A stretch of 64,000 nt of DNA from Marsupella aquatica (Eukaryota > Plantae > Marchantiophyta). Positions 1 to 64,000 of this stretch are shown here, piece after piece. The position numbers were made by a program, and so were the translations under genes. A model generated the notes under the pieces. It was not told the origin of the DNA, did no database searches, and saw nothing but the letters and a program-made list of their open reading frames with translations. The DNA lies in the NCBI GenBank assembly GCA_973895155.1, contig OZ316896.1, positions 13,186,549-13,250,548 of the forward strand, in the 5' to 3' direction. Position 1 is the stretch's first letter; each line of letters begins with the position of its first letter.

Positions 1-322
1 TGTGTGCAAATTTCACAAAAAAAAATATTTATGAAGTCGTGACATTGTCTTACGTATGGCTTGTGTATGGTCACAACTTGCCTAGCGACTAAAGGCGTGG
101 AGCACCCAAGTGTAGAGCTAAATCTCTTCTACTTTTGAGTAGCAGGTCAATAGTTTGGTTTTGCTTGAGGTTGTGCAGATCTTTCGGGATTCCGGAAAAA
201 TTGTCGTCTTGACGTTGTCATTGTATGGCTTGTGATATGGGATTAGCATGCGCATCAAGTTATGGATTACACAAGCTTGAGGTAAACCTCTTCTACTTTC
301 GAGCAACAGAGTGAGTTGTTTG

Positions 323-609
323 CTCGGGGGGTTGACTATCAAAAATCTTAGGAACCACCTGCGATCCAAAATAGGTATTTTTGATAGAAATTATCTAAAT
401 TTTTAAAAAGCATAGGAGGCAAAAGAAGGTATTATAAACTCATGTTTATAAAATATTCTCTAATATATACTTTTTATAAAATAAAATAGGTTATTAATAT
501 TGAAAATGGAGAATATTTTTGGAACATTTTCTTTGTAAAATAGGTCTATTTATATTAGGTTAGGATCGCACGTGGTACCCCAAAATATACACTTAGTTAA
601 CCCCCCGAG
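323..609. mobile_element. MITE with ~45-bp imperfect TIRs and 8-bp TSD
   Basis: The left end CTCGGGGGGTTGACTA...ACCACCTGCGATCC is the near reverse complement of the right end GGATCGCACGTGGT...TAGTTAACCCCCCGAG. GTTGTTTG is directly repeated at 315-322 and 610-617. The core is AT-rich and non-coding. Confidence 0.85.
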
Positions 610-903
610 GTTGTTTGGTTGCGATACAGATTGTGTTTGTATGCAGTTTTTCCGAAATTCAGGAAAAATCATTGTTGTGAAATCAAAAGTGTTTATATGG
701 CTTCCGTTCAGGATTCAAATTTGCATCGGCATCACATTGTGTTTTACACACAAGTTTTGAGCTTCTTCACTCCAACAACTAGCACCGAGGTGAGTGCTTT
801 CAGTTGTTGTTCATCTTCAATTCGTTGTAAAATTAATTGACACTATATTCCAACTCTGTTATTACTTCTTGAATCAGTTCTTCCTGTATGTAGATTGCAG
901 AAG

Positions 904-1542
904 ATGGGTCTTTGGACATCCCTTGCTGAGGTGGAGGAGAGTAGGGCCAGTGGCCAAAATGTATCTATTGATCCATGCCTAGCTTGGGTAGTGAATTTTG
1001 AAGCTGAGAATCCATATCCACAAAAATTTCTGTATGCCTTGTGCCCTGGAAGGCTGAAGAGTGGGGGGACATGCAAGAAGTCCCTTGAGTGGGGTCCAAA
1101 GTGTGACCACGATCTGCCACCTAGCATGAGTTATAGATTCCATATCCGCATTTGTGATGTTGTCCATGTTGGGTTGGCACCATTGAGTGCCATGATGTGG
1201 GAAGTTGCCTCAATATTCATGGGGTGCACTCCCCAAGACTTTGCAGGCCAGGGCAAGATTGAACAACTTCAATACCTCCTGGCTCTCACTCAACCATGTC
1301 CGAGAGTGAAGATTTGGCTGTCGGTTGTTGAATATAAAATAAAGGTTAAGCATCTATGTTTTATGGATGCTCGTCCCCATGTGGCTCTACAGAGACCCAA
1401 TCCTGGGCATGGTACTCCAAAGTCCTCTGGTCGTACCCAACAAAAACCCTCCACGAGCCAAGGGAAGACTCCTGTTAAGCCAATTAGAGAAGCAATTGAC
1501 AACCTTGTTAAAGCACTAAACTTGCAGGATTTGGATGACTAG
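904..1542 (+). CDS. RPA1 C-terminal (DBD-C / Rep_fac-A_C)-like OB-fold, zinc-binding protein, probably transposon-borne
   Basis: Uninterrupted ORF. YALCP...CKK...C.H...YRFHIRICD...AMMW...FMGCTPQDF follows the RPA70 DBD-C pattern (Y.ACP..C.KK..C..C..YR.IL.I.D...W...F......G.....L). A probable 5'-UTR intron 790-900 (GTGAGT...TTGCAG) ends just before the ATG at 904. Confidence 0.65.
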   Translation: MGLWTSLAEVEESRASGQNVSIDPCLAWVVNFEAENPYPQKFLYALCPGRLKSGGTCKKSLEWGPKCDHDLPPSMSYRFHIRICDVVHVGLAPLSAMMWEVASIFMGCTPQDFAGQGKIEQLQYLLALTQPCPRVKIWLSVVEYKIKVKHLCFMDARPHVALQRPNPGHGTPKSSGRTQQKPSTSQGKTPVKPIREAIDNLVKALNLQDLDD

Positions 1543-1793
1543 GATGTGTAGTGCAATTCCCACATTACCACATCGTGCATCATCAATTTTTCATACCAAC
1601 CCACATTGCATTTGTCAGTGAATGTAGCATATGTACCCTAGTAGTGTAGGGTTCAGTAACCCAGAATTTTGTACCTCCCAATTGAGTTTTCTCAGTGTAA
1701 TAAATGTTTAGATGCAGTGACATGTATGGACTGTAAATGTTACCTCTATTGTCTGAATTTCTCATGTCCATTGTCTGTGCATGAAGGAGAAAT

Positions 1794-3623
1794 ATGCCTC
1801 GAATGTCTAATTGCCAAAGAGCAATGCAGCCTGTGAAAGAGATGTTGATGTTAAATATAATACTGCACAGTTCTAGTGAAGATGAACTACATACCGGGAG
1901 TGAAGGCGATTGTAGTGATGCTACAACACCCACAGACTGTACGTCTGACAAAGATTTTTATTCATCATCTGACTCCGAGGCTACGGCAAACATGTATGAC
2001 CTTGAGGGCAATTCAGATGACCTGCTTGAGTTGTACAGTGTAATGGAAAACACCAGATATTTTGTTGAGAAGACTATCACCATCAAATCTCGGGAGTTTG
2101 TCTTGCAATTTTTTGATAAACTTCCACCTTGGTTATTCAGGCAGATGGCCAGAATGGACAAAGCCTCTTTCTTTGCTTTAGTACACCTAATTGAGGATCA
2201 TCCAGTTTTTGTCAATGATTCACCATATGAACAGGCTCTAGTGGAATGGCAATTAGCTGTTACCTTGGATCATTTGGGACATGAAGGCAATGGGGCTCGT
2301 CTAAATTGTCTCATTCCAACTTGGGGAGTTTTTTTGTTGTTGGAAAAAGGGGAGCACAGGGCCCATCAATAACAAGCACGGGGATGAAGGCCACCCGGAA
2401 GGAAACAAAAGGGCCCAACACCCGGGCCATAGACCCCAGAAACACCAACCCTAGTCAGGCCAGAGAGCCCCCGAGAGAGCCCAACACCGCCACCACAGAT
2501 TCTCCACCCTGGAGATCCTGGAATTCATCAAACTACACTTCTCCTTTCCCTCTCTATGACTCCTATGTTTTCTCGTATTACCCCTAAGCTGACACTTATC
2601 ATTGGTGTCCTCATTGAGGTGCTTCCAGTCATGATGATTCTCCTGTCTACTACCCCTCTTGGGATTCTTGTCCTTGCGAGCGCAATGCCAACCAATATGT
2701 CCCACACGCTTACGGTGTTGGCTACTAACACAAAAAAACATCCTGTCAGTCATCATTATCGTCCATTATCGTCCAACTTGGGGAGTTAGTGCAAGATCTC
2801 TCTGTAATTTCACAACTCATTGTTTTATTGCCATGGAAACTGCATTGAAGGACCAGTTGAGATGGCCTGATCGTACTGAAAGACAAAACATATCAGAGGG
2901 GTTTTCAAAGAGAGGCTTCCCAGGGTGTGTGGGCCTCATTGATGGGACTCTCATTCCACTTTCCCAATAGCCAAAGGATTCTGGAGAGTGCTACTATGAT
3001 AGAAAGTGTCAGTACTCGATTAAAGCGCAAGTTATTTGTGACCACAAAGGGAAAATCCTTTTCCTTTACACTGGTCAGTGTCTTCTTCATATGTCTCTAG
3101 TTTTACACATGAGTACATGGTTTTTCATTGTTGGGATTGACATTATTTCACTGCTATGACAAGTATGCCTGGTTCTTGTTCAGACGTGCAATGCTACAAG
3201 AAGTTTTCACTATTCCGCAGACAAAATGATGGCATTCTCTTTGACCGTGGTCAATACCTTCTCGGAGACAGTGGGTATGCGTCCATGCCACACCTGGTTT
3301 CCTCATACAAAAGGACAAAATGCAACTCAGACCATGAAGACTTCAACATGTGTGTAGCCAAGTGCAGGGTAACGAATGAGCATTGCATTGGTGTCCTCAA
3401 ATCGCGGTGGTACTCCCTTAGAGAAATGCGAGTCCAATTGAAATCAAAAGCAAACAACTTCTTTCTAGTGAGGTGGATTGTAATGTGTGCACGGTTGCAC
3501 AACTTTGTCATTAATAGGAACGACCTCTGGACTGATAAGGATGAGGAGATTACAATTGACAATGTTCACTCAGAAGATGAAGGTGTGGATTTCATAGTAG
3601 ACCCTCGACCTCGACATGGTTGA
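1794..3623 (+). pseudogene. PIF/Harbinger (HARBI1-like) DDE transposase, inactivated
   Basis: Motifs FRQMARMDKASF, QLAVTL, GFPGCVGLIDGT, YYDRK, GS.SD, YLLGDSGY, RVTNEHCIGVLKSRW and LHNF are present. It is disrupted by an insertion (2331-2771), an in-frame TAG (2968-2970) and a probable intron ~3074-3162 whose acceptor appears mutated. Confidence 0.9.
2331..2771 (-). mobile_element. 5'-truncated non-LTR (LINE-type) retro-insertion with 16-bp TSD
   Basis: TCCAACTTGGGGAGTT occurs at both 2315-2330 and 2772-2787. The minus strand ends in a CAACAACAAAAA tail. Removing the insert plus one TSD copy restores the transposase frame LIPTWGV-SARSLCNF. Confidence 0.8.
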
Positions 3624-4593
3624 CCCCAACCACAGAGTGTTACCTTACAAAACAACATCATGCAATGGGCAAATGTTGCAGTTTCACAAAGAACCGGGTG
3701 GATGTCTCTATGTCGGAAGTACTCGAAATGTTACTTAATTAGCACTTGAATGGGATGTACTCAAATGCTTATTATCACTAAGACAACATGGATTTAAAGC
3801 TAAAAAACCTATATGTTCCTACAAAGAGCATTTTGGGATCCCGTTCAAGTTCAAAGGTTTGGATGGTGATCCCATCTGAACTGACAGAGATTTTGAAAAC
3901 TGAAGATTACAACACAATGGATGTTCTCTTAAGATTTTGGATTTTGCAGGAAATACATACTAACCAGAGCATGTCTTTAATAGTGTTTTTTGTTCACAGA
4001 TAATTTGCAAGTGAAAGCTCAGATGGACACACAGGTTTGGCACTCCTTGGATGGACACAAGAACTTTATTGTGTCAGGATGTTCTTGGAACCTAACAGTG
4101 TAAGAGGTTATATACATGATGGTAATTAGAGTAACCTATTAAACCAAAGTTAACTCCTTCAATTGAAAAAGAATGGAGGCCATGGGATGGACAAAAATTA
4201 GAAGGATTCCACTTAAAACCTTGAGTATACTACCAACCTATAACTGCAAGTTTACATGTCCTCTCTTGAACAGAAGTGTACAATGTGTAACATTTCAATT
4301 GTGTCCATCAGGGTCTGCATACAGTCCATCCCAGTTCACGGCAAACACTTGTGTCCATCAAAGCTTCGACTTCCATAACCTGACATCTACTAATTATTAT
4401 TTATATTTTTTTACATTTATTATATATCTAATTCAATCGCAATGTGAATGTACTGTTCAGACGCTACAACATGTCCTTGAGGCATAGCTCAAGTTGAGGG
4501 TGCAGGTGGAGAAGTGGTATCAAGGGCAAAGTGAATCTCTGATTATGGCACAGCTTGTGAGGAGTTATCTAAGTATATGATCATAATGTGAAC

Positions 4594-5354
4594 CTACAAT
4601 TCAGGGCCTACAGTCTATAGTTAAGCCTCTAGACCATGACTATTAGGGCATAACTGAAATTGGGGGTGCCGGTGGAAAACAAAGATTGGGGGCAGGGTAA
4701 GTCTGCAAAAATGAGACATTGCTTTAGTCACTGAAAACCAATTGAGTGCAAGTAATGAGCAACATGCTTCAACTTTCTCACCTATATTTAAGTTCAAAGA
4801 AGGGGGCTAATATATATTCATAGTCATGGTCTTTAGGTAAACGAGACCTACATTCTAACTTCTTAATTAAGTGATCATGGTTATGGGTATTTTAAATAGC
4901 TTACTTCACTTCTACTTGACTAAATGCCTTAGTCACGTACTGGACACCAATTGAGCGCAAACCTTGAGCTTGGCTCAGTTTGAGCGTAGGAATTGGCGAT
5001 GGGACTCCAAAAACTAACAATGGGCAATGGGCTTCAACATTCTCACCTCTGTTTAAGTTCAAAGAGGGGGACTAATCTTACTATAAAAGCACCAACTGAA
5101 GCCTATTCTTAAGGGCCTAGTTCTAGAGTGAAACCTCTAGACCGTAACTCCTAATACAAACAAAACTAATAATAAGGTTCAATAAAGTCAAAATGATGGA
5201 CAAAAATGACATTGACTCTGAATAAAGACAAAACTGAAATGATGGACAGAAAACAAGTATGAAGCAATGACTAACCAAAATAGGATATAAATTTTATTGT
5301 ACAAGATTTTTATTCATATCTATTTACTTTCAAGGAAAGGGTCATCCGGGCTGA
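4594..5354 (+). mobile_element. Cluster of short non-autonomous Helitron-like elements
   Basis: Two 5' ends CTAC/CTAT...AGGGCCTA with a TCTAGAG-N6-CTCTAGA-type hairpin (starting 4594 and 5103). Three 3' ends of the form (AAG)AAGGGG...CTRR|T at 4810, 5075 and 5354. Internal duplications are also present. Confidence 0.55.
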
Positions 5355-6923
5355 TAGTCTATATTCACAGTCAAGGGCTTTAAGTAAGCAAGACTTTCTG
5401 TGCATTTTTAGCTTTTTAATCAAGTGATCATGGCTATGGGTGTTTTCAATGGCTTACTTTACTTCTACTTGACCTTTAGTGTAACGAAAACCAAGCTTGG
5501 GGCAGTGTGCGTGTGAGTGCAAGAAAGAAAACTGCCCTTTCTTGAGGCGAGGGTTTTAGGTACATTCTTCACGAGCTCTCCTCCTTAGTCACGCTGATAT
5601 CGGACACGAAGTGAAACCCGGGACAAGGTGTGCAGCACATCGATCCATCTCCGTGGGCAGTTTCTCTCAGCTACTGTACTGTTTCTGCATTACTTTTTGT
5701 GTTTCTGTTGCGCATCTGCCGTTTCCTTTTGTGCTTCCGGTACTTTGGACTAACTTATCATGCGGAGAGATTCTCCACTGCCGTTGTGGTTGGGATTTGA
5801 ATTCGCTCTCGCTCCGTGGTTCTGTGCTTCTGCCATTCAGTAGACCAGAGTACCTAATTGGAAGTAGCCAATGCTGTGCGTATGTACGTCCATCCGAGGT
5901 TGATTCACAAAGTCAGTTCTGCTGTGTAAGGCGTAGAAATATGCTATCTATCTCTCTAAACTGTGTGCGTGTCTGTGTTTCTGTCAATAGCATTCGACCG
6001 TCCTGTTTCTCTGGAGTGGAAAGGAGAGTCATCCATTCATGTTTTCCTTCCAAAGTGGACATTGACATCCATTGATTGATCGATGCTCCTTTGAATTGTA
6101 GGGTTATATCAGTTCTTCGCATAAATCTTCAGTGTCTCTTGGTGTCCTTTACGTTGAGAGGCTTTCTTCCTTTATCCTGTCTGTCTGTGTCTAAAGGATT
6201 CGATTCTCCTTTGCTTCGAAGTAGGATTGAAGAGTCATTGGTCCCCTCTTTTGGAAGTGGATGTGACTTATTTTCTGTCTCTGAATTGTAGGATTGTATC
6301 GCTTGTGCACCGATCATCTGTTTCTCCAGTGACGTCTGTGTCTCATTTGGTGAAGAAAGGCTGATAGTGGTACATTCATTTTATGTAGTGTTAAGGCCCC
6401 GTGGACTTAAAACGTACGAATCATTCAATTAATAATTCTCGTAACTGAAACTGTTGAATTACCTGCTGTTGAATCTGAACTCTCCTTCTTGCATGTCACT
6501 TAGTTTTGCACGTACCCTCCTGCATTTATAGTTGGGAGCTTGAAATTCAGCCCTTAATTCTCTCTGCTTACAGCCTCCTTTCATTCAATTGGTTTCGCTT
6601 GTTTTTTCGCATGGGCGGGTGGAGTCCGGAATAATTCATTGCTGGTCTTTTCATACTTGCAGGAGAAAACATTGTTGTCCTCTTGGCATTAGTGCCTCGG
6701 GCCGGGTACATATTCGTAGGGTTACATATGATCCAAGATTCTTACCAAAGAACAGACCTGTTGCGGGAATTGCATACTTTCATGAGGAAGGAGGGGTGAC
6801 TGGTAAAGGAAATTGTGTGGATTAGAGATGCTAGGTGGGACGGAATTCCGTTGGAGCGGAATTACTGAGGACCCTTGGGAGGGGGCGCGGAGGGAGGGCC
6901 AGGGATCTTCGAATTAGGGTTGG

Positions 6924-9900
6924 ATGGCAATGGTGGGAAGGATGGCCGGGGAACGGGAGCGGGCGTTGGCCCTAATGAGCGATGCCAAGCTGCAGAGCGA
7001 CTCGTCAGTAAAGACAGACACGCTGAAGCAGTTGATGGAGATCTTGCTGAACAAAGAGCCTGCGTTAATCCCAGAGTTCGTCCCACGTCTCATGGAATTG
7101 CAGAAGGATCCCAGCAGCCCTGTATTGAAATATCTTGCGGAGTAGGTCTTCTTTCTTCTGCCCCGCCCGACCTGCAATGAGAAGGATGCCAGCATGCATT
7201 CAAACATGCCGCATCCATGCACGATACCTGGTTGAAGAATTAGCATGCAGGAGAGTCTCCAAAAGATTGGGATGTTCGCTTAGAGAGTGAGCGAGATGGT
7301 GAATGAGTGGATTGAAGTGAATACCTGCCTGCCTGTTTGCGTGAGAGGAAAGCCGATTTGTGTGGATTGAACTAGAGCCGACCTGGCGTCCATCCGTGAG
7401 GCGCTGAAGTATTAGGTATTTCACACAAGCAGAAGCCGGACAGAACGTGAAACAGTTGCTGAAGTTTTCTGTCCATTGATTAGACGATAATGTGCGATGT
7501 TTGCTGTGGCAGGATTATAGAAGCAGTTGGTTTAAAATCGCGGGAGCATTTTTCTGTCATGGTGCCCGCACTTTTGGCCTTGTTGCATGACAACACACCT
7601 GCAGTTGCGCGACGAGCTATTTCTACTGGAACGAGTCTCTTCCGCAACACTCTGGAACAAGTCGCTCTACAGGTAATGCTTTCTCTCTGCGTTCCCTCCA
7701 AATCAGTAGTTGTGAAGCGCTGTCATAACTTTTGCTCCTTTTCGTTCATATTCTTAGTTCAGAAGTTATTCGCTATTCAGTGTCGTACATATATTCAGTA
7801 TCACTATGACTGTCACTGAACCATACGCTTTGGTGGGGCGGGGTATTCACAGGGTATATACACTGGACAAGTCGACGCTCGCTTACAAGATGCATGGTTA
7901 TGGATGACAAGATTCAAGGAAGAGGTTTATCCTGCTGCCTATCACGTAAGCCAGTACCGCCTTCCTTCACGTAGTCCAAACCTGGGGATTATAGCGGATA
8001 ATGTTTTCGAATGACAGATTATGTTACGAAAATTAGGGGTTTTTGTTTGCAAGCTCTACAGTTTAGCTGCAGAGTAAGTTGATGAATGGATTCTCAAATG
8101 TATGAATTTGGGCTGGCATCTAGCCGAGTTTGGAGAGGATAAGTTCCCATCGTGGTCACGAATTTCCTAGAAGAAAACTTCGGTCTGTTGATTAAACTAC
8201 CGTTCTTGGAGTACTTCTGATATTGAGAATTGGCCCGCTTTTTACAGCATGGCAACGACGGAGTCCGGCTGCAGGCTATCAAGTTTGTGGAAAACACAAT
8301 TTTGCTGTTCACACCTGATTCAAATGGTTCTTCTCGACCTCCTCCTCAACACGAGATCGCAGATGGTAGGAGTTTTGAAAGATCATATTCAGAATTATAA
8401 ATTACAGTCTTTTCGTTCATGAGTCTTCTACCATAGGAAGCTGGAAGTCGACGAGTTCTTTTGTAAATGATAATCTAGTACTGTGGCCATACTATCAATG
8501 CCCTTGTGTTTAATAACTCGAAATGACGTCTTCCACCGTAAAGAGCAATTTGCTGATCACATGATAACGGGAGCCCTATCTCCAGGGAACTCTCCTGGCT
8601 TCAACCTAGCTTGGATAGCAGGTGGGCACCCTGTGCTCGATGCCGCTGCTATGGGACAAGAAGCGAGCAAGAACCTCGGTCTCCTGCTAAATCAACTCCG
8701 ACCGGTTGAAAGCTCTACACTCCCTGGTCCCGTCGCCATTGTTCTCGTGAATAGGTAATTCCCGCTGTTCCTTCAAGAAGTGATGTTCTGGTTACACCCT
8801 CTCTCTCTCTTGCAATCCTACTAGGTCCTCTTCCCCAATTTTTTCCAGCCATTTTGTTTTGAAATCCTTTAGTCTTGTCTCAGAAGATTCATGAAGGGAT
8901 TAGGAGCCGGGAATTGAACGTCTAAGAGGTGGCTCAGAGGCTAACTGGAGATTATAACTTCAAACAAGCTGATCTGCTCTGATTGTCTTCTGTTGGCTCC
9001 ATGTTTCGTGCTTGCGGGTCTAATTTAACTATGTAAATAAGTAGAGCCTCAATCCTGTCTCTTCAGCTACCTCGTTCTTTCTGTCTTTCCCAATCTGGCG
9101 ATCTGTGGGCTTGAAAATCGAATTATTCCCTTGACACTTATCTCTTATGGCCCTTTTGAATAATGTGCAGCCTAGCAGCAGTTGCAAAGCGAAGACCGTC
9201 GTTGTATGGACGTGTCTTACCTGTATTGCTTGGGCTGGCCCCCAATTGTGAGAATATTAAAGGAGGACAAGTTGCAAGTGTCGTTCATGCATTGAAGAAC
9301 GCCTTTCTGACTTTGCTGAAGTGCACCCATTCTGGAGCTGGACCGGTATGCCGTTATCGCATTTAAACGCTAAATCTACAGTCATACTGCCAAGAATGGT
9401 GGGCGAAAAACTGGTGTTTGCAAATACGATGTTTGTTTCTGGCTGGCACCATATAATCTTCGTACAGGAATTGCACAAAGCTTGGACTTACTAGTTGCAG
9501 AATTGGATCTGTCTATTTGCAGTGGAGGGAACGCTTAGTAGCAGCTTTGCGATCTATGAATGCTGGCGATGTTGCTGAATCAACTTTGAGGCAAATGGAC
9601 AGAGCCATGCGAAATGCTGAGAGAGAACGTGCTTCTAGAGATCCCCGCGCAGTGAAGGTTCGTTCTCACACTCAATTTCTGGAAGAGCTTGACTTTATTC
9701 ATGCCTGCTCTGATGCCATTTGATGCCTCTCAAAGAGTTTCCAAAATCAACTTTGTGGTGATCATGAGAATAGAGAATCACTTTGAGTATCACGTCAAAT
9801 GCACGAAATCCATCCAAACAGTATTGTAGTGATATTTTACTTATTTTAGAACGTGAGATTCTCCACCAACCTTTGACTAGGAATGACTTGACGGTTTATT

Positions 9901-12900
9901 TCCATAGCAATTATGTAGCTGAAGCTGTACAGAATTGAATCAGAATTCTGTACTTTTGCACACGATGGTTCAGAAATGTGTCATTTCAGTAATAGAAATG
10001 TGGTAACGGAAAAGGTCACTTCCATTACGTATCATTAGTAGTTAGCGTCACATGTGGGTTTGAAAGAATTTAAGGGTCATGCACATATCTTTTCCCTCAC
10101 AAACCCCTAGGTTCACCCTGAGGGAGAGTGGAAGATCCAAGTCAAACCAGTGCCAGTAAGCCTGTCCTGCCCACTCTGTCCAAGTGATGGAAGTTGTCAA
10201 AGCACCAGTCCAAGAGCTAAGATTTCCGATGTGTTAGCCAATGGGAAGTTGGGCCAAAAGGTAGGAGTTTAATTGATACGGACAATCGAAATGATTTTGC
10301 AAGTTCATGTCTCACCATGTATGTTTGGTGAGAACTAGGTAATGTGGACTGACTCATTGTGGCCCGTACCTCAGGACGAGGGAGTTCTTCCAAATTTGCA
10401 GACTGCAGACGCTTCACGAAAGAGACCTTTGATGCAAGAAAATGGAAACCTACCAATAGAGTCCGATGGTGCTAATGGTAAACGAATGCGGGCATTGCAA
10501 AATACAGGAGCTGTACAAAGCATGCAGCAGGATGGCAACAATAATGAGCTCCCTCCCGCGGCATGGACTAGAGACATTGGACAGGCTCCTGTACAGCAAA
10601 TGATTTCAATGATTGGGGCCCTCCTTGCACAAGGAGAAAGAGCATCTGCATCAGTAGAATTGCTTGTTGCAAATATTGCTCCAGATATGCTGGCTGACAT
10701 CGTGATTGCAAACATGACTCATCTTCCCGCTACCATGCCACCAGTGCAAGTTGGCGAAGATGATACTTTCGTTGCCGTCAGTATGGAAGGTGTTTTTCCT
10801 CTCGGTTTAGGTGTGCCTACAGCATCTCCACCAACAGCAGTGCCTCCTCCAACTTTGGTCCCTCGTCCAGTAGTGGGCCCTGCAATGGTGGTTCCTGCCG
10901 TAGTGGTTCCTCCTATAGTGGTTCCCGCTGTGATTATACCTCCTGCTACAGATTCTTCAACTCCCTCCCAAACTTCAGCCGATGCTCGCAGGGATCCACG
11001 AAGGGTTGGTGCCTAACAATAAACCTGCACACATGTAATTTATGCAGATTTGAAGTGTGTATCTGTGATCATTGATATAATGCCCGAGCTTTTGTCCTGT
11101 TCTTGCTATTGCCCATGTACCTATCATTTTATGTCTTGAGAATTTTTTTGAAGGTTCTTGTTCACCGAAACCACTGCTCATATTTTTCCTGTGTATCTTG
11201 TCCAGGATCCTCGACGACTTGATCCACGTCGTGTATCCCCAGGACCAGGTGGCTCGCTGGCATCACCTAAGGACGTGGACACCAATATTGGCAGTGTACC
11301 GCTTCCTGTTTCGGAGTCTGTTGTGCATCCGGTTGATGTTAAGTCTGAAGTTCTGGCATCAGGGAACATCAGAGATCCAAGGGCATCATTACAAAGTTTA
11401 TCTTCTCCCAGGCCTTTGCCTGTCAAAGTAAAATCTGAACCGGTAGATGAACTGCCTGGTCCACCAGCCCCCCGACCCGTTTCACCTATACCTGCTGCCA
11501 CGGTCAATATGCCACCGATCACTATGGCCCCTATGCCTCCAGTACCTGCGGCAGTGAAGCAGGAACCAAGTGAAGGAACTACTCCTCCAACAAGTATTCC
11601 ACCAGCCCCGTCTGCATTAAGAGATACAGGAACATCTGGATCTGGCTCATTGACTGGAGGGATTCCCGTCAACGTACCTGTTCCCACAATCCCTGTCGTA
11701 TCTCTAACAGATGAACAGCAGATGGCTCTTGGGAAAGCAGCTCTCGTTCGCATATTGGAGGGACACAAGACAATTACTGCCGCAGGAGGTGATAGTTTGC
11801 GAATCGCATTGCTCGCTCGATTAGTTGCTCAGGCAAGTGCCTATCCTTATGGTACAGGACATTCATGTGTGGACCAAGTTGAGCTAAAGATCTCCTCGTT
11901 TGATGATATTTTTCTTACATCGCATATGATATAGATAAAGCAAGACAGATGATGACAGCTGTGGCATGTGGTTTGCATCAAAACCATGATGGATTAGATG
12001 GCAATGGGGTGCCTGTATATGTCTTATGTCACGACACTGATTATTGTGAAGTAAGACGTCGATTATGGCGAATCAGGAGGCTCTCAACAGCTATTTGATT
12101 TGTTCAATGTTTTGACGATGATCCCTTTCCATCAGTCTTGTGAAGATGAAGGAGCAGTGGAGGTTGTTCGAAAGCACATACTTGCTGACTACCAAAATCA
12201 TAAGGTCAGCCGTTTTCCTTCGCTTTTTATTTCTGCTAATTAAAGCATTTGGATAATGAAAACGGCCGGTTGTCTCCGAAAGCTTGACACCAGATTTATG
12301 GACTGATATACCAGGATATGGTAGGTTTCTCTTCTCCTAGTCACGAGCCTCCTTTGAGCCACTTGGGGAGTATCATTGATGTTTCGGGAGGCTTTTTATT
12401 CTTCGCAGGGTCATGAATTGGCACTTCATGTTCTCTATCAACTGTATGCTGAGGAGGCATCAGAGGAGGGAAACTTCGATGCGTCCTCCCCGATTTCCAT
12501 TGCATATGGCAGGCTTCTGACTTCTTTGGTACAATTGTGTTTATCCTCGACTGATTTATTGAAGTTAGCAAACTCTGTATAGCTCAAGAATATGGTGTTG
12601 TGGATGCATGGTGGTTCTCGATTGTGAACACATATCCTCTATGATATGGTAGGTGCATGCAAGTTATGATCTATTCCACCAATGTCCCTATACGTTGTAA
12701 CTTGTACAATAGTAGTGAAGTACCGAAAAATAAAAGAGACCGAGGGGTGGATTTGGGAAATGGCCCGGGGAATGATAATGGCAGGTTGTCTGGAATAGTC
12801 CTTCCGGATCGCTTCCTTGTGTGCCCCGGCCCACCAATTTCACATGTAATTGCACGACGACAGGAACTCTCTAGGAAAAGTCTTCTTTATCTCAGCTACT

Positions 12901-15900
12901 GTTGGAGTCGAAACAATAATTTTGCTCTGTAGGGTTTCTCTTTGTAAGTTGGGTTCGCTGAACAGGAGGATTCGTAGTTGTCAAACCAGGAGGATTCGTA
13001 GGTGTCAAACATCGAACGTAAAAAAAAACCACATGAATGGTGATATCTCACATGATTTCCAAGGAAGGGAATTCTCACGCGCTTCTCGCTTGCATATTTC
13101 AGGCACAGGGCTTGAGGGATACTCTGCCTCCTTCAGATAAAGCTTTGAGCCGGCTCCTGGCAGAGGCCCCGGTTTTGCCAGATACAGCCCTGGAATTGCT
13201 AGAGGGTTTGTGCAGTGCCCAACCAGTTGCCAAAGAAGGGAAGGAAGCTTCTACTGGTGATCGGATCACTCAGGGTCTGAGTGCTATCTGGAGTCTGATT
13301 CTGGTGCGTCCACCTGTTCGAGATTCCTGCCTCACAATGGCACTACAGGTAAATTCGAGGTACTCTGGATCGCCGGGCTTAGTGTTGGTTGTTGATAGAG
13401 CATATTTGGTGAACTTTATTGATGGAATGCCTGAAAATATGGCATTATGGGCGGAGAGCAAGTGACATAGAACAGCTCTAAGATATGTCTATGAATTGTT
13501 TGTCTAGGGATACGTTTTTCATGAGGTCAATCAAGTAAATTTGATATCCTGTATGGTGACCATTCAGAAGGGTTCAGGGGTCGATTTTGCAGGTTAGATT
13601 CAGGTTTCAGGTGGGTTTACAATGCACTAATTTACTGATTGAGTGCTGGTTGAGTTCTCCTGCAGTGTGCAGTTCATGAAGTGGATGATATACGTGCAAA
13701 AGCGATACGATTGGTAAGATCACCTTTTACATTGCAGAATTACATAAGAGCGGTCAATTTCGGGATTTCTTCTGCTGACAGTTGATGAGCCCATTGTTGA
13801 CTCGGTTGGTATGGGAAGAACTTGTCATGTGGATTATTGCCTAGGATTGACATTTGTGTTTTTCGCTCTAAGCAGGCAAGATTTTTCACATTAGCTGGGA
13901 TCTCTGATGCCGTAGGATCCATGTTTATTTGCCACTCTGAGATCTGTGAATATTACAGGTTGCAAATAAGTTGTATCCTCTGGAGTACATTTCCCAAAGT
14001 ATTGAAGACTTTGCTCTCGACAAGCTGCGATCTGTGGTAGGGGCTCGGCAAGACGGACTGTTAGATGGGACCACAAGAGACCCGATGGATGTTGATGAAG
14101 GAAATCTTAGTCAAGCAGCAACTGTAAAGGTAAAGGAATCTGGGGACCAAGGGAAAGCAATAAACGGCGGGGATCAAAGATATACGGAGGGCCTTGATGA
14201 AGTAAAACCTGAAGATGCAGGGGCACAAAGTTTGAACCGAAGCAGTAGTGCAACTATCTCAATGACTGAGGCCCAACGCTGCATGTCACTCTTTTTTGCC
14301 CTTTGTACAAAGGTATACGAACATATCCCATACCTCGGACCGTTATGATAGTTCCTTGGGTGTCGCACATGAGATGGCCACGTTTGGTGACATTTCCAGT
14401 TATGGCCTGAAGCGAAGTTCTATTCTAATTCTCAGTTCGGCTCTAACTTGACCAAGTGCGTGCTACCCCTGTGCAGAAGCATTCCTTGTTACGTCAGCTA
14501 TTTTATGTTTACGGCAGTTCAACAAAAGCAGTTAAGCAGGTGCGTCAATCTGGGAGTCTTCATTAATGCGTCTGCCTACAAGTTTGCATAGAAATCAACA
14601 AATGTTTACAAGTAGTGGAAGATGTAATCCACTTGGTCTTGGGTATGTCTAATGCCTCTTAAAAAACTTTTTATATCCTCCTTGTGAGGCCGACCATTAA
14701 CATATTCAAATCGAATCTTGTATGTTGGAGCTTCAACTAACTCTAAATTTTCAAGGATAAGACAGATGAAAATTTGTACGACCATTTCTCGCCACACAAC
14801 TTACAACATCTCGCACTGAACTCATGTGATGCAAAGCGTCCGTCACGTGTTCAATACTTTGAGTGACCATGTTGGCGGAGGTACACTCTGAGAGCATGAG
14901 CTTTTATTATCTGATTCATGCAGGCTGTACATCGACATATTCCCATTCTTTTTCGCACAATTGGGTCATCGTCACCAGAGTTGTTGCAAATCATCGCAGA
15001 TCCTCCCGAAGGGAGTGAGAATCTTCTACTTCAGGTGGGTGATGTACATTGACATACTTGCGATACACGTGGATCAGGTGAACCTTTCGTGATGTGCGCT
15101 TTGCAAAGCGGAGCATGTTTAAGTATTTACAGTCTAAAATCTCGGTTGATATTTTAGTAAATATTGGCTGACATAATCATATTGCAGTAAGCGATGGCCA
15201 GCCCGTCGAATCTAATGGGCTCCATTCATCTGAGATCGCAGGTCCTTCACAGTCTGACTGAAGGAAATTCACCTTCTTCGGAACTGATTGGAACTGTCAA
15301 GAAATTATATGAGACCAAGCTTCAGGTATATAGTCATTAACATCAGCCACAAGTTTCTTGTAGGCTGTCTTCTCTGCACATGATAGGAGACCCTTTGTCA
15401 ATGTCTTGAGACACGTAAAGGCGTCAATCTACAAACGGCGGAATGAAGATTAGGGCTCTTTTAAACTTTGAAATGAAGGAAATGATAATTTGATAAAGTC
15501 TAATTAGTAGGAACTATTGCAAACGACCTTCACGGAGTTGCTGCTCCTGAATCTCCTTTGTTGCCGGAGCTTTGAGATAATGGATGCGATCTTAAAGTAC
15601 CCTAGTCGTCTTCCAAGAAATGTGTTGCGACTTTGGAAATATGCCACTACAGCTGGTAATGACTCGTGCCGGTTTTCTTTGTCATCGTACAGGATCCTGT
15701 GTTTCTCATTCCAGTTTTGTCGTCCCTAACTAAAGAGGAGGTATGTTAGCTACTTTCTTGATACTGCTGCCATGTACAAAATGATTACTGTCGAGTCACT
15801 TTTGCTGATTTGTTACTGGGGAATAGACAGGCAATATGAACGGTGAAGGTGAGGCATGTGAATGTGGTCCTCCTTAAGTACTGCGAGCCGGATGGATGGA

Positions 15901-18900
15901 AATTACCGTGTGTCAAAAAGCATTGGGTGATGTTTCTTTTGTGACGATGCTGAAATAATAGCTGTGCCACCCAGGTGCTTCCCATTTTCCCCCGGTTAGT
16001 TGAGTTATCACCAGAGAAATTTCAGACCGCCCTGGCCCGCATACTACAGGTACATATCAGTCCCTGTCCTGTTCTTGCAGCGTTTATGTAATCGAATGCA
16101 TGGACTTGGGAACTGGACTTCTGTTATCGTAACAGCGAAGTGAGTGCAAAGTTGTTGCCCACAATGCTAGAAGCACTGGAAAATATTATTCGTTTCCGTA
16201 TTTTGATTTGGGTTTTTGGAATATAGGGGTCTGCGCACAGTGGCCCTGCCTTGACGCCCACAGAAGTATTAATTGCATTGCATGGCATTGATCCTCAACG
16301 AGATTCAGTGCCTCTGAAAAAGGTAAGTGCGGCAGCCTCTTGAGTTTGACCGTTACTAAGGACATCAGGATTGATTTTTGGGTTCAAGGGTATATACGTT
16401 GCAATCTTTTGATGCGGTTGTGATTTCTACGGTGTTTCGTCTTGGTGAAGGTGATGGATGCTTGCTCAGCTTGTCTCCAGCAACGCACAGTGTTCACACA
16501 ACAGGTGCTTGCAAAAGTTTTGAATCAACTGGTAAGTTTCATCACAATGCACGTCAAGTGGAGCTTCACAAGGTTCTTCTACCTTTAAACTGCAGGTGGA
16601 ACAGATATGGAACGTCAGCGGTTAAAATTTGCCTGAGTCATAGCCTCTAAACTGTGAACAGTTGAAGCACTTTCTGCTCGCATGAGGATTTGTTAATTCG
16701 TCTTTGAGCGTTACTGGCACAAGTATTGTTTTGTGATCACCTCCAAAACTATAAGTAGGGCTCGATCACTGGTTTAAACAAAGTTGTAGTACCTCGTTTG
16801 ATCTGATAGGTACCGAAAGGAAACTGGGCTATATGCGATGGCACGAAGTGCATAGTATGTTATCGACTGGATTCGAATGGCTAGTGGCAATAAATTGTGA
16901 CTGGAAGAATGTACGGAGTATTTGCTACTAGCACCTGCTACTAAAACTGTCTTCTGTCCTTCTGACTCCTTTTCTTGTGTGGATCTAAACAGGTAGAACA
17001 GACTCCTCTCCCACTTTTATTCATGCGCACCGTTATTCAGGCTATTGGTGCTTTCCCTATCCTAGTAAGTTAGCAATAGCTCACAATTAGAATCATTGAG
17101 CATATTATTGACACTTGTTTGGATGTCTTTGCTGCTCTTAAGGTTATTACCACTCTCCACATTTTCATATAATACCCCGATTCCTGTCCTGGGTTGACCT
17201 TGGCCAAATCCTTGCCATAGATTAGAAGGTCGAATGTATGGTGTGCATGTCTGCAAATCTAGTAATATGCTGTTCTTTTATTTATTTATTTTTTTGTTGG
17301 AACATTTTGTTGAAGTTCAGTCATTCCGACAACTGTAAATCAAACCTGGATCTAGCCAGCCTGTCAGAACTCGGTACACGCATGATAGACCTTATTTGTG
17401 TCTATTCGTATGGCATTGATGATTTCTAAGTGAAATGGGTGTCATGCAGGTCAGTTTTGTCATGGAGATCCTCTCACGCCTCGTAAATAAACAGGTACAT
17501 GTTGTAAAAAGTACTTAAAAATAATGTAAGTTCGGTTTTCTTTTTAAGCGAGTCTGAAAGCTGTGCTGTCAGGTGTGGTCTTTAGTGCTGACAGGTACTC
17601 ATGTCTTGCAGATTTGGAAGTTTCCCAAGCTGTGGATTGGATTTCTGAAGTGTGCAAATCAGACTATACCGCACTCTTTTCATGTGTTACTGCAGGTATT
17701 TTTCTTCCCCCTGTTATCGGTTAATATCTTATCAGCATGTAAAACAAATTCTTACAAGTTTGCCTAGCACAATTTTTGATATGGTACTCTTTGACCAATT
17801 TTGAGCTTGGATGAAGTACATGGATCAACATTGATATCCGATCTCTCTCACACTCTGAGTTCAGCAGACGCAAACAGAGAATGATACACTGTTGATTGAT
17901 ACTGTTGGTCCAGTCTATGTTTTCTTAAGGTTGTTTGCTAGTGGTCAAGTAAAACAAGTCTGTTCTAGATAGACCAGGAATGCACTTCGAACTATGTTTA
18001 CTTCGTGAGGTGACTAATTCTTCTGATGTGAGCCAGCAGCAAGAACCACCCTGTTAACTTTTTTTTTTCAGTTGCTTGAAGTCTAGTGTGTAGGGTTTGC
18101 AGGCTGATACTGTGACTCCCAACTCTTCAAGGAATATTAGTTAATCAGAAACTAGTATAGTTCCTTGTTGACATCCTGTTGTGCTTGGAGTGATGACTTT
18201 GGCGGCCCTATCATGTGTAAACTAAGCACTTGAAGGTCATGTTCAAATTACTGCGCGAATCGTAAGAATGTCGCATTAAACTTGTATTTAGCCTTTTTTT
18301 TTAACCACTAAGTACATGGAAGTTTTCTTTGCGCAGCTTCCGGCAGTGCAGCTTGAAGATGCATTTGTGAAGCATCCGAATTTGAAACCTCCTCTAGCAA
18401 CTCATGCTAGTCAAGCCAATATTCGGTCCACTGTTCCAAGGTTAGTCTTCAGGCGTGGCAGAGGCTACATTTCTAGGATGATGAGATGAGTTGGTTAAGG
18501 TTGAGACATTCAGCTTGTTCGCTTTCAGCCGGTTCTTTATCGTTCAGGACCGATCTGGGAGTCCTCAAGTGCAGCTAAATGAGAGGACTGGTATCTTCAC
18601 ATTTCCCAGAAATTGAGGGCAACAAATAGGACTTGCATCTGGAGCCTCACCTCACGGAAGTTGAGTGTATCTGTCAATTTATATTGTTTCTTAGCATTTT
18701 GTCTTCAAATTCTAGGGGAACGGGTTTGTTAAATAGAAAATTTAGTGCGAAGACCTTCTTACTTCAAAGCAAGAGTATCAATATCTGAGGTCTGATGCCT
18801 GAGACTAAATGATTTGCAGGTCGTCACTGGTCCTTTTGGGCTTGGCCGCACAGGATGAGTCGACGACTACTCCCCAGCCCCCGACTGAAAGCAACCATGT

Positions 18901-18913
18901 AGAGGCTAAGTAA
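6924..18913 (+). CDS. Symplekin (ESP4/PTA1-like) pre-mRNA 3'-end processing scaffold, 27 inferred coding exons
   Basis: Frame-consistent exons read by eye: 6924-7141, 7513-7672, 7853-7945, 8248-8365, 8586-8754, 9171-9345, 9523-9657, (10111-10260 candidate), 10375-11004, 11206-11832, 12136-12204, 12409-12528, 13103-13348, 13666-13713, 13959-14312, 14477-14539, 14924-15034, 15242-15325, 15693-15740, 15975-16049, 16227-16322, 16451-16531, 16993-17064, 17450-17494, 17612-17695, 18337-18440, 18820-18913. Motifs include GVRLQAIKFVE, AKRRPSLYGRVLPVLL, RDPRRLDPRR, EQTPLPLLFMRTVIQA and IWKFPKLWIGFLKC (Symplekin_C). Confidence 0.93.
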
Positions 18914-20083
18914 AACTTAGGTGGTTCTATCCATGTAAATTATTGTGGTTGCTTCAGGCTGTCTTGGAGGGACACAGCAATTGTTTTGGACCTGATAACA
19001 TAAACAGTATTCCAGATTCTCAGTAGCTCAGTTGATCGTCAACCCTGCCTTCCTAGACAGGAATATACTTCTGCCTCCCTTGGGTAGCATGGCTGTTGGC
19101 CAAAGTTGCCCTTAGGAGTAGCACACTTTTTGTAGGTTTAGAACATACAGTCCAGAACTCCAAGTTACACAGCCTTAACATTCTTTGGGGTTTAGAAGCA
19201 GAGCAAAGTCTTTTCCAGTGTGGCCTGGCTTACCAAATTTTGATAATGAAGTGAGCAATTGAGGACATGTAGTCCACAATCCTGAGTTAGACAGCCTGAT
19301 AGTCGTTGTGATTTACAAACAGAGGAAAGCTCGATCTGGATTGTCACATCTTAATAATGAAATGATCTCGTTTACTGGAATGTGGACGGCGATGCAGTTT
19401 TTAAAAACGCTTACTTGTGAAAGAAGTCCAGTTATATCGCCTGTCAGAAGAAGTGTTGGAGGATTGCGAGAATTGTTTTTGTTTGTGAACGGATAGTACT
19501 TTGAAGTTTCGTTAATGATTACCCACACTTGTAATGAGGAGAGATTTCATTGCGACGTCCAACTTCAACACATGAATGGTCTCCAAGTGGATTTTTCAAA
19601 GAAGGGAGGCGATGTAGTGAATTCTAACTCTTTTCACAAGGTAAAACGGAGAGATGTTGAGGTGTTCAAGTAGTGAATCTCGCAAATCTTCGCATGAGGA
19701 AATAGAGGAGAAACAGGGTGGATTGGAGTGAGGTCGAGTAGGAGATTGGTTTGTCCTTAGCGGATGTGAGGGTATACCATAAAGCAATGAAGTTTGTTAT
19801 TCACTTGAGCTGCAATGGGGAAAGGGAATAGAATTGTCACATTGTTGAACGTGTGCCAACAGTAATTGTATGGATGTACATGTTATATGGTAAGTAAATC
19901 CCAGGTGTACTTTGCTCTTTGTACTTCTATGGATGATTATGAGCCACTAGTACCCCCATGCCAGTTGGATCAGGATCATGAACAAATCGTATTGCTCAGA
20001 TCCATTGGACATGAATAGACTATCAGGATTGCTTAATATCACAGCCATGAGGTATTATACAATGAGAACAAACAGTACTTTTG

Positions 20084-20405
20084 TGAGCCAGGAGACTGTT
20101 GTTAGCTAGACACTGGTGGTTTTAAATTTCTTTTGTTTTTTATTATCTTTTATATTTTTTGTGTTTTTTAATGACTCCAATTGGCTAGCAAATTTGATAG
20201 CAAAAAGAGGAGTCCCAAAAAGGGATGTTATCAACAAGGTCTTTGAGCCAGGAGACTGTTGTTAGCTAGACACTGGTGGTTTTAAATTTCTTTTGTTTTT
20301 TATTATCTTTTATATTTTTTGTGTTTTTTAATGACTCCAATTGGCTAGCAAATTTGATAGCAAAAAGAGGAGTCCCAAAAAGGGATGTTATCAACAAGGT
20401 CTTTG
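20084..20405. repeat. Apparently perfect 160-bp tandem duplication
   Basis: GAGCCAGGAGACTGTT... starts at both 20085 and 20245, and the two copies read identically up to CAAGGTCTTTG. Confidence 0.9.
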
Positions 20406-20644
20406 TTAGCGAGGCAGTTGGATATAGAAAAATAAGGGGTCATGTAAACCCTAAAATCCTCGCATGCTACAATGACCCTCACAGCCATTAGACATGAGTA
20501 GACCATCAGGATTGCTTAATATCAGAGTCCTGGATATTAAGGTCCAACTTCTCAGGAAAACTCCCATCTTTCTGAGGTACATTCTGGCTTTATTTTACTA
20601 ATGTTTTATATACTTTGGAATACTCCTTTTTTATTAAAAAAAAT

Positions 20645-20748
20645 TAAGGGAAAATACCTCACAGAAAGGGAATAATCAATCACAACAGTTGTACCCAAGA
20701 TTATGAGTCTCCTTCAAGTGAGCTACCACACAGCCATGTTTCTCTAGG
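20645..20748 (-). mobile_element. tRNA-derived SINE-like repeat (copy 1)
   Basis: Homologous to 55120-55233 (ACCCAAGA..TATGAGTC..TCAAGTGA.CTACCACACAGC.ATG..TCTCTA). The minus strand has A-box-like TGGTAG and a degenerate B-box-like motif. Confidence 0.45.
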
Positions 20749-23700
20749 CCTAATGTTGTACACACTATATAGCACTCCCACTAAAACAAAGAATACTGCA
20801 CTTGAGGCCTCCCTTTGCCTCGACAGCAACAAATTATACCGCCACAGTCCAACACTACTCCATTTTTCACATTCCAATCATTCCTCTTCTCTACCTTACC
20901 CTACCAGTTTGCTCCACAATTTCAAAGAAAATAGTTACTCACCAAACTTCAATCAGTTTCTAATTAGAACCGCCACATCACCGTTTTTCACAAGATGACT
21001 CGTTGCGAGAAAAAATGTCACACCATCTTTTTCATAAGGTGACTAGTCTTTAGAAAGAATGTCACACGACCTTTTCATAAGGTGGCTCATTGTGAGGACA
21101 CAAGTAACACAGCCCACAATGAATTAATTAATTAATGAAGGAGCAGGACACCATGGCATACCCTTTATCTACATGGACCACACAATGCCCTCCAATAGGG
21201 ACATTGTGTGGAAATAGTAGGAAACCAGTTAGGTGAAAGTGCACTACTCTAATATCAACCTAATAAAAAAAGAGGGCACAAGCGAGGGAATCTTCCATCA
21301 CCACACATTGAGAACAATATCACCGCTTTAGGGGAAAAGTGCTCTGGAGCCACAAATTGGAACCTTCCACGAGAGCCAAAAAGGCCTTCTCTGGGACCCC
21401 ACGAAGGAGAGACAGTACTTGACCCTTGAAGCTCTGTGGTTGCTTCCATCATTCTCTCTCCAATCTAATCCAATGAAAAGGGGGGCTGGATCAAACATCA
21501 AATTTAAAAGGGGAAAACATAATAAATCCGAGAAGGTGGGCTGGATTCTTTCTCCATATAATCCCATTGGCCCACCTTTACACCCTGGACGTGGCCAAAA
21601 GCCCTCACATGCTTATGGGGAGGATTCAAGGGACAAAATCCACCCACCCCCACTCCAAAGCTCCCAAAGGCCACAATCTTTAGTCATCGATATTTATTTT
21701 GTAAAAGCTCATCCCACGTGTGGGCTTAGGTTTGGTCATTTGGGTGGCTTGTCTCATGGTGTGGATACGGTGGGTTGGAATTATTTGAGAGACTCCATTG
21801 GGCCACCTTGCAAACAGGAAATCACACCAGAATTTCCGCCTGTCTGGCTAATAAGTATCAAGCAAAGATTCTCTTTAAAAGGTTTGATTTCTTTGACCGG
21901 GCTTTTCTAAGAGCCAACTCTCATGTGAGCATGTTATATCACATTTCAGATTTTGTCTTATTCATATTTTTGTGTCATATATTTTCATTTCAATCTGCTT
22001 TATCAAGGGGCAGCCTTTGTATTCTATACATTTTTAAATAATTTTTAGACCCCTTTAGTTTTAGGTATTCTAGAGTGTTTTGAACTTATTTTGGCAGCCC
22101 CCTTTCACAGTACGTGTTTTCTTAGAGATGAAACCAAAGGCTCCACCACCACAAGTGAGAGAAATGATGCTGAAGAACATGAATGCATAGTCTCTTAAGT
22201 TCTCCTCATGTTTTTCTTTCCTAGGTTTATGGTTTTTATTGAAAGGAGTGTCATTCATAAGGCACCCTGAGTTAAGTGCACACATCGTAGCATAGTTTGC
22301 CTGTACCTTTTCTTGGTCACTGTGCTTTTCTTGGCAGACACTTTACATATATAATAGCACTTCTATGCTCTCATATTTTATTTACTTTCAGATCACTACA
22401 AGACAAAAAATAAAGCATGTTCCAGGATGAGCATGCTATATATGAGCAACCCTCAGGCCCAACTCGCATGTGAACAGCCCTTGTTTATTGGGCTCTTTAC
22501 TACCCCTGCTGTTGGGTCTTACAAGGGCCAGACATTTTCCCAACCTTTGCCCTTGGGTCAGCACAAGACCTGCTGTCAGGCATGCCTATCAAGGGGCCTA
22601 TGGCATGGAAACCTACATGAAATTTATGATGACTTAAGTTTGAGGGCCTCAAAAGAAAGGGCCAACGATGTCCGAGTTGGGACCAAAGAGTGCGCACACA
22701 AAGAAACTGAAGACTGCGGCCACTGAACTACCTTTATGCCGGCGCCAGTGAAATGGGATGTGACAAGAAGCTGTTACGTAACCCTGGTCTAGACTTCGAG
22801 CGAGGGAAAAAGATTAGGGAAGCTTTGGACTAAACCAGAGTTATCTGGATGGGCAAGTGTGGTTAACTGAGGAGGCTTATTGGAGGCCTCATGGGCATCC
22901 TTTCTACCCAAGTCCACCATGCACAGAACCCAGCTCCCACCCTTGGGAGTGGGAGTGTCAAACCCTACTCACAGAATTGGTCCATGGAGGCCATGTTGCA
23001 CCAAGCAAAGCCATTCCTTGACTGAGTTTGAATGCACTGACTCACTTAGCTTTGGGTCACATTTGCCCCAGGATTCACCCCACCAAACACGTGAACTGAG
23101 GGGTTTAGCGTGAGCACAAGCCCATACCAAGGTCCACAGTATTGGCTTGGGGCACAAGGCTCTACACTATTTTGCTAGATTCCACCTCTCCAAACAGTCT
23201 CTGCCACTTTTGACAAACATTAACTACAGTAGTTTTTTATGTTCCATTTGCTAGTTTCCCACCTAGTCACATGCCCCATTAGCCAAAATATAATGGTCAT
23301 CCTTAAATCTAGGGAGATCTAAGAATCAGAAAACAATTTGGGAATTAATTTCCTAATATCTTCCCCTTCACACACCTGACATTTGCCACTCTGGCTAATA
23401 AGGCTACAAGGAACGATTGTGAAATGCACCTGTATTGGGCTAGTAATGACTATGACATGGGAGACAGTGCCTAGCTTTCTCCAATTCATGTCCCAACCCC
23501 CTAACTTCTCACCCCTGGCTAGCAATATAATCCCTTACTTGGTGGGCAAATCATAATGACTTCAATTGAGAATCCTTCTAACAAAGTTAAACAACAACAA
23601 AAATGAGCCCGCTCCAATCCCCCCCTCCACAAACAAACAAACAAAAGTGGGGCTGCGCATTCATAGCCTCAACTCTGAAGGTCTAAAAACTTCAGTCCTC

Positions 23701-25322
23701 TTCAGTTCTGCTCAATGCAAGCAGGGGAAGGCTGTTGTATGCAATTCAGTTGCTTGCTGGGTGCAGCTGCGTCTCACCATGAGTTTTTCAGAATTCTTGT
23801 ATTATGGGACACTTGATGACCACTGACCTTTTGGGCTTGAAAATGATTTCCTCTCCAACATTCATTAGAGTTTCCCCTAGAATTTGGGGGAAACTCCGAT
23901 AATTATGAGAAAAACAGTAAGGTTTTGATATTTCCCCTTTAATAGTATTAGTGCCATTCAAAAACAAGCACACCGTAGCCAAATCCCCAGCTCACATATG
24001 AGCTTCTACACCTACCAACTGGTCACGTTGCAGCAGCCAATGGGACTATCGTACCTTATAAACTACATATATGGCTAGACGTCAGGTTCCATATCCCCAA
24101 ACAAGAGTCCCACTGTTGTGGACCAGGTTCTTTATTTTTGCTACTGTAGCAATGAGATCTATACTAGTTGTAATTGAGCAAGGAATTATTATTACTCCTG
24201 GAAAATGTAAACAGCTGTGGTTCACGTTTTCCAAGAAGAATTTGAGAATAAAGAACATGGCACCAAGATTATGTCAATTGATACTCTAGGAGTTCCCGTT
24301 ATTCCCAAACTATTCAAGTTGTCTGCATTATTCCCAGGGCTCTCTAAACATGACGTAATGATGTTGGGTAAGAATCTCGAGGTAGGTCAGAGCCTGGGCT
24401 GATGTCAACAGACACTAGGGTAAGCACACACCATTAAATCGCGTTGTTTGTCTTGTTGGAAGACACTTATCACTTGGGGGTGGCTAGGACCCAGGTGGGC
24501 TTTGAAACTCTGGAGGAACGTTTTGTGAATCTCTTTTATTGTTGCCCTTTGGGTCCCACCATTCAATGGCATACACATGGGGTGAGGACATGAAGGTGTA
24601 AGTCTTCACATTTCTTAATGTTACCTATGGTGGGCGGATCCAAATAAATGTAGAAAACATACATTGCCTGGCAGGGCCTGCCCGGGTTTGTGTGTTGGAC
24701 TTGGTTTCCTCCTATTTACTCTAGAAAACAAAGGAAAATAAAACTTTTTGCTGGATTATTGCCTACTGATGATGAAAATAGATGTATGCATGTGTATAGA
24801 CAGATTGGATATCACAATTGACAAAGACACTTGTTGTGAAAGCTGCTTGAGGATACACAATTGCTTGGGCAATCAGTGATGATATATGAGGTTTGTCGAG
24901 TAATCAGTTTGGATCGTCAACTTCCACAAGTTGTCACTAATATCACAGGATGATAAAGCATCTTGAAAGGCTAGAATTTTCATGACTTTCTACATTACAT
25001 ACTCAGGGTTTTAGCTCACATTCTCCTCCTTTTGGTGGACAAATAACAATAGATATCAATCATTCACAAATGATTCTTTATCAGGTGATGGCCACCAGCT
25101 GCTACTCCATAACTCCTTTGTTTAGTTTTTCAATCCTACAGTTCGCCTCGTTTCGCGTTGTTCACGAGCAAAAAATGATGTCATCATTTTGATGAAGTCA
25201 ATGCTCATTAGATAATTCATTTTGAAAAAAACTATTCCCAGATTTTCTTAAACAGGTATGAAAGAAAATATTTGCATAAAAATAGTGTTGGCGACCAGAT
25301 ACATAACTACATAATCTCAAAG

Positions 25323-25564
25323 CTACTCTCAGGGCCTATTGTCTAGAGTGGAGCCTCTAGACAATGACTCTAGGGCATACCTGAAAGTGGAGGCAAAAAG
25401 AAAAGAGGATTGGGGGCGATGAATAGTAGGGACTCTAGGGTATAACTGAAAGCGGAGGGCAGAAAATAGGGAATGGGGGCAAGAAACAGTAGGGCACCTT
25501 TTGTTAGCAAGGTTTTTTTATCCTCACTTCTACTTAAGATTCTTCGAAGGGGCAGTCAGGCTAG
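25323..25564 (+). mobile_element. Short Helitron-like element
   Basis: 5' CTACTCTCAGGGCCT, then the hairpin ATTGTCTAGAG-TGGAGC-CTCTAGACAAT. 3' end CCTCACTTC...GAAGGGGCAGTCAGGCTAG|T. Homologous to 4594-4810 and 58763-58934. Confidence 0.6.
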
Positions 25565-27000
25565 TCTAGCTAGTCTATATAAACAAGCGCCAACGGTACA
25601 AAAGTGGGCTAGTCTATACAAAAACCACCCAACAACACAAAGTGTGCTAGTCTATACAAACAAACACCAACGATACAAAGGTGGGCTAGTCTATGTAAAC
25701 TCACAAGATAGGTCCACTAGCTTGTGAGTTTCCACACCAGGGCTTGACTGTCAAGGCGGTCAAACCCCGGTATATTATTGTTTACAATTAAATAGTGTCT
25801 GAGTTTTTTTGCACCCTCACCTTCAACTCAATATGTCTTTTTAGATGGCTTGTGGGTTCAGAGTGAGGGTAGCCCCAAGTGTGGCGGAACAGGAATGGAG
25901 AGCAGTCAGGCAAGTCTATATAAACAAGCAACAACATATACAAGTGTGATAAGCTTACAGGTAGGTCCACTAGCTTGTGAGTTTCCAAAACAGGGCTTGT
26001 TGGTCAAGCGGTGAAACCCCCGTATAAACAGTATCGAGTTTTATGGTCATATGTTTCAAGTTCAGCAAGAATTGGGTCAAAAAAACAACTGGCAGCCCTA
26101 ACTCTGGTCAACACACAGTAGCTGCGGGAAGAGCCCCGGAAAGTGCCCCGGAAAGTGAGAGCAAGAGTGGCCCAAGGATGAGAGGCAGCAACTAAAACAA
26201 AACCCTTACTTCTGTGTGGGTTGCGAGATGTTGCAAAATCTAAACTGAGAAAGCCCAAGAGACCTGCTTGGAGATGTGAGGACAGACTGCCATGGCCATC
26301 AAGATTGTTGTGGTCTCAATAGGGCATCTCAAACCTGTCCATTTTACCTCCAGTTGTGGTAGATCAAGGGCGTTTTCCCAAAATTAAAGTGGTGGACACA
26401 AAAATGTTTGTCCGTGCACTCATGACTGCAGACCTGAACTGGTACTTTCAAGACAGGTTGTTTTCTTTTGTGGACCTGAAGGTTTGAGTTGCAATAATAT
26501 TAGGGGGTCTCAATTATGATACCGCAAATTTAGAAAACGAAAATGACAGTGGGTCCGCTATGTGTGCCCTGATCACCACCTACGGACCCTGCAAGTAAAG
26601 GAGTTTTGTATTTGAATCGGTCTGCCTTGACTGAATTTGTTTGAAATCGGTAAGTTAGTGACTTGTGCAACATCCGGCTTCTTAAGAGGTGCATGTTGTT
26701 GGGTCTGCTCACACCAAAACGGGGTCAGGGGAAAATTAGGCTCAAGGTCCAGAGGTGTGACTACCTCAGTTTCAGAATCCCACACACTTTAGTGGACCTC
26801 TGCTCGGGCCCCTATAGACCAGGCCATAATAAGCATCAGCGGGCTCATATTTGAGACCCCCTATTGAAGCCCCTTATTAGTGCATTAGTTTCTTTTGCAC
26901 CGTCACGTTCAGCTCAATTTGTCTTTTTGAATGGCTTGTGAGTTGAGAGCCGAGGGCTGCTCCAAGTTTGGCGGAGCTGGAATCGAGGGCGGCCGTCTAC
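25561..27000. repeat. Internally repetitive degenerate TE region
   Basis: CTAGTCTATA(C/T)AAA repeats at 25570-25700. An AGGTCCACTAGCTTGTGAGTTTCCA block occurs at ~25710 and ~25963. A TTCA.CTCAAT.TGTCTTTTT..ATGGCTTGTG block occurs at ~25820 and ~26907. Confidence 0.6.
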
Positions 27001-28770
27001 TCAGCTTGGGTAGAGTACAGTATTAGTAGTACTACGGTACGCCTACTCTAAGGGACCGCGATGGGGATGTCTTTCGCGCTAAGGTCACCCGGCCGTCTTT
27101 CACTCCAGCCAATCGCACCCCAGTCCGTGGCTAACTGCAGATCGCTTCTTGGATCCTCTTTCCGTTTCGCGGCACAGGATCCCGAGCCTCCCCCTCTCCA
27201 GGCTCGGAAAGACCTACCCACTTCGATACGATCCCCGCTTTGACCGTGACGACTGCTCCAACCCGCCCACAAAAACTAAGCTCCGATTTATCAGTGTTTA
27301 CGTTTCTGCCGGCGGGCCCTCCACACGCGCGCTTTTCCCATTGGAGATTCATTCTTCATTTCAGTAAAATAATAACCAGTATTTTTCACAAAATGTAGCC
27401 CGGATAGACCTCTAGGTTGGCCAAAATGCTCCCATGGATTCATTTCAGTAATTAATTCAACCAGTGCTTTTCTTCTATTTTAATATTTTAATTAAAATAT
27501 ATATACAATCAGTGTTGACACCAAGATGGTCAGAATCTACTTATAATTTAATGAGTTTTTCTAGGCTTTTACAATGCTTTGTGGGTAGGGCCCAAAATTT
27601 TAATAACTGTATATATTGTGTTAATCCGAATGACACTACTCGAATGACACTGCTGGACGAGCTCACCGCCCATGGATTCCTTACGCTACAGTGCGCCTCT
27701 TTACAGTGTAAGACCTGCGACACGTGCCACTGTATATAGTAAGCTCTCGAGGAACTGACATTTGGACTCTTAGTCGTCCCCCATGCGTGAGGACCAGAGC
27801 TCGAATCCCGTTCCCGCAACATCAACCACGGGACTACGTCATCGACTCCTGTACGGCTGTACTCATCTACTCGACTGTACCACTCTGTCTGTTCTAGAGA
27901 AAGCTATTAAAAAACGTTAAAGACTACTTCGCGAAACGGGTGAGTTTGATCAGGCTGGTTGGTGGCCGTGTTGACCCATTACTGTATTTTTTATTATTGG
28001 ATGGAAGTTTACTTCCCATGAAAGTAAGGCCTTCCGTTCAAGACAAAGAAGAGAAAAAGAAACGGGTGGGGTGATGAGTGCTGCTGTAGGACAGTGCGGT
28101 ACTTATTATATTATGACTGTGATAGTTCGAATTCCAGAACCGTGGGCCACCCGGCAACCGCGGGAGCCGCAATTGTCGAATCCAGTCCCTTGACGGCGAC
28201 GGCGTGTACTATGGTCGCTCCACAATCCATCATGCACCGTAGCCTTTGTTACGTACATTCGGAAAATCGTGTGAATGGATACGATAGCGTCGGGGATTTC
28301 TTAACTAATTAAGGCTTGGTTGTCTGAAAGGCCGACTCTGCGTTGCGGACGCCCACCGACGGCGACAACAACGGCGTCGCGTCTCTTGCCGACCATGGAA
28401 AGAGTTTCCTTCGAGACAACGAAAATGACTCACGACGTCCGGCAGAGTAGGCTCCCGGAAAGACGGAAACTTCGTCCTTTTGGACGGAGGACGACGCTTC
28501 TGGGACTGGAAAACCGGCGGAGAGAACCACCACAGTAGCATCCTTGAGGGCTTCCGGGTGGCTACAGCAGTCCAGCCCCGCAGTTGAGGGTCGGTGAAGG
28601 TCTTTCGAGGGCAGAACGGGAAATTACACACGTATCTTCACAAGTTGCCAAAAAAGAAAATTACACCCTTTTACCACTGTGTGTGTTAGCATCTAGTTAG
28701 TGTGAGTGGAAATTATTGTTACTACCAAAAAGAAGTGAACAGGGCTTTTCAATACTATTTCATGCATGCT

Positions 28771-28960
28771 TGGGTCAAGTATTTTCATGTGGAACCTGGG
28801 GCACCCACCTTCTTTCCATTGGGCAAAAAAGAATTGTTTAAATGTTTTTTTTTTTTAAATTTAGGTAACACTAATTCTTGAGCACAGCTGAAATTTGCTT
28901 CACCACTGGAATCAGGGTGAGTGACACTGCTTGCAATGAATTGTAGAAGTACCTGTAATG
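28771..28960. repeat. Dispersed repeat, also at ~55882-56030
   Basis: GGGTCAAG.ATTTTCATGTGGAACCT.GG...CCACCTTCTTTCCATTGGG.AAAAAA and a downstream TGCTTCACCA...GTGAGT block are shared. Confidence 0.7.
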
Positions 28961-30201
28961 CTTGAAATTAACAAAAACATCCCCAACAATGTCTACTAAC
29001 CAAAGGTGTCCCTTGTTTCTTGTAGTGACCATGGGTACACAGGTCATACTTTCCTTTTTTGATGAATATTTGCCAAAATCTTCTGCAACTGATACACATG
29101 AGTTTAGATTTTTTTCTTAGTATATTCACCAAGATGCTGCTGCTTCATACTCAGGGGGAAATCTAATGGTCCAGAATAACCTATCCAAGAACACTCTACA
29201 TATACGTTGTTGCGATTGGCCACTCTACTCTCAATTTAATTAGTAGATCATTAAAGCATATATGAAGAGTAATTTAGAGTACTGTCGATTTGAAATGCAC
29301 ACCCTCACCATTGATTATCAATATTTGATCTCTTTGTTAAGGATTGCTCTTAGTCTTGTGACTCATAGGTTACGGCACTTAGGCTAACCACAGTTAGGAT
29401 CTTAGCTGAGGTTAGATTAGTCGTGTGTGACCTTGTATATACCAGGGCTAGTGTAAGCCGCTGGTGTGTGGTGCTTACTGATTGTAATAGAGCAACTTGA
29501 GGAAGAGGGAGAGGATGTGTGTTCGTCTACTCTTGAAGTAAAGCTTGAGTGTTCGTGTGGACGTAGCCTTGGAGAAGAGGTGAACCACGTAGAGATTGTG
29601 TCGACTACGTGTGCATGGAATGAGTCATGGTTGTATGGTCGTTGCGAATGACGTCTTAGTTCAACACTCATCTGTCAATCTAAGAAATTTCATGGCATGC
29701 ACCTTTTCTTGTTATTGTTGTGCACTATTTTTCCCTGTTTTCTCTGTCAACCAATGATTGATCAAATGAGTCAATCAATTAGATTTAATGTCTATTGTTA
29801 GTAGTCTTTGTTTTTCTGAGTAAAAAGTTGTATATAAAGAAAATATTTTATTATAATTTAAAAGTACATAAAAATTCCACAAGAGATTATTTTCTTGACA
29901 CAGTTCTTTGTTGTTTGGGATGTTATTTTTCAATTCCCAAGTTTTTGCAATTCCTGGATCTAGACATTTTTTTTGGTGTGGTAAACCTTTTGGATATAAT
30001 TGCTTTGGTGGCAAGAATGGTGCCAGCCCAAGAGTATTCAAGGAGAAGAGTGAGGCAGAGGAGTGCACTGGGTTCCATGCAAGGGAAGTGGAATCTTTGA
30101 ATACAAACCAAGCGAGGAGAGTCCACTGGACTTGAGAAGGACCAACCCAACCGGACAAACAAAAGAACATATAACATTTTATTATAAAAGCATAAACTAA
30201 G

Positions 30202-30467
30202 TCTACTCTTAAGAGCCTAGGATCTAGAGTGAAGCGTCTAGAACTTAACGCAGACAAAACTGATCATGAATCTAAAAAAAAACTTTAAATGAGGATGGAC
30301 AAAAATGATATTGATTCCAAATAAAGACAGAATTGAAATGAGGGTGAACAGAAAACAAGGATGGGGCAAAGATTAACTGAAATAACATAGATTTTTTTTT
30401 ATTATGCAGGATTATTTTTCTTTATATCTATTTATATTCAAGAAAAGGTTAATCAGGCTACTGCTAG
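30202..30467 (+). mobile_element. Short Helitron-like element (same subfamily as 5103-5354)
   Basis: TCTACTCTTAAGAGCCTAG plus an XbaI hairpin. The internal GATGGACAAAAATGA.ATTGA...AATAAAGACA.AA.TGAAATGA..ACAGAAAACAAG block is shared with 5195-5260. It ends AAGAAAAGG...CTAG|T. Confidence 0.6.
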
Positions 30468-30856
30468 TAATTACTAATTGAATATTATTAGCATACTTGA
30501 TTGGTAAGTTTTGAGGGGATGATTTGAACATTCGAGAGACGAGAAGAAGAGTCGAGAGGGTGGGGGGCGGAGGAGCAGTAGTGGTGGGAGGTTCCATGCG
30601 GGAGGGCAGCGATCTTCGTATACGAGCCGAGACTCCGGAGGGACCGACCGGACGGCACGGGACGGCGGCACGAGACGGGACGAGACGGGGGCAGTCCGGA
30701 GACACAGTCGAGCGTAGAGCGTAGAGCGTAGTTACTACTGCAGTAAGTAGAGTAGCAGAAGTAGCGGCGTAGGACGAGAGGAAGGATCGTCGTCTTGAGC
30801 GAAGGGTTCGGTCGTCGGTCGATCCCCAAGTGTAGTTGTAATTTGTAGTAGTGTAG

Positions 30857-31290
30857 ATGCGAGACGGGACGAGAAGAGAAGGGAATAGAAGAGACCAGAC
30901 CAGACCAGACCAGACGAGACGAGACGAGACGAAGAACAGAACAGAACAGAACAGAGGACGAGAGGAGACGCGACGAGGCGAGGCGAGGGCGAAGGGAGGC
31001 GAAGGAAGGAAAGGAAAAGGAGGGCAGCGTGTATTAGAATTACGCGTTTGGCGAGGTATGTTGCGATCTTTTTCATTCTACTTCTTGCGGGTGGAGGAGG
31101 ATCTGTTGTTGTTGTTTGCCTTGTGTCCGTCGTAGAGAAGAGTGAGTGGAAGAAAGGCGGAGGAGAAGAGAAGAGAAGAGAAGATAAGAGACGAGTGAGT
31201 TGTGTTGGGTGGAAGGGAGAGGAGAGGAGAGGAGAGGAGAGGAGAGTGGAAGAAAGGAAGAAAACCGACGGGGAGAGAGTGAAGAAGTAG
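30857..31290 (+). repeat. Purine-rich pentamer microsatellites (CCAGA, GAGAC, ACAGA, GAGGA) upstream of PP2C
   Basis: Simple repeats visible directly in the sequence. Confidence 0.85.
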
Positions 31291-32029
31291 GCGTCGTTTG
31301 GGTTGGAGATTTTGTGGTGGGGAGAAATTGTTGATTGGTGCTGTGGTTGTAAGCGTCTGATCGTCTTTGCTGGCCCGTTTCTTGGGGAACCGATTTGCTT
31401 CCGGTGAGGTGACTGTCTGTTGGTCGGGTGGTTCTTCGGAACACGATGATGTAGAGAAAGTGAGATAAGAGAAAGATTTCACAGAGAGAGAGGAAAAGAG
31501 AGAGTGAGGCTGATAAAGGAAATCTAAGAGGAATTTTCTTGATTTCGTGGGTGGCAGCGAAGCGCGTGCTCAGCGTATTCTCGTTGGTGCGTTCGTGCTT
31601 GTGGTTCTTATTAGAAGAGGACGAGTCCCTTAGTGCGGAACGTTTCATAGGCGGTGGATTCGACTTACGATACAGAAACACAGGTTAACAAGCAAACAGG
31701 CAAGGAAATAGGGAAAGGACAGTGCATTGTTCCAGGCTTGGAAGGGCGGTAGTTCGACGGTTCGGTCTGGAAAGGGTGCGTGACGGTAAGGAATAGTTGG
31801 ACTTGTAGGCAGCGCAAAAAGCGCAGAAAGTGGAGACTACGATCGGAAGTCGGTGAGTGGAAAGTGATCGTGCGGCAGGAAGAACGGTGAAGTGCGCTGG
31901 AGGAGGAGAAGAAGATTTGCAGCTGTGTGTGAACAGATTTGAAACGTGAGGACGGACAGATTGGGGGGTTTACTTGATCACACACCCAGGGGGTAATGCT
32001 AAGGACGTTCATGCCTACTAGGGGCAAAA

Positions 32030-34929
32030 ATGGCAGCGGGCACGGATATTACACACCCTGTGAGCGCATTAGAAGGAGTTTACAAATCCCGTCCTTTGGA
32101 GCCCCTACCGCTCATCAAGGAGAATGGCACTGCCCTGGATAATAGTGAGTTCGCGGCGTCGGAGCAGCAGCAGAACATGACGACTACTGATCGTGAGGCA
32201 CCGAGCAAACCGCCAAGGCCAACTGTTATGGAATGCCCTCTGTCAGGTGTTAGGCGCTCAGTCAGCACCACTCACATCACCTCGTTGCCTTCTTCCTCTG
32301 ATTTGGTATGTATGGTCTTGTTCCTTCTCTGGCTCGTGGGAGTGGTTGGCAGGTCTAGTCGTCTGTGCTGCTGGTTCTTGTGCTTCATTCTGTGGGCCGA
32401 TTGCTCTTGTCCTTGCTAACCCTATTTTTGCGTCCGCTTTAAGTAGAGGGACAAAAGCGTACTTCGAATCTGTTCGTGAGTATGCGATCCCATGTCATTT
32501 CCCAGGTGCCCTAATTTTATGGACGGATAGATTCGTAGCAAACGCTGGATAGGCTGATTTTGTACACTCCGAGCGGATTCCCCGACGATCATCTTTCCGT
32601 GACGCAAGTCTAAGTCTTCATGCCTAGCAGCGCTTCCCGTTGCGATGAACCCACGAGTCCTCTCTACAAGTCGGTGTCTTCGCGTCGATGCATATTGTTG
32701 GCCAACTAGAAGATTTCTCGCTGTATTTTCGGGGCCCTGAATTCGTCAAGTAGAAATGCTCTCGCTGTTGCTTGTGATGACATAGCTTCGGGGCTGACTC
32801 TCCGCGTGACCCTCTAGGCTTCTTGCTTTCCACTCCCTTCCCATTCTGGTTATTTGTTGACTGTCCAGTTGTTCTTTACAGCTTACAAGTTTTGTATAAA
32901 GTTTTAAAGGATAGAGGAATCATTGCTTGTGCGGGATCTCGAGTAAGTTGTCTCTAGGTAAGGCATATTGTCATGTTGATGGGGATTGCCATCCTGGTTG
33001 ACGGATACATACGGGTGCCGGAGACTACTGTTCAAGAAGATGGGACTGCCTGTCTGTAGAGCGAATGGTCTAGTTACAACCGGAGTCCATGATGTGGGTT
33101 TGGTTCTTATGATTGAGATTGTAGACTGTGTCACGGCTCCTTGAAAGTCCCCCTTGTTTTGCTGGACGTGAGCCTGCGGCAATCAGACGCACAGTGAAAG
33201 TTTTGCTCGATTCCATGATTTAGCTCGTCTCATAGGATTGAGCTCCACTACATGAAGTGTAGTATAACCTCATGTCAACACTCATGTAATCAAGGTGGCC
33301 CTGAGTGCTTCGACGTTACTTACTATTGCCATTCTTCTGCTCCAGGTCGAGAACAAGACAAGTGACCCTCCTGCAACACAGATTGTTGATGTATTGAATG
33401 GGGAATACATTCCAGTAATTCGGTCAGGAGGATGGATGGATATTGGAATTCGTAAGAGCATGGAAGATACCCATCTACGCATCGACGACCTTGTCGAACA
33501 AGCTGGTTCACTTCTCATAAGTGAAGCACCGGGCGCATTTTATGGGGTAACGTCTCAATGCCGATTAACAAGATTGTGGAAGTAAATTCTTGCTAGTTGT
33601 ATCTCTTTTATCTATGGACACAAATGCGTATCACACATGTCATTTAGAGACTTACAACTGTAATTACGTGTCGTGATGTGACAGGTTTTTGATGGACATG
33701 GAGGCAAGGAGGCAGCTAGTTTTGTTCGAGAACATTTGCTGACAAAAATCCTAGAGGATGTGGCATTTCCAACATCGATGGATGATGCCCTTAGGAACGC
33801 ATTTTTGCAAACGGATCTTGCCCTGGTCGACGAAGAGTGGGCCTCAGGCACTACTGCCCTCACGGCCATGGTCTTTGGAAGGTATTTATTTCATTGACTT
33901 AATGCACAGTGAAGTGGCTATGGGTTAGACCAGGCCACTAATTTTCAGCACAGTTTGCAAATGAAGATGTTTATATTTTTTCTGAAGAGTGGTCCTTTCT
34001 TTACTTTTGCCGACATCGAACGAGTTTAGTTCTTTTTTGGTTTGTCGGTTGTGTTTTATTTACTGTCTCTTGCAATATTGTTTTGCCACCTCATGTGGGT
34101 TTTACTTTCTTAGTACAACAAAATCTCACGAGCTTTTTGTCAGCCCATTTCAGGAATAGACTTACCCTTGATCCGGACGCGTTGTTTAAACCTCTAAGTG
34201 CTGCGTTTTGTTGTAACAGAGCAAAATCGGTCATCTTGGGCTTTCTTAGTTTCATCTCGTTTTGTCCTTGAAATTCTGCGCTTTCACATCCACAACTGAC
34301 GATCGTTATTTGGTCAATTGATCATCTTTTGCAGGACTCTACTGGTAGCGAATGCTGGGGATTGCCGTGCCGTCCTTTCGAGACGTGGAAATGCCGTGGA
34401 CATGTCCAGGGATCACAAACCGGGATCTTCTTCGGAAAAGAGTCGCATAGAGGCCGCTGGAGGATATGTGTACGACGGGTATTTGAATGGACAGTTGGCT
34501 GTCGCCAGGGCACTTGGTGACTGGCGAATTACAGGTCTTAAGGAACCTGGAGGTGCCGGACCTTTAAGTGCAGAACCTGAGGTGCAGCAAGCGATACTTA
34601 CGGAAGAGGATGAATTCCTCATCATTGGATGTGATGGCTTATGGGATGTCTTTACGAGCCAGAATGCTGTGGATTTTGCTCGCAGGAAGCTTCAAGAACA
34701 CAACGATCCAGAGCTCTGCTCCAAAGAGTTGGTTGCTGAGGCACTGCGGCGGAACACTTGTGATAATCTAACAGTTGTCACAGTTTGCTTCTCACCAAAT
34801 CCTCCACCGAAGCCGCAAGTGTATATCGCACCAAAGCCGCAAGGATATGTCCCAAGATTTAGGAGGAGTATATCTGCAGAGGGCTTGAAAAGTCTGCAAG
34901 GCTTCATTGATGGTTACAGTCTTAGTTGA
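32030..34929 (+). CDS. Protein phosphatase 2C (probably clade G-like), 4 coding exons
   Basis: Exons 32030-32305, 33346-33546, 33685-33881 and 34335-34929, all GT-AG and frame-consistent. PP2C motifs: [55 protein letters not shown]. Confidence 0.95.
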
Positions 34930-37371
34930 TTTACGCAGGGTTCTGAGGTTCCAAACTTAAACCTTCTTTCCAATTCGTCGTGACCGAGGGGCTAGTTTCG
35001 GATGTTGCACAGATTGGATCTGATTAGTCGGTGTACATTACTCGTAATCGGGTGGAAGGTAGATCCTGGGATTGCGAAAGATTTTTTCTGATTATCAACC
35101 TATCCGTGCAAAGATTAAGGGTCACAGGAACGGGACTGTCGACATTGACCTCCCTGGGCAGAGGCACTCCTGTTTTGACACTTGAATGAGGCATGTATAT
35201 TCAGGCTTTATTTATGTATCATAATTGAGTCAAAGACTCTTGATTATTTGGGAATATGGAGGAAAAGCAAAGTACCTGTCCCGAGGCAGGGAAGGATCGC
35301 ATCAGTACGTTAGAGCAGGAAGAGGATTCGGTGGATCAAGTATATCACGGATGTTCGACGGGCATAAGTTCCCGGTTTTTGTTCGTGAGTGTTCGTAAGT
35401 TCTCGCTTGAAGGTGCTTGAATCCCTCACTCAGGCGTGTGCTGCTTCTTGGATGCTTTGGACATCGCGAGAATGAGTGATTGTGCGCAAGGGAGCACACT
35501 GGGACTTCGACAATGATGAAAGAGACAGTAGTGTAGGAGATGAACGAGTGACAATGTTGTATGGAGTGGGTTAATATCATAGTGGATTAATGTCCATGAG
35601 ATCCACTCTGGTAGACCTGCACATGTTGCACCCCAGTTTTGATGACTGCAGTTTGGGTATTTTCCCCTCGCCCTTGTTACTAGAATAGAGGAAAGTAGAG
35701 GTAGGACATACGTAGAGGGGATATTGACAGGCAATAAGAGTTGAAGTTCTCAAGTCTACTAGGGACTGAAGAAGCGCTCTCTCAAAGATGACTCTTCCAA
35801 GGAAGCTCATTTGTATGGTTTCTCTTTGGACTAATAAATGAAACTTGTCCTTCAATTTGAGTACCGTGGCAGCTTCGTAATTTGTCTTTCGTGGTTGAAA
35901 GATCACGCGTGTCAATTGTTTTGCAGATTTTGGAGTTCAGGACTTTGACTGGTAAAGAGAGTGATTTCTTAGTCAGATGTCAACCAGGTAGGTCTCTCTC
36001 CCCCCTTCCTGAGTAGTCAGAGTTGGTGTATTGTGCCACACTTTCCCGATGACGCAATTTCGCATTAATTCGTTGCAATTGTTTGTTCACCTAAGGCTGT
36101 TTCTAATGCATCTAGCTTCTAGTAGGCTCTGTGGTGTTTGATGGTTTCACCAGCACTGAAATGATTCTGTCATGTACCAACGGGACAAATGTGCTGTGTC
36201 TGAACTTTCTGGGTGTATGTGAGCGGAAAAATGCTACGCACGCGTAATTCGGATCCTTGGGCCCGGTTGCTAATCACAAATTCAGATTTTCAAAATCCCT
36301 TCATACTTTTGAGAGTCGAATTGTTGAGCTGTTGCCGTACCCTCTCTTTAAATAACTAATCTCACCTGGCACACATGTTTGAGCAGATTTTTTTCAGTCT
36401 TGTCCATTAATAAGCTTGAAGTTCATCTTCTGTTGGGTAATTGAAGATAGTGTCTGGTTTACGAAGGACCCTGCGTTGGATTGGAATTGAATTTTGTTGG
36501 CTGAGGTTGTATTGTCCGGGTCCGGATGTGGATTTATATATGTCGGGTCTTCCTGACACATTCTTAGTGCCGCACAGCACCTTAGTCCTAGATTCGTATA
36601 TTATTCTGCATCGTAACCTACCCTTCACAGTGAACTGTTTTGGCTGATTACCAGAGTGGAATGATCTGTGGCAACCTGCATTGCCGTAACTATACACCTT
36701 TGATAACTTTTGACAGAGGCAACATATCGTTGGAGAGTCAACGAGAGTGCAAGCAGGGTTAGTGTATCATTCATGGTGCAACTCACAGGTGATCTGGAGA
36801 AGCGCCAAGATCAACCGGCTTAATCTACATTCAAGTCACTCAGTTCACATACGGTCCACTTTGTTGACTGGGTCCACTGTGACCCAGTCTAGCTTTTGGG
36901 CCCGACGCGTCCTTCAGAGTGGGCACATTGCCTCAGTTTGACATAACTCAGAAACTTGTCTAGCGCTAATATTGCCTTACGTTACCTTGAAAAGCCTTTG
37001 ATGTTCGGCCTGCCTTATGTTTCCGTCTTTGCATGAAAAATTGGATGCTTCTTTTCATCTAACGACATGCACAACACATCGCACATGGCGCAGCGAGACC
37101 AGTGCAATCGCATAAAGCCTTTGAATTTGAGCGACAGTTATGTCGGCCCAAGTTGGTGCAAGAACCCAGCAATAGAAATGAGGTGAGTCAAGGACATACC
37201 AACACACGGGGACAAGTGCTGGCCGTCAGAGGCTAGGATCATAGTGAGAGAATTCACTCACCTGGCAACTGTTGAAACCCATACAAACGTTTGGTTCTCA
37301 TGGTTGCCTTCTGGGCAGTTCCACTCTCAAGGACTGGGATGTTTCCAAGGGAGACAAAGAAATGCGAGTGT

Positions 37372-37815
37372 TCAAGATTACAGCCAGAGATCCTGCGCCC
37401 TATGACTCAAATGAGTCTTGAGCTTTTACAACAGGATCTAACGAACTGTATCTAATTTGTTGTTCTAGTTGCAGTGTTCGAGACTCGAGGGCTGGGACTA
37501 CAGTTAGCATCCAAGGTAGGAAACGAGATGCCAGTAGTCAACATCACAGCCAGAGATCCTACACCAAATGACTCAAAGGAGCTCTGAGCATTTACAACAG
37601 GATCTGACGAACTGTATCTAATTTGTTGTTCTAATTGTAGACTTTCGAGACTCGAGGGCGGGGACACAGTTAGCATCCGAGGTTTGCAACGAGATGCCAG
37701 TAGTCAAGATACAGCCAGAGATCCAGCAAATGCCTCGAATGAGCTGAGCATTTGCAGCAGCACGAGACGAACTGTATCTAATTCGTTGTTCTCACTGTAG
37801 ACTTTCCAGACTCTC
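37372..37815. repeat. ~166-bp tandem repeat, about 2.7 copies
   Basis: CAGCCAGAGATCC at 37381, 37547 and 37712, each followed by ACGAACTGTATCTAATT.GTTGTTCT. Confidence 0.9.
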
Positions 37816-39247
37816 CCACTGCTAGCTTTATCCAAGCACTGAAAGACACTGGGAGTCTGAACAGATGGGAATGAGGAATTGGATGAGACACTGACGGAGA
37901 AGACCCTCTTACGTACGACCCGACTTTGCGAAATCCTCAACCGAGAAGCTAGGAGGTATTTTTTACTGGGCAAAAGCTTACGTGTCGAACACAAGATTTT
38001 ACGCCGGTCACCATTCCATCAATTCACCTATTTGTTGAAAGACTTTCCAGATGTCACACTCGATTCAAGTTTGCTGCGCTCTGTGGAATGAAAAACTGAT
38101 TGCACAATGTAGACCACAACGTTTAGAACTTGCATTAACTCTCGTCTACTAGTTCAATTTACACTAACCACAAAGCAAATTTCTGCGAGGGGTGCAGTAT
38201 TTTGGCTTCCCTGTTCCCTGCACTTCATTGTAAGCTTTTTAAGGCACTATTGATCAGCCCGGAAGGACTTGAGGACACGAGAAGCGAGTGAAGGCTCTGT
38301 TGTCCATCCACTCCCATTACACAGTGGAGGATTGCCCTGAAGTACAAACGGCTCACATCTTGCCAAACATTCTTGCCCCAAATTCCACACTTCTTGTCCA
38401 ACATTCTTGCTGCTTAAAAGGCCACAGGGAGTTATTCGGAAAACCTTGCAGCGTCTAGGAGTTTACCTCTGAAGGGATTGGGCCAGGCTTAAAACCAGGA
38501 TTCGAAATGGGAAGATCACATACGGTGAAGCTCACCACGAGATGTCAATGGCCTTCGGGACTTGGGATGGACTCTGGCAAATTCACGAAGATCTGCTCCA
38601 AGTTCAGCCAGTCCCACCCCGTCCACCATAAGACTTTCTCTTCCTCAGGTTTTGAGGCTGTGCTACTTCTAGACTGATAGGTTCTTTCTTATGACGGACC
38701 CACTGTATGGGACCCTGCCGGTCCCAGACCACTGGCCGGTCTTTGGGAGTGTGCTACTCTTGCCGTAGTCTCCAAATTGCTTGTTTGGTTTGTCTCTTTA
38801 GAGACCCAGTCTCTCACCTGGTTCCGGCATGTCGACCTCTGGTCCCCTTGGGTTGGTGTCTCTTTTGAGGCCCCCATTTTTGTATGCTGACTAAATGAAT
38901 GGAATTCTTTGGTTTTTTCGAGGCAAAAAAAAAAGGCCAAGCTCTTTTAGGGCTGCTGAGACACAGCCCTTCCATCTTTCCTGGTCAGATTCTATCCTTC
39001 ATTGTGACTTCTGTTCCAGTGGGCGTAGGAATTCTGATCCTTTCCCCCTTTTAAGGAACAAGTCATTGAAGAATGACAATTGCCAAGCTTCTGATCCCTT
39101 GCCTTGCAACAGGCAACTACTTGAGACTACATACCTTGTAGTCAAGTCTGATAATTATCAACGTTGGGACTTGGGGACAAGAAAATCTCTCAGTTGACAT
39201 TGGGCAAGTGTGTAGAAAACCACAATATGATTTAGATCCGGCAAGTG

Positions 39248-39543
39248 TGTAGAAAACCAGAATATGATTTAGATCCCTTGCTTAGACCTTCAACAGAAGA
39301 TCGTTAAATACATAAGAGAGGTGACATAGCACTGGATAGGACAGCGGGAAGCCCATGACGTGACACATTCAATAGGGAGCACAGAAAAGTAAATGCAAGA
39401 GGACATAAGTGCCACTAGGATAAAAGGCACACTGATAAATGACTGCTAATTTAATCCTAGAGGGCAGCTAGAATGGCAGCAAGATCCAAGGGAGAAGATG
39501 ACAATAGCTGACATACTATTGGTCTAGTGTAGATATTTCAACA
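39248..39543 (-). repeat. 3' LTR of copia element
   Basis: TGTAGAAAACC...TTTCAACA, a diverged direct repeat of 44826-45108. Adjacent to the PPT (CCTCCTCTT on +). Confidence 0.93.
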
Positions 39544-39673
39544 CCTCCTCTTGACCTTGGATTTCTTGACCATTGAATTAACAAACGGTTCTATACAAGT
39601 GTCTATACAAGTACTGAGCATATCTAATCCCAATCAGAGTCAAGGAGCTTCACAGTCATTGAGTAAAGTGCTG

Positions 39674-40160
39674 ATGGCGGACAGAGTTGGGAGTCTGCAT
39701 GACTCTATTATCCACCTTTGCCTAGCCTTGATGGGTTTCTTCACAGCTATAATGCAGTATTTGCATGAATTGCTTAGTCGTGACGCAGTCCCACCGGATG
39801 AAGGAGCGGCCATAGCCATGGATATTCCTTGGAATAGAGAGGAAGCTGGTCCTTCGATGGTTCTATGAAAGGGGGAGGTGCATGCATATTCGACTTTGAG
39901 AGATATGGCGCTAGTGGAAGAACCAGAAATTGAGCGTCCCAGTGATCCAATTGTGAGACGAGTTGGTATGCTGTTGTTTGCCTTTGAAGATCCCCCTCGT
40001 AGGTACTATGCAGTAGCGCGAGGTCGACGAATGGGAATTTCTATGTCTTGGGAAGAAGTTGAGCCTCTCATAGTAGGTTTCAAAGGAAATAGACATGTCC
40101 TTCAAAACTATAAGAGAGGCAATGACGTATCTAGCCCGAAAGACTGTTAGAGATCGTTGA
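39674..40160 (+). pseudogene. Extra antisense ORF of the copia element: hydrophobic N-terminal helix plus RNase H1 N-terminal hybrid-binding (Cauli_VI-like) domain
   Basis: ORFs 39551-39868 and 39878-40150 share one frame, separated by a single TGA. YYAVARGRRMGISMSWEEVEPLIVGFKGNRH continues after a frameshift at ~40097 as SFKTIREAMTYL, matching the HBD consensus YYAV..G...G.Y..W.E....V.G......KKF.T..EA..YL. AATAAA at 40230. Confidence 0.75.
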
Positions 40161-40330
40161 GATGAGTTTAGCTTCCATTTTTCTAAGGTTCCAAGCTTGC
40201 CTCTTGATGATGTATACAGATTACAATTGAATAAAAAAGTTATTTCTGTTCTATTTGAGAAATTGACTTGAGTCCTATTGTGTCTTTGTGATGCTTGAAT
40301 TTGGTTTTTGGGAGTACCTTGGTGAAGATG

Positions 40331-43300
40331 TCAGCTGACTGATCTTCTGAGGGGATGTGATGTATGGACACCTCTCCTCCAAGTACTCTCTCTCTCTCTT
40401 ACAAAATGATGGTGGATCTCAAGATGCATTGTTCTTGCATGGAATACCGGATTCTTGGCAAGCTTGAGTGCGCTAATGTTGTCACAGTGAATATTCAGAT
40501 CTTGGAGAGTAGGAGCAGCACCCGTTGTCACATCTGATTCGATCTAGGAGTTAATTGTGCTGTTGGAAGAGAACTTGTGCAAAGTTCCTCCATTAATCGT
40601 TTGAGGTAAACCCCTCTTGAGCGCAATCGGACAGAGCTTTATATTCAGCCTCTATGGAGGAGCGTGAGACAGTTGGTTGTCATTTAGAGCTCCACGATAT
40701 AGGGGCGCCGAAGAGAGTATAAAGGTGACCTCCCGTAGAGCATCGAGTATCGGGGCAGGCATTTCCCCAGTCTCTTTACTTGGTGAAGCCAAGGAGCAAT
40801 AATGATGAATCTCTATGAAAAAAATTCCAAAGTTGACTGTTGAGTTGAGGTATCTAACTATATGCATAGCGGAATCTAGATGAAGTTGTTGAGGTGAGCC
40901 ATGAATCAACTTATAAGGCTCACTACAAAAGATATGTCAGGATGAGTGTGTGTTAGATATATGAGCTTTCCTACGAGTTTAGAGTAGGATGTGGAATCTA
41001 CATCATCGGTTCCTGTTTTGGCTAAGAGAGTAAGTCCCTCTGGAAGTGGAGTGTGAACGAGACGAGATCCTTGCATTCCATAGTCTGAGACAATGGTCTG
41101 AGTATAAGGTGTTTGGTGGAGCAGGATGCCCGTACGAGAGGGCAGAAAATCAACCCCAAGATACCGTCGAATGGCCCCAAATCTTTCATCTCATATTTTT
41201 CCCAGAGCTGAGCTTTGATGGAGTCGATAAGAGAGGCACTACTGCCGATAAGGAGTAACTAAGTCATCCACAAAGAGAAGTATAAACACCAAATCTGTTC
41301 CTTGTTGCATAAAATAGAGATTTGGATCTAGTTGACTTCATTGACACCCGATGGATTGAAAAAATGTGTTGATTTCATTGTACCAGTTGCAGGGACTTTG
41401 CTTGAGTCCGTAGATAGAACGTCAAAGTCTGTAGACAAAATGTTCTTGTCCAGGTGATTGAGTGGAACTCGGGCGGTTGAAGCATGAATATGAGTTCTTT
41501 AAGGGTGCCATTAAGAAAAGCAATGACTACATCCATATGCGAGATTTGCCACCCAAGTGCAGCGGCAATGGCTACAATTAGCCTTACTGTAGGCCACCAA
41601 ACAACGGGAGCAAACGCTTTGTCGCAGTCAAGCCCTTCACGTTGTTCATTTCCCCTAGCAACAACGTGAGCCTTAAACTTGGTGTTGCCTTTGTCTCAGT
41701 GCCCATTTGGCAGAGAGGGCTTTTTCACCGGGCATCAATGGGACTAGATCCCAAGTGTGGTTTCGGTTATGTGAGTCCATCTCGGAAGCCATTGCAGAGT
41801 GCCAACACAGGTCACTAAGAGCATCATCAAGACAAATATTGTTGCTGGTGTCTGCCAAGAATGGAGTGTCCGGGATGGGATCCAAAGCGGCCAGGTGATT
41901 GTAGAAGTCAATGTGCTTGTAAGGGTGAGAGCGCAATCAAGTTGATAAGCGAGTTGGCTGTAGTGGACGAGCTCTTCGAATAATACGTGGGCAAAGCTCG
42001 GATTGGGACGGCCCATGATCTTGAGCAGAATCGAGAGCAAAATCAGACTGAATACCTGGTAGTTGTGTTGAGGCTGGTTGTGCTGGTAGTAGCTGCTGGT
42101 ACTCCTCGTAAGTATCAGAGGTCAATGGTTCAAGTGGATCAAATGACACTAGTAACTGACTTGATAAGTTTTTGAGTTGAACGAAGAGATTATCCTCCGG
42201 GGGGAATATATCTAAAATGGTCGTAGGAGGAGTGGTGTGATCAGCACTAAAGTCACCCACAATTGACTCGTCTACAACTACATCACAAGTTATCAATATA
42301 CGGTTAGAAGTAGGGTCAAAGCATCTATGAGCTTTGCTTTGGTCGTTGTACCCAATCAGAACTACTCTAATAGTCTTAGATTGAAGCTTGTTTTGCATAT
42401 CTTTTGGGACATGAAGATATGCTCAACTACCAATGATACAAAAATGATTGACGTCAGGCTTAACACCAGTAAGACTAAATAATGGAGTGCATGAGTTTAG
42501 GGCCCCGGTGCTACACTTATTGTTAATATGGTTTGATGTTCGAACCATTTCTTCCCAGAAGGTGCAGGGAAGTCTACACCCAGGGTGAGAGTACGTACTA
42601 TTCTATTAAAGTACATTTTTCACTTAAATGCAACTCCGTTCTGGTGAGGTGTCCTCGCAGTAGTGAGTTGTCTGTCGATACCTTCAGCCCGGCAAAAATT
42701 GAGAAATTCATCTGAGAGGAATTCTCCTCCTCTGTCACTTCGTAGGCATGAGATAGAAGTGGATAGAGATTTTTTTGACCCGATGCTTGAATGACTTGAA
42801 GTGCTCACATGTTTCCTCTTTTGCTTCAGAAAATATGTCCAGCTATACCTGGAAAAATTGTCTGTAATCTGAGTCATGATGTCTCGTGAACCTGTGAGTG
42901 ACGGGATTGGAAGTGGCCCACATAAATCAGTGTGGATTAATTGGAGAGGCCTAGATGATCGAGTAGAGACAGCCTTTGGAATCTTGTTCCTGGTCTGCTT
43001 AGCCTGAACACAGGTCTCACATATTTTGTGACTGATTGGAAGAATCGGTGCTCCAGTGATCAGATGATTTCTGGTCATAAAGTTGAGCCGTTGATGGATG
43101 GTGTGACCAAGACACATGTGCCATAGCTTATGCTGAGATCATCCAACTGGTTCAACAATGTGGTGCCAGGTTGAGATGGGACCTAGATGAGGGAGTATCT
43201 TCCTTGTAGAGCTAATTATCGGCAAAAAACTAGATTCTAGAGAGATTGGATATAGCTTATTCCCCAAATTACGAGTGCCAGTAAAATGAAGTCTATGAGG

Positions 43301-44740
43301 GCTTTTGCTATCAAATACATAGCAATACTTGGAGTTAAATAACACCATGTGACCTTGGTTGGCTAATTTGCCTATCGAAAGTCAATTGCGAGTAACACTT
43401 GGCACATACAAAACATCAAAAATAGTTTTATTGCTAGTGAGTTTGATACTGTATCTTGTGCCGACAATTGGCATTTTTGTACCATTTGCGGACAACACGC
43501 TTGTAATTGAGGACTAACTCGTAATATGAGAGAACTTGTCTCTATTGTTGCTGATGTGAGACGATGCACCAAAGTCCAATACCCAAGATTCATTGTTCCC
43601 ATTACTGGGGGACTGAGCTTTGAAAGCAGACATGAGTGCTTCAACTGTGAACGCTAGAGAGCTTGATTTGCCACTTTTGGAATGATCCTGATCTTCCTCC
43701 TCAACAATGTAAGTCTTTGGATTAAGATGTTTGATGTCCTTGATCCATGACTGGAGATCCTTGAGCTGATTCAAATTCATGGACTTCATTCCTGATTCGG
43801 CATTCTTGATATAGCATTGAGGTTCTAAGTGGCCTTGTCGGTTGTAGTAGTTGCAAGTGTCTCATCGATCGGCTCCCCTTCCTTGGTAGTTGAATCGGCC
43901 AGGGGGACCAAAATGACCTCATCCTCTGGTGCGCCCTCCTCTACATCGTGGTTCATCTTGTCCGCCTCTGAACTGGTCACTTGGGCGGAAAGGAGTGGCA
44001 GCAACAAGAGAGTGCTCGTGGATCCTGAGATGGTGCTGCCTCCTTTTGTACTCAGCTTGGAGTTTTTCTTTGAACTTGGTGAAGGTGGCATCTGAATTAT
44101 CCTCAGTCATCAATGCATAAGATGTAGAAATTGAGACCAAGACTCAGGCATATTTCTAAACACTATTTGAATAAGCTCTGGATTGGATATATCTTCTCCG
44201 ATGTTACCGAGGTCCATCATCATTTTTTCTATCTTTTTAAGGTAGTCTTCCATAGAATCGTTGTAAGTATACTTGAGAAACCAAAGATAGTTTTTTTGGC
44301 CTATTTTCCTCTGAAGCATAGGTGCCTGTAATCTATGTTTTAGTGCTGCCTATAGAACAGATGGAGGATCACGGACCATGAAACTTTCTGATAAGCGGTA
44401 TCATGGAAGAACAAGAAGTAGCAGTAATGATAATAATTACCCTATCATACTTCTCTTGAAGATCGAGAGAAACTACAGTTCCTCCTGCAGATGCTGATGT
44501 TGATGATGTGGAAGTCGTGGCTCCAGATGATGTTGAGGATTGCTGTTGGGCTGCACTCGTAATGTTTGTGGAGACTGAAGTTGCTCCATTGGTTGGTGTT
44601 GGCTTGACAATATCCCATAGCTTCTTCTGATGGAGAACTTGTTCAACCTTGAAGGCCCATGTGGGATAGGTTGAGCCTCCAGAGAGCTTCTCGTCATGAG
44701 TGAAAGTGATCTTGGCTGAGTCAAGTCCCTTCATCGACAT
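40331..44740 (-). pseudogene. Copia gag-pol polyprotein, many stops and frameshifts
   Basis: gag KLSGGSTYPTWAFKVEQVLHQKKLWDIV; protease WVLDFGASSH; integrase CETCVQAKQ, LQLIHTDLCGP, LRSDRGGEF, TPHQNGVA, LIGY; RT AMASEMDSHNRNHTWDLVPL; RNase [32 protein letters not shown]. Confidence 0.95.
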
Positions 44741-44825
44741 AATGGAAGTCTGAGACTTAGCAAAAGTCTGAGAGTGAGCGGAAGTCTGATAATGGAGGGA
44801 TTCCCAAAGCTGAGCTCTGATACCA

Positions 44826-45108
44826 TGTAGAAAACCAGAATATGATTTAGATCCCTTGCTTAGACCTTCAACAGAAGACCATTAAATACATAAGAGAGGT
44901 GACACAGCACCAGATACGACAACGGGAAGCCCGTGACGTGACACAATAGGGAGCACAGAAAAAGTAAACGCAAGAGGACATAAGTGCCACTAAGCACACT
45001 AATAAATGACTGCTAATTTAATCCTAGAGGGCAGCTAGAATGGCAGCGAGATCCAAGGGAGAAGTCGACAATAGCTGACAAACTAGCTATAAGGTAGATA
45101 TTTCAACA
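44826..45108 (-). repeat. 5' LTR of copia element
   Basis: Abuts the PBS (GCTCTGATACCA on +). Runs TG...CA and is followed by the TSD AAGTG. Confidence 0.93.
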
Positions 45109-47306
45109 AAGTGTTGCTTTAGACAAGCATTTGACAAAATTTGATTTCAAGAGATTCAATTGACGTGAAGAATCAATGTTGCCTAGCATGGGAGCACCTA
45201 CCTCACTGAAACCTTAGGGAATGCACTTCTCTAAGTATAGACATATGGTTGATAAATGGCGACAAAGGACACAAACTAGGGGAGTCTGGCAGTTAATCCC
45301 CAATTGCATCCCATTCATGCTCCCTCAAATTGCCTATTATGAACAAGTCACATTTGCACATCTGAGGAGTCTGTATAGTCAATTAGGATGGAAAGCAAAT
45401 AGTAAAGTGGCCTCACTCCTGTTATTTAGGTTGAATTCCTATTATCTGAGCTGGACTATGGTGCTGCTAATGTACAGTACATCTACCAGAGAAATTGGGA
45501 ACGCAACAAGGGGAAGACTCAACAAGGGACACACAGTTTGTTAGAGAAATGCACAAGAAGTGCTCTCTCTGCACATGGAGAGTATGCTATACTAGGCTAT
45601 TCCAACCCATACTCACTTGATGGGTTGAAATAGACTTTGAGTAAGATATGAACAAATTATTGACTGAACCAAGTGAAGTCCTAGCAATGGAACCTGGCTG
45701 CATGTGTGTATTGAAGGGTAGGGTCATCCAGGATATTATGGCCAGATTTTCAAATAGACAGGGAAATTATGGGGCATGGATGGTACAACATACAGCATGA
45801 GGGATGATAGAGGACTTTGAGCGACAGTTGAGGAGGGAGAGAGGAAGATTAGTTCAGCCTTCTTGTGACCAAAACACTCTTTGGCCTTGGGCCTAGTACA
45901 ATCCTTTCTTTAGTTTCATTATTAGTCCAAGGTGAATTCCAAGGAAAATGGTCATGAGCAGGCTCAATCTTTGTACCAATAAGAGTAGGGAAGTAGATGA
46001 TGCATGGTGTTCCTCTTGGAGACCCCATTATAACAACCATTGCTAAGGTACACTATGTAAGTTCTGCCCAAACTTGATAGGGACCCATTTGTTGTAGCCC
46101 AACTTGGCAGGGCCCTAAAATACAACACCCTCCCTTTTCTAATAGACGTAGTTGCTCCCAACTAGCTGTAGAACTCCAGGCGGCGGGGAAGAAGAAGGTG
46201 TGTAAGCTGGATTGTGTGCAAGGTTATCTTTTATATTTACAGGTGTGGTGCATTCCCACTAAGAGGCAATTGTGCATTTCTACCAAAAGACAAAATAATA
46301 TAGATAATTAGAATCTAATGGTGCCTAGTATAACATGTAATCTCTACTATTAACCATGGGACACTTTACTGTGGAAGGGATGTAACTCATGTGCTTGGGG
46401 TCTATTCATGGGATCTGTTTCATGGTCATAACAGTGGGCACCAAAGGATCTTGATGTGCAAAGCAATGAGCAAGACTCCTGGGCATGATTGTGTATTCAG
46501 CTCCAAAGAGCTTTAAATGCAAAGACTAACAGTAAACAACCAAAATTCCTCTACAAGCTGTCCAAATTACAAAGGATCCTTAAATAAGGTGACTAAATAC
46601 AAAATTAACTACAGCTCCTAACTCTGTGGTTTCCCACTGCCAGGCAAACTATTTGATGTTTGTTGGTTCTCATTTGCCAGTTTCCTACCACGCCATTGGG
46701 TCCTTTGGTGGCAATCTGATAGTTTTCTTAAATCTAGGGAGATCCAATAGCCAGGAATTAATATATTAAGCAGATCGTACCTAACACAAGGTATCATTTG
46801 CCACACTGGCAAATTCTATAAATAGTAAAGATTACCCTGAGCAGTGTTCCATCACTACTCCATGACAATGGCCATTGAGAGGAAAGCACATTATTTGCAA
46901 CAACAAAATAGTGCCACACAAATTCCTGCATATGAGAACTCAAGTCATCAGAGTTTTAATCTATACTAAAATTCATGATCAAAGTGTACTGTCTACAATC
47001 ACCTACTCTGCACACCAAGCCCGTAGGCCATGATTTTGCTCGTAGCAGAAATTATTTGACATTTAGACTATGCTTGTGAGTAATGAGGGGCATGGAATGT
47101 CTCAAGTACAAAGAGCCCTCCCTATGCATCCGCTATGCATAAGCCCTGGTATTTGGGCTAGTAAAACTGCATCAAGCAATATTCTGCATAGAGAAAATCT
47201 AACTGGCAAATGAGACCCGTTCTTTCTTTCTCATGGTCTGTTTACAAAATGTTATTATGACAGGGTGTCTTCCTGGCAGCTCACATATGGTAACATTTTT
47301 ACTAGC

Positions 47307-47810
47307 CATGAGATGGGCCTAAAGGTACCATTGTGTACTTTTTCCACGCGCAACTTGGCTGTGACTCTCCCCATAACTCCCAGGCTCCTTGAAATCCAGT
47401 TGTCAGGGTGACTCCCCGCAACGTCCAACTTTCTTGCGATCTCATTTATGCTTGCTACACTTCCACTCAGCCTCATGCCGTATTGACAATATCGTGCCCT
47501 GGGCTAGTCTAAACACTACAATACGCAGTCATGCCCTTTTTTGTGATCTTGCTGGCAAAAGGTTATTACAGTGGAAATCTTCCCTAGCAGCTGGATTGTG
47601 GTAAAGTTTGTCCTGACCATGAGATTCACCTAAAGCTGTCATTGTGCAACCTATCACTCTCCCATAGCTCGCACACTCCTTGAAATCCATGTACCAGGCT
47701 GTGCCAACTCTCCACTGTGTCCAACTACAGTACTTGGCATCTCACTTAAGCTCCACAAAACACTTCCACTCAACATCACTTATAAAAACATGGCCATTGG
47801 GCTAATCAAC
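47307..47810. repeat. Diverged ~310-bp direct duplication
   Basis: The blocks CCATGAGAT, ACTCTCCCATA.CTC....CTCCTTGAAATCCA, GTCCAACT and ACACTTCCACTCA recur about 300-310 bp apart. Confidence 0.65.
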
Positions 47811-48025
47811 ACTATAATATTAGATCCCTCTCCTTCCTGGTGATGTATGGCTACAAACTGTCATCTGGTTGGGGAAGAAATCATGGTCATTTGCCAAAAA
47901 AGAAAAGTTTTCATCACCGTTAGATTGGCCAAAAGCACCTCCCGCCTCGCCCTCGCTGCGTTGGGCTCCTGCTCCATAATATCTTAGGGCTGGTATAAAG
48001 GCTAGTAAAATTGCACCAAGCAAAT

Positions 48026-48191
48026 CCATGCATATCAGCTCCTCATTTCAATACTCGTGATATCTTAGCTGCACGAGTGGAGAACTGTAGAATGTGCTTT
48101 GCTCTCCATGGATATCAGCTCATCATTCAATACTCATGATATCTTAGCTGCACGAGTGGAACACTGTAGAATACTAGAATGTGCTTTGCTC
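48026..48191. repeat. ~80-bp tandem duplication upstream of the exonuclease gene
   Basis: CCATG.ATATCAGCTC...GATATCTTAGCTGCACGAGTGGA...TAGAATGTGCTTTGCTCT occurs twice. Confidence 0.85.
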
Positions 48192-48340
48192 TGCTGAGGT
48201 TTTAGTCTACAGTAGTAGGAACAAGAAAATCAGAGCCGACCGACGAGGCTTTGCTTCCAGCCAACAAGTGTGGAGAGGAGCAGAATTGCGACTCTGTTAT
48301 CATTTCGGTGCACCTAGTATTGTAGTGGTCGTTGTTGGAG

Positions 48341-51300
48341 ATGGAGATGGCCGCGGTTTCAGCTTGGATCGTCGGTCCTGTTCACGGATCCGTTGCTGCG
48401 CTTCAAACGGCTGCAACCCAGGTATGGATCTCGATTGGAGGCCATAGTGGGTTCTCTTTGAGAGATTCGAGGATTGTCCTGTTCCGTTCCCCCTTTTCTT
48501 TTATTTCAGCTGGATCTTCTGGAGTAGGAGTGGTCATTAAAGGGGAGCTTTTCTGTGATGTTTGGCACATAATTCTTGATCCAGAGTCTAGGGTTTTTCC
48601 ATCGTAAGTATATCTTTGTGTGCAATCTGTGTTGGGCCGCGCGTCCTGTCTCATAGAAATTGGTATCCCGAGTGTTTTCTGGAAGACTGTGGACAGTGTC
48701 CTTCATATAGAAACTAGAACACGCCTTGGAAGCTTTAGAGACAAAACTCAGGTCCTGTGTTTACTCTCGAGATTGCTGTGGAGGTGTCCACGTAGAATTA
48801 GGACTGCTTCACGCGAGAGTTGACGAGCTAAGAGCCAATGTGTGTACAGGATGTTAATTGTTTCCCATGGTTTCCGTCCCAAGAAGTGGGTGAAACTGAT
48901 GTGGTGTGGGTTGCTTTAGTCGTCTTGTGGTGTTTGGTCGATAGATTGCTGTTGGTCAGAGTTCCTGCGCTCTACTTCTGGAGTATGTCATTGCAACAAT
49001 GTAGGAGCCGAGGGGGTCCTTTTCCTTTCCTTTGTCAGCATTCACTGACCACCTGAGAAGTTTGTCTACTTTGCTGTCTTTTTTTGTACAAGTACTTTTG
49101 GTTCACTTCTGAAGCCTGGACCTTCCCGTTTCGTCTTCTGACTCCTGAATTTCTACATTCTGTTTTGCAGTCGGTTGCCACATTCGATGGATTGAGACCG
49201 TGCCCCGTGCTGAGGCAAAGAGCCAACTTGCACCTCCCCGTGGCTCCTCGGAAGTTGACCATCACCGCCGCTGTAAGCTCTCACTTGTATTCCCCTTTGA
49301 ATGACGAGACGAACAAAAAATTACCCTAAGAAACAACCACCGTCGTGTTATCAAGTGGTGGGGTTATGAGTTTTGTCAAGTTGACACATTTGGAGTGTTG
49401 GTTTGAGGCTGGGTCGCTTGTCAATCCAGATTCCAACGAGACAATCATGTAGACTAATATGTTTTGTTTTCAACGGGTAAGATGAATCGAATCACACGAA
49501 ATGGAATTAACTGTTGTATCAAATCCGGTATGACTGGGTAGATTTGAATTTTTGGCAGGGTAATTTATCACCACCAAGTACGCTGTATCTGGTTGATGTG
49601 CACCCACTTTGCTATGAAGGAAAAAAGCCGCGTCCGACGGCTATACTAAATTGGATGGAACTGCTGTTCGAACAAGTCAGCTGTACAGAACCTGTTATTG
49701 CAGTAAGCTCATGCATCCCAACTTTTGAATGGTTGTTCTTGTCGAGATGATAGATCTTTATTGCATTCAGGATTCTCATTAGAGTTCTCTTTCGAGAGTT
49801 GTTGGTGCCCTTGACTTTATTCATTCTCGTTCAGCGCTGAAGTTGTATTGGAATTTCCTGCTCTCAAACTACAGGATAGTTATCTATTGGACTTGTGCTT
49901 AGAACAGGAATGGTAGTTGGCCTGTCCTTTGAACTGGTATGCTTGATTTGGCTGTCCTGATTCATCTTGCTATTCTGATGGACACTCACTTTCTGTCCTT
50001 ATTTTCTCTTAGAGGTGATGGATGGAGAGAGGGGAAACGACTATCGAAGAGGACTATTACCAAGCTACAAGGAGAAGAGAAATAAGTATAAGCCTCTATC
50101 TGGTATCCGTGGACCCTACTTCAAGGGGGATCAGATGGATCTGCGTGATGCCTTTCCTCATATTAAATCTTTTCTTACAGAATGCAATGTGCCGGTAAGT
50201 CCTTAAAGATGACTCTCTTGATTTTTCTTCCGTTTGCTTCCAGGCTTTGGATGGCTGCAGTTTTCCTGCCCTTGCACTCTAGTCTGAGTAAGGCTGAAGT
50301 GAGAGGTCTGTATGGTGTCTGAATAGGTGATAAAAGTTGAAGATGCAGAAGCGGACGATGTTATCGCAACCCTCATGCAGCAGGCTGTCAATAAGGGCAT
50401 GAAAGTAGTCATTGCATCCCCGGATATGGACTATCGACAACTGTTATCGCATACAGTGAAAATGGTGCTTCCACTGCCAGAATTTGGTCGATGGTCTTTC
50501 TACACACTCCAACAATATGTAGCAGAACATGACTGTGATCCAAGCATAGATCTTGGTCTTCGTAAGTTAAATTTGGATCTTTACTTGAAGTTAGTCATTT
50601 GTTCCTAAAACTCCTTTGTGTAGGTTTTTGGCATCGATGGAAACCCAGTTTTCACCTTCTTATCGTTCTTGAGTAAAAATCAAGGCACCAAAGATGTTCC
50701 AGCATTGCTAGACAAGAATTTGTATTGTAGTACACTATTATTTCCTGTTGTTCAACGTGGATTTATATATTAGTAAGTACTAATTGTTTTTGGTTGTATT
50801 GCCAGGGTGCATGTTGGGAGACCAAAGCGACAATGTTCCAGGGCTACAGGAGTGGTCAACAGGTTTTGGGCGGAAAACCGCCTTGAAGCTGATGAAAAAG
50901 CATGGCTCATTGGAAAACTTGCTTGTTGCTTCTGAAACAAGAACAGTTGGCAAACCTTATATCCAGGATGCTCTAGCAAATTACCGAGATGCTCTTTACA
51001 AGAACCTTCGAGTCCTCTCTTTACGAAGGTGATATTGTCTTATCCATTTCTTAGTTTCGTCAATGCCTTTTTATATTCTCGTAGATAGATAGACCCTCTT
51101 CGTCTGACATTTTTGTTCTTACACGGTGGACCGTGGTGAACTGGGTTTCAGCAATTTTTAGAGGATCCCCTAATCAGTCTGTCTGTGATCAGCAAGTCCC
51201 TTTATTACCTTCAGCAGTTTCTTATACAAACCTTGACAGGACTGGATGTGTGGTGTTTTGCGCAGACATCTTGACATTACATTGGAAGACGAATGGTTGA

Positions 51301-51386
51301 GACCACGGGATCGGTCCAATGAGGCTCAGGCATTTAGGCAGTTGCGACAAAGTTTGCAAGGCAGGTTCTCCTACGCCAAACAGTAA
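48341..51386 (+). CDS. Organellar 5'-3' exonuclease (Pol I 5'-3' exo/FEN family; OEX2-like), 7 exons
   Basis: Exons 48341-48421, 49171-49272, 49559-49702, 50015-50194, 50327-50561, 50806-51028 and 51266-51386. Motifs LVDVHPLCYEG, PVIAVMDGERGNDYRRGLLPSYK, EADDVIATL, IASPDMD and GDQSDNVPG...GFGRKTALKL (H3TH). The Ala/Ser/Arg-rich N-terminus resembles a transit peptide. Confidence 0.9.
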
Positions 51387-54300
51387 GACTGTACCTTGTG
51401 TTTGACACGGTTTCTCAATGTACCTTTTTACAAATACTACATGACAACATCGGAGCGTGTCCAGGTAGTAATTAATTGAAGTCATGGGGATCTTCTCTAG
51501 AAGATAATGCGGGCGTCATGTTTCTCCACACATTGCATTATGTTTGGTATCTACAACAATGAACGTACTATTCGTAAGGAAATTGATGCTGATGAAGTTT
51601 ATGCGAAGAAGGGACGATGGGAGAATAAGATTGGAGCAGACTATTTTAATTTAGCATCTCTCTTCTGTCGGGCTTGTTTATGAACCGAACGCTATTTGCC
51701 ACTCGTCATGATTTCGCCCCAGCCAAGATGAACAAACAAGGAAACCCAGAAAAAACTGGAGACTCACATTAAAAGGTCTCACAAGACATTGGTTAGTCGA
51801 ACAGACAAGCAAGTCACCAGCCAATCGCTAGTGACCGAAAGATTGGCAGGTGACTTGCTAGTCCTTTCGAGTATATAGTAATGTACATGAAAACAACCCA
51901 CCACGACTCTTATAGCTCCACCAAACTGCAGTAATGCCCAGCCTGCCACCGTAAGTTCTGACATTTGACCTCTGCAAATTACTTCAAATCTTAGAGATGT
52001 AGAGTGCACCGAAATTGCTACTGAAGCATAATCACTCACTGTGTGTCTTTCTGATCAAGCTCTAATGGCAAGGAACGAAGCAATCATGTTTGTTTGCCTA
52101 TCAACAAGTCTTTCTTTCATGTGATGATGAATTTTCTGTGCGAGTAATACTTCGATCGCTACATAAAAATCACCACACCATCCTCCCATCTCTTGTGCAG
52201 CCAATGTCAAGTCCTGTGGCATTCTCCACCGTACCATGTTAGTGAGGACATTTAGCCCATTGTTAGCTTTCCACCTGTGTGTGGGTTATAGCATGTTCAT
52301 CCTGGGTAGAAATCATCTCCTTCATCATGAGCCACAAAATTCATAGGTCTGACAATGTCGTGACTGCATATGGCAGTACTGGTTTTTCTTGGTTCTCACT
52401 TTGTGTTCATGGGTTGTGGGTTGCAGTCTCTTTGTGTGCTCCCTTTCTTGTGTGCTCTCTTTCTTTGTGTCCTCTTGGCCCTTCGAGCCTCTTGTTTACC
52501 CCTCTTGTTTTATAAAGAAGAGGATCTTCCCCGCCTGAGATAGCAGCTCGTTGCAGGGAAAATATATAACTTGCCCAAGAACAAAAAGTGTCAAACTGGA
52601 AACCAAGATCCAAAGGGAAGGAGACCCAATAAAGGGGACTAAAGTAGGGAAACCTGAAGGAGACCAAAGAGCCAAAAAAGTGCAAGAGTCCCACACTAAG
52701 TCAATAGAAGTAAGGCCCTACTCTGGAGTAAAGGAAGATAAGAGATTGAGACTTCAAAATCACAAGAGGACGCCTCATAGTTGAATAATGTTGGTGCATG
52801 CTCGACTTTCTTTATTTTCTTAATTAAAAGCAATCTCGAAAAAGTCAGTGGTCTCTTTGACAAACCATAGACTACCTCCCCCCCAAAAAGTTGTCCCTTT
52901 GACCAAGCACCCACCCTTCACCAGCGGAAAGGTGCAGTAGAACAGCATAAAGCCCCTGTAGAAGGGATTTGTTGGCTTTGGGATTGCTTAATAATTATAC
53001 TCACCACCAATAGGCTTTTCTCTGAGGGTATGAGGGTTCCATCAGAATAAATAAAATCCCAGAAAAACAGGGATATGATTTTTGGTCGTGTCAAGGTTTG
53101 TTCAGCCACAAGCCCTATCTTATTCCACCTTCAACCTACAGAGAAAGTAATATACCCCCTCCACTCCCCTCCACAAAACAAAACAAAATAAAGCTAAATA
53201 CTTTTCAATACAATTGACACAAAAAACTACGTATGTGATATGTGGACACGAACACTTGGCATATTTGGTCTCCTGTATGTACTGCACTCAACTTGGGTTC
53301 CCCAATGAGCTTTGGAGACTCAACAATGAGCCAAGTGGCTGGATTAGAGCCCTGGAATATGCAAGACACATCCACCATGTGAAACCAATAATGCTTCAAA
53401 GAGTGGTATCTGGCAAAAGTATGTTTGCAAGTTAGACCTGACTGAGATATTATCTACAACATTGTAGAAGGTAAAGGGAAAAACTACAGTAGGTCATGGA
53501 CCCAATAAGGTTGAAGTGAGTGATATATCTAACTACCCAAATCCTGTGCCTGTACAGGGAAGGGCTCAGCTTACCCAGGCTCTCATGCCCAGCCTACTCA
53601 CTAGCATAGTCTAATATCAAAACTTGTTACTAGAGAAATTACTATCTAAGGCTTCACTCTACTGAGTAGGTCATGAATGGTAGACTTTGACTAAGAATTA
53701 TACTTTATAATGTATATTAATATAGTTTTGCCAAAACTGAGAAAGGGAGAATCACTCATGTAGACCAGCTTTAACAGTAGCCCCAATTTGAAACACCGAG
53801 GAACTACTATATGTCATTGATGGAATAAAATTGCAGCAGTGAGTAAATATATGAGCATACCAAGAGTATTTGTGACACACACACCCATGATGTCCCGCAC
53901 TGTATGGTCCCTTGGGAATAGCACTACTCAAGGTCCTTTAACTTGCTGAAGGACTGCTCTCCTTTCAACTCTTACCATAACCAATTTAGCTCATTCAAAG
54001 TATGTGGCCGTCATGAAATGACAATCATGTTTGCAAATTCTATGAAAAACATTGAATCCGTGTCAATCTTATTCGTCCAAACTAAGGGTCAACCCTGGCT
54101 GAGTCCATGTCAGTCTTGAACACCTTTAAAATTAAATTACCCACAACATTGTGGTGGGTGATGTGTGCTAGATCGCTCTAGCTTGTTTAAGGAAGATCGA
54201 AAGGACATGAAATGGAATATGGGGGTGCAATGAGGCACCCATGTGGGTTACACTGTTTTCTTTCTCTAATACCTCCTTTTGTCCCCTTCTTTCTACTCAC

Positions 54301-55119
54301 AGATATCCACTCTATGACTTTGACCAAAATTTAAAAAACCTTTTGATGTTTGAAAGAAGAGGTTGGCATAATGATGACGGCATTATCCTTCTAATATACT
54401 AAGAGGGCATAAGAAAAGTTGTGAAGGGGGAGGATTTTTCATTTCATAAAATTTGGGGGGGAACAAACGTGGGTGGTGGTAGAGTAGGGAATTTACAAGT
54501 GGACAGCCAAGACCCTCAGTCCCCCCCCCCCCCACAAGTAGGCGCGCTGCTTTCCACCACATATTATTGACCCCTATAATATTGCTTGGGCTTGTGGAGT
54601 GAGACAAAAGGAGATCTACATACCCATCCCTTTTGTTTAGGAATCAACTCACCCTCCTTTGTAAACTTGGGCAAACGTAGTTGGATCACTTTTCTTGTTA
54701 CTGTAGACTATTTCCAATCCTCGATACTTGTGGGGGACTCTTTTTCTTGTTGGCTTTTCGGTCTTCTTAGGTTTTTTTTTCTTGTCCCACACCCCCCCTT
54801 CTCCTTTATTAGGTATTCTGTCTTTGAGATCCTGCCTCACAGTTTATTGTTTTTTGTTCTTTGACAGTGTGATATATATGAACATGAACCGGTAGATAGG
54901 AAACTCGGCTTTGTGATTGTCTATTGCTTCATTGGTGCTCTCAAGGGCCAGGCAGCTGCTGCTGACCTGGTTCTTGCCTTGTGAGTTATGTGAAATGAGT
55001 ACTGTCCATCTGCATAAGCACATCATGTAACATGTGCATTCTATGGACAAGTGTTTGGTTTAACCTGATTTCTTTGTACTATTTGCTTGAGCAACATTTT
55101 GCTTTTTAAATAAAATAAG

Positions 55120-55233
55120 ATTAAGGAGAAATCTGTGAAACCCTACAGAAAGTGATTTGTCAGTCACAACTTTGAACCCAAGACCTATGAGTCACTACTC
55201 AAGTGAACTACCACACAGCAATGCCTCTCTAAG
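55120..55233 (-). mobile_element. tRNA-derived SINE-like repeat (copy 2)
   Basis: Homologous to 20645-20748. The minus strand reads GTGTGGTAG...GGGTTCAAAG, with A/B-box-like spacing. Confidence 0.5.
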
Positions 55234-58200
55234 CTGTTGCCCTTGTGTTGGTAGGAACTTCTTAAGATTTGATTCTGTTAAAAGATTGCAACAATTATAA
55301 ATTAAATTATGTGGTTAAGAGGAGACCGTTCCATAGTTCCTCCAAACTACAGTGTATTTCTGGTTAGTGCTGCATCTAGGCTATCACTAAACTACAAATA
55401 AAATCACTACCATCTATAAGTGCACACACACATTCTTTCATCCATAAGTGCATACATCCTAAGGAGAAGCATTTACTGATACATGCGGTGGACTATTACA
55501 CAGAGTAATTTCACGCACTTATCCAGTTGAATCGTGCAGTGCAAGGGCTGAGGATATGAGGAGTCTGATGTGTGTGACCAACAACAAACACGGGGGAGTG
55601 CATCACTGGTTTTTTATAACTCTTCCTCCTCATCTTGTGTGACTACAGTACATATCTTCACCAAGGTCCTGTCTTCAATCAATCTGGCAATCAATCTAAG
55701 GCCCACCTTAAATGTCTCCCTCCACTGCCCAGTTTGAGACCCTAAACACTATGCCAGGGAATTGCCAAGAGTTCTACATCCCTCACCTCTACTAGTGTTA
55801 GCATAATTAGTGCGACTGGGAATTTAGTGTGACTAACAACAAGAGGGAAATAGATCTTTCTACAGTAAGCCATGCGAGCTAGGGTCAAGGATTTTCATGT
55901 GGAACCTTGGTATCCACCTTCTTTCCATTGGGGAAAAAACCATTGTCTAAACTGCATGATAACAAGAATTCATTACTGTAGCCAAAAATGTGCTTCACCA
56001 GAATTAGTGTGAGTACTACTTGCAGTCAATGGTTTAGCTAATTCTTTTAGGTGGGCCTAAGCCTTAATCTTCCTTGGTCAGTCAGAACCCCCACCGCTAT
56101 CTACCAGGACTCGTTCGTGCAGCCAAGGCCACTGGTTTAGGGTCTCTCAAGAAATTCCTCTTTTTTATACTCGTATGCAATATACTCTGGAGCTTCACCA
56201 AGTTTTTAGTTCATTTGCTCTGTTGGGTAACTGGGGGGCCTATTTTGCTCTTTGCTCTTCCTGGGTTTTTTTCTTCTTAATTTCTCCCCTTCATTGGGTC
56301 TCCTCCCTATCATTGGGTCTCCTCCCTATCATTGGGTCTCCTCACTGTGGGGTAGTCTCTCCCGGCTGTGGTATTTATGTTTGCTATCTATATCTATCCC
56401 TTTATTACTCTGCAACGTTTCCGTTTCAAGGGAAGAAAAATAGTAAAAAAACAAAAATGGTAAGTCCCCCTCTTATATCTTCACTATAGTGTCCATTTGG
56501 AGGGGAAAAAACAAAACAAATAATGTATGTAAGCTTTTCTTCTTTTGAGGGGAATCGACAGAGCACATAATTACAGTGTAACAGCCCGTCAAGCGAGTGC
56601 TGACAAAACACCGACCTCATGTGTCACATGATAATCTAAAGTAAGGCCGTCAGCTTAGATCGTCACCGTCCGAGATAAGTGGGCGCCCCAAAAGCGAAAG
56701 TTTGTCGGCATTTTCATTCTCTGTTCATGGCATGCTCTGGACCACCTGTTCCCCCAAAACTAAATTAAACAAATGCCTTTTGGAGGCAATCATGACATCA
56801 ACTTTCTGCTCCGCATGAAGAGCTTGTCATTATTGCAATGACAAGACAACGCCTATTCTATACAGTAACCCTAGCGTAGGGGCGATCAGCCTCGCGCATG
56901 CACTGTGCACACAGCTACATTTAATATTGTTTCTTCTCATTTACCATGCTACAGTCATGTCTGTGTGCAGAAAGTAAAGCTAATATTAATCATTTTTCCT
57001 TTGCCAATTACCATACTAGAGTAGTAACTTGGTGCCCTATCCCAATTAGGAAGAGTTATGTTCCCCTAATTTGAGTCTTGATTCCCAATTGTGATAACTT
57101 ATGTCTTGTACCACTTGTGACCAACATCAGTAACTCACAATTTAGGGCTGAGGATTTTTTTGTGGTGTTTCAGATTTGAGACACCATAGTGCAGTTGCTG
57201 CAATTTTGGGACGAGTGAATCAACCGGCTGCCAGTGATGTATAGGGGTTGCAGGGATAAGGCCACAGCAAGCCCCTTTGAAAGGAAGCCTACTGTAGACT
57301 GAGGTTTGTTTTCCTGCAGGGGCCTGATCAAATGAAGTTTTGTATTCAAAGTACTATACTGGTAATTTATATTACACTTAGTTTTCACAAAAAGCTTTCT
57401 TAGCTTGATTTTATTCACAGTTCTCACTTGCGAATAGTTGTTTTTATTTAATTCTATAGTCAATTCATAGGTGGCCAATTCAAATATTATCAACTAAAAT
57501 CTTTAGGGTGTGTTTGCTTCCAATTTCAAGCAGACTTTTACTGATAGTAACACCAATTTCATTGTCACACTAATTTTTTAGGAGTGTGATTTTACCACAA
57601 GAACAAAGCGAGAGAAAACGCAAAAAGAGAAGAGAGAGACTCCATAGGTCACTACAATTATATGGAAACGACGAGAGTACATAAAAGACAAAGCAAGGTG
57701 TGACTAACCTAACTCCAGAAGAGCATCTCCTTTGCTTACTAGATTCAGTCTGGTCACCAAGACTTTGCCCAGTCTCCAACAAATTTCGGTAAGGGTGAAA
57801 AGTCGTTCAAATAATAAACACACATCCCAAGTGCAGTGGGGGCTCTGTCCCCGTAAAGTAAATGGCAGTACCTAAATGTCTCCATACAACGTCATATTTT
57901 GGATACGACTGCTGGAACAATAATAAAACTTATTAATTAAAATAAAGACAAGAAACGGTTGCCCACCTGATGAGATGTAAAATTACATTGTTGGAGGTCG
58001 ATGCAATAAGCGGTTTTTCTAATAGTTTCACTTCTCCTTTACTTACAATATCTTTTCTTTTCTTTTTGGGAAAGGAAGGAAACCTTGCCCCAAAACCAGG
58101 ACCCGCACCACTGGCCCGGGAAGCGAAAGAACTTGTGCAGAAAAGGAAACCAAATGAACTGAAATGTGTCGGAGACCGCTTTGGAACTCGATTGGGGTTC

Positions 58201-58762
58201 TTTCACCAGGCTTGGCATTTGGACAAATCTTCACTGCAACTAGTGTTAATTTCAAAAGAAAACTTTGGACTCTACTCATGTATGTCACGAGCAGGTATTC
58301 TGTTATAATGGTTCCATGAGCTTAAACCACAATTGCCATATAAATGGAGAAATGTCCAGGACTTTTATTTATTTATATTATCCTCCTCTACTGTGAAACT
58401 TGCTCCACAATTTCAAAAAAAAGGTACTAAAAATGGAGAAATATGTGTAACCATGTTTTTGTCATGGTTTAAGTTAGTAGCACTAAACTTGTAGCAGCAT
58501 AGAGAATATTGCCTTGAAGTTGGCTTCCATTACCTACCTACCTGCCTCCTCACATTTTGAACAGAGTGCTTTTAGAACAGAGGGGCATCACCTCCTTGTG
58601 TTCACTTATCTCCAACCATGCTACTCCTAACTCTGCGGAGTAATCAACAAGTTGGATGAACATCTACAACACTGAACTGTCCTGTGGTTGTTGCTGAAGA
58701 GTTTTGAGTTGCAGTTTAAACCGGAAGTGTGTCGGGTCTAATTGTAAAATCATCACTGAAAA

Positions 58763-58934
58763 CTATTCTTCAGGGCCTATTGTCTACCCTGAAGCCTCTA
58801 GACCAGGGCCAGACGTATCATAACTGACATTGGAGGTGGCAAATGGAGGTTTGGGGCTGGATGAATCTCTGAAACTGGTTCGAGATTGAATGCCCTCACT
58901 TCCAGTTAGGTTTGAAGAAGGGCACGGAGGCTAG
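58763..58934 (+). mobile_element. 172-bp mini-Helitron-like element
   Basis: 5' CTATTCTTCAGGGCCTATTG. 3' hairpin GCCCTCACTTC...GAAGAAGGGC (58892-58923), followed 7 nt later by CTAG|T, the canonical Helitron 3' architecture. Confidence 0.65.
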
Positions 58935-58967
58935 TAACAATAAACAATGTCATTCCCCAAACTTTGC

Positions 58968-61900
58968 TGTATCTTACTTATAAATCATCAACTACAAGCT
59001 CGAGTTGGGGCCTAGGTATCTTACTTATAAATCATCAACTACAAGCTAGAGTTGGGGCCTAGGCTTCTAGAGTGAAGCCTCTAGACAGTAACTACATGGC
59101 TCATCATGTGTATGGGAAATTTGAATGTCTATGATGTATGTCATATCAAATGATAATCATAAAAGTTTCTAATTATGATTTCTATTTATATTAAAAACTT
59201 ATCTCTATGACCCCACCATATTATATGTGTAATGAAAGTGTGATGTGCATAGAAAAGAGTACCATGGTATGTTATGTATGATTATTAAAATGATTATAAA
59301 CATGATAATTTTTAAAATATTTTATTAACTTTTAAAAAATGTGAATTAAAAAAATATTTTGGTGACATTTTTATTGTTTTCCCCACTCTTCACGTTCAAA
59401 GAACACGGATAATTGGTGTTAATCATATTAAAAAACATAGATTGCACATGGGAACCAGGAGGAGTAAATTTCCATTCACTCTCTTATACTTCTAAAAGAA
59501 CGTAACGTCAATGGCACAGGCAATAAGTCCCACCTAAGGGCCATCATTCTTTTCACCACTCCGACCTGTAATAAGTTTCATCTCAAAGAATTCACCCACT
59601 CAACCTTGCAATAAGTTTCATCTCAAGGCTCGTCCATCATTGTTTTAACAACTCCCCAATTCCAGCTATTTTAAGCACCCCACCTTGCAATAAGTTCCAT
59701 CTCGAGGCCCATCCATCATGAGTTTATTTAACAACTCCCCAATCCTGCTCAGGCTGCTCGAGTACATGGCACCCTGACCCTAAAATAATGCAAGGGTTAT
59801 TAAATGTAATAAACTCCAGACACTGCCCCAGAATAGGGGTCCCAGAATTGGCCGTTAGTTGATAATCAAACTCTCTTCCAAAATCCTACTTTTTGGCAAG
59901 GATCGAGGCGCCCAATAGAGGCCAGCAGTAATTAATGCGCCCCCAAAGGCAATCATTTGGTGTGCCAGATTGCCTGAAACAACTGCCGTGGCCTTTAGCC
60001 CACCCCTCATGATCTCGGATGTGTCCCCATCTTGTCCCTCCCTTAGTCCCTTCGCCACCTCATTGCTAACCATGACTATTTATAAACCCCTCTGTCAAGT
60101 TTGTCGCTACACTGGCTGCTCACTACTCATTTAGCGGACTAAATCTAGCCCATACTCGTGACCAAGATAAAGGCAAGTTCCGTCGTAATCTGGGTTGGGC
60201 AGATAGTAATTAATTAATAACAAATTGGCGGGCAAAGCCAAGATTATATCTCCCGAAAATTGTGGGTCTAAAAAATGTTGGGGCAGTTCGGGGAATGTGG
60301 AGAATGAAATTACGTTCCATTAGCCTGAAAGCTTTATATGCGGCCAAGAGTCTCCGAAATTGGGTCATGGGTTGAAATAAGCAAGGGAATGCATTGCCAA
60401 CGAAAACCAGTAAAAATAGCCTGAGAAAAACTTTTTGGTCAATCGATGGTCTCCTGAAAAGATAATGGAAACAGTAAATTGATTTTTAGCAGTTGAGAAT
60501 CATGGATCACTACGGTAATCTGGTTGGCCCCTACTTTCCATAGCAGACTACATCTAGACCACGCTAAGCTAGATAAAGGGAAGTTCTGTAGTGATTTGCG
60601 CAAACAAGTAATAATTAATTAGAAATCGGCCAACACGGCCCAAACCTGACCTCCCAAAAGCAGTGCGCTGGATAAATATGGGGCAGTTTTGGGAGAGTAA
60701 ATTAAGTTCCAAGTAGCACAGCTCCAAAACCCTTGTATGAGGCAAAAATGTCGAGAAATGCTGTGTTACTCGTTGAAATAGGATACGAACACATGTTTTA
60801 TACCTAACACAATACCAAAGGAGAAAAGGCCCCAGCAAGACACAGGACACTGGATACCAAAGGTAAGAAAATACTTGTTGGTCTGAATTTCTTTTGAGAA
60901 TTAGCAATTGAGAATTACGGACATGATTAACTCACTTCTACGAGTCACGTGTTTGACAATTAATGTTGCCTTGTAGTTGAGTGAACAATGACAGGAAACT
61001 GCTACAGCCTGTTACTCTCCTTGAATGAAAAAATTTCAAGTGTCACTAAGTACTAGTGAACCCCACTTTTGGAGGAGGATGTGTGTTAAACTCTGGAGTG
61101 GAGTAAAAGAATGTACTAATGTCACTAGAGATCTCTGTACCCCACTTTTGGGGGGATCTCTGTTAAAAGGGAAAACAAGGCCAGCAAATTTCGAACCCGC
61201 ACCCTCCCTGGCCACATTCTCACCCATCTACCATCAGGATAGAGCCCGCTGGATGTTAACAGTGGCACGTTTCACATATTTAGTTTCATTCTACGCACAG
61301 CTAACCTGCGCCGACCGGCTACCGGCAGCGACCGCCTGCACAACGGACATCATTCAATTCGATTCCCGTGACTTATAGAAGGAAATCATGATTACCACTA
61401 CTTTATCTGGCCGGCCGCTAGTTAGTAGAGTGGACTACATCTAGCCCCCACTACAGTTGTGAGCAAGATAAAGGCAAGTTTGTCGCCACTCTTAGCGTCT
61501 CTAATTTCGGAGAAAGGACTTTTTTTGTGTCAGGTTTGTCGCCACTCTGGCCAGCCGCTAGTCAGTTTAGCGGAGATGTAGAGCGCGTGAGGAAGGGAAA
61601 AGACACACAGTATCTATGTACCCACTTTATGGCCAAAACAGTACCTTGTTTTCTGACCTGCCACATCTGTAACTACTGCCACTGCAGTGGGACCCGAGCT
61701 TCACTAAATGCAACATGCTACAGTGAATCCGGGTTTTTCTGCGAACTGTGGTTAACAAACATACTCTTAAATTGGTGCCAACACTAATCTTACATAAGAG
61801 CGAGCCTCTGAACTCCATGGTGAGCAATGGATTTGTTTCTTTGTCTTTAAATAGCATCTGGGAATGGTTAATTAGTTTTGTTTGTCTCGAAAGTGATTTT

Positions 61901-63740
61901 TAAAGGGTTAATACAAGCATAAAAGATCAAGGAGGCTATTCATTTGTTTTTCTCTAGGGGAGTATAATCTCACATATAATTTGTCTTTTCTTGGGAGTAA
62001 TATCTATTTGTCAATAAAACACAGAATATAAAGGACAGAGCACACGAGTCTGCTCAAAAAGAGAAGTTTTGTCTCGAGGTAATTTGTGTCTGTTAACAAA
62101 AACACTTAGCATAAACACGGCTATATCATTGTCTTTAACTAGTAATATGGGAGTATAATATAATATTTAATTTGTTTATTTCTTTCAAGGAATTGGTATT
62201 TTCCAATAAAAACCAGAACATAATAAGGGGCACCCAAAAAGTAAGGTCGGACATCCGGAATGACACTCAGTAACCAGACTAATTTTTTAGATTGTTTCTC
62301 TTCTGCCACATTTGCCATGCTAAGAATCTTCTTTATTTATATTAATTTCTGACCTTCAGACCTCCCTAGAGTTCAAGAATACATGTCAGATTATGGTTAA
62401 TGGGTACGTGGCTAGGTGGAAAACTGCCAGGTGGAAAACATTGTGAATTTTCTCAAAAGTGACTCAGACTTTTCTGGGAGGTGAAATCTAGCAAATTTGT
62501 TCCATCCACAAGAAAGTCCCAATAACCAGTAAAGAATAAGTGGCCCAGAGACGAGCTACTGCCTCACAAACTCTGGAGCAGCTACCGAAATACACTTGCT
62601 CAGTGAGGGATACTCAGACATGACATAACTGACAGAGCTCATCATGGTTGCACTTGTTTAGCAGTGATATTTATTATATTTCAAATTGCCAAAAAACAGT
62701 ATGCGCCTAACCTAGAGACATGACCCCTCAGGCAAAAACCCTAATCAAGGGAGGAAAAACAAAGGGCCAAAAGTGAGAAAGACCAGGGCAAATATTTGAT
62801 TTGTGTCTAGTGGGATTCTGCTAGTTTATTTATGCGCCTTGTCAAAACTGTGTGACTATATATCTGGCTCTCAAGCAAATCTTATTTTCTTACATGTTAA
62901 TAGGACGCAAAGCATAGAGATATGGAACCGAGACTAGCAAACAAACCCAGACTGTTCCAGAAGTGCTTTAAAGGTGAGACAAGCATGGGGCTGGTAGTTT
63001 CCACAAAGCTAGAGGAGTTATTAGTTTTGCACCAGGCTTTTGAGGGCTGGAAATGAAACTTTGTGACCAAGCCCATTTGCCCGGTGTCACTGTTTTGAAC
63101 ATGAGAATCTGCTGAGGACACTGCATGGATGCCTTGGCCATTTCCAACCTCTGACCAGTGAAGCTGAAATCCTAGGGCCAGATCCAAAGTAAGCTTGGAA
63201 TACCATAGTGCTGGTAGACACCATGCGACAGCACAAACACGATGCAAACTGCCTGGAAAATGCGTGGTGTAAAAGAAATGTTTTTGAATTGTGTGTAGTT
63301 TTTTTGATACCTGTATCATTGGTTACCACTCATTCAGACAAAGGAATATGTCAAACAGGAAACACATTATATGCACTAGCCCCAACTACCCGTGCTTTGA
63401 ACGTGAATAGCGGGGACTACAGAAAAATGGCACCAAAATATATTCATAATTCACATTCTTTGAAGGTTAATGAAATGATCAAAAACCATCATGCAAATAA
63501 TCATTTTAATAATCAAATATAACATACCATACTCTTTTCTATGCACCCTCGTTCTATGCACATATGTAATGGGAAATAGGAATCATGACAAAAAGTATAC
63601 ATGCTTATCATTTGATATACATCATGGTCATGAGTTTTCTCATCCATATGATGAGCAATGGAGTTGCGATCTAGAGGCTTCACTCTAGAAGCCTAGACCC
63701 CAACTCTAGCTTGTAGTTGACGCATTATAAGTAAGATACA
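58968..63740. repeat. Long diverged inverted repeat (arms ~58968-59420 and ~63380-63740) enclosing internally repetitive DNA
   Basis: The reverse complement of 63670-63740 matches 59016-59085. Further matching blocks are GTGCATAGAAAAGAGTA, TGATTATTAAAATGATTAT, ATATTTTGGTG and TTCACGTTCAAAG. A 47-bp tandem duplication lies at 58969-59062. Confidence 0.8.
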
Positions 63741-64000
63741 CAAAACATACAAAGTAATATGTAACTTTTCTTTAGCAAGAAGTTTTGGGAGAAAATTTTC
63801 TAGAACTTGGGCAATGCAATGAAAGTCCCTTACAACTAAATAACACATTTCCATGGCATGGTGTCAATATTAAACTGCTTCGTCCACTTGAGTCTCATAG
63901 TCACATTTCATGGTCGCCCCAACATTGAATTCATGAATTCCAACATTTGGTTACTATCCCCTAACTCTCATTCTGCAGAGTCTTGGGTTATATTCCCATG

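Follow-up and report, generated by a model that had tools for sequence, protein, structure and literature searches.

Antisense open reading frames (ORFs) between pol and the 3′ LTR are known from plant Ty3/gypsy retrotransposons (aORF-3R or eORF-3′R; Grande gene23, RIRE2, Retand, Ogre and TatIII), where related copies retain them (PMC7264820, PMC11963269) and the literature describes their function as unknown (PMC7264820, PMC11963269, PMC4408406). The REXdb survey gives an eORF-3′R for 86% of Retand, 60% of Ogre and 1% of SIRE elements; most copia lineages are blank in that tally, and the rows for Bianca and Ikeros hold small percentages of uncertain column assignment (PMC6317226). Within copia, the extra ORF described after pol is the env-like ORF of SIRE (Sirevirus), which may encode hydrophobic segments (PMC7264820); it lies on the sense strand (74% eORF-3′F), in elements averaging 9.9 kb (PMC6317226). 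The moss copia lineage Bryco has a half-tRNA-Met primer-binding site in 100% of six elements (PMC6317226).

A second set of relatives is defined by a protein domain, the N-terminal hybrid-binding domain (HBD) of cellular RNase H1 (human 3BSU, yeast 1QHK; Pfam Cauli_VI, PF01693). Caulimovirus P6/TAV, likewise an accessory protein of a reverse-transcribing element, has this motif, together with a helix at its N terminus, in a multi-domain protein of 520 aa (PMC3836500). An RNase H-related module was also gained by Tat gypsy elements, as the catalytic-type aRH domain within pol (PMC4408406). The sole link between PF01693 and a transposon that we found in the literature is capE, a gene inside the Pleurotus ostreatus Helitron HELPO1.3 (PMC4289320).

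Here we describe an HBD gene on the antisense strand of a Ty1/copia element from the liverwort Marsupella aquatica, contained in a 64-kb stretch of contig OZ316896.1 (the window). We think it quite probable that the gene represents an accessory gene carried antisense throughout a copia lineage. Granting such a gene, the balance tips slightly towards a hybrid-shielding mechanism; overall, we assign a probability of roughly 0.45 to the reading that the protein, a hybrid binder that does not cut, protects the element's reverse-transcription intermediates from host RNase H.

The host element and its antisense frame

The element is full-length yet decayed, spanning 39248–45108 on the minus strand (5.9 kb, with an internal region of 5,282 nt; Table 1). 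Both LTRs with TG...CA ends, a 5-bp target-site duplication (TSD), primer-binding site, polypurine tract (PPT), gag–protease–integrase–RT–RNase H order and a copia-type RT place it in Ty1/copia. Pfam matches follow one another as Retrotran_gag_2, Pol_BBD, gag_pre-integrs, rve, SH3_retrovirus and RVT_2 (E 4e-20 for RVT_2). The two LTRs align with 263 matches, 20 mismatches and 16 gap columns (K2P 0.075). Although colinear with a relative that is a single-frame protein of 1489 aa (P0082), the coding region is riddled with stops and frameshifts, and the window copy is therefore old and dead. We take its primer-binding site to be of the tRNA-Met 3′-end type, unlike the half-tRNA-Met site of Bryco.

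Table 1. Features of the copia element and its antisense gene (window coordinates).
Feature	Position	Strand	Basis
Left TSD copy (5 bp)	39243..39247	.	Identical 5 bases outside both LTRs
3′ LTR, 296 bp, TG...CA termini	39248..39543	-	LTR–LTR alignment, repeat search
Polypurine tract	39544..39552	-	Purine run (element strand) abutting 3′ LTR
Antisense extra gene, ~160 codons, broken	39674..40160	+	Pfam, family profile, sister copy, unbroken homologues
Hydrophobic N-terminal helix, residues 12–30	39707..39763	+	Hydropathy, N-terminal profile, P0011 model
Acidic variable linker, predicted disordered	39764..39995	+	Composition 21% D/E; P0011 pLDDT
RNase H1 N-terminal hybrid-binding domain (PF01693), interrupted by frame change	40001..40135	+	Pfam; 3BSU sequence and fold match
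AATAAA, candidate polyadenylation signal	40230..40235	+	Sole + strand AATAAA within 39241–40400
gag-pol (gag, protease, integrase, RT, RNase H), many stops and frameshifts	40240..44740	-	Pfam; P0082 colinearity
Primer-binding site	44814..44825	-	Sequence just inside 5′ LTR
5′ LTR, 283 bp, TG...CA termini	44826..45108	-	LTR–LTR alignment, repeat search
Right TSD copy (5 bp)	45109..45113	.	Same bases as left copy

Between the PPT and the pol stop (40240–40242) lie ~690 nt, and it is here, opposite the gag-pol strand, that the original prediction placed an antisense gene. All of its landmarks are present in the sequence: the ATG 131 nt from the LTR edge, the stop TGA at 40158–40160, the AATAAA and, in the translated frame, the quoted peptides. 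The two breaks it named can likewise be read directly, as an in-frame TGA (39866–39868) and a frame change near 40097, past which the HBD residues continue in the next frame. The domain it anticipated, Cauli_VI, is returned by a Pfam scan of the window copy (E 9.4e-8; 32.6 bits, cut-off 21), the match covering 32 of 44 model positions upstream of the frame change. Together with the homologue-profile match described below, this rules out a chance ORF. A simple pattern search of the + strand over 39241–40400 gave no TATA-like match.

The surroundings of the element hold several other features. A 37-bp tandem duplication (39203–39276) takes in the TSD together with the outer end of the 3′ LTR and thus places the LTR start motif at both 39211 and 39248. 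About 4.3 kb away is a host PP2C phosphatase gene (~33300–34929, + strand; Pfam PP2C E 7e-52, last exon). A DDE_Tnp_4 transposase fragment (3141–3620, + strand, E 8e-16), presumably Harbinger-type, has two ORFs nearby (841–1539 and 1785–2369) that gave no Pfam match. Nested inverted arms of 104, 63, 59, 50 and 45 nt, 76–88% complementary and ~4.0–4.7 kb apart, occupy 58963–63745 and resemble a long-TIR or foldback element. Tandem repeats comprise three diverged units of 160–166 nt (37334–37813) and an exact 160-nt duplication (20084–20403). A 69-nt dispersed repeat in four copies (4568, 25296, 30177 and 58737; 62–72% alike) possibly represents the ends of a small transposon family.

Other copies and the homologue family

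The gene's DNA was matched in four sequencing runs from two studies (X1–X4, the latter two under a second organism label); no RNA run is among them, which is uninformative on expression. Across the gene X1 and X2 show no difference from the window, which may derive from them; X3/X4 contain one near-identical copy and one sister copy, ~89% alike. The sister bears on whether the segment is a one-off capture, because it holds the segment at the same place: a 922-nt contig, covering 39536–40475 with 104 differences to the window, extends from the LTR edge across the gene as far as the RNase H region. A repeat search of the window found no separate TSD or terminal repeat around the segment; with the segment common to the sister copy, a nested insertion is ruled out.

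Over the gene, sister and window differ at about 55–57 positions in ~500 nt and in length near 39860 (1 base), 39878 (4 bases) and 40096 (2 bases). The last coincides with the window's frame change, which means that the sister is free of that frameshift. The first two cancel each other and lie on either side of the in-frame TGA; the window copy has a 4-base tandem repeat at 39879. The original prediction had offered deamination of a CGA as a possible source of this TGA, an origin made unlikely by the flanking length differences; among the 40 of 55 sister differences listed, none is a substitution at that codon. The sister frame is likely open, with no stop created by any of the 36 differences scored (40 of the 55 being listed).

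Those 36 are what remains of the 40 listed after four were dropped: one that the two X3 contigs share, two located between the mutually compensating length changes, and one past the frame change. Thirteen of the 36 are synonymous against 28% expected, giving a pN/pS of ~0.70 that is not significant between these two copies (p 0.19); in the other two + strand frames the synonymous count is 10/36. So weak a signal is expected, since at least one copy decayed neutrally through much of the divergence, and the argument for function consequently rests on conservation of the protein.

Two further X3 contigs match just the HBD-coding part (39977–40028 and 40004–40068), and it is only this part that stays above 80% in more distant copies. 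In one X1 contig, positions 40028 and 40452 are linked in colinear order, at 80% likeness, a level prone to repeat matches. X1 and X2 also contain long contigs (8,987 and 17,003 nt in X1) that match the LTR/PPT side (39470–39657) or the RNase H side (40250–40494) at ~84% and diverge over the extra gene; these are related families whose 3′ gene is very different or missing.

Searched in full with HMMER and without a length limit, 1.84 billion cluster representatives gave 51 matches at E ≤0.001. The three-part layout that had been read from the broken frame—helix, acidic linker and C-terminal HBD—is kept in ten unbroken homologues of 137–251 aa (10/51 clusters: P0004, 5, 9, 10, 11, 13, 25, 35, 41 and 46); most of the remaining matches are HBD alone, and helix-bearing proteins as a whole span 109–251 aa. 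Pairwise identities among 13 HBD-only proteins are 26–44% in the 29 pairs whose alignment exceeds 100 columns. All 12 HBD-only proteins scanned with Pfam contain PF01693 (the homologues scoring 48–70 bits against the cut-off of 21) and none has an RNase H catalytic family. A truncated host RNase H1 is ruled out by the different layout.

A profile built from the ten homologues, the window protein excluded, matches positions 1–135 of that protein at E 1.2e-25 and nothing else in the window. When a profile of their N-terminal parts was run against 80 proteins, 14 were scored, ten being its own members; the window protein, a non-member, scored E 1.1e-10, and the next protein from outside the family reached only E 1.8. 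By sequence, then, this is a conserved gene family rather than a one-off, and the window frame is its decayed member.

Searches beyond this family returned mainly the domain. A word-index protein search with the window protein passed 0 of 8 candidates; with the family alignment it found 28 proteins, of which three had been part of the query and the others matched the HBD alone. Neither copia pol pieces nor the N-terminal helix occurred at any of 83 HBD-matching loci (80 metagenomic, 3 viral). Scanning for RT yielded no confirmed match among 27 candidates from viral contigs or 14 from prokaryote genomes. The Atlas clusters nearest P0011, which we treat as no more than a lead, consist of small PF01693 proteins, mostly from basidiomycetes (best 0.92; the family is on 67% of 153 members), and basidiomycete fungi have many small HBD-only proteins of 175–241 aa. 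PF01693 is also found in a fungal Helitron (PMC4289320), so HBD-only genes are not confined to copia elements.

This breadth bears on a passenger origin, in which a gene captured from the host or from another mobile element drifts in one copia family, its distant homologues sitting elsewhere in the genome. The pN/pS value would suit such a gene, as would the Helitron capture (PMC4289320), and two of the homologues (CAM6091789.1 and CAM6101554.1) are annotated at NCBI as genes of Calypogeia fissa, a leafy liverwort; the copia position itself was traced only in the window and its close copies. Against drift stand the shared position in the sister and probably in a more distant copy, the segment's lack of a TSD or terminal repeat of its own, and the persistence of the HBD part alone. 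Transduced genes, moreover, are usually in sense orientation (PMC7264820). Contig sizes are indirect evidence in the same direction: those of P0004 and P0009 (5,467 and 5,180 nt) resemble the 5,282-nt internal region of the window element. The 5,232-nt contig of P0082 leaves ~760 nt free, comparable to the window. For the homologue P0008 and for the RT protein P0081 (81% identity with the RT piece in the window) the longest contig measures 2,904 nt in each case, a match noticed after the fact whose coincidence a rough simulation (15 x 5 lengths) puts at ~2%. We accordingly consider a passenger unlikely, and an accessory gene of the copia lineage remains our preferred account of the family.

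The hybrid-binding domain and its possible role

The antisense gene's domain is that of RNase H1 by sequence and by predicted fold, hybrid binding itself being a prediction. The human HBD was matched by sequence at E 3e-14. An AlphaFold2 model of the homologue P0011, made from a ten-sequence alignment, comprises a helix (residues 2–42, pLDDT ~95 in the core), a linker (43–94, pLDDT below 50) and a confident small domain, which overlays 3BSU, the human HBD bound to RNA/DNA, with an rmsd of 0.6–0.7 Å over 45–47 columns. In human numbering, Y29 and F53 are present in 13/13 homologues and W43 in 12/13; position 59 is K or R in 9/13, and K60 is kept in none (S, A or M instead). W43A and KK59/60AA are reported to compromise hybrid binding (PMC10639055), and the uniform loss of K60 means that affinity or specificity may depart from the human HBD. 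A tree of 144 HBDs over 46 columns, built by a quick method, has 7 of 140 branches starred and does not point to a donor of the domain.

The leading helix is less uniform. Its 19-residue hydropathy is 1.85 in the window protein, 1.85–2.68 in nine of 11 proteins, and 1.09 and 1.51 in the other two, both below the usual transmembrane level. It bears a small-residue stripe, with an arginine after the core in 6/10. It may span the membrane, lie along it or pack on a partner; pairing of two N-terminal helices was predicted with a score of 0.03, which speaks neither for nor against, and an Atlas look-up with the first 60 residues of P0011 gave no usable match. The linker in unbroken homologues varies from 42 to 97 residues, 11–28% of them acidic.

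Reverse transcription goes through RNA:DNA hybrids. A binding domain minus its nuclease, on a flexible tether with an anchor helix, would be suited to occupying such hybrids rather than cutting them. In the mechanism that we favour, a + strand transcript would start on the 3′ LTR side and end near 40230; its product would bind hybrids formed during the element's reverse transcription, and the helix would gather several HBDs on a membrane or particle protein, adding avidity. The protein would thereby compete with host RNase H1, which finds hybrids through the same domain. One HBD alone yields a diffuse signal, three together yield foci (PMC10639055).

Several points sit awkwardly with shielding. 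K60 is replaced in every homologue, as noted above, and the pN/pS between the two copies falls short of significance. It is hard to see how a protein with a transmembrane anchor would reach intermediates enclosed in particles. Binding every hybrid alike might, in addition, impede the RNase H that the element itself encodes.

The loss of K60 would suit a protein that binds double-stranded RNA, masking the element's duplex RNA from silencing, or one that helps translation as caulimovirus P6 does. In 1998 Cerritelli reportedly found the motif to bind duplex RNA, and the antisense transcript would itself pair with genomic RNA. The best matches in a viral structure library are indeed P6/TAV proteins, yet at a TM-score of ≤0.35 over the query, and P6 is far larger than the proteins of 137–251 aa seen here. 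The RNase H-like motif of P6 and its miniTAV region overlap; a deletion in the latter blocks replication and keeps local silencing suppression, which requires the N-terminal domain D-I (PMC3836500). This weakens the suggestion, drawn earlier from P6, that the gene counters silencing, and we regard a role in dsRNA binding or translation as improbable, if somewhat less so than a passenger.

Self-limitation would use the same anatomy as shielding. A regulator of this kind would attach to hybrids of the element, or to R-loops where the element's copies sit, lowering transposition and sparing the host; reviews propose regulatory roles for antisense ORFs (PMC7264820), and a separate promoter would allow separate timing. 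The data here are silent on the sign of the effect. In yeast without RNase H, hybrids are found on Ty1 cDNA and Ty1 mobility is raised (PMC4214602), so that shielding looks pro-element and self-limitation comes out as unlikely as a passenger. Taken with the P6 deletion, the yeast data lead us to favour protection of intermediates over dsRNA binding or translation, self-limitation, a passenger and R-loop targeting.

The last of these would make the protein an integration-targeting adaptor whose HBD reads genomic R-loops and whose helix binds integrase. The reader–linker–helix layout of the P0011 model would serve it, and HBD arrays do mark R-loops in cells (PMC10639055). Hydropathy as high as that of most of the helices suggests a membrane instead, and a single insertion site is uninformative on preference; we hold this adaptor to be very unlikely.

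Returning to shielding, its most specific form is one that we put forward only tentatively: an old liverwort copia lineage may encode a dedicated antagonist of host RNase H1, combining an HBD without nuclease, a membrane or oligomerization helix and opposite-strand expression. If true, the transposon would carry its own decoy against RNase H, and the activity of an antisense extra ORF in a plant LTR element could be assayed directly.

Comparison with known systems

What antisense extra ORFs do has not been settled, most of their domains having no known function (PMC7264820). The domain found here has a ligand-bound solved structure and known binding mutants, which turns the question of function into a binding or competition assay. 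As expected from the original prediction, such a gene is a rarity in copia: the REXdb survey lists almost no antisense 3′ ORF there (PMC6317226), and a conserved one is now placed in that superfamily. The survey would have missed it, given a floor of 250 codons and a main text that names neither 'liverwort' nor 'Marchantia'; pfam01693 is absent from its domain table (PMC6317226). Our literature search, with Repbase, subscription papers and preprint supplements outside its scope, found no description of an HBD-only ORF in an LTR retrotransposon.

Like the gypsy eORF-3′R, the gene is antisense, lies between pol and the 3′ LTR and is kept across related copies. It differs in its Ty1/copia carrier, in the size of the region (~0.7 kb versus 2.9–6.6 kb in Retand) and in its domain, which is just PF01693 in 12/12 proteins where the gypsy ORFs have Transposase_28, a plant mobile domain or SMC. 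With SIRE it shares an extra ORF after pol in copia and a hydrophobic segment; here, in contrast, the ORF is antisense, the element 5.9 kb, and the gene ends in a nucleic-acid-binding domain.

Relative to cellular RNase H1, the proteins retain Y29, W43, F53 and mostly K59, whereas the HBD has moved to the C terminus, behind a hydrophobic helix, with neither a catalytic domain nor K60. The Tat aRH domain is catalytic and internal to pol; here the binding domain stands alone in a separate antisense gene. The Helitron capE belongs to one copy of a fungal DNA transposon and is described as captured, without a conserved position (PMC4289320). What is common to P6/TAV, a sense-strand gene, and the window gene is the small domain only. 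Through that shared module caulimovirus P6 is nonetheless linked to an accessory protein of a retrotransposon, and the gene suggests that host RNase H exerts pressure on plant retroelements.
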